Source: Zygnema circumcarinatum SAG 698-1b
Taxonomy: Eukaryota; Plantae; Zygnematophyceae
Length of the DNA: 64,000 nt
Assembly: GCA_037447605.1 (NCBI GenBank)
Contig: CM074813.1
Coordinates: forward strand, 2,356,001 to 2,420,000
Direction: 5' to 3'
Under the pieces are notes generated by a model. That model did no database searches, was not told where the DNA came from, and saw only the letters and a list, made by a program, of their open reading frames with translations. Shown here one piece after another: positions 1 through 64,000 of this stretch. The position numbers and the translations under genes are program-made. The first letter of the stretch is position 1, and every line of letters starts with the position of its first letter.

Positions 1-105
1 CGGAGCAGCAATTTGCGGCCCTTTAGAAGAAAATACAGATGGCCGGCGGAGTGAAGAGCTCACTACTGCCGCCATGGGCAGGGCGAACGAGCCCGCCATG
101 GCCAT
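1..105 (-). CDS. Probable first coding exon (plastid/mitochondrial transit-peptide-like) of a gene running off the left edge
   Basis: Open frame from ATG 105 (gccATGgc context, like other genes here) to base 1: MAMAGSFALPMAAVVSSSLRRPSVFSSKGPQIAAP. It is Ser/Ala/Arg-rich with no acidic residues. No domain is visible. Confidence 0.5.
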   Translation of the reverse strand, partial: MAMAGSFALPMAAVVSSSLRRPSVFSSKGPQIAAP

Positions 106-3100
106 GGCTGCTACGCCTTCCCTGTACTCCAGCCTCTGCGTCCAGAGTCCAGGCGCAGCAGCAGGGAGCTTGCGTTAGGGCTAAGCTCAGGTGCTTAGCC
201 CTCCAATGATCCAAGTTTGACCAAAACTGAAAAGGCGTGCCTGCTGCCGTGCCCCAAGTCGAAAAGCTATTTCTCGACGCCGCATCGACCGGGTACAAAC
301 GGGGTAAAGGCGAAGCGGATCTTGCAGCGACGTTCAGGGCGATCCAGCAGCGGGGGCGGGCGGGCGCCGAACCTCTGCCGAGCCTCCAGGCCCGGGCAGG
401 AATTCAAACCAGTCGTTGACCGGTCAGCGCAGCGTGGCGCGCAACGGCCGGTCGGTTCCATGCGCAGTTTGTGCCGCGATCCACGCTGAGGGCGCCACGT
501 GTGGCGGTGGCGCCAGCCTGTCGCCAGCCCAAAGGGCGGCCGGACGGCGTCGGTGTCGGCGCCTGACAGCTGTCCGCCGACGGGCGGCAGGCCGTTCCGC
601 ACATGGAGCCGGCGTGTCAGACGGAACGGCGCGCGCATGGAACGTGCGCGGTCTCGGCCGTCACCCCTAACCTCCCCCATCGCGTAGGCCGGCGTAGGGC
701 CGCTCAGGCAGCGCCCGCTGGCGGAGGCCGCCCCGCGTAATGGAAGTGCGGGCCCAGGAATTATGAGGGGGGCGGGGGGCCGCAGCCCTGACTGCTAGGG
801 CGGGCTAGCTAGGGCTGGGGCTACGACTCCAACTTTGGACGGGGGCCGCCCATCAATGCAGGGCGCCCACCGTACATTACTCGTACGAATAACGTACGAA
901 TGCCAGCGAGGCGGGCCCTGGCATGTGGGTCCGGGGCGGGGCAGCGCAGGTTTGACGGGGTGCAGGCCTGACACGCCTGCGGCCGTACTGCCGCACGGTG
1001 CACTACTGTACGCGACGCGCGATTCGTACGCGGGCCCATTAAGCCGGGCGGGGCGCCAGGATCGCCGTACGCTGGACCCGACGGTCCCAGCCGCGCTACG
1101 TCCCTCGCCGCCGGTTCACGCACGCAAACGATTCCGGGCCGCACGGACGCTCCGCCGGGCACTTTTTGGAGCTGCCCGGGTCAGCACTAGCGAGCTACGA
1201 AAAGGTATGGTAAAATCTTTCCAGCCAATCAGACGATGGAAACGTCAAATATATAAGCATGATTTGGACACGCTGGCAATTAGGAGCAAACTATTGGCTG
1301 ATATTCGTAAAATTCAAGCTGTTTCAAGAATCTTTTTGACTTTTTCGGTTTTGAAACGAAGTTTTATCCTGCCCGAGCCGCGACTACCCCCTATTTTCCA
1401 ACCCCCCAAAAATCGTCCTTACGAGCGGCCGTTCGTCCAGCGCGCCCGTCCGTACGGCCCGTCCCAATCACGCGTCATCCTTAGCTGCGGTCCTTTCCTG
1501 GCGGCCGTATACTTCCCACATGCGGAAGACGCATCTACGCCCGCCACATGTCCGAATTTCGTCGTTTTGCGCCCTTTCAGGATCTACAGATCGTGATCAG
1601 ATCTTAATTGTACGGCCCCTCCAATCACAGGCTGGGAGATTCGCTGGAAGAATAATGCCGTCCAGCTCACGAGCGTACGAATTCGTACAGTTCGTACGTG
1701 GAGGGATCTCGCGTGCAGCGATATTGTCGGTAGAGTCGCTTCCTGGGCGGTGGGGCCCGCGCAACGGAACGGCCCAGCCCGCACATGGAACGCCTCCCGC
1801 GCCCGGCCCCGGCACCGGCCCTGGCCCTGGCTCTGCAGCGGCGGCCTCCCTCCCTCTCCCTTCGCTCGCCCTCTCCCACTCTCAGGCTCCCGCGCCCTCC
1901 CCCGCTCCCTCTCCCTCTCTCCTACCTCACCGCGGCCGCCCTCAGCAGACGTCCTCCGATACGTTCTCGCAGGTTTTAGGTTTCGATTTTTTTTTGAGGC
2001 AGCGTCTGCTTGTCTGTGTCCCACTCTTTCCGGCCGTGAGTTCAGCTGGAGAGGCTTTTGCAGCGGCGCGTATTGCAGGAGCTCCTACACAGGGCTGAGT
2101 TCAGAGGGGTGAGGGAGGAGAGCGTGGCGTCATGCTCTGAGATCAGAGACTGCAGCAGTTTCTCTGCTTGAGCTTCTCTCGGAGAGGGCCTCTTTCTCTG
2201 GTAGGCTTACTCGTCATTCCCTCTCCCTCCTGCATTCCCTACCTCCCACCAGTTATTTTGAAGGGCTTGCCATCTTCTTCCAAGTCTGCTACTCTCGGCA
2301 TTGCTCTCCCGGCAACGGGAGTCCAATGCCGCTCGAGCCACGTGACAAAGGGAGACGTAGGCCTTGTTCTTTTGCGTGCAACTGCGCTGTTAGGGTTTCC
2401 CTTTGAAGCTGCTTCTTTTAGAAGATTGCAGAGCTGCCCTGAGGAGCGCGCGACATTAGGTTTTTTCATTTTGCCGCCAAATTTTCTCCGGATGGCTGTG
2501 TTTTCTTGAACTGCATCGAGCAGGAACCCTAGTTTTCTTCACACTGATAGGGAATGTGTAGTAGCAAGCGGACTCTCGCATGCTTGGAAGGGGTCAGAGA
2601 CGAGATAGGATTTCAGTTTCACTTGGATGCGGCGCTGCTTGTGCCACTCCATTGGGATGGTGGGGTGGTAAGAGGTGCGGATAGGAAGTAGAGTTGGTGA
2701 GAGGCAGGGAGGAGGGAGGAGCGTTGAAATAATGAAAGTTGTGGATGGTGTAGATCTGAAGGCTTGCAAGAACTGTTCATGGGGAATAGGGCCTCTGCGC
2801 TGCAGAGTACCATCTTCGGGGATAAGCGGGGGCTAAGGGAGAGGGGCTTCTGTGGACCACTGAGAGGTGGTAGGGAGGCGTTGGAAGTCCGGGGAGGGAG
2901 GAGGGTAACAGAGAGGGAAGGTGGAGGGAGAGGAGTGGAAGGAGGGAGAGAGGGAACGAGCGGCAGGGAGAGGATAAGAGCGGAAAAAGGGAGGCGGGAA
3001 GGGAAGTGAAAATGGAACGGGAGGAAGAGAGATAAAACCAGCAGAGGGAGGGCAGAAAAGGAGAGAGGGTGGAGTGAGAGAGAACAAAAAGTGAGGATAA

Positions 3101-3976
3101 CGAGAGGGTGGGTGGTGGAAGCGCAGATAAGGTTGGAGGAAAAAGTGGTAGGGGGGTATATGCGAGAGAAAGAGGTCAAAAATGGGAAAAGGCAGGGAAA
3201 TTTGAGGGAGAGAAATGGAAAATGAAGTGAGAGCAGACATGTGGGATGGCAAACGAGGTGAAAGTTGGTGGAAGCGAGAGAATGACGGAAAATAACACGG
3301 GAGAGGCACGGTTGACTGGGAGCACGGGAGTAAACAGGAATATCGATAGCCCGTGGGATAGTACTAGGAAAGGAGCGGAAGAAGGAATGGTCGGAAGTAG
3401 TGGCTGCACCAGTTCTGAACTTTCTGTGGAAGTTCGTCAACTGACGTATCGATCGCTAGCGCCATTAGACCATCTAAATTCGGAAGTTTAAATGGCCTTA
3501 TTGGTCAAAGAAAGCCTTCCTCGCTGTAAACATAGGAACGTCTCTTATTTGTTTCAGACGACATGACATAAAAAATGTTTCCTGGGCTTGAGGACATTTG
3601 TATGACCATTCTCGGATGATTGTGCTAATGGTTTTCTTATTCTGATGCCAATGTTTGAATGCAGAATGTCTTGAACAGGCAAGGCTCTTACTCCACTCCA
3701 CACCAATCATTCAAGGACGAATATCAGCGGGCTGCCCTGCCCCAAAACGCAGTCTTGTATTTGGACAGGCGACGACAAATATCCGCTGACATGTGGCAAC
3801 CTAGCATTCACCGTTACAGAGTTACCCGGGTCCTGTTCTTCAAGTGATCTGCAGCCCAAGTTCAGAACTTGCAGTGTTGGAAAGCCCCTACTAGTCTTAT
3901 CCTCACGGAGCAACAAGTAGAATACTGTACATAACCGCAGCATCCTAGAAGCGGCTGAACCGCCCTAAAGTCTTTA

Positions 3977-5839
3977 ATGGGGGCCTGCGGGCCTTCAAGT
4001 GGGCTCCAAATGATGGGTAGTCATTTGGGAGAAGTGAACGGTAGCGACCTTTGGGGAGTAGTCGGAGACCTGCTCACATCTGCAGGTCTGCCGCAGACAG
4101 GGGGGGGAATGGCCAGCTCGACTGCGTGGGAGGTAGAGCAGGGCTCTCAGTTGGGAATCTCTCTCAATGGGAGTGAGATGGGGGGAGGAAACAGTGCTCT
4201 TTGGCAGGAGGCTCAGCTTTTGGCAGCCCTCGGACGCAGTAGGGGAATGGGAAATGGCAGCCACTCTCTGAGCAGCATGCTGAATGTCCCTGCTTCCTCA
4301 CATGGAAATTCTGCACAGGCACCTGCGGGGCTTCACTCGCGACATACTTCAGCGCACGATCTGCTGTTAGGGTCAGCGCAGCATCTTGCAGGGGGGCATG
4401 GGGGGGAAGGAGGGCTGAACAGGTCAAGTTTGGAGAGGTTCATGTCTTCCGACGACTTCATGGACTTGCAGGCTATGCGACACATGGGGCAGGGAGAGCT
4501 GTGGAGTCTTCTTGCAGAAGCAGCCCCACATTTGCAGCTGGGAGGGGGTGCACACCTGCAGCAGGAAGTGACTGCAGGGGGGCTCCCCCATGGTAGTAAT
4601 GGCACAGCTCAAACAGGCTCGGACAACCTCACATTCCCAGACTCCAATGCAGCAGCACGCCAAGCTATTGGCTGGGAAGCTATTCAAACAGCCGCGTCTA
4701 CCCAAGCTCTGGGAAGCCATTCACCCCCTGAAGAAAGCTCTACCTCTAGAGGACCTTCTCCTCTTGCAGGCAGCCGTTTGGGACTCTCTCAGCAACCCTC
4801 GGGGTCAACTCCTGGCAGCATTCTGCTGCGAAACATGGTCAATCTAAATGGTGCCCCCCCCAGTCTGACATCAGGAATTCCCCCCAAGAAGATGACTCTG
4901 GGGGGAACACCCTCTCTTCGCTCTCGCAGAGGGCTACCGGACCTTCCTGTTACTCCTAGAGACCGCCCTCCCCCAATCCCTGCAGCAGCCCTTATGAAGG
5001 GGCCCCGAACCCCAAGCCCTAAATCCTGCAAGCAGGAAACAGCAGATGCTGCTTGCGGTTTTCCCTCCCTCTTATGGGATGCTGCATTAGCGAACAAAAG
5101 TCCGAGGGGGGCGGAGGCACAGAAGAGCCCATGTACTTCAAGGTTGGGAGGAATTCCCCCTCGCAGCCCTACGGGAGGGCTTACAGGAGATATGGCCCGC
5201 CTAGGGATGGGCCCTCTCTCTCCCACAGCTTCGAGAGAGTCAAGTCAGGGACTGCCAACGGGAGCAGCAGGAAGCAACCATCGCTTGCAGAGAAATTCAG
5301 GGGCAGAAGGTGCAGGCCCTTCTGCAGAGGCAAGGGCTCTAAGTCCGGGTGGAGGGTTGCTTTCTCCCGGATCACTTAAAAGGGGGAGGGAGGGAGAAGA
5401 GGGAACAGCAATATGGAGTCCAGGAGGGGCTGGTGGAGGTGTAGGAGGTGCAGTGAATGGGGGGGGAGGGGGGGCAGGGGATCAGTCAGAAGTGGAGGAA
5501 TCTGAGCATGAAGATGAGCAGGATCAGCTTGCTGAGAGGGATGGAGACGAACGAGGAGGTGGAAACCGAGCGAAGCAGTCGACAAGACCGAGAAGTGTGG
5601 CAGAGAGAATAAGGCGCGAACGCATTAGTATTCGGCTGCAGCGACTGAAGGATGTAATGCCGAAAACAGACGCACGTATTGATACAGCAGCGATGTTGGA
5701 GGATGCTGTGACTTACATTAAGTCTCTACAATCTCGCTGCAAGTCTTTGGAACTTCAGAATGCAGCATTGGCTGTGCAAGTAGCCGAAGCAACCCTAGCG
5801 GCTGAGCTGAGGCAGCATCACCATGAAGGAGGGCGGTGA
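3977..5839 (+). CDS. bHLH transcription factor, single coding exon, 620 aa, resembling plant subfamily IX (FBH/bHLH80-81/122-130 type)
   Basis: C-terminal bHLH TRPRSVAERIRRERISIRLQRLKDVMPKTDARIDTAAMLEDAVTYIKSLQ resembles the subfamily IX pattern HPRSIAERVRRTRIS...TADMLEEAVEYVK. The long N-terminus is G/S/P-rich. Confidence 0.85.
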   Translation: MGACGPSSGLQMMGSHLGEVNGSDLWGVVGDLLTSAGLPQTGGGMASSTAWEVEQGSQLGISLNGSEMGGGNSALWQEAQLLAALGRSRGMGNGSHSLSSMLNVPASSHGNSAQAPAGLHSRHTSAHDLLLGSAQHLAGGHGGEGGLNRSSLERFMSSDDFMDLQAMRHMGQGELWSLLAEAAPHLQLGGGAHLQQEVTAGGLPHGSNGTAQTGSDNLTFPDSNAAARQAIGWEAIQTAASTQALGSHSPPEESSTSRGPSPLAGSRLGLSQQPSGSTPGSILLRNMVNLNGAPPSLTSGIPPKKMTLGGTPSLRSRRGLPDLPVTPRDRPPPIPAAALMKGPRTPSPKSCKQETADAACGFPSLLWDAALANKSPRGAEAQKSPCTSRLGGIPPRSPTGGLTGDMARLGMGPLSPTASRESSQGLPTGAAGSNHRLQRNSGAEGAGPSAEARALSPGGGLLSPGSLKRGREGEEGTAIWSPGGAGGGVGGAVNGGGGGAGDQSEVEESEHEDEQDQLAERDGDERGGGNRAKQSTRPRSVAERIRRERISIRLQRLKDVMPKTDARIDTAAMLEDAVTYIKSLQSRCKSLELQNAALAVQVAEATLAAELRQHHHEGGR

Positions 5840-7268
5840 GGAAAGAGAGACCGGCAACCCACTGCCTGCCATAGAACTGACAGTTTCAAGCAGGGGGGGG
5901 GACAAAACCATGAGTGTATTCTTGTGCATGCGTGCATGCAGCACCCCCTCTGCACCCCATGAATCTCCTGATTTTTGTCTCTGTGGAAGCACATGTATAT
6001 GAGGCCAGGGCGCACAGGGACACTGATTAGGGACAGAAGAAGAGTGGTGACAGGTGGCAGGGCGCGGTGTGCTTAGATGGCGCAAAGTAGCCATGAAACA
6101 AACTCGCGGCGCTGTAAGTTTCTACTATTTATAATGTCAAGTCTGTGCCTATTTAGGTCTGGTTTAAGCCTGTAAGAGCCCTCCTGAGGTTCCTTCAATA
6201 TATGGAAGAAAGGCAAGGGGAGCGAGGCTGGGCTGGAAGGAGCGGGAGTTACGATTTTAGGGTTTGGATTATTTTTGAAGGGCATACGAGGAGATGCGGA
6301 AGGGCGGTAGGACTGATTGGGCGATGCTGCGAATGGCAGTCAGAGGGAGCTTAAGTGCAGGTGGAGGAAAGGAAGCCAAGCCGCGAAGATTGATTATTTA
6401 GAGCCCTGAAATGGGGTAATTGGGTTTTAGCGACCCAAGGGGGGAGGGGGGAGAGGGCTGTAGACATGGCAGGCAGGGACATGAAAACTTGTGATTTGAT
6501 TCTTCTAGCTTCGAAGAAATTTCTTCTCGTGGCCCCCTCTCCTAAACATGGGGCATGCTCACCTGCGATCCATCCTCTGCATAAGTGGGCTTGTGGGGGT
6601 TGGTTGGTGCTCAATCGCTTGTGGGGGAGGGCCATGACTGACTGACTGACTGACTGACGCCCAGACGTCGTCACTAGCATAGTGGCATTCTTTGTTGGAA
6701 TTCCTCTTTCTTTTAAGAGCACTGAATTTCCACCATGAGGGAGCCATGAGGGGCCATGAGGGGCCATGCTCTTCTTGTATGGGTACATGTGAAGGGATGC
6801 CCCCTGCTGCTTCTTTCTGAAGCAGGGGGGCCCCTTCTGTGGAGAACTTCTTCCAGTTATTTGCCTTCCTTTAAGAGCACCTCGTTCTTCCTTGCCGCTC
6901 GCACAAGTTCACGTTTTTTCAAAAGACCAATAGCCATTCAGTATGCAATTTTCAAATCTTGTCAAATTTCAAACTTCAAAAAAAATTCAATTTTTTTTTT
7001 TTCCATGCAAATTCTTCTTAGCCATTCAATTTTAGAGCCGTTTCAATCTCGGTTTGACTTTACAACGGTGAGCCGGTGGCGGCGGTCGCCGGAGGAGCCG
7101 CCACGTGTCGGGACGAACCGGGTCCTCTGCTTCACACGCGCGGGACCCATACGCCGACCGTACGAATTTATCCGTATGAAACGGATTCGTACGGTACCGG
7201 TAAAGTACAGTACAATTTCGTACCAAATGCTGAAATCGGGCACCTAAAACTTTTTCACAAAAAAAGAA

Positions 7269-8362
7269 GGAATCTATTATTTAAGGGTAGTGATATTTCC
7301 ACCCCTTTTTTGGATCCAAACACCCCTTCCCGGCCGGGCAGATTTCAAAAGGTATTAAAAACGGAAAATGCTTTTTCCGTTTTTTTTTCACACCATTTTG
7401 GAATCGATACCCACCTTCTTCCGTCGGCTGATTTTATTTTTGCTAACCAAGGAAAATGATACCCCGTCACCGCATTTTGAATACTGTATCCCGCCTCCCT
7501 GAATTTTTTTTTTGAGGGAAAGACATATCTGCCTGCCCGAATCCGCTCGGAGCGAAAGATCCGTCTGCCACGAGATCGTTCGCGGGTGTCCGTCCTTCAC
7601 ACGTGTGTGTCAATCGCAACTGTCGATTCCCTCACAGATCGCACCACTGCAGATTACCGTTCGATCTGCAGCCGGGCTCGATCTTAGCGAATGGAAAGCG
7701 CCCACGAGTCCCGTCAAAGCCGGATCGCACTTGCGAGTGCGCGAGTCCATCGGCGAGATCTCGTCATTGTTAGCTCCAAGCCAATCAACAGCTGCCACGT
7801 GTTACATTTTTGACGTGGAAAATTTTGATTGGTCCAAGCTCTCAATGTACGAAATTTTGGGTTCCTCAAAGTTACTACCGTACGACATTTGTACGGACAA
7901 ACTGTCGAGGCGACTTTGGCGGGATACGTGGGCTCGTGCCATTCGCTGTGACCGAGCCCGGCTGCAGATCAAATAGTGATCTGTCGTGTTGGGATTTGCG
8001 AGGGAATCGACGGCTGTGATTGACCGCACGCGTGAAAAGAAATTCAGGTAGGCGGGATATTCAAAATGGGGTGACGGGTTATCATTTTCCTTGTTTCGCA
8101 AAAATAAAATCTGCCGATGGAGGGTGGGTATCGATTCCAAAAAGGTGTGAAAAAAGCATTTTCCGTTTTTAATCCTTTTTGAAATCTGCCCGGCCGGGAA
8201 GGGGTGTTTGGATCCAAAAAAGGGGTGGAAATATCACGACCCTTATTTAAACACAATTTTTGGCTAGAACACCCCTTTTTGGTTTAAAAACCCTAAAAAT
8301 CCTGAAATCTGACCGGCGAAAAAAGATGTGTATATAGCCAAAAAGGTGTGTAAATAGATCCC
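7269..8362. mobile_element. Older short MITE interrupted by family A copy 1
   Basis: Removing 7285-8250 joins GGAATCTATTATTTAAACACAATTTTTGGCTA to an end whose reverse complement is GGGATCTATTTACACACCTTTTTGGCTA. These ends resemble those of the 49757-50707 element. No TSD is seen. Confidence 0.45.
7285..8242. mobile_element. Non-autonomous long-TIR DNA transposon (family A copy 1), 958 bp, 8-bp TSD TTATTTAA
   Basis: Termini GGGTAGTGATATTTCCACCCC...GGGGTGGAAATATCACGACCC. Imperfect TIRs are ~220 bp, with an inner inverted repeat (~7625-7700/~7940-8020). TTATTTAA lies at 7277-7284 and 8243-8250. A second copy is at 48172-49113. Confidence 0.9.
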
Positions 8363-8687
8363 CAGTGAACGAATCGAAATTTGAATTTGAGCTGGACAGG
8401 GTTAACACTAGAACGAAGAAGTGCTAATCGCACGGCGAAGGCGTCAGTGAACGAATCACTGCAAACCAATCGAATCGCTCTCGATTGATTGTTTTTGGCT
8501 GACGCCTTCGTTGTGGCGTTAGTCTTTATTCGCTGTGGCGCTATGGAGGCTCTGGCGATTTTGCGATGTGTATTGATATGCACGATACATGAGATTATCG
8601 AACAATGTAATGTATCGGGAAATTGCGATATTTGAACCTGCAAGGGGCCAGGCGAGCTCTTGCCCTGCAAGGGACCAGGCATCAGCC

Positions 8688-11600
8688 ATGGCCATGGCTG
8701 CCGCAAGGAAGCTGTCAAGAATGGGCCTCCCAGAAACAATAGCCCACAGGATGTCTGCGCGCAACCTTCTTACTGCCAAGGTAGGTTTCCTCACGGCGGA
8801 ACGGATTGGGCGCAGCAAAGGGTGGGAACCCGTCCGACTCTGCAACTCATCCATCCTCTGCCGTTGTTACTGCGACAGCTGGCTTTTCCTTCGTAAAATT
8901 CGTAGGTGAAAAATATTTTCATTTAAATTTGGTATTCATGCATCACGCATGCATTACGACGAATGAGTTAAATCATATCATCTACTTCGATCCTGTTCGT
9001 TAATAATCTATAGCTGGAAGAGTTAATCGATGCGCCTCAGATATATGAATAGCTTCTAGAGCGCCAAAGAAATATTCAGATTTCACGGGAACGAAGTGAC
9101 TCCAACGGTTCGAATGTAAATTGAGGCTAATCCCTATCGGTCTGATGGTTACTTAACGAGAAGGTTACAAGAAGTGGCCAGAGTGTGGAAAAGGTACAGG
9201 TTGGCTTGACAGAGTCGTACACTTCCATTTTCCACTACAATCTCAATGCAGAAGGAAAGCAATGTGAATTGCCAAATGTATTCAACGATTATAGTACTAA
9301 GTGTGTCAGTTGGCAAAGGTCCAAGTAACACCATAAGGCCATCCATCCCTGTCAGGTTCCATTCAGCCATTGTTCGGGGAGACGATTAGCCAGGCCGTTT
9401 TGAATTGGGCGAAGCTCGTATTCTATGTTGTGGACAAGACAACATTTTTGTATTCAGCTTAATGCGACACGAATATTCACTAGCAAGTTATTGAAGCATG
9501 TGAAGGAACATGCTGGTTAGATCCTCCAAAATGCTTGATCCTCCACAATGAAGGTATCTCGAGCTATTAAGTCAAGAAAATTTGAATGGATGCAATTATC
9601 TATTGGTCCGAAAACCAATACATGTTTTTATCTATTTTATGTTACGTTCAAATCAAAGTGATATGTACTTGCGGAATGTAAGACAGTAAACATAGCTCCG
9701 TTGAAAAAGAAACGGTCGTTAAACTGCAATTCAATCCTTCTGACCATCAAGCGTGTTGTTATTTTCCCATACACGCTAGAAGGATTCATCCTACACAATG
9801 CAATTGGGATGAATACAGCTCAAACAATGGGACAAGGTAATTGAGATGAGCTTGTAGCTCAAACTCTCCTCTAAGTTCAAAAACAAACGTCAAATGAAGT
9901 GCCTTCCGCCTGACAAGAGGTGGCCAGAATTGAAGAATCCATGAAAGATAACGATTTGTACTAATCCTCCAAGAAGTCTATCTAGAGTGGTCTTTGGACC
10001 AGCCAGAGTGGTTGCTATCATTCAAACATAGGATGGCGCATGACAATAAGCTGGAAAGAATGGCTCTCGGCTAATCCATTTAGCGTGCCCTGCTTGACTG
10101 TCCCGAACGTGCAGATGGTGAGCAGGCTCTAGGCAAGGCATAGAATGTTAAAAGCTTAGCTATATACCCTAAGTCATTATGTCGTCCGTTTTAATACTCT
10201 GAGCACTTGGCATAATCTTATTCGGACTATCTTGAATGGAGCCTTTGCCTTGTATCCACCTTAACCAGGAGATGATGACTGTCTTTGGGCCACTTGCAGG
10301 ACGTATTAAGCAAGACGGAGCTTGATTTGTTGGAGCTGCTGGATGTGCCTGTTGACCTTGTCAGAGAAGCAGTCCTCATCATCAGTACATTTGTTTGCCC
10401 TCCTTGTCAGAATGTAAGTTGGCGTGTGCAGTCACAAAGCTTTCCTTAGACAATATGAAAAAACCAAGAAAGCGAGAAACTTAGAAGCTAGAAATTACTT
10501 ACTGGCTGAAAGCACTTTATTTGTGTCTGCAATGTACTCTCTGGCTAAGCGTTTTGTGCAGTTACCTGTCCATCCTTTATTATGACCGTTCTTGATCCCT
10601 AAACGATCTCGATGATCTACCTTTTCTGCCGAACAACTTCAATTGCTTTTCGTTTTCCGAAGTGGTTTTCAGTAATCTGCTAGGTCATAACTGGTTTAAG
10701 CACAACTTAGCCGTTCCTTTTATGCAAATCGACGATGCTTTCATTGACGATCCCAATAACAACCTGATTAGTCAAATTCAGAGTTTGATACCTCAATTCA
10801 AAACCTTGACATTATCTCCAAAAAGCAGTTGTACAAAGCTTCGTACGTTTTGGCTTTCAGAAAATGCAGTAGCTGGAATATCCTTCTCAGAACAGCACGT
10901 AACTGAACGTGTCCCTTTCTGCTTGTGCAGGTTCTGGACATGTTGAATGAAAGAACAGGGGAAGGGGAGAGGTTGAAACATCTAGCCACTCATCTGACTC
11001 CTTTGGATGAAGCTCTGTATGGAGGTCTTCCCCTCGGCGCAATAACAGAGCTTGTAGGGCCTGCAGGCCTTGGCAAGACCCAGGTATCCTGCTTAAGACA
11101 TTCTGTGAAAATTTTCCTGAGAAGTCTTTGCAAAAGCCTAGGCATTTCAGAGAGGCATGGAAGAGGGAGGTTCTTTATGCTTGAGTGAGTGAGATTTTTG
11201 ATGTCCTGTGTTTAAGTGGCTAATAACGACAGCGTACACCTAATTACTGTGTGAGTTTTCCCGTGTGACATGGTGGGATTAGCTCAGTTTTGCTTAATGG
11301 CCTCAGTGGTTGCCACGCTGGCGGAGAAATATGGTGGACTTGGGGGATCTGTCATGTACTATGACACCGAGAACAAGTTCAGCTCTCAAAGGTAGAGCGT
11401 CCCTGATGCATACAATTCTATAGAAAATGAAGAGATTGTGGAAAATTAGAGCACAATGACAGACATCTGGACTTAGCTTCATGTGAGAGGAATGTCGAAG
11501 CTATTTTGGTTTCCTTCTATAGTAGACTTGCATTATTTATGGTGGCATTTCCATATTCATTATGCAAACATGCAGAGGCTAGAGCTTTCTGTGCTGATTT

Positions 11601-14048
11601 GCATAGTCAGGCAAGCACAGTGTTAATTTTGAACGGAAGGGATCGGATCATGGCAGGCTGGTGGAAATTGCGAAGGAGCGCTTTCCTGAAGAGTTTGCTG
11701 ATGCAGAGGCAATCCAGCAGGTGTGGTATCTTTCCATGTGATACTTGTGAAAGGAGGGGAGGCTTAAGCATACTGGACAAGTTTTGAATGCTCGTTCTTG
11801 CTTGACGGTGTCTCTTCTCTTGAAACTCTTTGCTTTTATATATCAGACGTCGTTCTTAGAAATGTTTATCCGTTGAAACGAGTTTCACTCAGAGCTTTGA
11901 GTGACAGTGAATTTCCAAGTGGGCGGGACTCTACAGCTCACATCGCAAGTGCTTGTGGTGGTGCCATCATCTGCCATGGAAGTCGTCCATAGGTCTGTCC
12001 CATCATTAGTCTCCCACTCCCATGGATCCTTTCTCTTTTGTGTGCATTTTCCTTCTCACTTTCTTTCCTTGACAGACGTAACGACAGTGAATGCGTTCTA
12101 AAAACGTTAAGCAAGTAGGAACTGCAAGAGCTTCACAATGTAGAGATCTGAGGGGCGTCCACAGAAGGTGGATGAAGCTCATTTGCTTGTGAGGGTGGAA
12201 TTGAATTGGGTCTCTGAGGGAGGCAGCCTGCAGGGTCTGGAGGAGGTCATGATTGCTCGCAAGGTGCGACTGTTGGTGGTGGATAGTATGGCTGCCCTCC
12301 TTCGGAGGTGGTTCTGCTCTCTTGCTCACGTTCAAATTTACCTCAAATAGCCTTATTTAGCACTCCCATCCTTGAACACAGGATTCTAATCGCTCGTAGC
12401 TGAAGTGCGAATCTTGCTTGTAAACTTCCCTGAACTATACCTTGAGTCAATATTGAGTGTCGATGTCACAGAAAGTCCATCTTTCGGGATGTGTGTGTCC
12501 CGTCAAACCAATTCGGTCATTTCAAGCACTTAGTTCAAATTTTCACAGCTTGATCTGTTTTTACCATTTGCGGTATACTTTGTGCGTATCTGAAAATCCA
12601 CATGACGATGTAAACTGGCTGGGATACTCTATTCGGGTTATGGGTATCTCGTCATTTTTGTTGTTCTTTTATGGTCTTTATAGTACTCTATTCATGTACT
12701 CACTTGAATCGTATCAAACGCCCTCTTACATCCATAAGCCTGTCAAAGGCTTGTATGGCTCCTTGCCTTGTGCAAATTTGAACTATTGCTTCACCCGTTC
12801 CCTTCTGCTACTACGCAGTGAATTCGGAAGGGATCGGCTCCTCGAGCGACAAGAGCTGTTGTCGAAGCAAGCCTCAACACTAAAGTAAGTTGACTTAAAT
12901 AATAGAAATTGGTCATTGCGTCTGGCCAAGGGCTTGGCTATCTTTTCAAAGCATTTCACTCTGATCTCAGACGTTAAAGTCCCTGACTGTACATATATCA
13001 TACGCAGATACCTGGCTGAAACATTCCGGATCCCTGTGTTGGTAACCAATCAAGTGATGGCAGTTGGAAGCAATCGAACAGATGCTAATTACGACTTTGG
13101 TGAGTAAACTTGCCGTAATTCTAGTGCAACAAATTGGCAAACTTGTTTTATTTCTTTTTCCCGGCTCGCGGAGTAGTGGATTGAACTACTTTGGCTGAGA
13201 TAAGCTCGCAAATGCCTTTGGACGAATGGGTATTTAGAACCACACAAGCGGAAGTGTGATATTATATGTTGCATGATGCAATGCAGTGCGTCCAGGACAT
13301 CTTGCAGCTCATGGAGTGCCTGACGGAGGTGAACAGATGGCCAAAGCAGCACTTGGAACTAAGTGGTCCCACTGCGTGAATATCCGTCTCATTCTCGAGA
13401 GTTTTGCGGGTATGATACACAACCAACTAGAAGCTCTGTCTACCATAACTAAACTCTGTATGATGATACTGCGACAAGTACATGGGACATCGAAGCGTGC
13501 TGTAGCAGCCTGTCAATCGTTTCCTAAGGGCCATCATTCCTCTGTACCTATTGCAACGATTCTCCCCTCAAATCCCATCTCTATTAATATTGTGATTTCT
13601 GTTCGTATTCCAGGTCAACGCTTCTTGAAAATAGCGAAGGCTCCTATGGCCCCCTGCCTTGCTTTTCCTTACGTAGTCACAAAGGCAGGCCTTGAGCTTG
13701 CAAGTGCAGAAGTCCATGATGCAGAATTTGGAGGAAACATGACCATTCGAAATGAAGGTAAGGATTATTCAAAGCAAACGTGTTGAGATGGTCGTGGACT
13801 TGAACTTCACCTTCAGTGAGAGCGTGTTTTAGCGTGTTTTTTGCAACTCTAATTCCTAGCACAGCTTTACTCCTATATTTAGAGGTACCGGCAAGGACTG
13901 TGTTGAAGGACTTGTTTGAATGGGTTGCTGATGATTGACATTTGGGTACCTAGTCCTTTTTTATTTCCATGCTTGTTTTTTGAGAAATGGAGTATATCGT
14001 GCTTTTGCAGGATCTGCGGCGTTCAGCGCAATGATGGATTATGGATGA
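8688..14048 (+). CDS. RAD51B: DNA repair protein RAD51 paralog B (about 12 exons)
   Basis: Exon 1 M(A)MAAARKLSRMGLPETIAHRMSARNLLTAK ends at a gt donor (8781). Exon 2 10300-10413 reads DVLSKTELDLLELLDV. Walker A ITELVGPAGLGKTQ (exon from 10931), YYDTENKFSSQR, Walker B RLLVVDSMAALLR, YLAETFRIPVLVTNQV, ALGTKWSHCVNIRL and LKIAKAPMAP follow. The last exon is 14011-14048. The start may be 8688 or 8694. Confidence 0.92.
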
Positions 14049-14236
14049 GTTCAGCGCATGACTGAACTCAGTTTGGGAGGAGGGAGAGCTGCTGCCAGCA
14101 GGGGCTTCAACTCACCACTCTCACAGTGAACGATTCCATCTCCCATAGGAAGTTCTAAGTCAAGCAGGATAAGGAGGAGAGGAATGTGGAGGAACAATCA
14201 GGAGAGATTCAAAAGAAAAAGCTTCTGCTGCTCATT

Positions 14237-14700
14237 GTTGATTTATTGTGGCACCGGAGATTTGGGCATTTAAGTGTCCAAGCTGCAGATTCCGATTGAT
14301 GAGCAGCTTGTTGTTGGAATGGAGGACTTAAAGAAGGAAATAAGGAGTTGTGCGAAGGATGCATTGCTGAAAAACAACAATAAGCGTCCTCACTGCCATC
14401 AAGGAGCCCCTCACAACCAGCTGATTCCTTCCAAGTTGTGTGGTCCCATTTCTCCTGAAGACTTCAAGTCTGATCAATCCAAGTATGCGAGTGGACATGG
14501 AGGTCTTTATGGGAATCTGTGCTGGACTTGTCATTGACAGCAAGTGGATAGTGTCGGAAAATCGAAGGGCCCATGGAAGGCAAACTTCAAAATGTATGAC
14601 TTCGGAGATGGTGGATATGTTTTGGGGCGGGATCAGATGGAGGAATGTTTCTGGCACGAGAGAAATAGAAGAAAGGGGCTTTGAAAAAGTTCAACAGAGT
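14237..14700 (+). mobile_element. Degenerate Ty1/Copia retrotransposon fragment (GAG-pre-integrase plus start of integrase core)
   Basis: Motifs split across frames: LLWHRRFGHLS (from 14243), CEGCIAEKQ and LIPSKLCGPISPEDF. These match Copia LWHRRLGH / CxxCxxGK / LIHSDLCGP, with stops and frameshifts. The right end is approximate. Confidence 0.7.
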
Positions 14701-15867
14701 GAAAGTGTAATCTGAATAATGGACTTTTCAGTTTCTATTCTCACATGAGTAGTGCCGTAAGCAAACAAGGGCACCATGTCCGAGTAACACAAATGCTTTG
14801 CTGGAGAGACAATGCCCTTGATTGCCTCCTCGTGAAGAGGTCAGTCAGCATGCTTTCATATCCTTGTTGTGTAAACCACCACAACAACAAGAACGCAAGA
14901 GCCGCCGTCTTTTGCTTTGTTCCCAGGGCAAGTACATCACGATCTGCATGGATGCAGGTCACGTCACGCCCACCGTCGAATCTGAACCGTCCGATGTGAC
15001 AGCGTCCGGATCCCCGCTCTATGTCTGTCGTCAATTCCCCTAGAACGGAACTGTAACGTGCACATGTGCATATTATTGGGCCGTCCGTACGCCGATGTAC
15101 GGATTATGTCCGCCGTCGTTGGACGACCGTCCGTACGACTCGCGAGGAGTTCGCGCCAAGTGGTACTGTACTGTACTCACTGCTGCTCCCCTCGCACGGA
15201 CACTGCAAACACGTACAGTATTCAGTACTATGCAGATAAATATCATTCCGTATTTCCGCATGAAAATCTTTTTGCAAAGTACCGAATATACACGTTTGGC
15301 GCCGCTACCTTTTCCCACGCGCAATCCTACTCGGCGGGTGCCGATTGGCCGAAAGGTTCCGCGCGAATTTTGAGCCGAGATAAGGCGTGGCGTCGGCCCG
15401 CTTCCACGCCCGCCGGATCCACCGCGCGGGGGTGGATCCGGCCGTCGACCGCACAGCCACTCGGGCCACGTGGTGGCGAGACGTGACGCCCCCTCGCCAG
15501 CTCTGGAAGGAGACGGCCACGTGGCGGCCTCTGCACTCCTCGTTCAAGGGGGCGCACTATGGATCCAGATCAACTTTTGTAGGATCCACTCCGTTGAACT
15601 GAGGGTCCACGTTGACCATGTATGAACAGCGCCTTGTTGGGGCGCCTATTTACGGCGAAGATGCGGCTCGGTCGTATGAGTGAGAGGAGGGTGCTGTCAT
15701 AGGGGAAAGAGGGAGAGAGAGAGCGAGGGCGAGAGAGGGAACGAGAGAGGACGACAGAGGGAGGATAGAATCTGAGAGGAGAGAGAGAAGGGAGAGAAAC
15801 AAGGACGAGGAAAAGTGTTCTGTAGGAGAAGGGAGAGGAGGGAGGCGGAGAAGTGAAGGTGGAGGGC

Positions 15868-18800
15868 ATGGCGGCAGCATCAACAGTTGCAGCTGCCGGC
15901 GCAGTGAAGGCTTTGCAGAGGGGTGCAGGGCGCGTGGATCGCCCATCGCAGGGGCAGGCAGGGCTCAGCTGCCTTGGCTGCGGAGCAGTGTCCGCAAAGG
16001 TGTCGGCTTTCAGGGAAGTAAGCTGGAATGGATGCAGCGCCTCAACGTCGAGTAGCTTCTATAGAAGTACGAGGCGGCAGCTGAGAGCAGGAAGGTCGGG
16101 GAAAGGAGTGAGTGCTGGCGGGCTGGCGCAGCAAGTAGATTGTGTTCTGGATCAGCAGGTCAAGGAGCCAGGGCTGCCAAATGAAGAGCAGCTGCTACAG
16201 AAAAGCGAAGAAATCGCCGAGGGCATTAAGGACTCCCTCTCTGTCTTAGGGTCGCGTATTTGGCTGTCAGATGTGGTCGAGAAGAAGCGGCGGCCGTATT
16301 TTTTGGGTAGGGAGTGGACACAAAAGGACTTGACCTACGCAGGCTACATGGTCTTTGTGCACGCTCTGTGTCTGACGGCGCCATTCTGCTTTTCCTGGGA
16401 TGCATTTGGAGCGTTTGCTGTGCTCTACATCATCACCGGTGAGTTCCGGGATTTGATTTGGACGCGATAATTGCTGCCCCTTGTGTTTTCCTGTCTGCCT
16501 TGGTACCAGCTGTAAAGCTTAACGTGGCTGAAGTCTGGGCTAACTAGATAGGCGAGTCTGTTTCTCATCAAAGCTAACTCTGCAAGATTTGAGATGAGCA
16601 GTGTCCGCATATGGACTTCTGAACTGCTTTATGTTGTAGCGCTTGGCTTCGTGATGCATGAAACCGGTGAAGGCTTTACGTTGGTGTGTGGGTGGAGTAC
16701 TGCGGATATTGGACAAACAGTGAAATTGCTGAAGCAGTGGTCATGAAGCAGCTTCTTTGTGGATAGTTGAACGTAGCGAGTCATCTCAATCCTAATTTGG
16801 GGGGGTTTGTATGATTTTACTCATGATGGATCCTGAAGGTGTGATCAGAGTGAATCAATGACTTATTCGCATCCGATGAGTCAAACCATGAAACCTGCTT
16901 AGTCTTACTTCGAAGCTTTGATGTTTTAAACATCTACAACTCTTCTTTTGATTGGACAGCCTGACATGGCTGATTTCTACAATGTATTAACTGTCGTTTT
17001 GGGTGCCCACCCTCTCAGACCATTTCGAGCGCTAGCTCATATTTTATCACTTGTAGTGAGGCTGATTCGGCGCACTTGTTTGGTTGCAGGGATGCTTGGA
17101 ATCACTTTGTCGTTTCATCGCCACCTTTCGCACAAGAGCTTCAAACTTCCGAAGTGGCTTGAATATACCTTTGCGTATTGTGGCGTCCAAGCTGTGCAGG
17201 TAGATGATCGTCTGGGATTTAATTAACAGGGTGTGGTGAATGAGTTTTGATGGAGAAGAGTTCAGACTAATTTCATTTTTTTTCGGATTCTTATTACATC
17301 GGAGGATTCTTACTGAGGTGCATACCCCGTCATCTGCAGTTTTTGTGCCTGGACTTTATTGCAGGGAACAAAAACTGCGTTGTTTAGAAGAACGTAAGCT
17401 TTTGTTTACATAACTGACTTCTATTGCGGCCTCGATAATCTATGCAGGGTGATCCTTTAGAGTGGGTGAGTGCTCACAGATATCACCATCAGCATTGTGA
17501 TACCCCACAGGATCCTCACACTCCGTATGAAGGATTCTGGCACAGTCATATGGGCTGGCTGCTGGATGATAAGGCAACCACCGAACGGGTGAGTGGCCGC
17601 AACATTGCAGGGATCAGTCTACCTAGTTCACCTTTGCTGCATATGTCCTCGATGATGTCGGGCTTTTGTGAATTCTTATGGCCTAAAGTACGTTAGAAGA
17701 TTGATGACTCAATGACACGAAGACATTTGGCGTAAGCCAAGTTTCTGAATATTCACAGTAGTTGCTGACCTGCTGAAATGCTCCTGATATGCCTATTCGT
17801 ATTTTCTGACATTCAATACTTTGCTGAAATATCTTTTGCAGGTTGGAGCACGAGCAAATATTGCAGACATGGTTAATGATCCGTTCTATAAGTTTATTGA
17901 GAAGACGTATCCCCTGCACATTTTTGGGATGGCTGCATTGCTTTATGCTCTTGGTGGCTGGCCATATATCGTCTGGGGCATGGTAAGAATCCCTGAGTTT
18001 TTAGCTTTGCCTGTTGACTCACATCTTGTGAAGGCCAATCAAGCGACCATGCATCCGGACCCCTGTCGTCTTCGTACTTTCTAGTTTTTTATTTGTATTG
18101 AACTACCTCTTTTGTGGAAGTCATCGAAACCCTCTGAAACATGCAGTTCTCTGTAATGGTTGCCACAGAAACGAGTATCTGTTGTCGGGACAGTTACGAG
18201 TCAGACTTAGCTTCGAGATGGGTGGATGTCGTACATCCCTTAACTCGTCTGATTTGTTGGGTTGCTCTTCAGGCTGTCCGAGTGGTGTGGGTATATCACA
18301 TCACGTGGGCCGTGAACTCTGCAGCACATGTGTGGGGAAGCCAATCGTGGAACACAGGCGATTTGTCAAGAAACAATTGGTACGTTGTCAGCAACATGGC
18401 TAGCCTACCCTAGGATAGTCCTTCTGGATATGCTGTCTGATTGTGTTTTCGCGCTTCTGCAAGCTACTACCAATGGTGTTTGTAGGTGGTTTTTGCGAGC
18501 TATCTCATCGGAGTCTGAAGTGTTTCCTACCAAGACTTGGCTGCCCACAGCAAGCTGTTGCCTTTCCAAGACTAGCTGTCCTTCCTTTTTCAAATATGTA
18601 AAATGCATTTTGAAGCATTAGTTCACTTCATATCGCTGAGTGGCTCAAAAAACGAAGAACTTTTTCTGCTCTGTTTTACAGGTGGGTTGCGCTTTTGGCA
18701 TTTGGAGAGGGTTGGCATAACAACCACCACGCCTTCGAGTACTCCGCCCGCCATGGCCTTGAGTGGTGGCAGTTCGACCTGACATGGTACACAGTGAAGG

Positions 18801-18883
18801 CGCTCGAAGCTGTGGGCCTTGCAACCAAGGTTCGATATCCAACAAAGGAGCACATGAGCAGACTTGCCCCCCAGAAGTCTTAA
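15868..18883 (+). CDS. FAD5: Plastid-targeted acyl-lipid delta-9/delta-7 desaturase (ADS/FAD5 type), 6 exons
   Basis: Transit-peptide-like N-terminus. His boxes are HRHLSH, HRYHH and GEGWHNNHH, with GDPLEWVSAH, DPHTPYEGFWHSHMGW and WWQFDLTWY. GT-AG junctions join in frame (exon 1 ends 16438; stop 18883). Assignment within the ADS family is by resemblance. Confidence 0.88.
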
Positions 18884-19760
18884 TTTTGATCGTTTTACCA
18901 TTGTAAGTGAGTGGGTTGTTGCGGAGGCCATGAAGAGCAGAGAGGATCAAGTGTCATCCGGACATTGTCGTCTCAGGTCAGGTCAAGGCGCAGAGAGAGA
19001 GAGATAGGCTTGTATGAGAGGTAGTAAGGTAATGCTTTTAGAAAATCGCACGTTTCCCGAGGAATGTAGGCACAAATAAATAGTGAGCGAGTGTCATCAT
19101 CTCGGTGCGTCTGACATCATCCTATTGATACTATTTCGGGGCTTTTGGTGTCGTCTCTTGATGAGGCGACGAGGGAGAGACCTTTTTTAAGTCTTTGAAG
19201 CCTCCTGACCTCGATAAAGTCACGGCGGCAGATTCGTCTGTTTGTAAGAGCTCTCGAGGGATTTTCCTTAGGCGGTGTACCATTAGTCCTTCCGCATCAC
19301 TTTAGGGGGTGTCACCTGCTGCTGCTGTGGGACGTGCTGTCCCTGTAGAGGCGGCTCTGCTGTGTCGCACGCGGAAGGCAGGAGTGTGTTCGTTGGTAAC
19401 ATTGGAAACGATTTTTGTGTGCTCACGATCACAATCCTTTTTTTTCTTAAATGGAGTTGAAAATACGTCGTCAGTGTGCGCAATGCAGATGGATGTTGCC
19501 AGAGGGTTCAATGCTCATAATGGTAATGATACGTCAAGCGAAAAGCGACAAGCTATGAGCCATAATCCGTGAGTGGCAGTTGAAGGAGTGAGCGGCTTTA
19601 CGTGCACATGATGCTATTCTACGGAAAGATTTATCGCAGATATCTCTAACTTTACTCCGGCAAGGTGCAAATGCTTTATTTTTTCTTGTTAAAGACCGTT
19701 TAAGTTTCAAGAACTCAATACCCACTTAAAATCTCAAAACAACTTGCAGACGACGTTTTA

Positions 19761-26461
<6,701 letters not shown>

Positions 26462-26736
26462 TATGCGCCGCTGAGACCGCCCTGTCTTGCAAAAACACGC
26501 AAAAGCAGGACCTTGAGAGAAGTGGACAGAAAGGAAACCCTTCTCGCAATCTTCACACCAACATCGGCCAAAAAAAAGAGAGCGCAAAAAAAGGTACGCT
26601 TGAATCAATCTCAGGATAATAGTTTGGATTACGCAATGAGCACTCTTATATGAAGGAAAAAGCTAACCCTAAAAATGTGGTCGAGTCCAAGGAGCGCATA
26701 GGCGGGCGATGGGTTTGGGCAGCAGCGCAGGAAGTA

Positions 26737-26763
26737 GCGGGAAACATTCAAAAGGGCGGGAAG
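26737..26763 (-). promoter_or_regulatory. Tandem E2F-type sites upstream of MCM5
   Basis: GCGGGAAA (=TTTCCCGC) at 26737-26744 and GGCGGGAA nearby, ~280 bp upstream of the MCM5 ATG. MCM genes are established E2F/DP targets. A telo-box-like AACCCTAA lies at ~26664. Confidence 0.6.
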
Positions 26764-26899
26764 GCGGGCGTCGCCGCGGATCAAAAAACAGTACTCGTTT
26801 CGACCACAGAAAAATCGAAATACGAGAAATAAGTACTGCGCACGCTTTGGCTACTGCTGATGAAAAAGGAGCCGGCGAACGGTACTTTTGGGGCGGCAC

Positions 26900-27130
26900 C
26901 CATGGCTGGGTCGCCAACGAATGGTCGCAAGCTCAATGGTTGACAGTCATTAAACCCACGGTTGCGAGCATTGGCGATGGATGGTTGGTGAGTCGCCAAC
27001 CAATGGTTGGCGACCATGGGACATGAGACATGGTATTCATCTATTGTATCAAGTTATCGCAACCATTGGCAATGGTTGGTTGGGTCGCCAATCAATGATT
27101 CGCAACCATTCCAATGGTTGGTTCAATGGT
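26900..27130. repeat. Degenerate cluster of CAACCA(A/T)TGGTTG palindromic motifs
   Basis: Repeated caaccattgg/gcaatggttgg/ccaatggttgg words, the same vocabulary as the subterminal repeats at 46550-46700. Confidence 0.5.
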
Positions 27131-27584
27131 CTGACCTGGGCAGTATTGGTTGAAGAAGCCCTGTTATGCAAGCCAGAGAATGTGCAGCAAATGCGTATTT
27201 CACCATCATCTCACATCGTCATCCTTGATATCATCATCATCAACATCATCATGTACCCACCATCATCATGTACCCACCATCATCATCATGTACTCATTGG
27301 CCTGCACGACGTCCGTCCGCATCACCTCTATCATCCATTCATATAGTGATTCAGCTCATTCATTATTCGAATTCGCATGTAGTCTCTTAAGAATATACAG
27401 CAGGCGGGCACGCTCGCGGTCCATAGCTCTACGCTTTCCACCTCTATTTCGTGGGCACATTCATGCGGACAACTAAGGTTCCCGCGCTAAAAACTACTTC
27501 CCAGCTATCCAAAACCAAATGGAAAACAACTCATTTTTCGTCTACGTTTTCGTACTTTACAGCCACGCATGGCAGGTTGCATGG

Positions 27585-29491
27585 TCAATCAGATCCCAAT
27601 TCTCCCCCGTAATTTTGTAGTTCTTGCAATAGGACATGAGCCAATCTGACTGCCTCCGACCACGAATTCGCTCGCCGAGCGCGCAGGTTCGAGTCCCGGC
27701 ACTCGCGCTTGTTGGCGAAGAACGTCTCGCGGTAGCCCGTGATCTTTCCGTACGAGTTGTCGAGGTACACGTACGGAATGCCGAGGAGGGTCGCCATGAT
27801 GGTGCCATGCAAGCGATCGGTCACGAGCACGCGGCCGCCATTGCAAAGGCATTGCCTGCCTTGTTCAAACGCAAGTTTTGAGCGGTTCAAGCTACCCTCT
27901 CTGCCTATGTTCGACTTGATCCCACACGGCCAATCAGCCACAACATATGACACTTTCTTGGACTCCAAGAACGACAACTCCATCGAGAAAGTCCCCAAGT
28001 CGCCCCTGCTTTCGCTATCCCTACGCTTCAAGAAGAACACGTCTGCTTGGGGCGTGCATTCCGTGGTTTCTAAAGCCCCAATCATGAAGGCGCCGTCAGG
28101 ACATAGCCGCGCCGGCGTCCTTCGGAAGTACTTCTTTAGGTACTTGTGCGACTTGAAATCACGCGCCAAAACAAGCGTGTTGGGGTGCTTGGCAAACTCC
28201 TCTGCATCGCGCTCAGCGTTTTCTTGGTAGTCATAGAACACAGATTGCGGGAGAAAGACGATGGGGAAGTCCATGAACTTTTGAACTATCTCAAGGTGTG
28301 CGCGCTCGTAGAATCGGTATATGTCTCCAAAGTTTCCGCCCCCATTCACCAGTATCACGCTGTCGTTGGGGTACCGCCTCAGTTCCTCCCATATCGCGTC
28401 GTAGTTACACTCCTTCATGGTGCAAAACACCCGAACTGGGTTGCCAGTTTCTTGCAAGTACAACCTTTCTCCGTGCTGCCAACCCCACCAACATTGTTCT
28501 TCAATCAGGCCAACAACAGTGTGGGGCACCACTCTCCAAATGTGAGCTACTCTTCAAATGTAAACATGAAGCGATTGAGATAATGAAACCAACCCGGGAG
28601 GGAGGGAGGGAGGGAGGGAGGGAGGGAGGGAGGGAGGGAGAGAGGGAGGAGGGAGGGAGGGAGGAGGGAGGGAGGGAGGGAGGGAGGGAGGGAGGGAGGG
28701 AGGACCTCTATGAAGCTATCGCCGAGGTTTCCATGCCACACCATGTCGACAAGGTGCGCGTGCTTCCCCACCACGAGAGGGTTCAGCACCTTGCGGTACT
28801 CCTCCTGCAACTTCGCGATGCATTTTCTGCGCTGCGAGTCCTTTTCATCACTTAGCGCAGACGCGCTCGAAACAAGCTGTGAAATTCCAGAAAGACCGCG
28901 AGTCAGGATCTCGTCACTCTCATACAAATAGGTGAGGTTCCCCTCCAAGACTAGGATAAAGCCAAATATCAGTATAGTTCGTTGAGAAAGTGTAGTGGAT
29001 TAGTCTCACTCTCTCTCTATTCCCTCCTTCCCGCCCTCCCCTTCCCCTTGCCTTTCGTTCATTTCTACATGTATTTCTGTAGGATGCGGAAGGGCATTGT
29101 TCCCCCCACTTTCCCCTACTACTTTTTTCCCTCCGACTTTCCAATTCACTATCCCTCAATTTTCTCCCTCATTATCTCTCTCCGCTTCTACCTCCACAGT
29201 CCCACATTGTCATCCGCCACCTTCCGTGGTAAATATCAGCGCCCCAATTGGCATTCTAACCTCTAAGCCACTCAATAACCTCCTTAATTGCTCATTATTA
29301 TTCAACAAACTCATGGATTAAAAAAAAAAAAAGGGCGTGGCGGCATCCTTCAGCTTGAAAAAACGAAATAACTAAACATAGGATCAACAGAAGCGCCATG
29401 GTCAGAATGTGCCGAAGGGCCTGACCTGCGACACCACCAGAAGCGCCGCAAAAACGCCTCCCTGGAGAACCATCCTTCGAGCAGCAGCCAT
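27585..29491 (-). CDS. Polysaccharide pyruvyltransferase family protein (EpsI/EpsO/Pvg1-like) with N-terminal signal/anchor
   Basis: Spliced product reads ...VDMVWHGNLGDSFIE|HGERLYLQ (intron 28705-28476, phase 0, filled with (CCCT)n), then VILVNGGGNFGDIY, IVFLPQSVFY, LARDFKSHKYL, LCPDGAFMIG, FFLKRRDSE and VLVTDRLHGTIMATLLGIPYVYLDNSYGKITGYRETF. Putative exon 1 is MAAARRMVLQGGVFAALLVVSQ; the exon 1-2 junction is not resolved. Confidence 0.85.
28598..28703. repeat. (GGGA)n microsatellite in a pyruvyltransferase intron
   Basis: A direct run of GGGA units with a few interruptions. Confidence 0.9.
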
Positions 29492-30420
29492 GGCTCCTCC
29501 TCTCCCACTTCTCCACACACGCCCGCAGCTCTCCCCCTTCCCTCTCCTCCCCCTCTCACTCTCCCTCTCCCTCCCCCTCCCTCCCCCTCCCTCCCCCTCC
29601 CTCTCCCGCTCCCTCCCCCTCCCTCTCCCTCTCCCTCCCTCTCCCTCCCTCGCCCTCCCTCTCCCTCCCTCGCCCTCCCTCGCCCTCCCTCGCCCTCCCT
29701 CCCCTTCCCTCGCCTTCCCTCTCCCTCCCTCTCCCTCCTCTCTCTCCCTCCCTCTCCCTCCCGCTCCTCTCCGGCGCAACAACGTTTCGCGCTTTCGGTG
29801 CAAGCGCCCGACGGGTAACGGCTCCGCTGCCGACTGTTGGAACGAGGGACCCTAATACGACAAACTCCGCGGGTCCTCCGCCACAGGTACAGCCTCGCGT
29901 TTCACCTGTGGGGCCGCCCCCAGATGCACCGCTGCGGGTCGTACAATTTGTCGTACGTTTTGTACGTGTAAGAGGACGCGCACATTGGCTGCGCGAGCCA
30001 GCTCACTCTGTTTCCGTACAGGTAACTGCCACAAGTCGTAACAAATTCAATTTTGTCCTTTGCGAGTTGGTCGGGACCTGGGCAGGATCTTTTGGGACCC
30101 GGACATGCGAGTTCGTATATGTACGGCGTCAGGCTTCCGGGTGCAACTGGTTATCGCGCGGCCCTGGCCGCTTGCGAGGCGTCACATGTGCGGACTCGCG
30201 TACAGAGTAGCTTGTTCTCGCATAGAAAGGCTGTTGCGCGTAAACAGGCACATGGAGCAGCGAGCTACAATGGGGCTACATTGGGCCGGCCGTGTTGGTG
30301 GGCCTAGAGGCATTAAGTGTCCGCTGACTCCGCTCGCCTCTCCTTGGTTCATAGTACCATAGGGCATTTGTGACCACAGCATAGGTACAACATGTTTGTC
30401 TTTTCAGGGTGGCTTGACGA

Positions 30421-31011
30421 CACGTGGCGTGACCTCGAGCAGAGTCAGAATGTCTCGCACGCAGCAATCCATGGGGTCAAGTTGCATTGTGAAGACACAT
30501 GGCGTTTCCATGCGACAACTAAAACATGCTGTTGTAAAATAGCCAACTATTAACTATCCATAGAGCTTAATGGTCAGACGAGCAAATGACACGTGGCATG
30601 TTCTCGAGCAAAGCTAAAAAATCTCGCAAGCGAGAAATCCACGTGGCCTTCGCATGCAAAATTCTCAAAATATGTTTTGCTTGCGATGGGCCAACTGTCA
30701 GAGAGCTGCTTAGTGACACGTAGAAAATTCTTGACTGGCACGTGCCTAAGAATGATTGGAGAAAACAGTCCACGCTGGCGCCACGTAGGCAAATTGCCCT
30801 TTCATGGAACCCGAAAATCCGGCGCACACGACGGCGAAACTCTCCATGGAACTCCGCCCTGAGAGGCCGGCCACCTCCCGGAGCCCTAGAAAAAAAAAAT
30901 TCTTTTACTAGCCGGACCAATGCACGGACACCACGTGGCGATGCGCCCGCCCTCATTCCACGAGGCTCCTTTTTTACAGATCCAAATCACCTTATCACGG
31001 TGCGACACGTG
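30421..31011. promoter_or_regulatory. G-box (CACGTG) cluster in the divergent pyruvyltransferase/SAR1 intergenic region
   Basis: CACGTG at 30421, 30590, 30640, 30739, 30932 and 31006, most in ABRE-like ACGTGG context, plus two CACGTA. Confidence 0.5.
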
Positions 31012-31698
31012 GTGACTGTTTTGAGTTACGATGGGCCCCGTGGCGGCGCATATGGTTCTATGTTTCGGTTAAGGACTTGGGCCAGCGTATCAACGGAACG
31101 GATCTTCTTAACTGCCATTTTGGATTTGGGTCCCCTTCCGGCCTCGCCATTGGCCGCTGACGCGTGCCAGCGCGATTCGTCCCATTTTTTGACGGACTTG
31201 AATAAAATTTCGACTTGAAGGGTCCAAACGGGGTACAGAATGTGTCGCGTACGGACGGTGACGGACGCTTCTCCTCCGTGGCGTCCGCCAGAGCGTCCTC
31301 CCATTCTCAAAGTATCGCCTGCCAGAGGGTGTACCGCGTGTCAGCCGTACGGTACGCCTCGGCGCCTGCAGAGGTCCCTTCGCCGGGGACAGGAACCCTA
31401 GCTGCTTGCTCGTCCTCCTGCAAGGCGGGAGGGGTTGGGAGAGCGGGAGGGATAGAGAGGGAGGGAGAGAAAGAGGGAGTGGGTAGGGAGAGGACGGAGA
31501 GGGAGGGAGGGAGGAGAGGGAAGCGTGAAGAAGAGTTAGGACGGGAAAATACAGAGGGCTCGGAAGAAAGGAGAAACGGAAGGGACAATAGGAGGTGGGT
31601 GAGGGAGAGGGAGAGGGTGGGAAGTGAGTGAGAGAAAGGGAGTGGCGAGAGGGAGAAAGGGGAGAGGCGACCGCAAGGCGGTTAAAGTTTAGTTCAAG

Positions 31699-32997
31699 AT
31701 GTTTCTCGTGGATTGGTTCTACAGCGTGCTAGCTACGCTTGGGCTATGGCAGAAGGAGGCCAAGATCCTGTTCCTGGGGTTAGATAATGCGGGAAAGACC
31801 ACTCTGCTGCACATGCTCAAAGATGAGGTTAGTTATTCCGACCTTTTGGATGCGCTCTCAGATTATGTGGAAGGAACAGAAATAGCCACAAGACTGTCAG
31901 GGGCGACTGTGCTACTGGCGGCACTGCCATGGCGGCGCTTTGTGTACCTCGATCCAGTATTCTTTTTGCTGCTTAGTGCCATTCGTTTCCATGCTTATAA
32001 TTTATGAGATTTGAGCTTCCTGTTTTAACTTTTTACCTGTTCTCGCTGTATGTTTCGGACTGTACAGAGGCTTGCACAGCATCAGCCGACGCAGCATCCT
32101 ACCTCGGAGGAGCTGAGCATCGGCAAGATCAAGTTCAAGGCCTTTGATCTGGGCGGGCATCAGATTGCTCGCAGAGTGTGGAAGGATTATTATGCCAAGG
32201 TGTGTGGAGCTCATCACAGATCTATTGCAAAAAAATAGAAATCCTCCAGATCTATCTGTGGCCGGGTCAAAAGTTGTCGTGGTAACGATGTAATTCTTGC
32301 CAGAGCGTCGTCTTCTCTTTGAAGGGAGCGGAAGTTATTTTGGCATGTAAACAAATCTAAGGCCGGTTTGTAGCAACTTCAGCTATCTTGCAAGCTCTGA
32401 CTTCGTTTTCGCCATGTTTCGTTCAAATTACGTGAGTGACTGTGTGTTCGGCCACACCATGCTTGATGTCAAAGCGTCCTAGGGCTTTTAATCAGGTGCT
32501 GGCGATGAGTAATGCGCCAGCTTGGTGACCGAATTATGCTGGCCTTAAATAAAACCTGTTAGTGTCGGGAACTGAACGATGAGAAATTGAGTAGGAGGCT
32601 CAGGACAGGGTTCTGTGAGGGTTTGTTCTGAAAACGGAGAGATGATGGTGAAGGGGGGTTGTTTGCCTGTGATCAGGTGGATGCAATTGTGTACTTGGTG
32701 GACGCGTTCGATAGAGAGAGGTTTCCGGAGTCAAAGAAGGAGTTGGATGCTCTTCTGTCAGATGATTCCCTCTCGCAGGTGCCATTCTTGGTGCTGGGTA
32801 ACAAGATTGACATTCCGCAGGCGTCGTCAGAGGACGAACTGCGTTACAGTCTGGGACTTACAAACCTCACAACTGGCAAGGGGAAAGTGAACCTCGGGGA
32901 GACGAACATGCGACCAATTGAGGTGTTTATGTGTAGCATAGTGAGGAAAATGGGCTATGGAGAGGGAATCAAGTGGTTGTCTCAGTACATCAAGTGA
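31699..32997 (+). CDS. SAR1: COPII small GTPase SAR1, 3 exons (31699-31827, 32068-32199, 32677-32997), 193 aa
   Basis: [43 protein letters not shown]|[16 protein letters not shown]...[19 protein letters not shown]|VDAIVYLVD...LGNKID...[25 protein letters not shown]. The exons sum to 582 nt. Confidence 0.97.
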
Positions 32998-34546
32998 TGC
33001 GAGCAGGCGAGAAATTTATGGATGCGCTAGTGGTGGAGTTTTGTGAAGCGTGAATTCAAGGGCACCGAGCTGTGGTGAACTTGCTCGCGCTGCAATTGAT
33101 GGGACTTGTGAAGAGAGGCAGGCAGGGTCGACAGATACTTTGAATTCTGGGTAGTGCATCACGGCACCAGGTTGATGCCAATAGGGGTCTGCGGCTGAGC
33201 TCCTAGTTATGTAGGTCTAATTTGAGACGATGGCTCTGCTGTTTGGTTCTAGAAAGAAAGTGAGGGCGTCTTAGTCCATGGAGCAAACTGTATTAGAAGC
33301 GAATGTGCAGCTTCACTGGTTCTACGCCTGTACAGGAAGTATTGTCCTTATGCCAGGCCGGAAACAAGCAGTGCATTTTTTTTTCCTTTCGTTTAAGGCA
33401 CTCTGCTTTCTCGCTTTCACCGCCGTCCCAACCTTCTCATGTTGTCTACTACTGTTACAAGTATGCAGCTGCTGGAGGCTCATCTGCTCTAGCGCGGTAA
33501 GCTCGGCATCAGCTTGCCCAGCTGTAGTCTCAGTAAGAAGTCGGCGTGAGTCTGCAGCTTTCTTCCACGAACACTTTGATGAAAGATTGTTGCAGTGCAT
33601 ATGCGTATGTCATGCGAATGTCTAGTCTCGCGATCTTCCCTAATCAGCACACAAAGGCACGTGTGTCTCTCTGCTTGTGTATGTCGTTGGAGATTGAGCT
33701 GCGGCTTCTGCATTGCATATTGGAAAGGTGCTTCAATCGGCAAAATCAAATCATTGCTGGCGCACACTTTAATAAAGATTCTACGCTGAAATCATTGCTT
33801 CTGTAGAAACTCAAAAAATCTCAAACTGTTATATGTAACCTGATTTCACTACCTCATCATTATTTAGTACTCCGCTTGGAGGACAACAGCGGATGTGAGT
33901 GGCAGAATCGAGTTACCGTATTCTCTGCACAGTTTTGATTATCGAGGCTGCGTACAAAAGGAGTTGTCGGAATGCAACTCCATCACCTGCGAGAAAAGTT
34001 GCCTGGAGTCCGAAAATTGGGAAACTTATTACTCTGTTGTCCACAGGGCGGCCTGCCATTGCCCAACTGGCTGCTTGTTCATGGCTGTCTTGTGCTCGCT
34101 GTCTAGTCATCAAAAGTTCGTGTTGTTGTTTTTGTTGTTGTCGAACTTGAGAAGGCGACGGGCTGTCTGCGAGGGCCGGACCGCCGGGCACCGCCGGTCC
34201 GGTTGAGGTTATACGGACTGTCGGCGTGCCAGGGTCCTTGTCTTGTACCGTACCGCACTTGACTTTATATCGCTCCCAAGCCCGGGACTTTGTAACATTG
34301 CAGAGGCCTTCGGTAAAGAGAAATCGACTTTATAGAGGGTTTTTACTAATCCAGTCGCGATACGATGCGATTATCGTTATACGATACGATACATGTACCT
34401 TTCTGTAGCTGACTCTAAAAACCACGAGGGGAAAGGGAAATCTTAAAGAGCAAAATTAAAGTTAAAAAAAAACTATTTTCAGATGCTGTCCACCCTCTCC
34501 CCTTCAACCGCTGTAACCGCCCGCCGCCTCAGTGACGTTGTCCGCC

Positions 34547-35626
34547 ATGGCGCACGTGGCAGCTCGGCAGCTGCTGCCCTGCCACGTGGTGCGCTCGGGG
34601 GCCGCCTCCCCTCGCTCCCTGCCCTGCGCAGTGCGCCCCTCTGCCCTCTCCCAGCCATGGCCGACCTCCACAGGCTCCAACCTTTACTCTAGGAAACTTT
34701 CGGTGAAGGCCTTCGCCATGGCTGCTTCCGGAGCTTCTGCGGCTCCGGAAGTAGCCCAGTCTGCGCCTGTCTGCCCTCCAGAGTGCGTAACTTTAGCGCA
34801 TTCTCTTGCAGATAAAGCGGGTGATATTATCAGGCGCTACTTTCGCATGCCTATAGATGTGCAGATCAAGATGGACCGCAGCCCTGTGACTATAGCGGAC
34901 GAAGCGGTTGAGGCGGAGTTGCGGAAAACGATCCGGTCCACCTTTCCTGATCATGGCATCTTGGGAGAAGAGGGAGGTGTTGACGTTGGAGACGGGAATG
35001 GTGAGTATGTATGGGTGATTGATCCTATAGATGGTACAGCAAGCTTTATAAGTGGAAAGCCGCTTTTTGGAGTCTTGATTGCGCTTCTCCATAAAGGTGT
35101 TCCAGTTCTCGGGCTCATGGATCAGCCGATTTTGAAGGAACGGTGGTTCGCTGCTCGAAGCTTCCCGTCGTCTTCGGCTGCCTCGGAGGAAGCGGAGCTT
35201 GTTACAACCTTCAACGGGCAACCAGTGAAAGTGCGGAGCTGCGGAGCCCTATCTTCTGCTCATCTCTATTCAACATCTCCTCATTTATTTACAGGAGAAA
35301 GTGAATTTGCATTTACTCGGCTACAGAAGCAAGCGTGGAGAACAAGCTATGGTTGTGACTGCTATGCCTTTGGGCTGCTTTCACTAGGGTTTGTAGACAT
35401 CGTAGTAGAGCACGGAATGAAGCCATGGGATTACTTCGCTTTGATACCAATTGTTGAAGGAGCTGGAGGGATTTTTACCGACTGGCAGGGAAACCCGCTT
35501 CGACTCAACTCTTTTAATAAAGACGAATGGGTAGGAGAGTGCTTAGCAGCAGGTGATGCAGCGGCCCATAAGGAAGCCTTGGACGCTCTTGCTTGGAAGC
35601 GCGCTGATGGCAGCTCAACTGCTTGA
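34547..35626 (+). CDS. HISN7: Histidinol-phosphate phosphatase, plastid (HISN7/IMPL2, inositol monophosphatase family), single exon
   Basis: Transit peptide, then DRSPVTIAD, GILGEE, WVIDPIDGTASFISGKPLFGVLIAL, DQPILKERW, YGCDCYAFGLL and KPWDYFALIPIVEGAGGIFTDWQG. Confidence 0.9.
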   Translation: MAHVAARQLLPCHVVRSGAASPRSLPCAVRPSALSQPWPTSTGSNLYSRKLSVKAFAMAASGASAAPEVAQSAPVCPPECVTLAHSLADKAGDIIRRYFRMPIDVQIKMDRSPVTIADEAVEAELRKTIRSTFPDHGILGEEGGVDVGDGNGEYVWVIDPIDGTASFISGKPLFGVLIALLHKGVPVLGLMDQPILKERWFAARSFPSSSAASEEAELVTTFNGQPVKVRSCGALSSAHLYSTSPHLFTGESEFAFTRLQKQAWRTSYGCDCYAFGLLSLGFVDIVVEHGMKPWDYFALIPIVEGAGGIFTDWQGNPLRLNSFNKDEWVGECLAAGDAAAHKEALDALAWKRADGSSTA

Positions 35627-36520
35627 ATGTCAATGCATTTCAGAAACATTACTTCTCTGGAAGTAACTGCATAAGTGGAATAACACACGGCTGCACACTT
35701 GGATGGTTCTCCCCAAAACAAGATAATCAGCCAAGACAAGCACGACCTCTGGGGAAAGCTTCTGTTTAATTAGTTACGTTATGCACAGCCTGAACGAAAC
35801 TTCTCTTTTTTAAATTGTTAAAAAATTAGCGCATGCGTTCAGCTGGGACTCGCAGTTATTGTTTGAACGCCTTGTCATTTCCCTTGTAGGAAGTAGCTGT
35901 ACTTCACTGCCTGTACGAAGAACGAAGAAAATCAGCTATACAATCCACTACGATAGCCTGAACTCCCCCTTTTCACTCTTATCTCTGAAACCGCTTTAAG
36001 CTGTCCATGAAAAGAGTCTGCTTGGATGAGCGGCACTTAAGCTCAAGCATCACGATGCCAAAGAAAGAACGAAAAAGAATGTTATGTACTTTGTGAGGCA
36101 CCATGAATGTTGCTGGTCGGGACTCTTGAAGGGAGTGCCCAAGGCGTTGCCATTCCCAGCGTGTGCTATTTCCATGTGGGCTACACAAATATGAGAAGAG
36201 GGCTCTCTGCAAGCCGTGCTGAGCCTCACTATCGGCGGCGTGCCTCTAATGACCCAGTAAAGCGCCTTACGTTAGGGAGTCGAAAGCTGGAAGATGTGAA
36301 CAAAAAGAAAACTGGTACAGCCGGCAAGAGGGGATGAGCGAACGCCTACCCGTAAGTGGACTTTTCTCTTATTTGACATTTTTTGTCAAGGTACTACGTT
36401 CAAGCCTACCCCACGAGGTACATTATCTCCATTGTAGAAGGCCCATTCAGCCTCCATCCACGGAGCCGAACGGGCAACGTCCCACTTCGCCGAGTACTAA
36501 CGTGCGCAGGCCAGCAGCCA

Positions 36521-39500
36521 TCACCTTAAGCTCAAATTTTGATGAAATTCGTTTATTCTCGGTGAATCAGTAGGCTCCTCCGACTCTTCCACCTTGGCAG
36601 TCCCTTCTAAAGTGAAAGTTAAGCCTTGTGACTGCTCAGATAGCAGCTTCCCACGCCTCTTTCCACCTGTACAAGCCGCTTGTGCTAATGTCTCTCCTCC
36701 ACTATCTTGCCTCAAAAAGCCGCCAGAATCATTTTCTTTTTTTCCCCATCTTTGCACTAAGTCTTCTCCCCCTCCTGCAGCCTCAGCTTTTTCTGCACTC
36801 ACTCCTCCCGCGGCGGGACCTGCTCCTCCTGACAGCCCACTTCCTGATGTCTCCGCCTCTTGCCTTGTTGCCATGCTTTCACTCCGACTGTAACCGTCTG
36901 CATGCGTACCTCGCCTATCCTTTCCGTCCGTCCCTTCTCCCCACCCATCTACGGAGGGAGCTGTTCCTGCAGATCCTCCTCTCACTCCTTCTCCAGAAGC
37001 TGCTGCAAAGGATGGTTCTGAAAGGCCTTCCCCAAAGGAAGTTCGCCCTTTCCTTCGTCTGTCAAGAGATGGCACTTCCCCTGCGCAGTATCTTTTCCAG
37101 AGCTGCCGATATGTCGTCTCTAAGTCCCGAGTGAACCGCGAGCCATCACAAAGACGTGACTTAAGCATTCGCTCGCGGATAGTGGCTCGCAAAGCTGCAA
37201 GTTTTGAGATGTCGGAGCCTAATTGCAGTGCAAGCTGTACATATTCATCCTCCGTTTGAGCTATAAGTTCACCAAGACCTGAAGGACAAAGAGTCAAAAA
37301 AAAAAAAAAATGACCACGGCTGAGTTGTTGGTCATAACGCTGGTAGTACGTGATGCATCGTTTTCACTTGCTTCCAAGTAAGGTTTTTCTAGACCTGTTC
37401 TCACCTAGCTGCGTCAGAAGTGTGACCCCAACATTGTTTGCATGCACTTCCCCTGCCATGGTCACACATGGCACCCCCATATAAAGTGACTCGCAAGTTG
37501 TTGTTGTTCCTGCATATGGAAAGGTGTCCAGACTGAACCAACCAGACAATCCACCCCCCATCCAACCCCACCATCAGAACGCTTTTGTCAAATACAATGT
37601 CACATCCAACAACTACAGCAGACATTTTGCATGTGCTCCGGATTTCCTAAGAGAAGTTACACAAACTTTGTGTATTTCTGGGCATGTGTTCCGCACCTTA
37701 TGTCCATGAGGGAATAAGCCTGCATGTGGTCGTGATTCAACAAAATGAGCGGTAGAAGGTCCACTCGCAGCGAGTTGATTCCCTCTGCTTCTAATGCAGC
37801 CATGAAGCGTTCACTGATTGACGAGCATGAGAATGGCTTGCACTTCACCACAAGTCGAGAAGTCGGCAAAGCCCGCAGGACACGCGACCAAAGGCTCACA
37901 ACACGGGGAGTAATCTGTCCCCATGCACATCCACGCAACAAAATGATACAGCTCATTAGAAAATATTGAAATGACTTCTAGGTGCAGGGACATTTCTATG
38001 TTCCACTCGTGACCGATAAGCTACATCACGTCCTTACCTTCCGCAAGGGCAACTCGATGAGAAAATACCTTATTTCAGGGATAACCAAGGGAGGAGGAGA
38101 GGGAGAATGAATGTGAGAGAAGAGCAAGATTGATAGAGAAGAGAGGAGATACAGGATGAAAGAAAGAGAACAAAGGATGCGTGGCCATGGGCTTCAAGTG
38201 TTGTCGCACCTTTGCGAGGTTGTTGAAGCTTCCAAATGTGACGTAGCCGTTAGCTTGAGATGGAGCAGGAGTGACCGGCCCAGCTTCAGGTGACGGCATA
38301 TAGCAAAGGAATGATCCCGGAAGGCGAACAAGCTCCTCCACGTGCCTGCAGACTCGAAAGTAAACACAAACGTTGATCCACGTTGGCAACAACAAACTTT
38401 CTTCCAAAGGTGTATGCAGACTCCATCGCAATCAAAGAATTCACGATTCTCCTACTTCATCCTACTGCCCATTTCTATGATTCGCGTGGCTTAACAGCAA
38501 AACTCAACTCACTTCAGCTGTCTGTCAGGAGGGTCTACAAGCGCGTCTGTGAAGCGATAGTCGATGGTGTGCAGGCCCGTTGTATTCGGGTAGCCGATCC
38601 AAGTTGCCTGCATACAGAAAGTAAAAAAATGGCAAAGAAAAGGTGCATCACAACCGTTAAAGGAACTTCCCAGGTGAAGGCCATCTTCTGAAGAAAATAC
38701 AATGGCATCAAATTATCACCTCTTTTCAGAAAAAAAAAAGAAGAAAACTTGCAGAATCGTACCTGAACGGGAGCAGGATGACAGGCCATCACTCCGAGTC
38801 GGTTATTCGCAGTGTGGCCGGTCAGCTCGACAAGAATGTCGACCTTGTCTTCCCTTACAAGATCAGCAACCTTCTTTTCATCCAGCCCGTAGATATCGCG
38901 CCACATTCCTCCCTTCTTACTAACCATATCTTTAAATCTCAAGGTTTTTCCATCAGCCTGCAGCCAAGACATGGTTCAATGCATTCATTTTCACTCCCTT
39001 TGAGCTCGGTAAGATGTTGGACAAAGTCTGTCGTGCTTACAGGTTGAAAAGGTAGTAATGATAATAAGTCTTCCGCAGCCTTAGCTTCAGGCTTTGCTGT
39101 AAGAGACTGTAGGAGGAAATAGACAGGAAGGGGAAAGCAGGAGCATCACATGGGAAGATGAGAGAGGAAGAGTACCTTCACAACTGCAGAGTAAATAGCT
39201 AGTCGAAACTCCGAGGAATTGTGGTGGGTGAGGGGAGCTTCTATGAAGTAGGAAACGGAGTGAGTGAAATAGTCAGGAGATATGTAACCGATTGTGAGTG
39301 GACGATCAGGATCTTTGATATTTTCCCAACTTGTTTGCTCTGGAAAAAGTCGACTGAACCGTCTCCCCCAATCCCTGCAAACAAAGATGAGCAGGTCAGC
39401 TGACTGATGACTATCCTGGGACCGAATCATGCTTGTGTTTGGAAACTTCAATATAGGTTATAGCCTTTACAAGCGATACATGTTGCAAAAAGAAGGCGAG

Positions 39501-42500
39501 ATTTGAAGGCCAAGTCAATAATCTCATCTCACCTGTGTGCGATGTAAAGGGAGTCATCATGCCCTTCGTGGATGTAGTTCATTGCAAGCAATCGATTCTG
39601 CACAATGTCCCAGGTTTTCCCATTATAATAAGATGTGTTACTGGTTACCTGTTTGATTTGGCCGGAAGGAAATTCTGTGAGTATATTATTAAGTCCAAAC
39701 GAGAAACTCTACACTCTTCTTTAGTGAAAGGAAAGTGCTTCCTCCTCTCCCGATAGTGTGGGTTCCTCTCCCTCCCTGTTCCCACCTGGAATGCATTTCT
39801 CGAATCTGGATCAATCCGCAAGCACTGCTCATAGGCTTCAATGGCTGCCGGGATGTTTCCGGCATCTCGATGGAGCACGCCTGAGAAAAGCAAATGGCCC
39901 ACTCCCATCCTTCTTTACTTCATTACTTCATTACTCTTTGACCCCTATGTTTATTTCTCGACTAAATTTCTTCATAAATATTTAAGTGCTTCAGAATGCA
40001 GCACCATTCCTTTGCTTTCTACTCCACTTTTCTTTATCTCAAAAGAATCGTAAGATCATCATAACGCTCAAAGAAACGAGAAAATAGGTCTGGACGAGGG
40101 AAGGAGAGGGGGTTNNNNNNNNNNGGTTATTCGCAGTGTGGCCGGTCAGCTCGACAAGAATGTCGACCTTGTCTTCCCTTACAAGATCAGCAACCTTCTT
40201 TTCATCCAGCCCGTAGATATCGCGCCACATTCCTCCCTTCTTACTAACCATATCTTTAAATCTCAAGGTTTTTCCATCAGCCTGCAGCCAAGACATGGTT
40301 CAATGCATTCATTTTCACTCCCTTTGAGCTCGGTAAGATGTTGGACAAAGTCTGTCGTGCTTACAGGTTGAAAAGGTAGTAATGATAATAAGTCTTCCGC
40401 AGCCTTAGCTTCAGGCTTTGCTGTAAGAGACTGTAGGAGGAAATAGACAGGAAGGGGAAAGCAGGAGCATCACATGGGAAGATGAGAGAGGAAGAGTACC
40501 TTCACAACTGCAGAGTAAATAGCTAGTCGAAACTCCGAGGAATTGTGGTGGGTGAGGGGAGCTTCTATGAAGTAGGAAACGGAGTGAGTGAAATAGTCAG
40601 GAGATATGTAACCGATTGTGAGTGGACGATCAGGATCTTTGATATTTTCCCAACTTGTTTGCTCTGGAAAAAGTCGACTGAACCGTCTCCCCCAATCCCT
40701 GCAAACAAAGATGAGCAGGTCAGCTGACTGATGACTATCCTGGGACCGAATCATGCTTGTGTTTGGAAACTTCAATATAGGTTATAGCCTTTACAAGCGA
40801 TACATGTTGCAAAAAGAAGGCGAGATTTGAAGGCCAAGTCAATAATCTCATCTCACCTGTGTGCGATGTAAAGGGAGTCATCATGCCCTTCGTGGATGTA
40901 GTTCATTGCAAGCAATCGATTCTGCACAATGTCCCAGGTTTTCCCATTATAATAAGATGTGTTACTGGTTACCTGTTTGATTTGGCCGGAAGGAAATTCT
41001 GTGAGTATATTATTAAGTCCAAACGAGAAACTCTACACTCTTCTTTAGTGAAAGGAAAGTGCTTCCTCCTCTCCCGATAGTGTGGGTTCCTCTCCCTCCC
41101 TGTTCCCACCTGGAATGCATTTCTCGAATCTGGATCAATCCGCAAGCACTGCTCATAGGCTTCAATGGCTGCCGGGATGTTTCCGGCATCTCGATGGAGC
41201 ACGCCTGAGAAAAGCAAATGGCCCACTCCCATCCTTCTTTACTTCATTACTTCATTACTCTTTGACCCCTATGTTTATTTCTCGACTAAATTTCTTCATA
41301 AATATTTAAGTGCTTCAGAATGCAGCACCATTCCTTTGCTTTCTACTCCACTTTTCTTTATCTCAAAAGAATCGTAAGATCATCATAACGCTCAAAGAAA
41401 CGAGAAAATAGGTCTGGACGAGGGAAGGAGAGGGGTTGAAGGGGAAGAACAGTCAGAAGGATAGAAGTCAGAGGAAAGACGGATATCGTGAGCGGTGGGA
41501 ACGAGTAACAAAGAGAAAGGGGGGGGGGGGGGGAAGGGAGTAGGGGGAAGTAGCGAAATAGGGGAACGAGGGGAACGATGGGATGAAGGGAAGGGGAGGG
41601 AGAGAGGAGGAGAAGACGCCTGAGGGAGTGAGGGGTTAGGAGGCAGGGAAAGAAGTCGAAGAGAAGGAGAGGAGAAAGAGAAACGGAAATAGAGACAAAC
41701 GGGGGAGAGAGGAATACAGGGAGGGAGGAGGATAGAGGGAGAGAAGCAAATAACTTCATGGAGGACTTTTGAGGTGTGAAGCCTACCGAGATTATTGTAT
41801 GCCTCAGCATACGTGGGGTTCGCAATAATAGCCCCTTGAATCATTCCAAGAGCAAGATCCATCTTGCCCTGAACCCCGCAATCCCAAAAAACTTAAAGAA
41901 GATTCAAATTTTCTTGCCTTACTGACTTCACAGGTGCCCAAATCCATACAAAGTCACATGACAATACGACATCAGCAGCGTCTCCGTAATGGGGAGTTGT
42001 TGTCGAACTATGAACCATTTTCATTTCTTCTCGCATTGTCAAAGTCAAATCCAGCATTTACTGACGAGTGAGAGAGAGGGAGATCAAAGGACAAAAAAAG
42101 AGATTGGTTTCGGCATTCACTTTCATCAACAGAATAGTAATGGTTAGAGACGAATGAGAGAGGTGAAGACTTTCCGTATGGAAAGTGCTAAGCCACTTGG
42201 ATGTACCTAGGCATAACTTACCTGAACAGTGTATACAACTCCAAGGTTGTTGAGAGATTGTGAAAAATTGGGCTTTATTCTCAGAGCTTTCTGCAAGAAT
42301 CCGAACCAGACTTATCATCAGACGCAAAAACCAAGCTTCAGGCATGCCTAGAGTATAAGAATGGAGATTCAAACTATAAGCCTTCTTCAAGCCTTTATAA
42401 AGTCAACTTTCTGAGTGAAAACAAAACATCCCGACGTACCTGATAGCATTCGACAGCTTTGTCGAGGTTGTCTCGATCTTTGTAAATCACTCCCAAATTG

Positions 42501-45500
42501 TTACACGCTTCAGCACACTGCGGGTTGAAATGTAGTGCCAGTTCATACATAACCACCGCCTGAAAGAATCAAGCAAACCCACAAATCTCAATACAGCTAG
42601 TCCACTGAACCAATAGCAAACCTCCAAAGCCATTCCCTCTCAATCTATCAATTGTCCTCTGAGAATTTACAAACAGGCCATTAGAACCTGCCTCCTCCAC
42701 CCACCATGTCAAACTTCAGCATTTCACCATACGCAACTCCAAGGTTGTACATGGCGTCTGCATAATGGCTGTTATAAACAAGAGCCTTCTTGTAATGGGC
42801 GACGCCTGTTTGAATATCCCCTTCAAGCTTCACCTGTTCGTATTGCTCCACCCATTCCCCCCATCCCATCAGCGCACGTACCTGCACGACTACGAGAAGC
42901 TGCTTCCTCGGCAGCACCTTCCCTTCTATTTCCTCCGTATTGACGGAAACTCTCTTTTTAAAGTCGTTGTTCGTCCTTTTATCACAGGGCTTCTCGATGA
43001 GATTGTCTGTTGGGGTGCACCATTTGGTGAAAAGCAGCCCTTTTCAACGAGCAAAGAGTGTACCTTGGTGCCGAGGTCCGTCAGCGCAATCGCCATATTG
43101 TTTTTGGCGATGGCGAAATTGGGAGCAACAGCAAGACACCTGGCGTAGCGACACAGTGCCCCCAGTCACATGAATCGCTTCACCTGCTGAAAATGAGCTC
43201 ACAAGAAGAAGCAACTGACTGCATTGAGAGAAAGGTGTATCGAAGATAGGGACGTGTGAGGACAAGAAATGTGGTGATTGGTGGGGTTCAGCTGACCAAA
43301 AGGAGCCCGGCTGAATACTTCCAAAGACCAGCTCAACAGTTGCAAAAAATGCACGTCTGCGAAATCGGTGACGGGGCGGGGCAGGCAGAAATAGCACTAC
43401 CCTTTCGGTTCCGTGAAGATCTCTCACCTCTCATAGCAATTGATTGCTGCCTGCAGGTCTCCACAATTCTTGTATATCACTCCCATGTTGCAGTGTGCCT
43501 CTGCATACATAGGTCGAAGCAGCGCTGCCTTCTCATAGAAACCCAATGCAGTCTCAAATTGTCCCAGCTCCGAATACACCACGCCCAGATTGTAGAAAGC
43601 TGGCTGCAGAGCCCTCCAAGTATCCCCAGGAGCATTTTCTCTTTAAAACACTTCCCCATGATCCCTGACATGTCATTCAATAGAGGCCCTTCCCCTGTCC
43701 CAAGCCCTCTGCTCTGTGTTTCTGACTTCTTACCGCGTATCTCTGGTCCACATGCACTGCTTCATAATACTTTGCGATGCCCTCCTGCACGCTCCCTGCC
43801 AACTTTAGCCGTGTTCCAAGGTCTGTCAGAACCACTGCCATCTGCTCTGCCGCCTCCGTGTACGATGGGTCTGCTTCAAGTGCCTTTCTGTATGCCTGCA
43901 CACGTGAAGCAGACATTGCAGAAGTCACGCTTCCATGTAATCCAAATGCTTATGCTTCCAAAGCAACGCCGGCGATTAATTTACTCTCTTGTTAGGCATA
44001 CCAACCGTCCATACCGTTCAAACAATCTTGTTCGCATAGCATTTGCTACAAAACTATGTTTCACTTCAGACAAAACGACTTGTTTATGGCGTCAAAACAC
44101 ATCCACCTCCCAATACAAAACTGGAACCTTACAGATTACAGAACGATTAAGGAGATGTAACGGTACGCTTTTCTATAAAGCTCATAACTTCCCACCGTGC
44201 GCTCTCCCATAGCTGCTTCATTAACGACAAAGCGCAAATACAGGCTCAGGCTACATGCCTTCTTGAGATTCAATATGTGGTAAGCTACCCAACGCGCCAC
44301 TGACTGCAATATCGTACACGCCTCGCACTCAAATTCCACACTCCTCTTGAAGATAAGTCGTGGTGCCAAATTCATCAAATGATTTTTACTTCTATTGAAC
44401 GGCCATATTTTACTAATTTTCCAGGTTTAATTAAATATAGTGTGGCAAAAGTAAGGACGACGAACAATTCTCTGGCCATACAGGCCCATGATTCTTGCAG
44501 TTTCCTCTCCCATGTCATGTTCAGCCATCCTTCATTAGGACATATCTACTAAACTGTGAGCTTCAGTTCACTTATCGGCGAATAGAAAAGCAGCTTCTCA
44601 GTTTCAATTTTCTTTTTGTAATTTAATGCAATAAGTTTACTTCTGCAACACCATTGCCCAACTGGCCATGTTCGGCGACAAGGCCTAAGGTTGGTTTCTT
44701 GCAGTACTCAGGTTTGATTTCTTTACTCCAATCGACCCTATAGAGCAGATGCCCCTATCACTTCTAATGGTATAAAACACAGTTTACTCCCTTATCCCAT
44801 CGTCCCCTAGAATGTAGCTAAATTATCGGTCAACGTAACAAAAAAAACCCTTGGAGAAGATCTTCTTCAACATGCTGAAACTCTAGTGTAGCCTGGCTTG
44901 CACGCAAAATTACTGTGAAATCACTTGCTCTTGTTCCCCGAGTCACGCGATTCCATTTGACGTAGACCTAATGACTCAATTGTAGCGCTATCATAGTAAA
45001 GCCTCACGCCTTTACATTTCCCTTCCTTATCCCCCTCCACGTTCTCTAATTCAACCGAAAGAAGTCCTGAATGCCGCTTTGACACCGCATGGCAAAATCT
45101 CCAAGCTACTCGACTTTCCCTTCAATGGCCCAAATGATGCCTAATTCCATATGTAGCAAGCTTGCATTCATTGCTTCCCGACGCATGGCCCATGGCCATG
45201 GCCACTTGGCCGTAGCTTTTCCTCACCTCAGCTGCCTCAAGCAGATGGCCCTCCTCCTTGTACAGCACTCCACAGTGTGTGAGCGCGCGTGCATGCTTTG
45301 GATTTAGGGCAAGAGCCAGAGCGTAGCTGTCAAAGGCAGGGCGAGTCAAGCGCTGCGCATGCAGACACGCTCCGCGGCCAACAAGAGCATCTGCATCCCG
45401 AGGATCTTGCGCTAGCAGGGCGTCATAGATAGCGAGGGCATTAGCTATCTTGCCGCGGGAGCGAAGGAGGTCTGCATAAGCAAGGGGGTCGCTGACAGGA

Positions 45501-45760
45501 GGCAGAAGAAGTGGAAGGGAGGGGGTTGTTAAAGAGGGAGCGGAGGAGGAAGGGCTGAGAACAGATCCATGGGGAGCCATCCCGCTGTCGACAGCTGGCG
45601 TCTGCATCAGCCGCATCCCGTGCACAGCCGCCGCATTGGCTGGAGGCTTCGAAGGAGCCGTAACAGGGGCTGGAGGGCTAGCAGCTTTCCATGCAGGCGG
45701 CTTTAGGCTTTGCACATGCTGCTGGGCATGCGCTTCAGGCTGCGCCAGTCCAGGGCCCAT
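36521..45760 (-). CDS. SPY: SPINDLY protein O-fucosyltransferase (TPR repeats plus catalytic domain), multi-exon
   Basis: TPR exons include ALTHCGVLYKEEGHLLEAAE, AVVLTDLGTRLKLAG, YNLGVAYGEMLKFDM and NPTYAEAYNNLG. Catalytic exons include NRLLAMNY, IGYISPDYFTHSVSYFIEAPL, DILVELTGHTANNRLG, TWIGYPNTTGL, GSFNNLAK and LDTFPYAGTTTTCESLYMGVP. Exon order is collinear with Arabidopsis SPY as recalled. Confidence 0.96.
38801..41438. other. Near-identical 1.31-kb tandem duplication separated by a 10-N gap (probable assembly artefact)
   Basis: 38801-40114 matches 40125-41438 (offset 1324); N run at 40115-40124. Identical ORFs appear in the track for both copies. The only difference noticed is one extra G next to the gap. 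Confidence 0.85.
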
Positions 45761-46530
45761 GGCGGAACCCTAATTTCCAGCATTCGTCGACCTCCAAGAA
45801 TGCGCAGAGGGATTTCTTAGCTGGCCCGTGGCGTCCTCTCCCTCTCCCTCTCCCTCTCTCCCTCTCCCTCTCTCCCTCTCTCCCTCTCTCCCTCTCTCCT
45901 GCCTCTTGTCCCACTTGCAAGGATTACGCCGCAGCACTCGGAGGCGACACATGTAGCGCCTGGAAAGCGTGCACATGGAACACACGTGTCTTTAGGCGCT
46001 TCCATTGCTCCTCACCCTCGTGCATTCTCAACCGTCCGATGGGACCACGAGCCGTTGAGATTCTCTCCTTGCACGTGCGTTCCTCGGCCCGCCCGCCTGC
46101 CCAGCCGCGGCCGCCAGCTGTGCGCTCCGCCCTGACGGGCGCCGCGGGCGGCCAATCGCCGCCCGCCCTGCCTGGTACGAGGAATGGGGGCCTGCCATGT
46201 GTGTGAAGGCCGTACGGACGTGCGCGTACGGCTCTGGGTCGTCGTTGGGGAGTCCCACCGCCGGCTCGTGGCAGCCGTTGATAAGGGACCTGTCCGGCGG
46301 TGTACTTTATGTGTACGAATGAGGGGTTTGGTACAGTGCCGTACCGCGCTAGGAAGATCAACAGGCCAACTTAGGGGATTCCCTTTATAGCATTTTCAAG
46401 GGAAAATTTGGGATTTTAAGGGGTTTTAAGGGATATAGTGCAAAATACCCAATCACGTTCCCATAGTTAAAGTGCCATGCTCTCCCCTACCCTAACGTTG
46501 ACCACTCCATAGCAAAAGATGAAAGAGTAA

Positions 46531-47376
46531 CACAGTTCGGACCAGTGGATCGGCAACCATTGGACAACCATTGGATGGCAATGGTTGGACGTCTACTGGT
46601 TGGCAACCAGTCGAATGGTTGTTTCGATCTGGCGGCACTGGTTGGCAACCAGTCGAATGGTTATCTCCATTAAATCAAATGGTTGGCAACCATTAAATCA
46701 CTAGTTGTAGCGAACTGAACGCTACAGTTACCAAAATGCCGTCGGCGTTTCGGAGAAAACTATTACGGTTCGGCCGTACAGAATCCCCGTACAGTCGTAC
46801 GATTTGGTTGTACGAATCCGTACGCATCTGTACGCATCAGGCTTGTTACACTAGTTGTCAACGGTTGGCAACCAACCAAAAAACACAAACGACCCATTTT
46901 TGCAAAAAGGCATAATTTCAGAAATTCAATGGTTGCCAACCATTGGATCACTGGTTCCGAACCAGTCGAATGGTTGTTTCAGTCCTGCGCCACTGGTTCG
47001 CAACCAGTCGAATGGTTGTTTCAGTCCTGCGCCACTGGTTCGCAACCAGTCGAATGGTTGTTTCAGTCCTGCGCCACTGGTTCGCAACCAGTCGAATGGT
47101 TGTTTCAGTCCTGCGCCACTGGTTGGCCACCAGTCGACTGGTTTGGAACCAGTGGATGCCACTGGTTGGCAACCAGTCGAATGGTTGTTTCAGTCCTGCG
47201 CCACTGGTTCGCAACCAGTCGAATGGTTGTTTCGATCCGGCGGCACTGGTTGCCAACCATTCGACTGGTTGCCAACCAGTGGCATCCACTGGTTCCAAAC
47301 CAGGCGAATGGTTGTTTCGGTCTGCAACCACTGGTTGCCAACCAGTCGACTGGTTTGTCTAATGGTCCGATCTGTG
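46531..47376. mobile_element. Non-autonomous hAT-like element, 846 bp, 8-bp TSD AAGAGTAA
   Basis: TIR CACAGTTCGGACCAGT / AATGGTCCGATCTGTG (14 of 16 match). AAGAGTAA lies at 46523-46530 and 47377-47384. The interior is dominated by AACCAGTCGA(A/C)TGGTT repeats. Confidence 0.8.
46961..47355. repeat. 42-bp tandem minisatellite inside the hAT-like element
   Basis: Unit ACCAGTCGAATGGTTGTTTCAGTCCTGCGCCACTGGTTCGCA is exact at 46961, 47003, 47045 and 47172, near-exact at 47087, with variant units between and after. Confidence 0.92.
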
Positions 47377-47961
47377 AAGAGTAACACAATAGAAGTGAAA
47401 TATAGGAAAACTCTTAATATATTAATGAGAAGCGTACAATTTAGATATACTTGAACATGCTCATCCAAGGACTGCAAGCACCGACTTCAACTGCACACAA
47501 TGAAGTGAAGCACCTCACTACAAGCTTGAATTGAACACTACAATACTAACCAAACCAATGTCCTGTAACGCAATACTTCTATAACTATTATATTCAGCTA
47601 CAAGCATATTCCAATAACTTAATACCAAGTAATTAGCGTATGACAAATCTAATTATCACACACCAGCACTTGCCACCTGCCTCCCCACTCTGCCCCCCAC
47701 TCTAACTTTGATGGCCCTCATGGCGAGCCTTCACGCGAGCAAACGCTAAAACGTCAATAGTGTGACCGTCATCATTTCTTGGCCTCGCCATCGTGAGATC
47801 AATGCCACTTCCCCTCCTAATTTAATGGGAAAGAAAACCCTTATCTTAAGCCAAATTACCTTATTTGAGGATACCTGATGATGGAACTAAAACAACAACC
47901 AGTCATCTCAACAACGTTAAGCTTCGCATCTTTTGTTGAACAACACGAAACACGAAAGTTT

Positions 47962-48160
47962 GGGGAGTCAGACCTTGACCATCGCTTACGAAATTGCCGA
48001 ATTCCTTATACTAAAAGTCACATCTTTCGTGTACGAATTCCGGATCGGGATCCGCGGGCTCCGTCGAACCCAGCCGTACCGAAATGCGTACCTAGCCAAT
48101 GCTTAATTCGCTCGACAGGCTTACGAAATTGATTTGGCGATGGTCAAGGTCTGACTCCCC
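47962..48160. mobile_element. 199-bp MITE-like element with perfect 24-bp TIRs
   Basis: GGGGAGTCAGACCTTGACCATCGC (47962-47985) and its exact reverse complement (48137-48160). An internal direct repeat CTTACGAAATTG is present. No clear TSD. Confidence 0.7.
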
Positions 48161-48171
48161 CAATTAAAGAG

Positions 48172-49113
48172 GGGTAGTGATATTTCCACCCCTTTTTTGG
48201 ATCCAAACACCCCTTCCCGGCCGGGCAGATTTCAAAAGGGATTAAAAACGGAAAATGCTTTTTTCACACCTTTTTGGAATCGATACCCACCTTCTTCCGT
48301 CGGCTGATTTTATTTTTGCTAACCAAGGAAAATGATACCCCGTCACCGCATTTTGAATACTGTATCCCGCCTTCCTGAATTTTTTTTTTGAGGGAAAGAA
48401 ATATCTGCCTGCCCGTATCCGCTCGGAGCGGAAGATCCGTCCGCCACGAGATCGTTCGCGGGTGTCCGTCCTTCACACGTCGCAGCTGTCGATTCCCTCG
48501 CAGATCGCACCACTGCAAATCACCGTTCGTTCTGCAGCCGGGCTCGATCTTAGCGAATGGAATGCGCCCACGAGTCCCGCCAAAGCCGGGCCGAGGGACA
48601 CGTGCGAGTGCGCGTGTCCGTCGGCCTGAGATCTCGTGCATTGTCAGCTTTCAGCTAATCAACATCTGCCATGTGTTACTTTTTTGACGTGGAATACGTT
48701 GATTGGGTCCAAGCTCTCAATGTACGAAATATTGGGTTCCTCAAAGTTGCGACCGTACGAAATTTGTACGGACAAACATTTGAGACGAGTTTGGCGGGAT
48801 ACGTGGGCACGTGCCATTCGCTGTGACCGAGCCCGGCTGCAGAGCAAATAGTGATCTGCCGTGTTGTGATCTGCGAAGGAATCGACGGCTGCGATTGACC
48901 GCACGCGTGAAAAAAAATTCAGGTAGGCGGGATATTCAAAATGGGTTGACGGGTTATTTCCTTGTTTCGCAAAAATAAAACCTGCCGATGGAGGGTGGGT
49001 ATCGATTCCAAAAAGGTGTGAAAAAAGCATTTTCCGTTTTTAATCCTTTTTGAAATCTGCCCGGCCGGGAAGGGGTGTTTGGATCCAAAAAAGGGGTAGA
49101 AATATCACTACCC
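48172..49113. mobile_element. Non-autonomous long-TIR DNA transposon (family A copy 2), 942 bp, 8-bp TSD TTAAAGAG
   Basis: Collinear with 7285-8242. Termini GGGTAGTGATATTTCCACCCC...GGGGTAGAAATATCACTACCC. TTAAAGAG lies at 48164-48171 and 49114-49121. Confidence 0.9.
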
Positions 49114-49162
49114 TTAAAGAGAATCTCTTCATTTCTCGTCTCTTGGCAAGTCGAGTTGTCGC

Positions 49163-49635
49163 TAGGGATGGATTAATTACGACTATATAATATATATTAT
49201 ATTATATAACTGTGACGACTAGATAACGGCTGTTATATAATATTTTACAACGCCTTTTACAACATGTACGGTCGTACGGACGTACGGTCCGTCTACGAAC
49301 CAGACGGACGCATTTCGCCAACGCCAAAACGACCTAATTTTGGTATGGTACGACCGTACGACCGTACTCGTATGGTCGTACGGTCATACCATACCAAAAT
49401 GGGCGAATGGGCCAATTAGGTCGTTTTGGCGTTGGCGTTGCGAAATGCGTCCGTCTGGTTCACTCTGTCTGCTCGTGCATCCGTACCGCATAATACCGTA
49501 CAGTCGTTCGACCTTACGACCGTCCGACCGTACATGTTGTAAAGGCGTTGTAAATTAATATATATCAGCCGTTATCTAGTCGTCACAGTTGTATAATATA
49601 ATATATATTATATAGTCGTAATTAATCCATCCCTA
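49163..49635. mobile_element. 473-bp foldback element with Ac-like TAGGGATG termini and a 5-bp TSD (GTCGC)
   Basis: TIRs of ~70 bp are near-perfect and nested inner inverted repeats cover most of the element. GTCGC lies at 49158-49162 and 49636-49640. The empty homologous site, with a single GTCGC, is at ~61315-61335 (minus strand). Confidence 0.85.
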
Positions 49636-49756
49636 GTCGCCAACCGAGAGGTCCTTGCCGTACATGATTCGTACATACAGTCAACGGGAGAGTCACCCAA
49701 GGTGTACGGTATGAGAAACATTTTGTCTTCTAGTGCATCCCAAAGTCGCAAAAGAC

Positions 49757-50707
49757 GAGGTTCTATATTCACACCTTTTTTGTCTACACACAGACCTTTT
49801 TTCGCCGGGCAGGTTCTATTTTTAGAAAAACGAAAAATGCTTTTTTCACACCTTTCTTGTCTTTACGCACTCCTTTTTCCGTCGGGCAGATTTTACTCCT
49901 GATTCGTTTTTGGACAGAAAAAAATATCGGCCTGCCCGAATCCGCTCGGAGCGAAAGATCCGTCCACGAGATCGTTTGCGGGTGTGCGTCCTTCAAATGT
50001 GCAATGAATCTCCGCCGTCGATTCTTGCGCAGATCGCACAACGGCAGATCACCGTTCGATCTGCAGTGGGGCTCGGTCTCAGCTAATGGCACGTGCCCAC
50101 GTGTCCATCCAAAGCCAGATGGCACTTGCGAGAGCGCGCGTCCCCCGGCCCGAGATCTCCGCAAAAGTATGAAGCTGGACCGGCCAGCCTGCGGCGGCTC
50201 GCAATTGACAACTAACAACCGATCACCATCTGCCACGTGTTCTCATTATGAGGTGGCTAATTGTTATTGGTGCAGGCTCTCAATGTACGGTATTTCACCT
50301 TTCCTCGAAGCTGTCGCCGTCCAGCTATAGTACGGACCCACTTTGAGCCGGCTTTGTGGGCCCGTGCCATTCGCTGGGACCGAGCCCGACTGCAGATCGA
50401 ACGGTGATCTGCCGCGGTGCGATCTGTGTAGGAATCGAAGGCGGAGATTCATTGCACGTGTGAAGGACGCACACTCGCAAACGATCTCGTGGAGGACGGA
50501 TCTTTAGCTCCGAGCGGATTCGGGCAGGCCGATTTTTCTCTCCAAAAAAAAATCAGAGGTAAGAGAAAAAAGGTGTGTATCGATTCCAGAAAGGTGTGAA
50601 AAAAGCACTTTTTGTTTTTAATCCTATTAAAAAAAAAAAAACCTACCCGGCGAAAAAGGTCTGTGTGTACAGGTGTGGTGTGAAAAAAGGTGTGAATATA
50701 GAACTTC
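49757..50707. mobile_element. ~950-bp foldback element (family B) with ~345-bp inverted arms, sharing internal modules with family A
   Basis: Ends GAGGTTCTATATTCACACC / GGTGTGAATATAGAACTTC. Arms ~49757-50100 pair with ~50355-50707. It shares CTGCCCGAATCCGCTCGGAGCGAAAGATCCGTC with 7531-7565 and is absent from the paralogous region at ~61200. No clean TSD. Confidence 0.8.
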
Positions 50708-50852
50708 CCAAAATCAACCCTTGGTGTTCACACGTGCGGAAATGTGATCCAGTGCTGAACCAGACCACCCCGTGTGAACACCTTTTCTGCAATTGTCGTT
50801 GTGGCGAACGCTTCGCGTGAAGTAGACGAGGGAGAGGGAGGAAGCAGGCGCC

Positions 50853-55758
<4,906 letters not shown>

Positions 55759-56210
55759 TGAAAGATGTGCATGGATGTATGGTCGAACATGTCGACAATC
55801 TTTAGCTCGCATGAAAGCTGAATTGATAGGGTGATCGAACTTCTTGAGAGAGGAGCACCCTCTGCAGTTGACCTAAAGCTCACCTCTGCCAGTTTGGGTG
55901 AGGTGTGCCTCCACCCTCGAATGAGGATTTGATGACAATCGTCACCACTCTCCTTGTGGAATCCAAACACAGAAGCTGTATCAGGTGCCATAAACTACTG
56001 AACCCTACACCCTAATACCCAACTTCTAGAACCTTCGTTACAGATCTGCATAATCCAAAAAATGTTCGCTTAAAGAAAGTGTTTGTCGCTTACTTCATTT
56101 AATTTAATTTTTATTTATTTTTGGTCACATGAAGGCAACAATCGCTGGTCAAAACTTTGGTGGAAGTGAAGCCGAAGCGACAGAAACGGAGTCACATGGA
56201 ACCCGTCCTC

Positions 56211-56248
<38 letters not shown>

Positions 56249-58030
56249 CGGCACGGGGCTGTCCTCTGCCCTTCTCAGGGAGGGGAGGGGACCATGGTGG
56301 GTGGAAGTCCCGGAGTGACCGCGAGGGTCCCTCAGAACAGCGAGGCGGTCCCCCGGCCTCGCCTATAAAGGCAGTGACGAGGAAGGGGGAGGGGGGAGGC
56401 AATACTGGGAGCGGTGAAGGAGGCGAGGGGGGAGAGGGGGAGAAGGAGAGGGAAGACAAGGAGGGGAAGGGGAGGGAGGGGAGGAGGAGAGGAATAGGCC
56501 AAAAAAATCCAACTGATTATTTGTGGGTGGTTTTTTGTTTGCTTGTCATTTGGAGGATCCTTTGTCATCACACATTGTGAATTTTGAAGAGTGAGCTTGA
56601 ATCTTGAGCTTCTCTCCAGTCTTGGCTTTAGTGCTTTTCTTTATATTTTTTTGTTATCATTATGCTTAAATTAAACAGCGTGCGTTCTTGAAAGAAAAAA
56701 AAATTCAAATACTTTGTGTTACTCAAACCTCGTGTTTAGAATTGAAAAACGAATCCGTGGAAAAATGAAATCTGAATTGCCATTTCCTATGACATAAGTC
56801 GAAGGTTAACACCAACGCTTAGTAGCACATAAAAGCGTGCCGCCTCGAAGCAAACTTAGTTTGCTGATTTTTAAAGTAAAACATATACAGATTGGGCACT
56901 TTCCGTTGTACACAACAGAACAAGAGAGATAAAAGCACGGTAGATAGAAAGTCTCTTCACTCGAGCCTCTAAATTGGGACCAAGTAAGAAAAAATAATGT
57001 TTATTTTAAGGTTTGTAAGGCGTACCGGAAAACGGGCACATGGCAAGGACCCTTCCTTTGGTTGCAACTGGCCTTACATTTAATAAATTTAAATACGTGA
57101 AATTGCTTCATGAGAAGCCACCTAATACGGGCAAAAGAAATTGAATCTTATTCTCCTCCTCTCGGGCGTTAGGAAGGATGAAGAAGTTTTGAAAAATGAA
57201 ATGCGTTAACCGTGTATCCCTCTCTAAAGTAAAACTCGTGAGCTCGGCCTCGCTAAACCCCAGAGTCGATTTCCAACGTTTTGCAACAGTTGGCAAAGGC
57301 CTGCACCTCGTACAAGCCACGGAAAGAACGGATCATTCATTACCGAAAAAAAACTATACCCAAGAAGGCATACTATGAAAGTCATAAATAGTAGTAACCA
57401 TGAATTGTGTTTTAGTTCTAACATCAAATTTTGCGTGAGCGATATACACCGAACTGGCCGATTAACCAGATTCAACCCTAATCGGCGACGCGATGAAAGT
57501 AAGGAAAACGATGAGCTCATCGTCTGGGTAGCTTGAAAGTTGCAAAAAATACAAAGAAACATAGAAATAAAAGGATAGAAAAAAAGCATCACCTTCCCCT
57601 CCAGATAGTTCATGAGCACGCGGCCCACCCCCCCCCGAACGCTCACTCGCCCTCGCCACGAGCTCGACATAGACATATGTCGTCATGTCGTCATATGTCG
57701 TCATATGTCGTCGACATAGGGCCGCTTCAAGGTGAAGAGGAGCCACGTCATCTGCCAGCCTGCCACCGCCACATACTCACCACGTGTCGCATCCTCGTTG
57801 GTCGAATACACCAGCAGCGGGTTTGTTTACCGAATGTTGAGGGTTTGAATCCCAATCCCTTCACTCAAAGCACGCCACTTACTTGTTACTTTGGACCAAC
57901 ATGATGCCACGTGTCCTCACACGACGCAGCTTAAAGTCTTTTCTTGGTACAAAATTTGGACCAACATTCAGAATGGTCGGCTGCCTACCTTCTCGTTAGG
58001 GCTTGCAGCAAGAGAAGAGAGTCAATCGTC

Positions 58031-58396
58031 ATTGACAGTCGATCTGTAAGAAAAGTTTCTCGATGTTGAAGTTCAACTTCGCAAAAAAATTGTAGTAAAG
58101 AATGCCCATCTTACTAAGGTGCACGATTGCTAAGGCACAACTGACTGACTTACTTTATAATATCCACCTTATTGCCACAAAGGACAATAGGGATCACGAA
58201 GTCACACACACTGCACATAACAACGTGATCCTTATTGTCCTGTGTGGCAACAAAGTGGATACTATAAAATCAATCAATCAATCGCGCCTTAGCAAGATAA
58301 TTGTGCACCTTAACAAAATGAGCATTCTTTACTACAATTTTTTTGCGAAATCAAACTTCAACATCGAAACACCATTCTTACAAATCGTCTGTCAAC
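58031..58396 (-). ncRNA. Candidate hairpin-RNA/MIRNA-like locus formed by inverted duplication of a Ran GTPase gene fragment
   Basis: Arms 58031-58198 and 58224-58396 are reverse complements (141 of 168 identical, one 5-nt indel, 25-nt loop). Both arms translate to degenerate Ran G4-G5 sequence (IPIVLCGNKVD; YYNFFAKSNFNIETPFL). Of 22 transitions, 20 are G:U pairs on the minus strand. TATAAAA lies on the minus strand at 58427-58421. Confidence 0.65.
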
Positions 58397-59273
58397 GGCG
58401 GTTGGTTCTCTCCTCTCTCCTTTTATACTCTCGCTCTCGCAAGCTCACAAAAGAGAGCCATAGAGTCCTCAGGCGTGCCTTGCAGATACGGTGGAGGGGG
58501 GGGGGAGGAGGTCAAGAGAGGGAGAGAGTTGCAGGGAGCAATAAGGAGGGAGAAGGAACGAGTGCAAGAGACACGAGAAGAGAGAGAAGAGCCGGGAGAG
58601 TAGGGGGAGAGGACGCGCGAGAGAAGGAGAGATTGTAACAGGGTTTTATGTGTGCCAATTTATAATCGCGATAATTGCGTACATGCTCCACCGGCCATAC
58701 AATAACGATTGCATCAGCTACACACTTTCCCACCTATCTGGTTTTGATTCAACAAACCGCCATAAAATGAAAGAAAACCGAATCAAACTCCATAGAACCC
58801 TAGTAGTCAAGGCTCAGGTTTTTGTGGAACAAGTTGAGAATGTACCTGGATGACCCCATGGCCCACATTCAGAATGTGAGGCTGGCCCCCTCCTCATCGC
58901 GGAGGGCATCCTCGGAGGGCATCCACGTCGCCCTAAAGGGCCATGACCGTACGAGTCAACGGCAGACACGAAAGAATTGAAGTGGATGGCAAGACATTCA
59001 AATGCAGGACAAGTTGAGGAGATACTAAGGAGTATTGCATGGAGGGACAAAGAGGGAGAGGGAGTGAGGGAGAGGGGCAGAGAGAGAGAGAGGGAGTGGG
59101 AGAGAGAGAACCAAGGAAGGCGAAGTGGAAAGAGAAGGTGAAGTGTGCTCACCTGTAGCACTTTCGTTGGCCCAAAAGGAGACCTCGCCTCGGCCATGTC
59201 CGTGGCCCAGTCGAGGCTCGCCACGTCAGCACTGCATTGCGCTACAATCCGTTTCAATTTCAATTTCAATTTC

Positions 59274-59614
59274 TCACAAACTTTATCAATTGTAGGGACT
59301 GAAGATGACTTGCATAATTTCATAGTTGCATCAAAAAGGCAGTTTCGGAAAGGCTCGGGAAATAGTACGGACACTCAAAACAAGACAAGAATGGGGCATA
59401 CCTGAAATATTTTTCGCGGATAATGCTCCCCTCGCCCTTTCCCCCAAAGAGGTACACCTGTGTGCCGAGTGAAGGAGTGGTAGCCGCGCATGCGAGGGAT
59501 GTCTCCCTGCGGATGTAAAGTTTCCCACACAAGGGTATCTGCACCTCCACAACCATTTCCAAGGAGAGTCACATCCAAAATGTGTGCGTGTGTGTGTGTG
59601 TGAGAGAGAGAGAG

Positions 59615-59680
<66 letters not shown>

Positions 59681-61069
59681 GAGCGAGAGAGAGGGGGGTA
59701 AAGAGAGAGAGCCTCAACATTTACCCATGTCACTCTAATTTCAGTCTTTCCACTTTATTTCTAGAAAATCTCTTTCTACAGTACACTCCCTGCCTTAGCT
59801 TGCCTTCGTCCTACCACCCTCTCCCGCCAGTTCCACCTCTCCCTCGCGTCCCTCCCCTCCTCATTACTCACCCGTGTGCAGAACCATGTGGTCTCCCAGC
59901 CATTCCATGCGTTCCCCTCCAAAACCGTCGAAAATGAGAATGGAGTCCGAGTGAAGGGGATGCACAACGGCTGCATGCGTCCCCCTCAGCTGCCCTCCAT
60001 GGCCAGAGGTAGTGGGATGGCTCCACTGCATTCGCCCACATTCATTCACATCACTAAATTCGATGATTAACTTATCAATTGACGAATTATTTGATTGATT
60101 GATCAACTAGCTATTAACTGATTGATCTCTTCCTAAAGGGATTATCGAATAAAGAGTCAAAACAGTGCTAGAGCATGCGCCTGCATTCACATCACACGCA
60201 AAGTCTCAGATCCAACCTCACCCTCCTCACTCCATTATTTAGTGCATGAGATAAAGTAAGCCTCCCTTGCCCACTCCCTACTTGGCTTCTACCCTCCTTT
60301 ATTCGACTGAAACAACAGCAAATTCAGAGATTCTTTAACCTTCCGTACCGTCAAAGTGTCCGTGTTGAGCACGTGCAGATCGCCCTGCATGTTGTCGTGG
60401 TCGCTCCCTCCAATGAGCCAAATGCAGTTCTCTCCGATGAGAGTGGCCGAGGCGTACGCGCGAGGGGAGAAGGGCGCGCAGCCCTCCACAAGGTCCCACT
60501 GCTCCGACTCGCAGTCGAAGGCCCACACATCGTTCAAAAACTTGTCGCCGTCGCGGCCGCCCATCACGAAAATTTTAGTTTTGACCAAAGCGGCGGCGTG
60601 ACCGGAGCGAGGTTTGAACTCGGGAGGGACTGCGGCCCGCAGCAAGAGCCTTCACTCAGACAGTGAGCGGAAGAAGACATTTTCTTCGTTGCAGAAAGAT
60701 AAGATTCACAGGGTTTGTGATTTAAAGAATGGAGCGTTTATTTTACAAAGAGTTAAATCCTTTAAAAAAGGTTAAAAATTTAAGAAATAAAAATATTTGC
60801 ATTTTCAAAGGGAAAGCCTCCCAAAACCTCTTGAACTGCAAAATTAAAACAAAATTGAAAGAAATAAACCTTACAGAATGCCTGGTTCAACATAATATCA
60901 TCATCATTCGTTGTTAACGAGAAAAAATAAAGAAAGAACACAGAAAGAGAGGTACACCCAAAAAAAATATGTAGAAATTTAGGCAGACCTTAAAACGAAA
61001 AAGGCCACTTCTCTTACCCGGCATGGCCTCCCAATGGGCGCGCCACGTGGCACCTTCTGCGAGCCCCAT
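59274..61069 (-). pseudogene. Inverted partial copy (exons 1-4) of the kelch/coiled-coil gene, frameshifted and truncated
   Basis: Reverse-complement homology to 50853-52919. Exon 2 looks identical. Exon 3 has GG->DG in a kelch motif. Exon 4 has a 5-nt deletion (ccttcactccgctcggcac -> ccttcactcggcac) that shifts the frame. Homology ends inside intron 4. Confidence 0.85.
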
Positions 61070-61354
61070 GGCGCCTGCTTCCTCCCTCTCCCTCGTCCTC
61101 CACGCCAAGCGTTCGCCACAACGACAATTGCAGAAAAGGTGTTCACACGGGCGGTTTGGTTCAGAACTGGATCACTTTCCCGTATGTGTGAACACCAAGG
61201 GTGTTTTTGTTTTTTGGCGTCGTTGGAATGCACTAAAAGACAAAACGTTTATCGTACCGTACACCTTGGGTGACTCTCCCGTTGACTTCAGTACAAACAT
61301 GTTTGGCACGGACAGCTCGGTTGGCGACAACTCGATATTCCAGTCAGCGCTCGC

Positions 61355-61856
61355 CACGTGGTGCTCCTCCGGTCGTCCGCCAATCGGCTGTGAGCTGCCA
61401 GCTCGACCGGCGATCACCGCGGTCGATGACTGCGAGCCAGCACAGCAACGGTACCCACGTGGCACGAGACCGATTCTCGTAACCACGTGGCCACGCGCGA
61501 TTAGCGAACGCCAGCGTGTCCTGTTAAATTCTCCGGATAGAAGAGTTTTGGGAATGGCTGTCGTGGCAGACACGTGATCGCCACGTTGACAGTACGGCCC
61601 CTCATGGAAGCAGAGGAAGCGTGGCAGACGACGGCGTAACTGTCGATGGAACCGCTCCTTGAAGCCTTCTCGAACCTTCTCCAAATTTTTTTTCAAGCAC
61701 AAGTTGCAATTTTTTTATTTCCCACAAGAGCTGACCTTGAAGTTGACCTGCCCGCCGGTTCAGCGTCAGCAATTCACCGACTCACCGTACAATGAAACCT
61801 TTTTCTGGTCAGACAAAATTTTCTTCTAGAAAGGAACTTTGGTTGTAGGTCACGTG
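61355..61856. promoter_or_regulatory. G-box/ABRE-like cluster between the divergent kelch pseudogene and the USP gene
   Basis: CACGTG at 61355, 61456, 61484, 61571 and 61851. Confidence 0.45.
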
Positions 61857-62578
61857 GTATGACGCTATTGGATATGGTTGATTCCTTTTGCGTGGCCGTT
61901 TCTGTTAGGTCAGTCCGTTGACCGTGACTACGGTGACGTGGACGTGTAGATCTTGACCCGCCGACTCGCGGTCAGTTCATACGAACAAACCAAGGTTCAA
62001 CGTTAAATCTGAAGAATGTTTGGAATTCTAGAAGAAAAATCAACTTTTCAACAACAGCGTAATCTAGAAGGATCAACTATGTAAATATTTCCGATTCCAA
62101 GGAACACAGAGTGGGAAGATTTTACGACAACCCTGACCGTGAAAACTCTCAAGACGGTCAGTGAATTTTATTTGGCAAAAATTTTGAGCTAATACAAAAT
62201 GCACGGACGGACCAAGAAATGTAATAACTCCTATCTGTTCCTCTCTAAAGTGGTCACTTTCCACCGTCCTTCGCCTTCAAGGGCAAATATCTGCTCCATT
62301 ACTAAGTCTCCACCTGCAATCACTCCCTCGAACCACATTCCCTCCATATTCTTTCCTTTCCCTACACTCTTTCAATGCTTCAAAACTAGAAAAAGCGCGT
62401 CAGGAGAAGCGCGCATTGCTCTCGCTTTACCTTGAGAACCGCGAGAGGGATTTTGGAGCGATATCGGAGGTTTCGGACTGTGAAGAGGAGGCGGAGCAGC
62501 ACCACGGCTGAGGCGAGCCCTTCTCCCGCTTCTCCTTCCGCGGGGGCTGTGACCAAAAAGAGGCCGCGGGCCGCCGCC

Positions 62579-63862
62579 ATGCCTCTCCCTACTCAGGCGT
62601 CCGAGCGCGAGGATGGCCGCAAGATTGCAATCGCGGTCGACCTGAGCGACGAGAGCGCGCATGCAGTTCGCTGGGCTGTTGCGAATTATCTTCGCCCTGG
62701 GGATCAGGTGATTGCAATGGAGGCTTCCTTTCGACTCTCTCTTAGTGGCAGTTGCAGACTCGTCGTGCACTTTTACCAAGCAATGAGCTTTTTGTGAATT
62801 TGGGATTTAATGGTTTAATATTTGATGAGGCTGGAGAGAGTGAAATCTGCATTATGCTTGTTTGGCGAGGGAGGGTGGGAGTGTGGGGTGGGGGATGGAG
62901 CGGGCTTGTTCGAGGCCTGTTATCGTTCTTCTTTGGTTTCCAATGCTGCGTCCATAGAAATTTCTTGTGGGATGTTGGAGGCTGACGTGTCAGGCCCTGT
63001 GGCCGTTATTTACCAGTCGTAGTCCAATGTAGAGATGACAACAGCAGCGAAGAGCTGCGTGCATGCATTGAACGAGGGAATGCATGCAGGCTGAAAGTGT
63101 GCTTTGACCTTTCGTTAGGTTACAGAACAATGAAGAGATTAAGGTAGGATGACTGGCTGGAGGTCGAGGTATCGCACTGTAGTAAAATGTTAGCCAAGCA
63201 TTTTAGGACTGGTTACGCCAGTTTTCACGAACGACTTGGAGAATTATTTGGTTTCTAAGAAAGCATATATGGTCGCAATGTCATGCAGTGTTTAGTTTCA
63301 TTACGGAAGGTTAACAATTATGTTATCAAGGGACCGTGAACAGGTGATAATCCTGCATGTTCGCCCAACCTCAGTACTGTATGGGGCTGACTGGGGAGCA
63401 TCGGATTCAGTACTCGCCGCTGACAAAGATGCCACTCAAAAGCTGGAAGATGAGTTCGACTCGTTCACAACAACCAAGAGTGAAGAGCTTGCGAAACCTC
63501 TCGTGGAAGCAAACATTCCATTTCAGATCAAAATTGTGAAGGACCATGACATGAAGGAGCGTCTATGTTTGGAGGTGAGAGAAAGTGACTTTTTCTAGCG
63601 GACCTTGAGTTTGGGGGGTTTAATTTTCCTTATCGTTACTCTACATATGGACGACTGCTCCTATTGAATACCATTACGATTTTTCTGTGGAAAACTCTGT
63701 TTTGACAATATGTAAAATTCAATCTACTTTCATGGCTTTGGGACACAGGTGGAGAGGTTGCGTGTCAGTGCCTGTATCATGGGGAGCCGCGGTTTTGGAG
63801 CCGAGAAGCGTTCACGCAAGGCCAGGCTCGGCAGTGTTAGCGACTATTGTGTCCATCATTGT
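62579..63862 (+). CDS. PHOS32: Universal stress protein A-like (PHOS32/PHOS34 type), 3 exons visible, probably continuing past the window
   Basis: RKIAIAVDLSDESAHAVRWAVANYLRPGDQ|VIILHVRPTSVLYGADWG...IVKDHDMKERLCLE|VERLRVSACIMGSRGFGAEKRSRKARLGSVSDYCVHH, followed by a likely gtgagt donor. Confidence 0.88.
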
Positions 63863-64000
63863 GAGTTCACCCGCCCTGGCTTTGTACACCGGAAGTGCAA
63901 ATGCATTTCGAGTTTTTATTTGATGTATGGGTGACTTGGTACCAAGCCAGATGCGTTTCTTCATTCCAAACCGCGTGTCTGAATCATTAGCCTGGAATAT

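Follow-up and report, generated by a model that had tools for sequence, protein, structure and literature searches.

Gene-derived inverted duplication is the textbook route to new plant miRNA genes, and early stages of it are rarely caught. The young plant MIRNA genes MIR161 and MIR163 were reportedly traced by Allen and colleagues in 2004 to inverted duplication of their target genes. The locus described here lies in a 64,000-nt stretch of the genome of Zygnema circumcarinatum SAG 698-1b (assembly GCA_037447605.1, contig CM074813.1, positions 2,356,001 to 2,420,000), which was analyzed as a whole and is referred to below as the window. It resembles MIR161 and MIR163 in being a gene-derived inverted duplication with a short loop, with arms similar to the parent family and with probable transcription of one strand, but its stem exceeds an annotated MIRNA fold-back by far in both length and perfection, it forms part of a chimeric transcript of pseudogenes, and its host is a streptophyte alga.

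Two endogenous inverted repeats derived from genes, Mu killer of maize and the PAI1-PAI4 locus of Arabidopsis WS (the latter cited in PMC9263138), are transcribed under a foreign promoter that lies upstream. Similarly to these two loci, the Zygnema repeat is an inverted gene piece that is probably read through from a captured neighboring promoter, which would yield a long hairpin RNA with the capacity to act on homologs at unlinked positions. The PAI1-PAI4 and Mu killer repeats, however, are near-perfect and heavily methylated, and their trans-silencing has been demonstrated, whereas the Zygnema arms show a wobble-only divergence of 16% and are a candidate for such silencing. In plants, engineered hairpins in which 18-26% of the pairs are G:U retain their potency and avoid the self-silencing that repeats trigger (Zhong et al. 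2022, PMC9263138). Given that such constructs silence well and avoid self-methylation, the Zygnema stem appears functionally plausible by analogy and might even have an advantage. In both cases, G:U pairing maintains the RNA stem even though the repeat has been disrupted at the DNA level by C-to-T changes on the RNA-sense strand, with G:U pairs making up 12% of the stem here as opposed to 18-26%. In the engineered constructs, every cytosine of the sense arm was changed, by design and in one arm only, whereas in Zygnema about 29% of the RNA-sense cytosines have been changed, in both arms and by evolution; that the wobble divergence benefits the Zygnema locus is our conjecture.

Drosophila hpRNA loci, for which small-RNA and target evidence exists, produce endogenous siRNAs against their parental genes. 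As in Zygnema, these are young, lineage-specific loci with a long fold-back from a protein-coding gene and with single-strand transcription (probable in the Zygnema case), but they belong to another kingdom and depend on other Dicer and Argonaute machinery, and for Zygnema the siRNAs are a prediction. With regard to the origin of such structures, template switching during replication makes hairpins in one step, mostly of tens of bases (PMC10710096). The Zygnema repeat has the short loop of such hairpins and an inverted copy that begins exactly where the collinearity with the parent stops (58223/58224; all coordinates are positions in the window), but the event copied about 200 nt.

Streptophyte algae are the closest algal relatives of land plants, and to our knowledge the early stages of miRNA birth by inverted duplication are essentially undescribed in them. 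Small-RNA knowledge in this group has been characterized as 'almost non-existent' (PMC7994812). The present locus provides a concrete case, namely a single-copy fold-back for which both the parent gene family and the strand of the host transcript are known. Its strand-specific signature is unusually clean: G:U pairs confined to the transcribed strand point either to selection on the RNA hairpin or to a strand-specific mutation process not yet described. The locus had been singled out by a reading of the DNA letters alone (hereafter, the sequence-only reading); the single-copy state of the arms, their collinearity with the intron and exon of a paralog, the host transcript, the read-through of a TATA motif and the predominance of C-to-U changes are new here.

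Geometry and Ran-like origin of the fold-back

A global alignment resolves the whole fold-back into two arms, 58005-58198 and 58224-58425, separated by a loop of 25 nt (58199-58223). The left arm is a sense copy of a Ran-like exon on the minus strand, corresponding to the 3' arm of the minus-strand RNA hairpin; the right arm is the inverted copy, with its sense on the plus strand, and corresponds to the antisense 5' arm. The repeat search returned the segment pairs 58011-58128/58299-58416 and 58127-58198/58224-58295, each 83% complementary. In the core of the repeat (58031-58198 and 58224-58396), 168 positions are aligned, with 27 substitutions and one 5-nt gap, and these numbers, along with the length of the loop, are identical to those that the sequence-only reading had obtained by hand. 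Its count of paired positions in the minus-strand stem was reproduced as well (161 of 168, compared with 143 of 168 for the plus strand): the core stem-loop (58031-58396, minus strand) includes 20 G:U pairs, 2 A.C and 5 transversion mismatches, and an unpaired 5-nt bulge at 58296-58300. The minus strand also folds far more strongly, with energies of -268.6 and -208.9 kcal/mol for the minus and plus strands of the 421-nt fold-back, respectively (z = -31 for the minus strand), and -242.9 and -182.5 kcal/mol for those of the 366-nt core. The longest perfect Watson-Crick run, as given by the list of mismatches, spans 28 bp (58078-58105, pairing with 58322-58349) rather than the 26 bp originally reported. 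As a single RNA strand, the fold-back is a long inverted repeat with a short spacer, which is the structure that characterizes hpRNAs.

Both arms translate to Ran-like G4-G5 sequence, with about 60 codons present. The translations agree with the earlier description of decayed Ran arms, and the damaged one is the left arm, which is interrupted by a stop codon and, through the loss of 5 nt, shifted in frame. Among solved structures, the right-arm peptide has its best match at an E-value of 9e-8, over Ran residues ~107-156, and the best 45 of the 47 structure matches are Ran or its yeast orthologue Gsp1. The arm peptide contains the Ran-type G4 (NKxD) and G5 (SAK) region and is 50-53% identical to plant Ran; its Pfam Ras score of 18.7 bits is below the cut-off of 21.6 bits, and an intact full-length Ran reading frame is absent at the locus. 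An exhaustive search of 1.84 billion protein representatives with the 60-aa arm peptide yielded 58 hits with 27-53% identity, all at the level of canonical Ran, and no closer parent protein. A word-indexed protein search with the right-arm region within its 178-aa ORF returned one candidate, which was not scored, and is uninformative because canonical Ran was missed as well; exact look-up of the two ORFs that overlap the hairpin detected no entry in the protein collection.

Whole-genome and RNA contigs matched to the locus at 80% likeness point more directly to the source of the arms. The canonical Ran mRNA (depth about 2600), which is of the plant type as judged by its unmatched ends (...HRDLCRVCEN and VKNRQVKAKQ...), matches only 58163-58194, the NKVD stretch. 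A divergent Ran-like paralog is expressed at a low level (RNA depth 4.4); its RNA contig differs from the locus at 5 positions over 58153-58206 and reaches no further than 58206, whereas its DNA contig matches up to exactly 58224, the start of the right arm. The DNA and RNA contigs of canonical Ran part at the same intron end, and the loop, read on the minus strand, holds this shared intron end, ...TTATGTGCAG: the parental Ran-like intron closes there with its acceptor AG (58212-58211), and the first exon bases follow. Taken together, the contig ends and the shared intron end indicate that the left arm and the loop were copied from the genomic DNA of a Ran-like gene and comprise the end of an intron together with the exon. 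Judging from the arrangement of the sequence, the right arm was copied back from 58224 onward, with the geometry of a fold-back or template-switch event. The search for a parental Ran-like gene that the sequence-only reading had recommended thus leads to this paralog as a possible parent or target.

The chimeric host transcript

The gene fragments around the repeat are all oriented on the minus strand. Upstream, 59275-61209 is a truncated inverted copy of the 5' part of a kelch gene, 96% identical to 50709-52919, which probably supplies the promoter and the first exons of the host transcript. It is followed, at 58430-59261, by a probable fragment of a uroporphyrinogen decarboxylase gene (3' exons and introns; ~92% identity to paralog contigs), which begins 5 nt from the end of the repeat and the paralog of which is highly expressed; its matches to Pfam URO-D (E-value 0.0076) and to PDB 1j93 (E-value 0.0097) are both weak but agree in family and position. 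On the other side of the repeat, the 3' fragment of another highly expressed gene (56537-57812; ~90% identical to the paralog) contributes the 3' exons.

The transcript was traced with contigs that match the locus exactly, from runs X11 and X18, which are identified as RNA because they contain spliced contigs. These contigs join 56928-57299 to 57592-57871, cover 57872-58112 and 58283-58433, and join 58401-58843 to 59151; a further joint links 59241 to 59402, inside the truncated kelch copy. The hairpin is located within a long exon or retained stretch (57593-58845) that is flanked by the GT-AG introns 59152-58846 and 57592-57301, and the upstream exon (59153-59241) is spliced across a third intron (59401-59242, GT..AG) to an exon of the kelch copy with its end at 59402. 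The GT..AG boundaries of all three introns lie on the minus strand, which fixes the strand of the RNA independently, and this is the same strand that is predicted by the wobble bias. The spliced host sequence contains no long reading frame. Hence the hairpin appears to sit in a chimeric, spliced, non-coding minus-strand transcript that starts in the truncated kelch copy, and the earlier placement of the hairpin on the same strand as the kelch pseudogene is borne out by the apparent splicing of the one to the other. A possible splice donor that had been noted near 57989 does exist (AAG/GTAGGC at 57990/57989 on the minus strand) but is not used in the contig 57872-58112.

The sequence-only reading had called for evidence of minus-strand transcription of the hairpin itself, and here the outcome is mixed: contigs adjoining exons spliced on the minus strand extend to both shoulders of the hairpin, up to 58112 on the lower side and down to 58283 on the upper one, but none of these contigs, which are directionless in themselves, spans 58113-58282. 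The depth of long RNA is 0-3.3 in the stem, compared with 8.6-11.7 in the flanking exons and about 4-5 in the introns, so the hairpin may be seen only in the primary transcript. The low depth over the stem could reflect dicing, poor copying of structured RNA, or the presence of the stem in the primary transcript alone.

Strand-specific divergence of the arms

The 27 core substitutions include 20 that form G:U pairs on the minus strand, only 2 that do so on the plus strand, and 5 transversions (two-sided binomial p = 1.2e-4). The counts are the same under five alignment scoring schemes, so that the bias proposed on the basis of a hand alignment persists upon computed realignment, and the p-value withstands correction for ~300 candidates, which is relevant given that the hairpin was singled out among many. 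Tandem G:U pairs are not avoided in the stem. The distal extension of the repeat (58005-58030 and 58397-58425) has 6 mismatches, 5 of which are transitions, and this proportion indicates that the distal homology is real; its G:U pairs number 1 on the minus strand and 4 on the plus strand, a polarity that differs from that of the core (Fisher p = 0.004), in agreement with the earlier observation that the extension lacks the bias.

No such bias was detected in the eight other inverted-repeat arm pairs within the window, which include the neighboring 2.2-kb kelch repeat: their pooled wobble transitions are 39 on the minus strand and 54 on the plus strand, with 93 transitions to 98 transversions altogether. 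The hairpin differs from these pairs both in the orientation of its wobbles (Fisher p = 3e-5) and in its excess of transitions (22:5, p = 0.0016). The flanking gene fragments, when compared with their paralogs, likewise show no strand asymmetry (A>G 11, T>C 12, G>A 13, C>T 8). The wobble bias is confined to the Ran-like repeat.

The direction of the changes was assessed with an outgroup, namely 30 nt of the paralog that adjoin 58153 beyond its match and were aligned by hand, and with codon arguments. By the outgroup, 58139 in the left arm and 58281 in the right arm are minus-strand C-to-T changes, 58285 (right arm) is a minus-strand A-to-G change, 58302 (right arm) is a plus-strand C-to-T change and one of the two exceptions to the bias, and the 5-nt gap arose by deletion from the left arm. 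Two additional left-arm sites are polarized by Ran residues as minus-strand C-to-T (Ser to Leu and Pro to Leu). Furthermore, the codons AAA, CAA and GAA of the right arm correspond to AAG, CAG and GAG in the left; the canonical Ran of this alga uses AAG and CAG, which suggests G-to-A changes in the right arm, that is, C-to-T on the minus strand. Under this polarization, ~20 of the 70 minus-strand cytosines (about 29%) have been changed, in both arms together, compared with 2 of the 52 plus-strand cytosines, and the conversion is independent of sequence context (4 of 16 in CG, 3 of 8 in CHG and 13 of 49 in CHH). Most of the polarizable wobble sites look like C-to-U changes in the RNA, and A-to-G at only one or two. 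The joint contribution of A-to-G and C-to-U changes that had been put forward thus holds for its C-to-U part, and the A-to-G part comes down to those one or two sites.

Three general sources of such a pattern were rejected. A region-wide, transcription-linked mutation bias does not fit the symmetry of the flanks of the same transcript with respect to their paralogs. Repeat-induced point mutation of the fungal type is unlikely given the plant-type canonical Ran, the lack of CpA preference and the untouched state of the larger kelch repeat. The decay of methylated CpG alone would not affect CG, CHG and CHH equally, and many CpGs remain.

Explanations for the locus and its bias

We propose, with moderate confidence, that this is a candidate hairpin-RNA locus at a proto-miRNA stage, in which fast C-to-T decay of the repeat is filtered by the need for RNA pairing. 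Under this scenario, a genomic piece of the divergent Ran-like paralog, consisting of the intron end and the exon, would have been copied back on itself by fold-back or template-switch synthesis, and the product lies in a patch of fragments of the same orientation, with the 5' part of the kelch gene, the 3' part of the uroporphyrinogen decarboxylase gene, the Ran-like piece and the 3' part of the other gene. Minus-strand transcription of the patch gives a spliced chimeric RNA, non-coding and starting from the truncated kelch copy, and within this RNA the arms are predicted to pair almost perfectly over ~190 bp around the 25-nt loop. Such a stem would be a natural substrate for a Dicer-like enzyme, most likely giving rise to hairpin-derived siRNAs, which would probably act on the Ran-like paralog and might also reach canonical Ran through its conserved G4 stretch. 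The entire repeat appears to gain transitions, mainly C-to-T, faster than the neighboring duplicated DNA, in keeping with the dense methylation to which inverted repeats are subject in plants (PMC9263138). The changes that survive in the main stem would be those that make G:U pairs in the transcribed strand, so that RNA pairing is kept as the DNA repeat decays; selection on the RNA hairpin is implied and is plausible in a large algal population.

The selection model accounts for the many transitions of either polarity in the distal part, as well as for the transcribed strand being the favored one, and it invokes known processes only. Its cost is the need for effective selection against single mismatches, and such selection must be weak across 168 bp. 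The neighboring fragments provide a yardstick in this regard. If the fold-back is as old as the decarboxylase fragment, which is ~8% diverged from its paralog, the 5 transversions and the 2 plus-strand wobbles are near the neutral expectation and only the class of minus-strand wobbles is in excess, with 20 compared to about 3; if the ages are equal, purifying selection alone cannot produce this excess.

The same comparison lends some weight to the alternative that the repeat is a neutral scar left by break repair and transcribed by coincidence, the one-strand excess of C-to-T changes being due to a mutation or repair process tied to the repeat. In this form, the repeat would be as young as its neighbors (~8%), and a hairpin-limited, one-strand C-to-T process would have added ~17 changes. 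Candidate processes are strand-biased cytosine methylation guided by hairpin siRNAs from one strand, followed by deamination, and the repair of G.T in preference to A.C mismatches in hairpins extruded from one DNA strand. Apart from the near-neutral levels of transversions and plus-strand changes, this explanation draws on the preponderance of minus-strand C-to-T changes among the polarizable sites, in both arms and at a rate far above that of the plus-strand cytosines, and on their independence of context. However, we know of no plant or algal mechanism for C-to-T change limited to a hairpin and to one strand. The distal 25 nt of the same repeat, with the opposite polarity (4 to 1), would have to be exempted from such a process; the nearby 2.2-kb kelch inverted repeat and the flanks of the same transcription unit are free of the bias; and the siRNAs of a perfect-repeat hairpin match both strands, so that methylation should begin symmetrically. 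On balance, we consider the neutral origin unlikely, albeit far from negligible. Under either model, selection or mutation process, a minus-strand hairpin RNA is the likely link between the repeat and its bias.

More speculatively, and in our view with only a slim chance of being correct, the wobble-only divergence could be adaptive or self-reinforcing, and the locus would then be nature's equivalent of the engineered G:U hairpins. C-to-T changes on the transcribed-sense strand of both arms would dismantle the DNA repeat and allow it to escape methylation, self-silencing and instability, whereas the RNA hairpin and its siRNA output would persist; the changes could come about through selection or through strand-biased, siRNA-guided methylation and subsequent deamination.

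What remains of the original proposal, a hairpin locus that makes miRNA or siRNA, is a candidate hpRNA or proto-miRNA within a pseudogene-driven transcript, as opposed to a stand-alone MIRNA gene. The latter possibility, with Pol II initiating near 58397 under the control of a TATA box and a single dominant miRNA/miRNA* duplex being released, we consider improbable. The TATA-type motif, TATAAAAG, is indeed present at 58427-58420 on the minus strand, as had been pointed out. The distal end of the right arm contains it, at ~25-30 nt upstream from the base of the biased stem; in the window the motif is rare, with 2 occurrences on the minus strand and none on the plus strand. Nevertheless, the exact RNA contigs 58401-58843 and 58283-58433 cross the motif and the predicted start site, with no rise in depth downstream, which makes a promoter of its own unnecessary for the hairpin and weakens the case for the predicted start. 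The plant miRNA criteria attributed to Axtell and Meyers (2018) are said to limit the fold-back to about 300 nt, without a long perfect double-stranded stem, and to demand one dominant miRNA/miRNA* duplex with 2-nt 3' overhangs and precise cutting. The fold-back described here, which measures 366 nt in its core and 421 nt in full and pairs at 161 of 168 core positions, is too long, and its near-perfect stem of ~190 bp resembles that of an siRNA hairpin. The 28-bp perfect run could house a miRNA duplex, but by a rough hand estimate a run of this length is expected by chance in about one such repeat in five. The 14-mers of this run, as DNA and as RNA, had no match in the literature, and its 27-nt core had none in a metagenome scan. 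Among the Rfam miRNA families, only animal models were matched, at 16-25 bits compared with gathering scores of 52-100 (best, 24.9 compared with 88). Sub-threshold matches to animal miRNAs of this kind are what any hairpin would give.

Finally, although the mosaic of same-orientation gene fragments around the repeat recalls gene capture by Helitrons or Pack-type elements, it is highly improbable that the locus is a mobile element (a MITE or a gene-carrying transposon) whose terminal inverted repeats include a Ran fragment by accident, because the flanks of the repeat ends at 58005 and 58425 show no direct repeat indicative of a target-site duplication, no other whole-genome contig has at least 80% likeness to 58030-58131 or 58234-58335, no further copies of the arms are found within the window, the arms are gene-derived, with the left arm and the loop collinear with the intron and exon of the paralog, and the whole-genome DNA depth over the arms (107-117, compared with a baseline of 117-124) is that of single-copy sequence, so that the dispersed copies by which the sequence-only reading would have recognized a MITE do not apply to this locus.

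Inverted duplication of the kelch gene

A kelch-repeat/coiled-coil gene has its promoter-proximal part present twice, in a 2.2-kb inverted segmental duplication (50709-52919 and 59275-61209) with 96% identity between the copies. The plus-strand copy (from 50709) belongs to an intact gene that extends to approximately 55758; the minus-strand copy (59275-61209) is truncated and probably drives the chimeric transcript, the spliced non-coding RNA that would contain the Ran-like fold-back. Long (GA)n/(CT)n microsatellites, which are of very different lengths, are located within an intron of the kelch gene (52217-52581) and within an intron of the inverted copy (59602-59711).

Composition of the DNA around the fold-back

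The region 56537-59261 is a mosaic of fragments of at least three unrelated genes, all in the same orientation, including the 3' part of a probable uroporphyrinogen decarboxylase gene, the Ran-like piece and the 3' part of another gene. Introns are retained in every fragment, as would be expected of gene capture, or of filler DNA inserted when a break was repaired. The chimeric transcript additionally encompasses dispersed high-copy repeats in its 3' exon (56602-56703) and in an intron (57316-57519), where DNA contigs reach 60 to 300 times the depth of single-copy sequence.

Other repeats in the window

The repeats at 7280-8250, 48164-49118 and 49898-50552 form a family that carries terminal inverted repeats of its own and is probably a transposon; two of the copies share 91% identity over 970 nt. 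A tandem duplicate of 1311-nt units (38801-40111 and 40125-41435), 100% identical and separated by a 13-nt spacer, is the product of a very recent duplication, or else an artefact of the assembly.
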